DNA of 16,767 nucleotides from Candidatus Hadarchaeota archaeon (GTDB lineage: Archaea; Hadarchaeota; Hadarchaeia; Hadarchaeales; JAGGTB01), in assembly GCA_964384105.1 (NCBI GenBank), contig CAYLJV010000009.1, forward strand, positions 1 through 16,767. Reading direction: 5' to 3'. The notes below the pieces were generated by a model, which was given only the letters and a program-made list of their open reading frames with translations, was not told where the DNA came from and searched no databases. How positions within the stretch are numbered: position 1 is the stretch's first letter; every line of letters starts with the position of its first letter. Positions 1 through 16,767 of this stretch are shown here, piece after piece. Made by a program: the position numbers and the translations under genes.

Positions 1-230
1 AAAACTAAACATACCTATCCGACAAGAGAAATATAGCCTTTACGCAACACAGCAGGATTCAGCCATTAATATAACGCTTTTATGATGTATAAGGGAGAAT
101 AAAGCGTTTTTAAAGGACTTACAATTCCCATATTATTTATTTGGTATTTATCTTTTTTATTTTCCCCTCTACTTTCTTTTACTACAAGAATCTTTGTGAA
201 TGTGAACAGTAAAAGGATTTTGTTACGTGG

Positions 231-249
231 TTCGTAATCAGATTACGAA
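231..249. promoter_or_regulatory. Perfect palindrome TTCGTAATC-A-GATTACGAA, candidate transcription-factor operator
   Basis: 9-1-9 perfect inverted repeat read directly in an AT-rich intergenic region; the function is inferred. Confidence 0.45.
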
Positions 250-315
250 TATTGTGAATAACAACAAATGTTCACGCCTAAGGAGATTAGTAAAGTAAAA
301 AATTTATTATCGGAT

Positions 316-558
316 CTAGACTTGCGGTAGTTCCAGTATCTCAAGTCCTATCTCATTTATTCTTGCTTCTTTTTTCTTTCTATCAAATTCCACTATGCCG
401 ATTTCGTCCAAGTGTTGTAAAACTTTTTCCACACCGTTTCCCTCAGAGAATGCCTCCTCGCTTATCTCATTTATTGTGTGCCATTCCTGATCTTCTAGTA
501 GTTCTAGGGTTTTTTCAGGAGTTTCGATCCATCCATTTCCATTTCCGTTCATTTTCAT
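316..558 (-). CDS. Small winged helix-turn-helix protein (80 aa)
   Basis: GGGAGGTGA RBS at 562-570; pattern TLELL..QEWHTINEISEE...VEKVLQHLDEIGIVEFD...ARINEIG fits an ArsR/MarR-like wHTH. Confidence 0.7.
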   Translation of the reverse strand: MKMNGNGNGWIETPEKTLELLEDQEWHTINEISEEAFSEGNGVEKVLQHLDEIGIVEFDRKKKEARINEIGLEILELPQV

Positions 559-571
559 TTTTCACCTCCCA

Positions 572-829
572 TTAAGGATATTTAAAACTTTTCAGTTTGA
601 AGAGCGCTGTCGAGGTCCAAATCAGGCCTATCGTGTAAATAGAAATTTCGAGGGGGAAGTTGGCCAGAAGCCCGTAAGTACCCCAATACGAGACTACGAG
701 TCGAATTATCTCTACTAAGCCTATCATTGTACAGAAAGCCCCACCTATGTGAGCGAAGAAGGACAGCTTATCTTTGATTGAACCTGATTCTTGGTTATCT
801 CCAACTTCTTCGGCTATATTATCAGACAT
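572..829 (-). CDS. Small membrane protein, about 2 TM helices (85 aa)
   Basis: GGGGGT RBS-like sequence upstream; hydrophobic segments FFAHIGGAFCTMIGLVEII and ISIYTIGLIWTSTALF; its stop abuts the RBS of the wHTH gene, suggesting an operon. Confidence 0.65.
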   Translation of the reverse strand: MSDNIAEEVGDNQESGSIKDKLSFFAHIGGAFCTMIGLVEIIRLVVSYWGTYGLLANFPLEISIYTIGLIWTSTALFKLKSFKYP

Positions 830-1026
830 TGTAAAATAACCCCCTCTAGATCCTCCTTTCTTGGAAGAAGCTATGATAATCCGTTAGTTTATATTTACCT
901 AGCTGGGGAAAATAGCGAAATAGTGTCAAGCCGTGAAACGCCATTTAAATATAGCGTTCGATGATGCAGAACAATTTTAATGTTTTCTTTATAAACTATA
1001 TCTTGCTTATGGAGTTGGTGGGGATA

Positions 1027-1518
1027 ATGAGCGATAAATCTGGTAGTGGGGAGTTAGATAGTCTCGATAAAAAAATTCTCAAGATCCTAAGTAGCTCAAG
1101 TGAAATAAGATATTCTGAATTAGCGGATAGACTGGGAACCAGCAAAAACACAGTTTACAGGAGAATAAATGGCCTGAAGGAAAGGGGCGTAATAAAAAAG
1201 GATTTCATCAAGAATACCAGTGTCGATGTTCTCAAGTTTGACGATATAGGCATCTCTACTTTGATTTTAGCCATGGAATTTGATATTGATAGTTTGGATA
1301 AGGCAACTGATTTTCTGAATGAACGAGACGAGGTTAAACTTATTTTGGAAACCTTCGGAGAGTATGATATCATTGCAGTAGTTTTTGGTGAGAAAGGTAA
1401 AGAGCGAAAGCTCGTTTCCAAACTTAGACAGGATTTAAAAGATGAAGAAATCGGTTTGGAGAACTTTGAAGTTCACACGGCTTCATTCAAGAAACTGGAT
1501 TTAACTGTACCCTTTTGA
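1027..1518 (+). CDS. Lrp/AsnC family transcriptional regulator
   Basis: N-terminal HTH LDSLDKKILKILS...IRYSELADRLGTSKNTVYRRINGLKERGVI; C-terminal RAM-like domain (ETFGEYDII). Start moved to ATG 1027 behind GGTGGGG. Confidence 0.9.
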   Translation: MSDKSGSGELDSLDKKILKILSSSSEIRYSELADRLGTSKNTVYRRINGLKERGVIKKDFIKNTSVDVLKFDDIGISTLILAMEFDIDSLDKATDFLNERDEVKLILETFGEYDIIAVVFGEKGKERKLVSKLRQDLKDEEIGLENFEVHTASFKKLDLTVPF

Positions 1519-1521
1519 AGT

Positions 1522-1902
1522 TCAAGAAATCGGCCTGTCGAATATGGCATCAACAATCTTTTCATATTGTTCTTTGGGATTGGTTCCCTTCATTATATAT
1601 TTGTCAGCTTTGAGATTGAGGGCTTCCATGGCTATCTCCTCTCCCCCTTTTCCGGTGAGTATTATAAATGGGGTTTCTACTCTCTTATCTCGAATCTTTT
1701 TCAAAAGTGTTAGACCATCCATTTCTGGCATCTTATAGTCTGCCACAATTGCGTCGTATTTGACGGAATCTATTTTCGCAAGTGCTTCTTTGGGGTCGTT
1801 CGTTGTATCGACTTTAACTTCGTCTTCTTGTTTCTCCCATAGCTTTTTGTTTACTTCTAGAAAATCGGGATCATCATCAATTAGTAGGATTTTAATTTTC
1901 AA
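1522..1902 (-). CDS. Stand-alone response regulator receiver (CheY-like) protein
   Basis: ILLIDDD acidic pocket, phosphoacceptor in IVADYKMPEMDG, ILTG, and YIMK; no output domain; GGAGGT RBS and TTG start. Confidence 0.92.
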   Translation of the reverse strand: MKIKILLIDDDPDFLEVNKKLWEKQEDEVKVDTTNDPKEALAKIDSVKYDAIVADYKMPEMDGLTLLKKIRDKRVETPFIILTGKGGEEIAMEALNLKADKYIMKGTNPKEQYEKIVDAIFDRPIS

Positions 1903-1995
1903 TTTATTACCTCCCGGAAGAGAACTGGCAACCTCCGATCACTATATTTTATTGATACACAATTATAAATTAATGGCGATTAGATTTTGGAATTA

Positions 1996-3186
1996 CTAGG
2001 TCATTTCCGAGTGTTTGCTTTCTACAGCTTTTATTGGTATTTCTTCTATTTCCACGAGCATATGGATAAAAGATTCCATCGCTATAAGGGATCTAATTTC
2101 AAATAATGCTCTCTCAGGAGTTCTTGGAGGGTTCTCTACTCTACTTGCGTTGCCAGGTATCATCCGCCCAGGTACTTCGATGCATATGTCGGATAGTTTA
2201 CCAAGAGGAGAGTCCTCGAAACTGGTCAGAGCCGCTATTTTGCCTCCAAGAGTTTTTATCGGTCTTAAAATTCTAGCCCAGAACTCTTGCCCGGATCCTG
2301 AGAGTATTATTATGAGGTCTCCTTCTCTTGCTGCTACATTTCCTGCGTCTTTATAGTAATTAACTCGCCTTTCTTTGTCCTCCCCTGCACAGTGCGCTAG
2401 TCTAATAGCGATGGTTCTCGCAACTACCCCAGAGAGGTCAAGTCCTCCTACTATTATCTTGTTTGGTATTTTTCCAATTTTACTCGGAGCAGAGTAATCT
2501 ATTGGTTCAGGGAACTTTTTGTAGAGGTCTTCAAATCCGCTTGGTTCTGGATCGTACTCTTTTACCTTGTTCCAAAATTCTTTCTGATATTCTAAAATGG
2601 GTTGGTTGGAGACGATACTGCCTAGGCAATCTAAAATAAATTTTAATGCATATAGTTCTCCTAAGGTTCCTCCAAGGGTTAGTGGCTCGTGCCCTCCTGC
2701 GAGTTGTCTCTCTTGATACTTGGTTTTATCCAGCTTACTTTTACCAGGGATTTTGACAACGAAACCACCAGTTTTTTCCGATAGTTGCGCTAGGCTGGAG
2801 TTTTCGTTTGTGGTTATGGAAACGACTGGTGTTGAGTCGGAAATGGATTTATAGGCAAACTCGGCGTAGTGCACAGTTCTTTCGGTCTCTCCAGAGGAAG
2901 ATAGAGCTACCACGAGATCGTCGGGCCTATATTCGTAAGGTATTGACGAGTCTTTTGAACAAAAAGTTGTTTTATTGTTTGCTTTAGTAAGACGGGTTGC
3001 AAAATCTGCCATTTCCTCCTGTCTTCCCGTTCCTATCCAAATCACTCTCTTGGATTCCTTCAGAAGTTTTACGAACTTTTCAGAATTCTCTACATATCGA
3101 TCTACGTTTTCTTTGGAAGGAAACTCCTGTATTCTTTCTACACTCTTTTTGTATAACTCTGGAAGCTCTTGAAACTGCTCGATCAT
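1996..3186 (-). CDS. Tandem SIS-domain protein, 6-phospho-3-hexuloisomerase (PHI)-like duplication
   Basis: Two PHI-like halves: WIGTGR...ALSSSGET...ITTNENSSLA...RQLAGGHEPL..GTL and VGGLDLSG...ILSGSG...LTSFEDSPLGKLSD...LFE...KH. Confidence 0.8.
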   Translation of the reverse strand: MIEQFQELPELYKKSVERIQEFPSKENVDRYVENSEKFVKLLKESKRVIWIGTGRQEEMADFATRLTKANNKTTFCSKDSSIPYEYRPDDLVVALSSSGETERTVHYAEFAYKSISDSTPVVSITTNENSSLAQLSEKTGGFVVKIPGKSKLDKTKYQERQLAGGHEPLTLGGTLGELYALKFILDCLGSIVSNQPILEYQKEFWNKVKEYDPEPSGFEDLYKKFPEPIDYSAPSKIGKIPNKIIVGGLDLSGVVARTIAIRLAHCAGEDKERRVNYYKDAGNVAAREGDLIIILSGSGQEFWARILRPIKTLGGKIAALTSFEDSPLGKLSDICIEVPGRMIPGNASRVENPPRTPERALFEIRSLIAMESFIHMLVEIEEIPIKAVESKHSEMT

Positions 3187-3226
3187 ATTTAATATTTGTT
3201 TTTGGATTAAGAAAAGAATTTTGTTT

Positions 3227-4564
3227 CTATTTCTTTAGAGAGTCTTCTATATCTTTCCAGCTTTCTGTAAGGTCTCTGTGAGTGAACGGTTTTGCATCGG
3301 CTCCTACGTAGGTTGCTACTATATGACCATCACCTATTAGATAATATTTCGAAGTTGTGAGACCTTCCAATCCTACGGGACCTCTTGCGTGTATCTTCCC
3401 CGTGCTGATTCCAACTTCGGCTCCAAGCCCATATCTGTAACCATCACTGAATCTAGTTGAAGCGTTTGCCACCACCGTAGAGGAATCGACATTGTTCAAG
3501 AAGGATAGAATCCTGCTATCGTTCTCTGAGATTATGGAATCTGTATGTTTTGAACCGTATGTGTTGATATGATTTATCGCGTCTTGGAGTTTGTTTACTA
3601 TTTTTATTGAAATTATGAGATCGAGATATTCAGTTTTCCAATCTTCCTCTGTGGCTTCCTTTATGTCTTTCAGGATTTTCCTTGTATCTTTACAACCTCT
3701 GATTTCAACCCCTGCCTCTTTATACCTCTTGGCAAGTTCTGGTAGGATGTCTTGGGCTATTTTTTCGTGAACCAACAAAGTTTCGACTGCATTGCAGACG
3801 GCGGAATATTGAACTTTTCCATCATAGCAAATTTCAAGTGCATTTTCTAGTTCAGCGTCTTTGTCAACATATATATGACAGAGTCCTTCTGCGTGGCCTA
3901 GAACTGGAATTCTACTATTGTTTTGTATAAATCGAATGAAGTTTTTGCTTCCACGAGGAATTATTAGATCGACTTTATCGTCTTGATCAAGTAACTCCCG
4001 GACCTCTTTTCTAGCTTCTATTAGTTGAACCCATCCTCGAGGAATCCCCACGTTTTCTGTAGCTTCTTTTATGAGATCGAAAAGGATTCTATTTGACTTT
4101 TCGGCTTCACTTCCACCTTTCAGTATTACTGCATTTCCGGATTTTAGACATAAGGATGATATTTGAGGAAGTACATCGGGTCTTGATTCAAAAATAGAGC
4201 CGATTACCCCGATGGGGGCGGTGATTTTGTAGAGTTTTAAACCTTCATCAAGTTCCCTACTAAAAATTGTTTTATTTAACGGGTCTTCTTGTTCTGCAAC
4301 GCTTCTTATCATATCAACTATATTCTCGACTTTGGTTTCGTTTAGTTTCAATCTCTTAACTAAGGCTTTGGAATACTCTCCCTTTTCCAGCATTCTCTCT
4401 GCTTTTTCGATATCTTCCTTGTTGGCTTTTAGGATCTCTGAGATGTTCTCTTCTATTAAGTCAGCGGCCTTTAGGAGTGCTTTGTTACGGGTTTCTTTGG
4501 ATATATTCGCTAGCTTAAGTGCTGCCTGCTGTGCTTCAGTAGCTTTTGTTTCTACATCTTTCAT
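3227..4564 (-). CDS. proA: Gamma-glutamyl phosphate reductase (glutamate-5-semialdehyde dehydrogenase)
   Basis: GVIGSIFESRP, LKSGNAVILKGG, IIPRG, catalytic CNAVETLLVH, HINTYGSKHTDSI, NASTRFSDG, GAEVGISTGKIHARGPVGL; ATGA overlap with proB. Confidence 0.98.
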   Translation of the reverse strand: MKDVETKATEAQQAALKLANISKETRNKALLKAADLIEENISEILKANKEDIEKAERMLEKGEYSKALVKRLKLNETKVENIVDMIRSVAEQEDPLNKTIFSRELDEGLKLYKITAPIGVIGSIFESRPDVLPQISSLCLKSGNAVILKGGSEAEKSNRILFDLIKEATENVGIPRGWVQLIEARKEVRELLDQDDKVDLIIPRGSKNFIRFIQNNSRIPVLGHAEGLCHIYVDKDAELENALEICYDGKVQYSAVCNAVETLLVHEKIAQDILPELAKRYKEAGVEIRGCKDTRKILKDIKEATEEDWKTEYLDLIISIKIVNKLQDAINHINTYGSKHTDSIISENDSRILSFLNNVDSSTVVANASTRFSDGYRYGLGAEVGISTGKIHARGPVGLEGLTTSKYYLIGDGHIVATYVGADAKPFTHRDLTESWKDIEDSLKK

Positions 4565-5391
4565 GGTTTCACCTTTTCTTCTCCTTTTTTCTGAGATATA
4601 AACAACGTACCTATTTCTTCTCCTTCAATTATTCTTTTTAACACTTTTTCCTTAGAGGCATCTGTTATTATCACTGGGATCCCATCTTCCGTTGCTATCT
4701 TTGCTGCCTGAACTTTAGTTATAATACCTCCGAAGTCTTTGCTCGAAGTTCTTTTTGTCAACTCTTCTATCTCAGGAGTCACTTTTTCGACAAGATGTAT
4801 CGGTTTTGCAGAGTCTACCTTTTTAGGATCATCGGTATGGAGTCCATCTACGTCTGTGAGTAGGACCAATAGATCCGCGTCGACTCCTGTTGCTGTGAAA
4901 GCAGAGAGGAGGTCGTTATCCCCCATCCTAATTTCCTCGACGGCCACAGCGTCGTTCTCGTTTATAATCGGGATGACCCCCCAGTTTGAAAGTGCTTCTA
5001 TCGTGTTCTTGAGATTTTTGAATCTGTTCGGATTCGTAAAGTCCTGTTGAGTGAGTAAGAGCTGAGCTACGTGATATCCGTATTCTTCGAAATTTTCACT
5101 GTAAATTCTCATGAGAGCCCCCTGTCCAATAGTTGAAGCTGCTTGAAGGAGCTTCATATCTTCTGGTCTTTTGATGAATAATTTTCCTATTCCTGCACCT
5201 ATCGCTCCAGAAGAAACTAAAATTACCTCTTTTTCCGCTTTTGCTAGATCCACTAAGCTTTCAACCAGTCTTTTTATCTTCCCCTCGTCGATTCTCGAAT
5301 TTTCATCGGTTAACGAGTTAGTTCCAACCTTTACTACCACTCTTTTAACTTTTGACAGTTCACTTCTAAACTTTTCATGTTTTTTGATCAT
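4561..5391 (-). CDS. proB: Glutamate 5-kinase (short form lacking the PUA domain)
   Basis: VVVKVGT, LVSSGAI, QLLLT, PIINENDAV, GDNDLLSA, LLTDVDGL, GGIITKVQAA; ends at GTLF with no PUA domain (276 aa). Confidence 0.97.
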   Translation of the reverse strand: MIKKHEKFRSELSKVKRVVVKVGTNSLTDENSRIDEGKIKRLVESLVDLAKAEKEVILVSSGAIGAGIGKLFIKRPEDMKLLQAASTIGQGALMRIYSENFEEYGYHVAQLLLTQQDFTNPNRFKNLKNTIEALSNWGVIPIINENDAVAVEEIRMGDNDLLSAFTATGVDADLLVLLTDVDGLHTDDPKKVDSAKPIHLVEKVTPEIEELTKRTSSKDFGGIITKVQAAKIATEDGIPVIITDASKEKVLKRIIEGEEIGTLFISQKKGEEKVKP

Positions 5392-5624
5392 CTATTTCAC
5401 ATATCTTTGGCTTCTTAGACATTCCATACTCAGAAACTTTAGATTTAAAGTTGGGGGAATTTTGAAATTTTATGAGTTAATCAATGTGTTCCCCCGAATA
5501 TTCTTCTGAGGATTATTTAGTATTTCTTTTTAGGAGTTTGGATAAAAAATCAGTATCGAAGGGATCAAAAATAAATCGTTGTCAGTGATTTCAGTCCCCA
5601 AACTTTTGGGACATATTGGTTAGA

Positions 5625-6998
5625 ATGACTGAAGATAATATGAACCTGGGAATACCTGTAGAAAGGTCTATTGAGGGAAGTGTTCCTAAAGGTAGTACCA
5701 TTCTTGTTTGCGGTCCTTCAGGAACTGGAAAGACTGCGATGTCTCTGCAGTATGTTTTCAATGGAATAACCGATCAGGGGGAGCCAGCTGTATTTGTTTC
5801 TTTTTTGAATGATAAGGACTCCTTGTTCTCGATGGCGAAAAAGTTCGATTGGCATCTAAAGAAATCAGAGAAAGAAAACATGATTCAAGTAATTCTTGCC
5901 TACCCGTCTTCTAGAAAATTTCGAGAATGGACTAGTAATTTTCAGGGTATGAATGAGGAGATTTTGGAATCTATAGATAAGATGGAGGCCGAGAGGGTTG
6001 TTTTAGACGGGTTGGATGATCTACATAGAATCTGTAAGGACGAGAATGAATTTAGGTCTGGATTGTATTTTCTGATTCGCGAGCTTCGAAAAAGAGAGTG
6101 CATCACTCTGTTAAATGCTCGTTCGGGTTACGGTGTCGAAGATATTGTGGATGGAGTGGTTAGACTAGGTTTCAAGAAAGTAGATTCTGGAGAGAAAAGT
6201 AGGTCTATGGAAATAGCGAAGATGAACGGCATTAAGCACTCTCTAAATGAAATGTTGTACAAGATTAGTGGGGAGGGGTTGGAAATTACTAGTGAAGTAG
6301 AGCGAAAAGAACTTCCGGAAACAATGCCTGAAAGCGTGGAGACTCCGGGGGGAGAAATGGGTGAAAAAAATGATTTTCTTGATTCTCTTCTCAGACACGA
6401 TATTCGCAATAAGGCTCAAGTAATAATGGGCTATCTCGAACTTCTGAAAGAAGAGAGTCTTACAGAGAATGGTCAAGAAATGATAGACAAAGCTACAAAA
6501 GCTACTAAGGACTGTACGGAATTGATAGATAAGATTACAACTCTCAAGAAGGTAATCAAGGAAGAAGTCGGTAAGATAAGTCTTAATCCGATTATCAAAA
6601 ACGTGATCAGCGAATTGGAACCCCGAGCGACCAAGAAAGGTATGAAGATTGAATTCAGCAGTTGCGATTGCAAAGTTCGAGCCGGGTCTTTGATAGAGGA
6701 GCTTTTCTCTAATCTAATTTCTAATTCTATTCAACATTCAGGGGGTAATAAGGTGAGTATTTCTATTCATGAAGCGGATGCGATGGTTCGAGCGACGGTG
6801 GAGGACGATGGGAGTGGAGTCCCCGATGAGATTAAGGAACAAGTCTTTGAGAAAGGTTTCAAGATGGGCGAGTCTTCCGGTTCCGGTTTGGGCTTATATA
6901 TAGTTAAGAAGATGGCGGAAAGCTATGGTGGACGTGCGGAGATCAAGGATTCGGAACTGGGTGGGGCTAGATTCGATATATACCTAAAGAAAGCCTGA
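5625..6998 (+). CDS. KaiC/RAD55-like ATPase domain fused to a HisKA/HATPase_c histidine kinase
   Basis: Walker A GPSGTGKT (5712-5735), Walker B VVLDG, KaiC-like VDGVVRL..RSMEIAKM; H-box LLRHDIRN (His codon 6396), N-box NLISNSIQH, G1 DDGSG, F-box VFEKGF, G2 GSGLGL. Start is ATG 5625 or TTG 5616. Confidence 0.9.
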   Translation: MTEDNMNLGIPVERSIEGSVPKGSTILVCGPSGTGKTAMSLQYVFNGITDQGEPAVFVSFLNDKDSLFSMAKKFDWHLKKSEKENMIQVILAYPSSRKFREWTSNFQGMNEEILESIDKMEAERVVLDGLDDLHRICKDENEFRSGLYFLIRELRKRECITLLNARSGYGVEDIVDGVVRLGFKKVDSGEKSRSMEIAKMNGIKHSLNEMLYKISGEGLEITSEVERKELPETMPESVETPGGEMGEKNDFLDSLLRHDIRNKAQVIMGYLELLKEESLTENGQEMIDKATKATKDCTELIDKITTLKKVIKEEVGKISLNPIIKNVISELEPRATKKGMKIEFSSCDCKVRAGSLIEELFSNLISNSIQHSGGNKVSISIHEADAMVRATVEDDGSGVPDEIKEQVFEKGFKMGESSGSGLGLYIVKKMAESYGGRAEIKDSELGGARFDIYLKKA

Positions 6999-7039
6999 CT
7001 TCAGGAAACTTTCTCTCTCTTATGTTTTAATGATTTGAT

Positions 7040-8422
7040 TTAATTCCAGCTTGAGAAGGGTTCTATGGAGTTATATGGGCTAACATTCCACCAGTCCAGT
7101 TCCTCTTTGGGGACGTAATAAGTTGTGCCGCCCTCTATGAGGTCTTTCGGAGATTCATAGGTTTCGCAAGGATTATAAAGTTCCTGTTTCATGGATTCGT
7201 CGTCGCTGATTAGCGAAGTACTATGAGTTTTGTTGTAGTAGGTAACATACGAGTATTCTTTGTAACTGCCATTGGGGGCTTCGACTATTCCCGGTGGGAA
7301 ATAGTTTCCTTCAGCTAGATATGTTGTTTCTACAGCTACCTCATTTTGGTTACCAAGGTCTACCATTATCCAACTGTGGGCTTCTTTCGGAATTTTTCTT
7401 TCCTTCAAACTGTAATTTAGTGCAATTTCTGCTCTGAATCCTGCCCCTTCGAGCATCCATTCTATTATGGTACTCATCTCGGAACAGTCGAAGTAGTCTC
7501 GGGAGTAGGGTCGAATGGAAACCTGGTTCAAAAAATCGGCCAATCCTTGTATATTCTTTTCCTCTGGTAGCTCGTAGTTACTTGCTAAATAGTTTCTTGC
7601 GCTGCTATAGTAATATTCGGGATAGTCGAGTGGATTATTTACTGGATTTCTAACTTCTATAACTCCTTCTAGACTTTCGGAAAGTCCAGATACTTTCACT
7701 ACATGGGTTCCTTCATGTTTTAAATCAAGGTTAAAAGAGATTCTCTTTTCTTCTCCTGCTTCTAGTCGGATAGTCTTCTCTTTGGTTGTCCCATCAACTT
7801 TTATTTTTATGGTCTTCTCCCCTTCTACATCTCCGGTATTTTGGATTTCGAAAAGTAATTTTGCCCCTTCTCCCAGCATTATCTCTGAAGGTTCTATAAC
7901 GAGATTACCTCCTTCGAATTTCGCCGGTTCAAAAACTTCGAAACTTTCTGATAGATTATCTACAAGTACTTCGTGTGTCCCGTTTCCCAGGTTTATTTGA
8001 AAGCTTAATCTTTCTATTTCGTTTATTCCCAATGTTACACTTCTACTACCGTAAATCTCTCCGTCAATCTCTAAGTTTATCTCGCGGGTCGGGGCGAATT
8101 CATTATTAAGAAAATTCCAGATTAGTGAAAATTTTTTTAGACAAGAGAGAATCAGTCCTTCTGATTTTGTGGTATTTCTTACATTAAATGTGACCAATAC
8201 AGGGGTTCCGGAGATAACCTCCTCCGGCTTCACGTCTAGTTCCTCCGCCTCGATTTTCTGATTCGAGAAGACTTCGTAGACTTGAAAGCAGAGTAACAAG
8301 AGGATTCCCGATAGTGCAATTGCTAAAACCTTCTTTTTTGACCACCAGTTTCCTCGAGATTTGCCAGAGGTGTATGTGGGTTCTCTCTTTGGATTTTGTT
8401 CACTGCCGTTTGTTTCTTTCAT
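7040..8422 (-). CDS. Membrane-anchored surface protein with two CARDB/Ig-like domains and a C-terminal transglutaminase/papain-like domain
   Basis: AGGTGA RBS; KKK followed by a TM helix; repeated V.P.E...G..V...F.(V/I).N and G.H.V.V CARDB patterns; YFDCSEMS...AHSWIMV...VAVETT. Confidence 0.7.
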   Translation of the reverse strand: MKETNGSEQNPKREPTYTSGKSRGNWWSKKKVLAIALSGILLLLCFQVYEVFSNQKIEAEELDVKPEEVISGTPVLVTFNVRNTTKSEGLILSCLKKFSLIWNFLNNEFAPTREINLEIDGEIYGSRSVTLGINEIERLSFQINLGNGTHEVLVDNLSESFEVFEPAKFEGGNLVIEPSEIMLGEGAKLLFEIQNTGDVEGEKTIKIKVDGTTKEKTIRLEAGEEKRISFNLDLKHEGTHVVKVSGLSESLEGVIEVRNPVNNPLDYPEYYYSSARNYLASNYELPEEKNIQGLADFLNQVSIRPYSRDYFDCSEMSTIIEWMLEGAGFRAEIALNYSLKERKIPKEAHSWIMVDLGNQNEVAVETTYLAEGNYFPPGIVEAPNGSYKEYSYVTYYNKTHSTSLISDDESMKQELYNPCETYESPKDLIEGGTTYYVPKEELDWWNVSPYNSIEPFSSWN

Positions 8423-8559
8423 TCATTCACCTGATCAACTATCTATTGATTTATTCTTGGTAAGTTGTTGATGATTTTGATGAGTCTTTATTAATTAATT
8501 GAGAAGACCGGATTATTCTGAGTAATTTTTCTAACTAACAAGTGAGTTAATATTAAACT

Positions 8560-8567
8560 AATAAATA
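8560..8567 (+). promoter_or_regulatory. Probable TATA box of tRNA-His
   Basis: AATAAATA about 27 nt upstream of the tRNA 5' end, preceded by an A-rich BRE-like stretch. Confidence 0.4.
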
Positions 8568-8593
8568 GTACATCGTTCTATTCTTTTGTGTGT

Positions 8594-8667
8594 GGCCGAG
8601 GTGGGGTAGCGGCTTAACCTTCGGGACTGTGGCTCCCGTGCCCCGGGTTCAAATCCCGGCCTTGGCC
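8594..8667 (+). tRNA. trnH: tRNA-His (GTG), genomic G-1, CCA not encoded, no intron
   Basis: Acceptor GCCGAGG/CCTTGGC; anticodon arm CGGGA-CTGTGGC-TCCCG (GTG at 8629-8631); T-arm CCGGG-TTCAAAT-CCCGG; discriminator C; G at -1. Confidence 0.97.
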
Positions 8668-8669
8668 CC

Positions 8670-8681
8670 TTCTTTGCTTTT
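8670..8681 (+). terminator. T-rich archaeal terminator after tRNA-His
   Basis: TTCTTTGCTTTT immediately downstream of the tRNA. Confidence 0.45.
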
Positions 8682-8832
8682 CAAAGGTCTCACGTTACTC
8701 AGACGGAAGATATGATGCTTTTCTGAAGGACTGAGATATAATCTCGAGTTGATTAGGACTATCTCGAAGAAATAAAAGAAAAGGGAAGTAAAGAAAAAGC
8801 AAGAAAAACAAAATCAAAGTTAAAAAAATAAA

Positions 8833-9192
8833 TCAATCTGAATCGAAGCTAGCAATCTTTCTTTTTTTAGCTAATTCTCTTTGAATTAAATTTGAAGCTT
8901 CCTCTTTAGTAATATCACCAGGATAATTTGCGTACAAATTGTCTAGGTAATTCTTCTGTTTTTTCGTGGCCGCTTGTTTATATTCTGTTCGTCTCTTGGT
9001 TTTTCTTTTCTCCACTCCGTTCTCTTCCGTTCGGATGTCCTTGGAAACCTCTTGAAGAATTTCGTTGGCGACAAAAATTATACGTTCCTTATTTTCTAGA
9101 TCGGTTTTACTTTCGACCATTTTCAAGATCTCTTGGTAAAGTTCAACGTATTTCTCTACTTTCAAATCTGACTCCCTTCTATCATTAAGCAT
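8833..9192 (-). CDS. Hypothetical protein (119 aa) with C-terminal AT.KQ..YL..L...P..ITK.EAS.LI motif
   Basis: Coherent ORF followed by a long T-tract on its sense strand; helical N-terminus; the C-terminal motif resembles small helical domains I associate with phage/mobile-element proteins. Confidence 0.75.
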   Translation of the reverse strand: MLNDRRESDLKVEKYVELYQEILKMVESKTDLENKERIIFVANEILQEVSKDIRTEENGVEKRKTKRRTEYKQAATKKQKNYLDNLYANYPGDITKEEASNLIQRELAKKRKIASFDSD

Positions 9193-9206
9193 TATGATTA
9201 TTTTTA

Positions 9207-9321
9207 GGAGTGAACCGGTCGGAAAGTTTATGGGGATGCCCCATTAACTAGGACGTGGTCGAGATATAGTAAGGTCTATCAACAGGGCTCGGAGACTAGG
9301 ATGGCCGGTTCTTCACACTCC
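9207..9321 (+). ncRNA. Candidate structured RNA or ssDNA element (three-way junction)
   Basis: Closing stem GGAGTG+AACCGGTC (9207-9220) with GGCCGGTT and CACTCC (9303-9321); hairpin AGTTTATGGGG-ATG-CCCCATTAACT (9225-9249); third arm GTCGAG...ATAG/CTAT...CTCGGAGAC (9258-9296). Confidence 0.5.
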
Positions 9322-9655
9322 CGATAATAACTCCTTCCTTTTTGGAAATAAAAAGTAAAGAAAAGGGACTATGTAGTTAAGCTCTATCCTCTCAAACACA
9401 ATCTCGTTGTCTCCTACTCTGCTCAATTTAAAGAGACTACCATATCTAGCTTAAAAAGTTCACCACATGATGTACCATAAGACTTCTCTTTATATGCTGG
9501 AAGTTCTTTCCAAAATATTTGAGAAATACTCATTGAGAACTCACTACCATTAATTTTTCGAATAATTGTGATTTTGAAGAGAAAATCAAGAATACAGTCT
9601 AACTAATAGTCAAGAACAAAAAAAATAAAAAAAAGAAAAAATTCGGTTAATTTCC

Positions 9656-11206
9656 TTACTCCAGTCCTATTTTGAGGAATGTTGCCCAGTTCCTACCGGG
9701 GAAGTCTATTCCATATCCGTTGCCATCAAAGTCGCCTTCTCCGTAGATGCCTGCCCATGCTGTTTCACATCCGACTACCATTTTTCCGTATATTGGTACA
9801 TTCTCATAGATTGGCTGTTCCTCGTAAATGGGTTGTTCTTCATAGATTGGTTCGCTAATTTCACCCACTCCCATGTCTCCGTTTCCTAGAATGTGTTGGT
9901 CTCCATTGTCGAGGTAGGTTGGGTACTTCTTTCCTATTGTGGAGTCAGTTGGATCCACAGTCCAGATGGCGGATCTCTCCGGCACTGGATCATCTAAATA
10001 CCATCCCTTGACAGAACCGACTAAGTCACCAGTACCACCGGCTCTGATTGTAAGTCCACTGAACTCTAAAGCATTCTCGGGTGTTCCCATGTGCTCGGCA
10101 GTCATTGTTGAAATGTCTACAGCCCAGACTCCGAGTTCTGATGGTGTAGTTGGTGCTTCGTTGATCCAGATGTAGAGTGTTCCGTCAGCACCGAAGACTA
10201 TGTCTGCTCCCCAGATGTTGAGGGATTCAGTCGTGCCTTCCTTCGTAATAGTGCCGAGATTATTCAACGCTAGAGTGTCAACATTCAGAGTGTATAACTG
10301 ATCATTGGTCATACTAGCTATGTATAGGTTATCATCGAATGGTGAGAATGTTGCTAGGACCACACCACTTGGAAGACCTGAGATTACACCCATGTCGGCG
10401 AAAGTACTCGTGCCGAGATTGAAGATTCCCAAGTGCTTCGAGACCATGTCTATAGCGTAAAGCTCATCAGCATCCGCTGAGCAGGCTAGTGCTGCGACTA
10501 CGTCAAAATTTGGTGCTGGTAAATGACCAAGCCATGTTAAGTAGGCATTGTTGTCAGTGTCATTGAGTGCTACTGTGTATAGTTCAGTCCCCCCACCATC
10601 ACCATTCGGGTATCCAGAATCACTCAAATACAGGGTTTCTTCAACCTCTGTCCAACCTACTAGGATGTTTTCATAACCTACTATGACATTCTCGTAACCT
10701 ACTAGGATGTTTTCATAACCGATGATGTTGTCGTAATTCTCTGCCAGTTCACAGACTACTGCGTGTGCTGCGATGTATAGGTTTTCACCTTCCCAGCCCG
10801 TATCCGAGTAGCAGTATTTTGCCATCTGGTTTTCGTCTTCAATGTCAAAATAGTCGCTGATTTCGAACTGTCCGGGAGTTGGATTGCCGTTATTCATTGG
10901 AATGTCTCCATAATCTGCGGAAACTTGTAAATGGATTTCCGTCAAATACCAGTTATCCATGGTCTGGTATGTCACACACAAGTTTTCACCATCGTATTCT
11001 ACTACTAAGTCTCCTACGTCTATGTATTGTCCTGCAATGAGGTCTGCAATCAGGTTGTCCCCTGAGGATAGGGTAGCCATTAATCCTGATTCCGGTTCAC
11101 TAGTATCTGGTTTTCCTTTTCCGTTTCCTGGTCCTGCAAAGGCGGGAACTACCGCGACTGAGAGTATAAAGGCTATGCTAATCATTGAGATTAATATTCT
11201 TTTCAT
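9656..11206 (-). CDS. Secreted/surface protein: beta-rich domain interrupted by a repeat stalk and a beta-propeller
   Basis: GGAGGTGA RBS places the start at ATG 11206; Sec signal MKRILISMISIAFILSVAVVPAFA; LIAGQ...YIAAHAVV / ETAW...NWAT domain; propeller-like blades (ALACSADADELYAID, TFSPFDDNLYIAS, DIVFGADGTLYIW). Confidence 0.8.
   Translation of the reverse strand: MKRILISMISIAFILSVAVVPAFAGPGNGKGKPDTSEPESGLMATLSSGDNLIADLIAGQYIDVGDLVVEYDGENLCVTYQTMDNWYLTEIHLQVSADYGDIPMNNGNPTPGQFEISDYFDIEDENQMAKYCYSDTGWEGENLYIAAHAVVCELAENYDNIIGYENILVGYENVIVGYENILVGWTEVEETLYLSDSGYPNGDGGGTELYTVALNDTDNNAYLTWLGHLPAPNFDVVAALACSADADELYAIDMVSKHLGIFNLGTSTFADMGVISGLPSGVVLATFSPFDDNLYIASMTNDQLYTLNVDTLALNNLGTITKEGTTESLNIWGADIVFGADGTLYIWINEAPTTPSELGVWAVDISTMTAEHMGTPENALEFSGLTIRAGGTGDLVGSVKGWYLDDPVPERSAIWTVDPTDSTIGKKYPTYLDNGDQHILGNGDMGVGEISEPIYEEQPIYEEQPIYENVPIYGKMVVGCETAWAGIYGEGDFDGNGYGIDFPGRNWATFLKIGLE
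9785..9853 (-). repeat. 18-nt coding tandem repeat (EPIYEEQPIYEEQPIYENVPIYG)
   Basis: About 4 imperfect 6-aa units; TCATAGATTGG recurs at a 36-nt spacing. Confidence 0.85.
10652..10735 (-). repeat. 21-nt coding tandem repeat (YDNIIG YENILVG YENVIVG YENILVG W)
   Basis: Exact 25-nt copy AACCTACTAGGATGTTTTCATAACC at 10654-10678 and 10696-10720. Confidence 0.9.
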
Positions 11207-11426
11207 TTTTTTCACCTCCCTAAATTTAAAAGCGATAATGCTGCGAAATATTACATTAAGAAAGCAATCGCCATTTGGCTCTTCATATAATTAGTATAAA
11301 AAACAGTAAGGAACAATATTCTGAACGTAATTCTATTGATTGTCTTCTCTTATTGAATATCAAAATGTAAAAAGCCCCCATATTCTCAAGATCAGAGACT
11401 AAGGGGGGTTTAGATTAAGGAAATCG

Positions 11427-11434
11427 TTTAAATA
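11427..11434 (+). promoter_or_regulatory. TATA box TTTAAATA with upstream BRE-like GGAAATCG; probably a leaderless transcript
   Basis: Canonical archaeal TATA 26 nt upstream of ATG 11460; no RBS visible. Confidence 0.55.
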
Positions 11435-11459
11435 AAAAGATTTCTTCTTTTTGTTTACC

Positions 11460-12032
11460 ATGAACGAAGAAGGAGTAAGTAGAAACTTGGGGTTAATTGC
11501 CCTGGCAGTGGTTGTGGTTATCATTATCGCTACATTTTCTGGGGGTTTCTTTTCTAATGAGAGTGATGAACCCCCTTCTTACGAAAATTCAGATTATAAA
11601 CTATTTGTAAGTGAGAACTATAATTTCTCTTTTCCTTATCCCTCGACATGGGATATAAAAAATTATGAATCTTCAGAAATGACAGTAGTTATAGTTTCGG
11701 AGAATTCCACTTCCGAAAATTCAGTGGCACGAGCATTGATCTACGCAGGCTCTCTTGGTTATCCTCCACTTGATAAAATAAGAAGCCAGCTAGAAAATAA
11801 TGAGAATATAAATATAGTTGGAGATGTTCAAGAAGTTTCTGTCGACGGAGTGCCCGGTGTGGATATTTCATTCGTTTCCGATAGAGAAAACCAAAATACT
11901 CGAGCAAGAACTAGGGTGCTAAAAAAAGAAGGCTTTGAATGTTCTATTTCTTACTATGTTCAAGAAAATTATTACGAGAGGTTTAAGACTGGCTTGATAC
12001 CTGTAATCGAAAATTTCTCGTTCATTGAATAA
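11460..12032 (+). CDS. Membrane-anchored PsbP/Mog1-like protein
   Basis: N-terminal TM helix; YKLFVSENYNFSFPYPSTW, EVSVDGVPG and C-terminal VIENFSF are typical of PsbP-related domains. Start moved to ATG 11460. Confidence 0.7.
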   Translation: MNEEGVSRNLGLIALAVVVVIIIATFSGGFFSNESDEPPSYENSDYKLFVSENYNFSFPYPSTWDIKNYESSEMTVVIVSENSTSENSVARALIYAGSLGYPPLDKIRSQLENNENINIVGDVQEVSVDGVPGVDISFVSDRENQNTRARTRVLKKEGFECSISYYVQENYYERFKTGLIPVIENFSFIE

Positions 12033-12107
12033 AGATTATTATTTGTTTTCTTCTCGAAACTCTTTCAGTTAGGTCTTAATTTTTTGATTTTAATTTTAGC
12101 CTTATGT

Positions 12108-12278
12108 TTAGAACAGGTAGTAGAGATAGTAAAGGAATAGTGCTAATGCCAGAATCAAAGCAAATATTTTCTTTATTTTTTTCGTGTCATTCCTTTCCTC
12201 TGATTCTTTTTCTAAATCGTTGGGTTCAGGTGAGTATTCTTTTGGGGTTTCGTCTTCGTAAGTTTCATCGTCTTTCAT
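12108..12278 (-). CDS. Small tail-anchored acidic membrane protein (56 aa; absent from the ORF track)
   Basis: Manual translation MKDDETYEDETPKEYSPEPNDLEKESEERNDTKKIKKIFALILALALFLYYLYYLF*: acidic N-terminus, basic cluster, C-terminal TM helix. Confidence 0.65.
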   Translation of the reverse strand: MKDDETYEDETPKEYSPEPNDLEKESEERNDTKKIKKIFALILALALFLYYLYYLF

Positions 12279-12442
12279 TTATATCATCAAATTCTGGGAT
12301 TTCTTCCATTCACTATCCTTTTGGATTAAAACAATCAATTAATCTTTCTGTTTTTTAGCATCCAACTGAAAAAATAATTTATGAGTATTTCACAATCAAC
12401 CTTTTACGTTAGTTTTAGGTAGATTTTTTATTGGGATTAGAG

Positions 12443-12679
12443 ATGACTGGGGCTTTACTTTTAATTGGGACGAAAGTAGGTAAGGAGAAAAAGGTTCGTG
12501 ATAAAATCAGAGAGATGGATAATGTGAAGATAGCCAAAATGTTGACTGGTGCCTATGATGTCATGGCTATTATAGAAAAAGAGGAGATTGATGAGATTAT
12601 AGGTATTACAGTGGAAAAAATTAGAACAATAGACGGTGTAATCGATACAGTTACGCATGTCTTCATTGAGGAAGAGTAA
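12443..12679 (+). CDS. Stand-alone Lrp/AsnC ligand-binding (RAM) domain protein
   Basis: ALLLIGTKVGKEKKV...LTGAYDVMA...KIRTIDGVIDTVT; no HTH. Probable start ATG 12443. Confidence 0.88.
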   Translation: MTGALLLIGTKVGKEKKVRDKIREMDNVKIAKMLTGAYDVMAIIEKEEIDEIIGITVEKIRTIDGVIDTVTHVFIEEE

Positions 12680-12718
12680 TTGTATTCGCTTTATCCACTT
12701 GCTCCGAAATAGTTTTGA

Positions 12719-12967
12719 TTAGATGCTCATCATTTCTATATTTATTTCGTTCTCTCTGATATCTACAGATTGAATTCGCCTACCATATTCTCTTTCGAAA
12801 ATATCTCGCAGAACAGAGTTTCCCAAAGTTATTCCAACTGATCCACCGGTTACTTCTATTGAATCGCTCTGCTCTTCAAACTTGTCTTCTACAATCTCTT
12901 TCAATGCACTTTTTGAAATTGAAATTTTCTTGACTTCTTGAGGCAGCTTGCTCTTTTTTTCTTTCAT
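12719..12967 (-). CDS. Hypothetical protein (82 aa) with an internal ~31-aa duplication
   Basis: GGGGGTGT RBS before ATG 12967; the two halves align (ISISKSALKEIVEDKF..DSIEV vs ITLGNSVLRDIFEREY..QSVDI). Confidence 0.7.
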   Translation of the reverse strand: MKEKKSKLPQEVKKISISKSALKEIVEDKFEEQSDSIEVTGGSVGITLGNSVLRDIFEREYGRRIQSVDIRENEINIEMMSI

Positions 12968-13131
12968 ATTTAACACCCCCGAGACACTCATCTGTAGCTG
13001 CATGAGCAGTGTGAATAGTAAAAAGGTATGCTTTCGATAGAAGTGAATCGTTCACAGTTTACGATAATGAGTAACTGTTTATAAGTAAATTTTGTTGTAA
13101 CATTTGATGGGGGTTTATAGATTTTAGTAGA

Positions 13132-13350
13132 TTATCTAGCTTCCATTTCCACTTTACAACCCTTTATTCTCAATTTTCCAGTGCCTGCTTCTATCTTTGA
13201 CTTATCGCAGTTTAGATATCTAGAAACTTTGTCAAAATCTTTCGGTGAAATTAACAGTTTTATATTCTCTTTTTCGAATCCAAGACCAGATAAACCTTCT
13301 ATATGGTTTCCTATATTTTCGATATCTTCTACTCTAATTTCGATTTTCAA
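13132..13350 (-). CDS. Hypothetical protein (72 aa)
   Basis: GGAGGTGA RBS ahead of a TTG start; protein-like composition. Confidence 0.7.
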   Translation of the reverse strand: MKIEIRVEDIENIGNHIEGLSGLGFEKENIKLLISPKDFDKVSRYLNCDKSKIEAGTGKLRIKGCKVEMEAR

Positions 13351-13472
13351 AATTTCACCTCCTTTTTCTGTTTTTTACTATTCTTTTTATTCCTCTTTCT
13401 CTTTGGGTCTTCTAATTTCTCAACAGAATTAAAAAGTGGTAATCTTAAGAAAACCAAGACTAGGTGATCTGG

Positions 13473-15706
13473 ATGGAGACAAAACTTTACGTTTTTGGAT
13501 TTCCCGAGAATTCAGGACCAGGTGAGATTTTGGGTGCTATCGTAGGAGATGCGAATATTAGTAGATAGCAATAAGGTTGGGAACATTGAGATAAATGGAT
13601 CTTTTGCAGAAATTTTTGTCTCTGAAGATATTGTTGATGGAGTAGTGGAACGCTTGGATAATATTTCAGGAGTACCGGTACTGGTTTCTAGAGCCGAGGA
13701 ATCTGAAGAAACCAAAGTTCACTTTCTTCGACTTGCTAAATTCGTTGAGCTAGAGAGAAAGAGTGAGATGGAAACGCACGAAAGTGAAATCACGAAATTG
13801 TCTGGACATGAGAGGGAGAAGGAAGGAAGGGCCGTTCTTCATCTCAAGGGAAAAGACGAAGGAACGGGTTTAGGTGGTAAACACCTCCTAAAGTTTTCTC
13901 GGCAGAGGAGTGGGGAATCTCTTCCAGAAACTGAGGTAGGTATAGGCGGTCTCGTGATGCTCTCTAAAAGTGATCCACTGAGGGACGACAATCCGACGGG
14001 AACCGTTTCCGAAAAGACTAATTATTCGATTACCGTGGCGTTTGATCAAAAACCTGATGATTTTCTTTATGGAAAGGGAATAAGATGCGATCTTTATGTC
14101 AATGATGTTACATATCAGAGACAACTGGAAGTCTTAGCGAAAGTCTATAGGGGCGAGAAAAATAGACTTGAAGATCTAGCTGAAAAGTCCCTTGGAAAAA
14201 AAGATATCGAATTTGACAAGACCGGCCATGAAGTTCAGTTCCTTAATCCTGATTTAAATTATTCTCAAAAGGAATCTGTTAGAAAAGCGATTTCTGCTGA
14301 GGATTTTTTCTTGATTCATGGGCCACCGGAACCGGTAAGACTATCACTTGTATAGAAATAGCGAGGCAACTTCTTCGAAGAGGTGAGGATGTTCTCTGCG
14401 TGGCAGATTCTAATACAGCAGTAGATAATCTGGTCGAATGGCTTGCGGAAGCTGGCGAGAAAGTAATTCGAATAGGACATCCTGCACGAGTTTCACATTC
14501 TCTAAGGAACCATACGCTTGATGAGATAATCCAGGATAATGAGAAGTATAAGAAAAGTAGTGAGCTCAGAAAAAAAGCATTTGCGCTTTTAAAAAAACAG
14601 GAAGAGTTTACTCATCCGGGTGACGATGGAGGCGAGGAATGAGTGATAGAAGAATAAAGGAGTTGGCCGAGAAAGAGAAGGGTTCTCGAGGGGTCCCTCC
14701 TTCAAAGATCAAAGAAATGGCAAAATGGCTCGAGCTTCAGGAAAAGATCGATGACTTGTTTGAAAGAGTTGAGAGTTTAGAGGAGGAAGCGATTGAAGAA
14801 ATTATCGAATGGGCCGATGTAGTCTGCGCTACGAATTCGGTCTGCGGTTCCGAATTGATGAATAGTAGAAATTTTGACACGGTCATAATCGATGAGGCAA
14901 CCCAAGCCACAGAGCCTAGTTGTTGGCTTCCTATATCTCTATCAGAAAAGGTCATCCTGGCAGGGGACCACAAACAGCTTCCACCTACTATACTCAATGA
15001 GGATGCAAAGTTTTTGAGTAAAACGTTGTTTGAGAGACTCGTGGATATTTTTGGAGATGAGATTCGTAGTACTCTGGAAATTCAGTATAGGATGAATGAA
15101 GACATAATGAATTTTTCCAACAAGGAGTTCTATAATGGGGTTTTGAAGGCTGATGAATCTGTGGCAGACCACACTCTTGTTGGACTGATCGATAATGATA
15201 TTGGTTGTGAAAGTACTGTAGAAAAATCACTTCAGCCGGAACCCTCGATAGTGTTTATAGATACCGCTGAAATGGGTGCGGAGGAAAGAACGAGAGAGGG
15301 ATCTACTTCGAAGGAAAACCCGAAAGAAGCAAAAATTGTTTTTTCTATAATATCTAAGCTGCTTGAACTGGGAATGGATCCGAGTGATATAGCTGTTATA
15401 TCTCCTTACGAAGACCAGGTGGATCGGATAAGTAGAGAAGTTGATGAGAAATATTTGGAGATAGATACTGTAGATGGATTCCAGGGCAGGGAAAAAGAGG
15501 TAGTAATATTATCCTTGGTTAGAAGTAATGAAACTGGAAATATCGGGTTTTTGAAAGATGTCAGAAGATTAAATGTTTCATTGACTAGAGCCAAAAGGAA
15601 ACTAGTAGTCATTGGAGACAGTGCAACTGTAGGTTATCACGAGACATACTCTCGGCTTATCAATTATATATACGAGAACGGAGAAATCATTCCTGCTGAG
15701 GTATGA
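13473..15706 (+). pseudogene. IGHMBP2/Upf1-like (DNA2/NAM7) SF1 helicase with N-terminal DbpA-type RNA-binding domain; three frameshifts (pseudogene or sequence errors)
   Basis: AGGTGA RBS plus ATG 13473 (METKLYVFGFPENSGPGEILGAIVGDANI); frameshifts at ~13560, ~14329 (inside GPPGTGKT) and ~14622; motifs LN.SQ, ADSNTAVDNL, IIDEATQ, LAGDHKQLPP, QYRM, TVDGFQGREKE, RRLNVSLTRAK. Confidence 0.88.
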
Positions 15707-15801
15707 ATAGCGAGCTTTGGCTAGGTAAGTAAATAGTAACTTAGCACTTGAAGGTTCGTTTGACAAATCTCCAGATTGGGTTAGTAATCACGTAACCCAC
15801 T

Positions 15802-15817
15802 CGAAAAGCTTTAAGTA
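15802..15817 (+). promoter_or_regulatory. rRNA operon promoter (BRE CGAAAAG plus TATA TTTAAGTA)
   Basis: Consensus archaeal BRE-TATA; predicted start near 15840, about 210 nt before the 16S. Confidence 0.75.
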
Positions 15818-15839
15818 TTAGTTTTTACCATAATCAAGA

Positions 15840-16051
15840 ACGCCCGTACCTAGGTATCGGCGTCGATCTGAGTTAGGGTAAATAGCCTTGCGATGAAAGA
15901 TTGTATGTTTTTGGTGCGGGTTCAATTGAATGTGGACCTGAACATGCCGGGCTACCGGAAGAGCTCGGGTCCGAGATAAGCCTGACACCCTTAGTGACTC
16001 CTCTATGCCAATTTACATGCCTTTTTGTTGTATATGCGGCTGAAAAAACCA
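15840..16051 (+). other. Pre-rRNA 5' leader (external transcribed spacer) with hairpins
   Basis: Lies between the promoter and 16S; hairpins ACGCC..TACC/GGTA..GGCGT, GGGTTCA/TGGACCT and CCGGGCT/AGCTCGG. The partner strand of the processing stem is outside the window. Confidence 0.6.

Positions 16052-16767
<716 letters not shown>

Follow-up and report, generated by a model that had tools for sequence, protein, structure and literature searches.

KaiC-kinase gene pairs are widespread in bacteria, and Makarova and co-workers are said to have proposed, in 2017, that KaiC-like ATPases serve as signaling hubs in archaea. Bacterial operons that join a KaiC gene to a kinase gene include Rta_04330/04340 of Ramlibacter (PMC3164672) and KaiC2-HK of Leptolyngbya (PMC11680916), while the KaiC homologs of Pseudomonas bind neighboring kinases and interact with themselves (bioRxiv 10.1101/2022.01.26.477890). 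The same preprint describes the kinase SasA as carrying an N-terminal clock-related docking domain and as having an activity that depends on the state of the KaiC hexamer. On the archaeal side, Galperin et al. (2018), citing Makarova et al. (2017), label the MEDS (PF14417) and DUF835 domains as "iKaiC", that is, inactivated KaiC-like; they list MEDS among the sensor domains of archaeal histidine kinases and tabulate iKaiC-REC and REC-DUF835 response regulators in Methanosarcinaceae and Methanomicrobia (PMC5847659, Table 2). ArlH, also KaiC-like, binds ATP without hydrolyzing it, acts as a regulator and autophosphorylates (PMC8978795). Inactivated KaiC-type domains as two-component inputs are thus already in print, and the idea is less new than the original prediction for the locus described here implied.

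The window analyzed here is a stretch of 16,767 nucleotides of DNA from an uncultured, salt-loving archaeon. At 5625..6998 of its forward strand lies a frame of 457 amino acids, open without interruption from an ATG at 5625 (with a TTG at 5616 as alternative start), which encodes, in this order, a single KaiC/RecA-type domain, a Glu/Pro linker and a complete HisKA+HATPase_c core. The AlphaFold2 model of the whole protein has a mean pLDDT of 90.4, with both domains confident. A transmembrane segment is absent, the highest 19-residue Kyte-Doolittle mean being 0.64, and Pfam at E ≤ 0.1 places no PAS, GAF or MEDS family in the protein. Pfam, hydropathy, the AlphaFold2 model and Foldseek thus agree with the original prediction of one KaiC/RAD55-type domain plus a complete kinase lacking TM, PAS and GAF segments. 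The sequence argues that the gene is genuine and encodes one polypeptide, predicted to be an orphan, soluble sensor histidine kinase with the single KaiC/RecA-type P-loop domain as its sole input.

This domain, present in one copy and CI-like, occupies residues 10-224 (5652..6296, forward strand, as are all features of the gene) and matches PF06745 with an E-value of 2e-42 and 145.6 bits against a cut-off of 26.6. Foldseek gives TM(target) values of 0.86 to KaiC CI (4tlc) and 0.90 to PH0186 (2zts), and phmmer of the fused protein against solved KaiC chains reaches E-values down to 4e-41. Walker A, GPSGTGKT at residues 30-37 (5712..5735), is intact, as had been claimed, and its G33, G35 and K36 are invariant across 15 aligned sequences. 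The Walker B strand VVLDG (residues 125-129; 5997..6011) lies opposite KaiC "rvvids" in the HMMER alignment and keeps Asp128, which is nearly invariant among the same 15. The protein is not a circadian KaiC: it scores 79.8 bits against the 546.25 of TIGR02655 and 109.1 against the 408 of PRK09302, and holds one KaiC domain where circadian KaiC has two in tandem.

The catalytic residues tell a different story from the Walker motifs. In the HMMER alignment to solved KaiC chains, query "fvsflnd" stands under "fvtfeet" of KaiC CI, so that FLND (residues 60-63; 5802..5813) places Leu61-Asn62 where KaiC has its Glu-Glu pair after strand 2, and this carboxylate pair is absent. Likewise, "eiakmngikh" stands under KaiC "eilklrgtsh", and KMNG (residues 199-202; 6219..6230) puts Asn201, encoded by AAC, in place of the trans-acting Arg of the K-[ML]-R-G motif. 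Both the HMMER and the 15-sequence alignments bear out the two substitutions as first proposed, EE to LN and KMRG to KMNG. The aligned KaiC positions are the catalytic glutamates and the arginine finger. The catalytic Glu pair of KaiC is named in a figure legend of PMC11680916. Other single-domain KaiCs have EE, EQ, DE or ER there. The fused proteins, and a stand-alone paralog introduced below, all have Asp63, one residue past the lost pair; this Asp could substitute as a base, and "non-hydrolyzing" is thus unproven. By its residues, then, the domain is a structural member of the PF06745 family that is not expected to be an active ATPase. Its intact Walker motifs make continued binding of ATP or ADP most likely, with little or no hydrolysis to be expected.

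The segment that follows (residues 223-248; 6291..6368) is, by composition and pLDDT, a flexible acidic linker. The predicted P/E-rich linker is therefore present, with the qualification that it is richer in Glu than in Pro (8 Glu and 3 Pro among 26 residues), and its core at 233-242 has a pLDDT below 50. The HisKA/DHp domain for dimerization and phospho-acceptance (residues 256-309; 6390..6551) matches PF00512 with 30.0 bits against a cut-off of 26.9 and is modeled by AlphaFold2 as a hairpin whose two helices, both long, run from 243 to 275 and from 281 to 312. Its H-box, LRHDIRNK, begins at residue 256, with the phospho-acceptor His258 at 6396-6398. The HATPase_c catalytic domain (residues 357-456; 6693..6992) matches PF02518 with 79.8 bits against 26.4 and carries the N-box at 363, G1 (DDGSGV) at 394, F (FEKGF) at 408 and G2 (GSGLGL) at 419. 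By these sequence criteria the core is that of a class I transmitter (HisKA + HATPase_c).

Archaeal MEDS kinases resemble the fused protein in placing an inactive KaiC-superfamily input domain N-terminal to a cytoplasmic HisKA/HATPase_c core. MEDS is not known to have a P-loop, whereas the window domain keeps Walker A and B and is a predicted nucleotide binder; it also matches PF06745 (2e-42) with no PF14417 match at E ≤ 0.1, and falls in a clade of KaiC-like proteins that otherwise stand alone. The same genome has a MEDS kinase of its own (contig C3, 9765-11126; PF14417 at 1.8e-47 plus HATPase_c), the MEDS part of which weakly matches PF06745. Bacterial operons of KaiC and kinase, with or without a single-domain receiver, likewise couple a KaiC-family ATPase, physically and in function, to a two-component kinase, but they do so through separate proteins and with a KaiC that is two-domain, active and phosphorylated, whereas the fusion is one chain with one domain whose catalytic residues are lost. 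SasA binds a separate KaiC through a KaiB-like domain; in the fused kinase, by contrast, the N-terminal module is itself KaiC-like, and KaiB (PF07689) was found in none of 11 genomes, namely that of the window (G000, 90% complete) and 10 relatives. The iKaiC-REC and REC-DUF835 regulators share with the fusion an inactivated PF06745-type or KaiC-derived domain joined to a two-component module, and a narrow phyletic spread, but there the partner is a receiver domain and here a kinase transmitter. ArlH/FlaH of the archaellum motor, likened by description, is a single-domain, nucleotide-dependent regulator that works through oligomerization, but it stands alone and acts on the ArlI ATPase with no two-component link, whereas the fused protein carries a kinase. 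The fusion can be described as a P-loop-bearing counterpart of the MEDS kinases and a covalent version of the KaiC-kinase operons.

Such a fusion is very rare, the known sequences being three among the matches listed. In a HMMER scan of 1.84 billion (1.84e9) representative proteins, only P0003 matches across both domains among the best 150, and HATPase_c occurs in 2 of 120 KaiC relatives of P0003 among the matches listed. No kinase core was found in any of 95 KaiC open reading frames in 80 genome loci or of 20 in 18 metagenome loci (0/115 in 98), and among the 66 genomes of the phylum only that of the window had a long single-match frame matching the KaiC clade. A search of 401 genomes of Thermoplasmatota with the profile of the fusion (E ≤ 1e-78) returned a kinase-core match and nothing more, a weak negative with four candidates scored per genome. 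In the ESM Atlas, the whole protein led to kinase clusters only and residues 1-320 to HisKA fragments at ≤0.80, with no KaiC+kinase cluster. A word-index search with the window KaiC region proved too insensitive, returning five proteins and missing P0003. A literature search not extending to Makarova et al. (2017) found no report of a direct KaiC-kinase fusion in the text available, and no such architecture is seen in three of the four supplementary files of PMC5847659. Six genomes of the same genus (65-91% complete) yielded neither the fusion nor any close ortholog of the free paralog; within the genus, then, the module is not conserved.

The two other fused proteins, P0003 and P0241, encoded on contigs of 12.4 and 3.8 kb, have the same KaiC+kinase architecture and are about 43-45% identical to the window protein (P0003, 43% over 98% of the query). 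All three keep Walker A and B in a three-way alignment. A free relative is the stand-alone paralog of 226 amino acids in the same genome, which has exactly two members of this KaiC clade, one free on contig C1 and one fused on C9, the two genes being unlinked. It was proposed with the original prediction that alignment would tell whether the two catalytic substitutions are conserved, and the outcome is mixed. Loss of the first Glu is not specific to the fusion: the catalytic-pair region reads FLDD in P0003 and P0241, FVDD in the free paralog and LSDD in a metagenomic stand-alone protein (L113). The change of Arg to Asn is private to the window protein, the sole exception to an Arg found at position 201 in 14 of the 15 aligned sequences; P0003 and P0241 retain KMR and the free paralog KMRG. 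Judging from these alignments, stand-alone relatives, the 226-residue paralog among them, also lack the first catalytic Glu, which was therefore lost before the fusion or independently of it.

A careful tree of 18 rows groups the window domain, the stand-alone protein of its own genome and P0003+P0241 at 99/99, with alternatives for the inner topology of the KaiC clade at p-AU 0.45-0.49. In the same tree the window domain ends a branch of 1.82 against 0.57 for the free paralog, which is 49% identical to the KaiC domain of P0003 vs 32% to that of the window. These data indicate that the window domain stems from a small clade of single-domain KaiC-like proteins that stand alone and had already lost the first catalytic Glu, and that it evolved fast and additionally lost the trans-acting Arg. 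The three fused kinase cores do not form one clade in the best tree (forced monophyly is 8.86 lower in lnL, with p-AU 0.129, and is not rejected), and each fused core compared is closer to ordinary kinases of this genome (54.5% and 57-59% identity) than to the other (48.6%). Because monophyly of the fused cores is unsupported, the fusion may have arisen more than once.

As regards a partner, no receiver gene is present in the same transcription unit as the fused kinase in the window. A REC-only gene at 1522..1902 on the reverse strand (PF00072, 3.1e-25) is a candidate phospho-acceptor; it is the last gene of a divergently transcribed proB-proA-SIS-REC string, 3.7 kb from the kinase gene, and, of the 20 REC matches of the genome, one of the three in REC-only frames, the other two lying on C1 near 643.7 kb and near 322.5 kb. 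Its product is the nearest candidate receiver of the fused kinase. A kinase and REC pair divergent from proB, as in the window, in genomes G003 and G005 was considered as an ortholog and rejected, its N-terminus being unrelated (the kinase has 407 amino acids, with a core 27% and a REC 34% identical to those of the window); no kinase lies beside proB in G001 or G002. The split form of the pairing does occur in the same genus: in G002, G003 and G006 a double-domain KaiC gene immediately follows a PAS-kinase gene.

We somewhat favor the reading that the protein is a cytoplasmic orphan kinase controlled by a non-hydrolyzing KaiC-like module, through its binding of ATP or its oligomerization. A disordered acidic tether of about 26 residues links the KaiC-like domain to a dimeric DHp/CA core, leaving no rigid helix to carry a signal, so that nucleotide-dependent self-association of the KaiC-like domains would be the likeliest mechanism. 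KaiC-type domains need bound ATP for ring formation. Such self-association, which the stand-alone paralog could join, would change how close the kinase cores lie or how they are arranged, and thereby how fast His258 is autophosphorylated and its phosphoryl group passed to a receiver.

That the genome holds one free and one fused member of the clade, the free one being better conserved in its short branch and its retained Arg, also suits an unlikely alternative, in which the KaiC-like domain reports no nucleotide and merely brings the kinase into a ring or other assembly built by the 226-residue paralog, whose own regulator would then control the kinase. This would be a covalent analog of the docking of SasA on KaiC, and KaiC homologs of Pseudomonas do interact with themselves and with kinases (10.1101/2022.01.26.477890). 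Against it, each of the three fused proteins retains Walker A and B, an argument that binding of nucleotide has kept its importance, and the free and fused genes are unlinked. Gating by the module's own nucleotide or oligomeric state could also take a form that includes the paralog: in this version, which we consider unlikely, the fused protein and the free paralog would make up a mixed KaiC-like ring in which free subunits give Arg to the fused sites and in which composition, together with ATP/ADP occupancy, sets the kinase output. Co-folding of residues 1-230 with the paralog, run without controls, scored 0.01 and 0.00 where the mark was 0.32, and counts neither for nor against co-assembly.

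The invariance of Asp63 in the fused proteins and the paralog, and the Arg finger kept by P0003 and P0241, raise the improbable case of a domain that is active after all via Asp63 (in P0003 also Asp62) and gates the kinase as a slow, hourglass-type timer or autokinase, a KaiC-SasA in one protein. Against this, the window protein has neither the first carboxylate nor the Arg, there is only one KaiC domain, and KaiB is missing from all 11 genomes searched. The domain is moreover CI-like, and the stretch of KaiC CII that carries its phosphorylation sites aligns with a gap. A KaiC-like protein that autophosphorylates does exist in ArlH (PMC8978795).

Nor do we give much credence to a recent accident of read-through or deletion that joined a KaiC-like gene with that of a short kinase, leaving the domain to drift and the kinase constitutive or inactive; this strikes us as quite improbable. 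The very long end branch, the private loss of Arg and the six congeners in which the search met no fusion would fit it, and proteins of 229-269 amino acids with only a kinase core occur in the family (P0163, P0068, P0079, P0233, P0055). The architecture nevertheless survives in proteins 43-45% identical, over a long divergence, and the frame is intact, with both domains confidently modeled and Walker A and B kept. A variant from another study, roughly 90-97% identical, also keeps the frame without indels where covered; of its 51 differences, the 39 shown, in low-depth contigs, change 38 codons, 21 synonymously and 17 non-synonymously. Together with the long branch, this share of 17 in 38 is also compatible with relaxed constraint.

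The original prediction would have fallen if the join were chimeric, or if homologs were always two separate genes, and neither is the case. A contig of X1, the best-covering run and possibly the source of the window itself, spans 5400-7035 without indels; one of X2, from another sample, spans 5400-6548 with one difference and no indels; one of X4, from the other study, spans 6235-6391, across the linker. An assembly or frameshift artifact that joined two neighboring genes is hardly credible, for although the window is a 16.8-kb metagenome-assembled contig and X1 may be its source, X2 and X4 bridge the junction, the bridging contigs are reported with no indels, joints or loose ends there, and two independent homologs, P0003 and P0241, are fused.

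Few signs readable from sequence alone point as strongly as a domain fusion to cooperation between two protein types, and here two types that usually cooperate as separate chains are joined directly in one, which is very rare. The importance of the finding is limited by the rarity of the fusion and by its having no conserved place in the genus. The protein seems to stand midway between KaiC-like ATPases that are active and MEDS sensors that are fully degenerate; as a soluble single chain of 457 residues, it offers a model for measuring kinase rate against nucleotide and oligomeric state. Should the mixed ring prove true, archaea would have in it a minimal and hard-wired equivalent of the KaiC-SasA output, in which energy state (or elapsed time) would be read straight into a His-Asp phosphorelay.

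The gene at 5625–6998 (+) encodes, counted from an ATG at 5625 (a TTG at 5616 is an alternative start), a 457-aa protein in a single open plus-strand frame, in which Pfam places, each above its curated cut-off, a KaiC domain (PF06745, residues 10–224; E 2e-42, 145.6 bits), HisKA (residues 256–309; 30.0 bits) and HATPase_c (residues 357–456; 79.8 bits). No PAS, GAF or MEDS family (the last being PF14417, the “iKaiC” sensor domain) is matched at E≤0.1, and hydropathy averaged over 19 residues peaks at 0.64, so that the protein lacks a membrane segment. Pfam, hydropathy and the open frame thus agree with the original prediction of a KaiC-like domain and a complete kinase in one ORF, with neither a transmembrane segment nor a PAS/GAF domain. 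The listed motifs are likewise all present: an intact Walker A (GPSGTGKT, residue 30), a Walker B (VVLDG, residue 125), an H-box (LRHDIRNK, with His258) and the N, G1, F and G2 boxes of the kinase core. The two proposed catalytic losses also hold, in that HMMER alignment to solved KaiC chains sets Leu61-Asn62 against the Glu-Glu of CI, one of the two KaiC domains, and Asn201 against the Arg of KaiC “KLRG”, placements that recur in two MAFFT alignments.

The linker (residues 223–248) is 8/26 Glu and 3/26 Pro. An AlphaFold2 model based on a 48-row alignment has a mean pLDDT of 90.4, falling below 50 in the linker core (233–242) only, and a pTM of 0.57, which is compatible with two well-folded domains joined by a flexible tether. 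In Foldseek, the N-terminal domain matches KaiC CI (4tlc; TM 0.86 by target) and PH0186 (2zts; 0.90), an archaeal KaiC-like protein with a single domain.

The protein, then, has intact nucleotide-binding motifs but lacks the catalytic carboxylate and the trans-Arg; a flexible tether leads to a complete kinase core, and there is no other sensor domain. From these features, we infer that the KaiC-like domain would bind ATP or ADP without appreciable turnover, behavior that PMC8978795 reports in its passages on the KaiC-like protein ArlH. Because a disordered linker cannot transmit a helical signal, the most likely control route would be nucleotide-dependent association of KaiC-like domains, in which a free paralog may take part, and which would alter how the kinase cores meet. 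Pseudomonas KaiC homologs are described, in the relevant part of one preprint (10.1101/2022.01.26.477890), as binding both themselves and adjacent kinases. Such binding is also what a pure docking module would display, and this best-surviving alternative is unlikely though by no means fanciful; the intact Walker motifs speak for a nucleotide-binding domain.

The window's own genome (1.62 Mb, 12 contigs, 90% complete) holds exactly one other close relative of the fused KaiC-like domain, a stand-alone 226-aa protein at C1:620592–621269. The Glu-Glu and Arg positions read FLND and KMNG in the fused protein, FLDD and KMRK in its fused homologs P0003 and P0241, FVDD and KMRG in the stand-alone paralog, and LSDD and KMRR in L113, a stand-alone metagenomic relative. 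The next-nearest relatives, all stand-alone, are P0242, P0243 and proteins of eight genomes from another family of the same order; these retain KMR and have S[FL]ER at the Glu-Glu position (SFEQ in P0243), EE being the majority state among archaeal single-domain KaiCs. An 18-row tree, computed with care beside a larger quick tree of KaiC domains, unites the window's domain, its own paralog and P0003+P0241 at 99/99 support and, at 95/97, a clade of six that also takes in P0242 and P0243; three alternative inner topologies lie ≤0.02 lnL apart (p-AU 0.45–0.49). The window's terminal branch is 1.82 changes per column long vs 0.57 for the paralog. On the residue states and this tree, loss of the first catalytic Glu characterizes a small clade whose members are mostly free proteins and did not result from the fusion, whereas Arg-to-Asn and fast evolution are private to the window's copy. 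The changes that were to be checked for conservation have therefore fared differently: the EE site is altered in the fused proteins, the paralog and L113, but R→N is found in the window's copy only. A still-active slow timer using Asp63 is improbable; an Asp stands at the same place in the fused homologs and the paralog, and the catalytic carboxylate and trans-Arg are missing.

The paralog's best match in congeners is 37% identical, with no close ortholog, so its clade is patchy. By eye, the paralog gene (L001:1480–2160, −) has a pyridine-nucleotide-oxidoreductase-like ORF on one side and a multi-pass membrane ORF on the other, and a 235-aa frame containing a receiver (REC) domain lies ~6 kb away, at C1:627470.

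Logan contigs from four sequencing runs were compared over 5400–7100, and no indels, joints or loose ends are reported at the junction. The contig from X1, possibly the window's source, covers 5400–7035 with zero differences; that from X2 (a second sample in the same study) extends over 5400–6548 with one difference and hence crosses the KaiC-linker-H-box junction. X4, a brine metagenome from a separate study, carries a 90–97% identical variant in short contigs, one covering the junction (6235–6391). Its 39 shown differences (of 51) change 38 codons, 21 synonymously and 17 not, and spare codons 60–63 and 201; the contigs being low-depth, these counts are a rough sign of constraint only. The intact frame, the Walker motifs and the survival of the architecture in homologs only 43–45% identical weigh against the fusion being a decaying accident, a reading to which the long branch lends something but which we consider slightly more doubtful still than a slow timer. 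P0003 (479 aa) is 43% identical across 98% of the fused protein, with the same three domains, and P0241 (479 aa; KaiC part 93% identical to that of P0003) is a third fused member; together with the bridging contigs, these exclude for practical purposes an assembly or frameshift artefact, a reading of negligible probability. A chimeric join is thus not seen, the X2 and X4 contigs spanning the junction without indels, nor are homologs always two separate genes.

When 1.84 billion cluster representatives were scanned exhaustively with HMMER, 485 proteins reached E≤1e-30. Among the best 150, P0003 alone, besides the query itself, matches across both domains; for the remaining 148 the match is confined to the kinase core (query start at least 184), and more divergent fusions could be hidden below rank 150. 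HATPase_c occurs in 2/120 KaiC-domain relatives of P0003 among the matches listed, namely P0003 and P0241. At the 80 nearest loci drawn from 185,579 species-representative genomes (all ≤36% identity), none of 95 KaiC-bearing ORFs includes a kinase core, and a kinase gene lies ≤4 kb away at 11, mostly in bacteria; none of 20 KaiC ORFs at 18 JGI metagenome loci is fused. The fused architecture recurs in P0003 and P0241 but not in these related loci. Among 66 genomes of the phylum, the window's is the only one where a long frame other than a double KaiC matches the clade. Six other genomes of the genus (65–91% complete) have no fused form and 13–38 kinase-core matches each. A literature search, with Makarova et al. 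2017 and one Galperin et al. 2018 supplementary table outside its scope, found no report of a direct KaiC-kinase fusion.

The kinase core belongs to a large archaeal family, represented in halophiles and elsewhere, whose members are annotated as cytoplasmic PAS and REC-PAS kinases; ~15 of them are in the window's genome. Sequence identity between the window's core and that of P0003 is 48.6%, against 54.5% with a REC-PAS kinase of the window's genome; the P0003 core is 57–59% identical to kinases of that genome. Kinase-core trees leave the branching order unsettled; constraining the three fused cores to one clade lowers lnL by 8.86 (p-AU 0.129), so their monophyly is not rejected. Two origins, or kinase-core exchange with paralogs, are possible, but we favor a single origin, as judged from sequence, because domain order and junction are identical and the KaiC clade is shared.

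The fusion gene stands alone, proB being divergent upstream and the downstream gene convergent. A tight string on the minus strand (1522–5391) comprises proB (AA_kinase), proA (aldehyde dehydrogenase), a double-SIS protein and, ending it, a REC-only gene (1522–1902); of the genome's 20 REC matches, just 3 are REC-only frames, this gene being one. A receiver at the end of an operon for proline synthesis, in a brine/mat organism, is suggestive of osmoregulatory control. Two of five congeners examined (L138, G003:C78; L139, G005:C86) carry, divergent from proB, a REC-only gene and a 364+/407-aa kinase. This kinase occupies the fusion gene's place, and its N-terminal ~185 residues have no assigned family; we rejected it as a counterpart, the N-terminus not being homologous to that of the fused protein. 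Elsewhere in the window, an Upf1/SMUBP-2-type SF1 helicase (1B domain, AAA_11, AAA_12; 13549–15706, +) is split across three consecutive ORFs (13549–14355, 14400–14642 and 14639–15706), reflecting either a broken gene or frameshift/assembly errors. The ORF at 7040–8422 (−; 460 aa) has a marginal Pfam result, a weak CARDB match; that at 9656–11215 (−; 519 aa) has no Pfam match, and a PsbP_2-like protein, of a family unusual in archaea, lies at 11451–12032 (+).

KaiB was not found in any of 11 genomes searched, the window's among them. Double-domain KaiC genes (491–498 aa), not found in the window's genome, lie within signalling islands of congeners G002 (L016, C33:1016–5991), G003 (L017, C17) and G006 (L018, C12), directly downstream of a PAS-kinase in G002 and G003 (with a MEDS-PAS-kinase further upstream in G002) and flanked by REC-PAS proteins in G006. 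The window's genome also encodes a 449-aa MEDS-kinase (C3:9765–11126; L005:1378–2727, +; MEDS match 1.8e-47), whose MEDS part gives a weak KaiC-profile match (1.8e-4, profile positions 39–114), consistent with the view of MEDS as a degenerate KaiC-like domain.

PMC5847659, in its text and Table 2, already catalogues domains of the KaiC superfamily that have become inactive as modules of two-component systems: MEDS is a sensor in archaeal kinases, and iKaiC-REC and REC-DUF835 proteins are regulators. The fused protein resembles MEDS kinases in using such a domain as a module but differs in that its PF06745 domain bears a P-loop, which MEDS is not known to have. KaiC-kinase partnerships are well known between separate proteins, whereas the window's is a direct fusion. 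What is new is a P-loop-bearing PF06745 domain that is fused directly to a kinase transmitter and clearly derives from free KaiC-like proteins. The fusion is rare and confined to its lineage, and the mechanism is a proposal; the protein nevertheless offers a neat, testable single-chain model for KaiC-to-kinase coupling.
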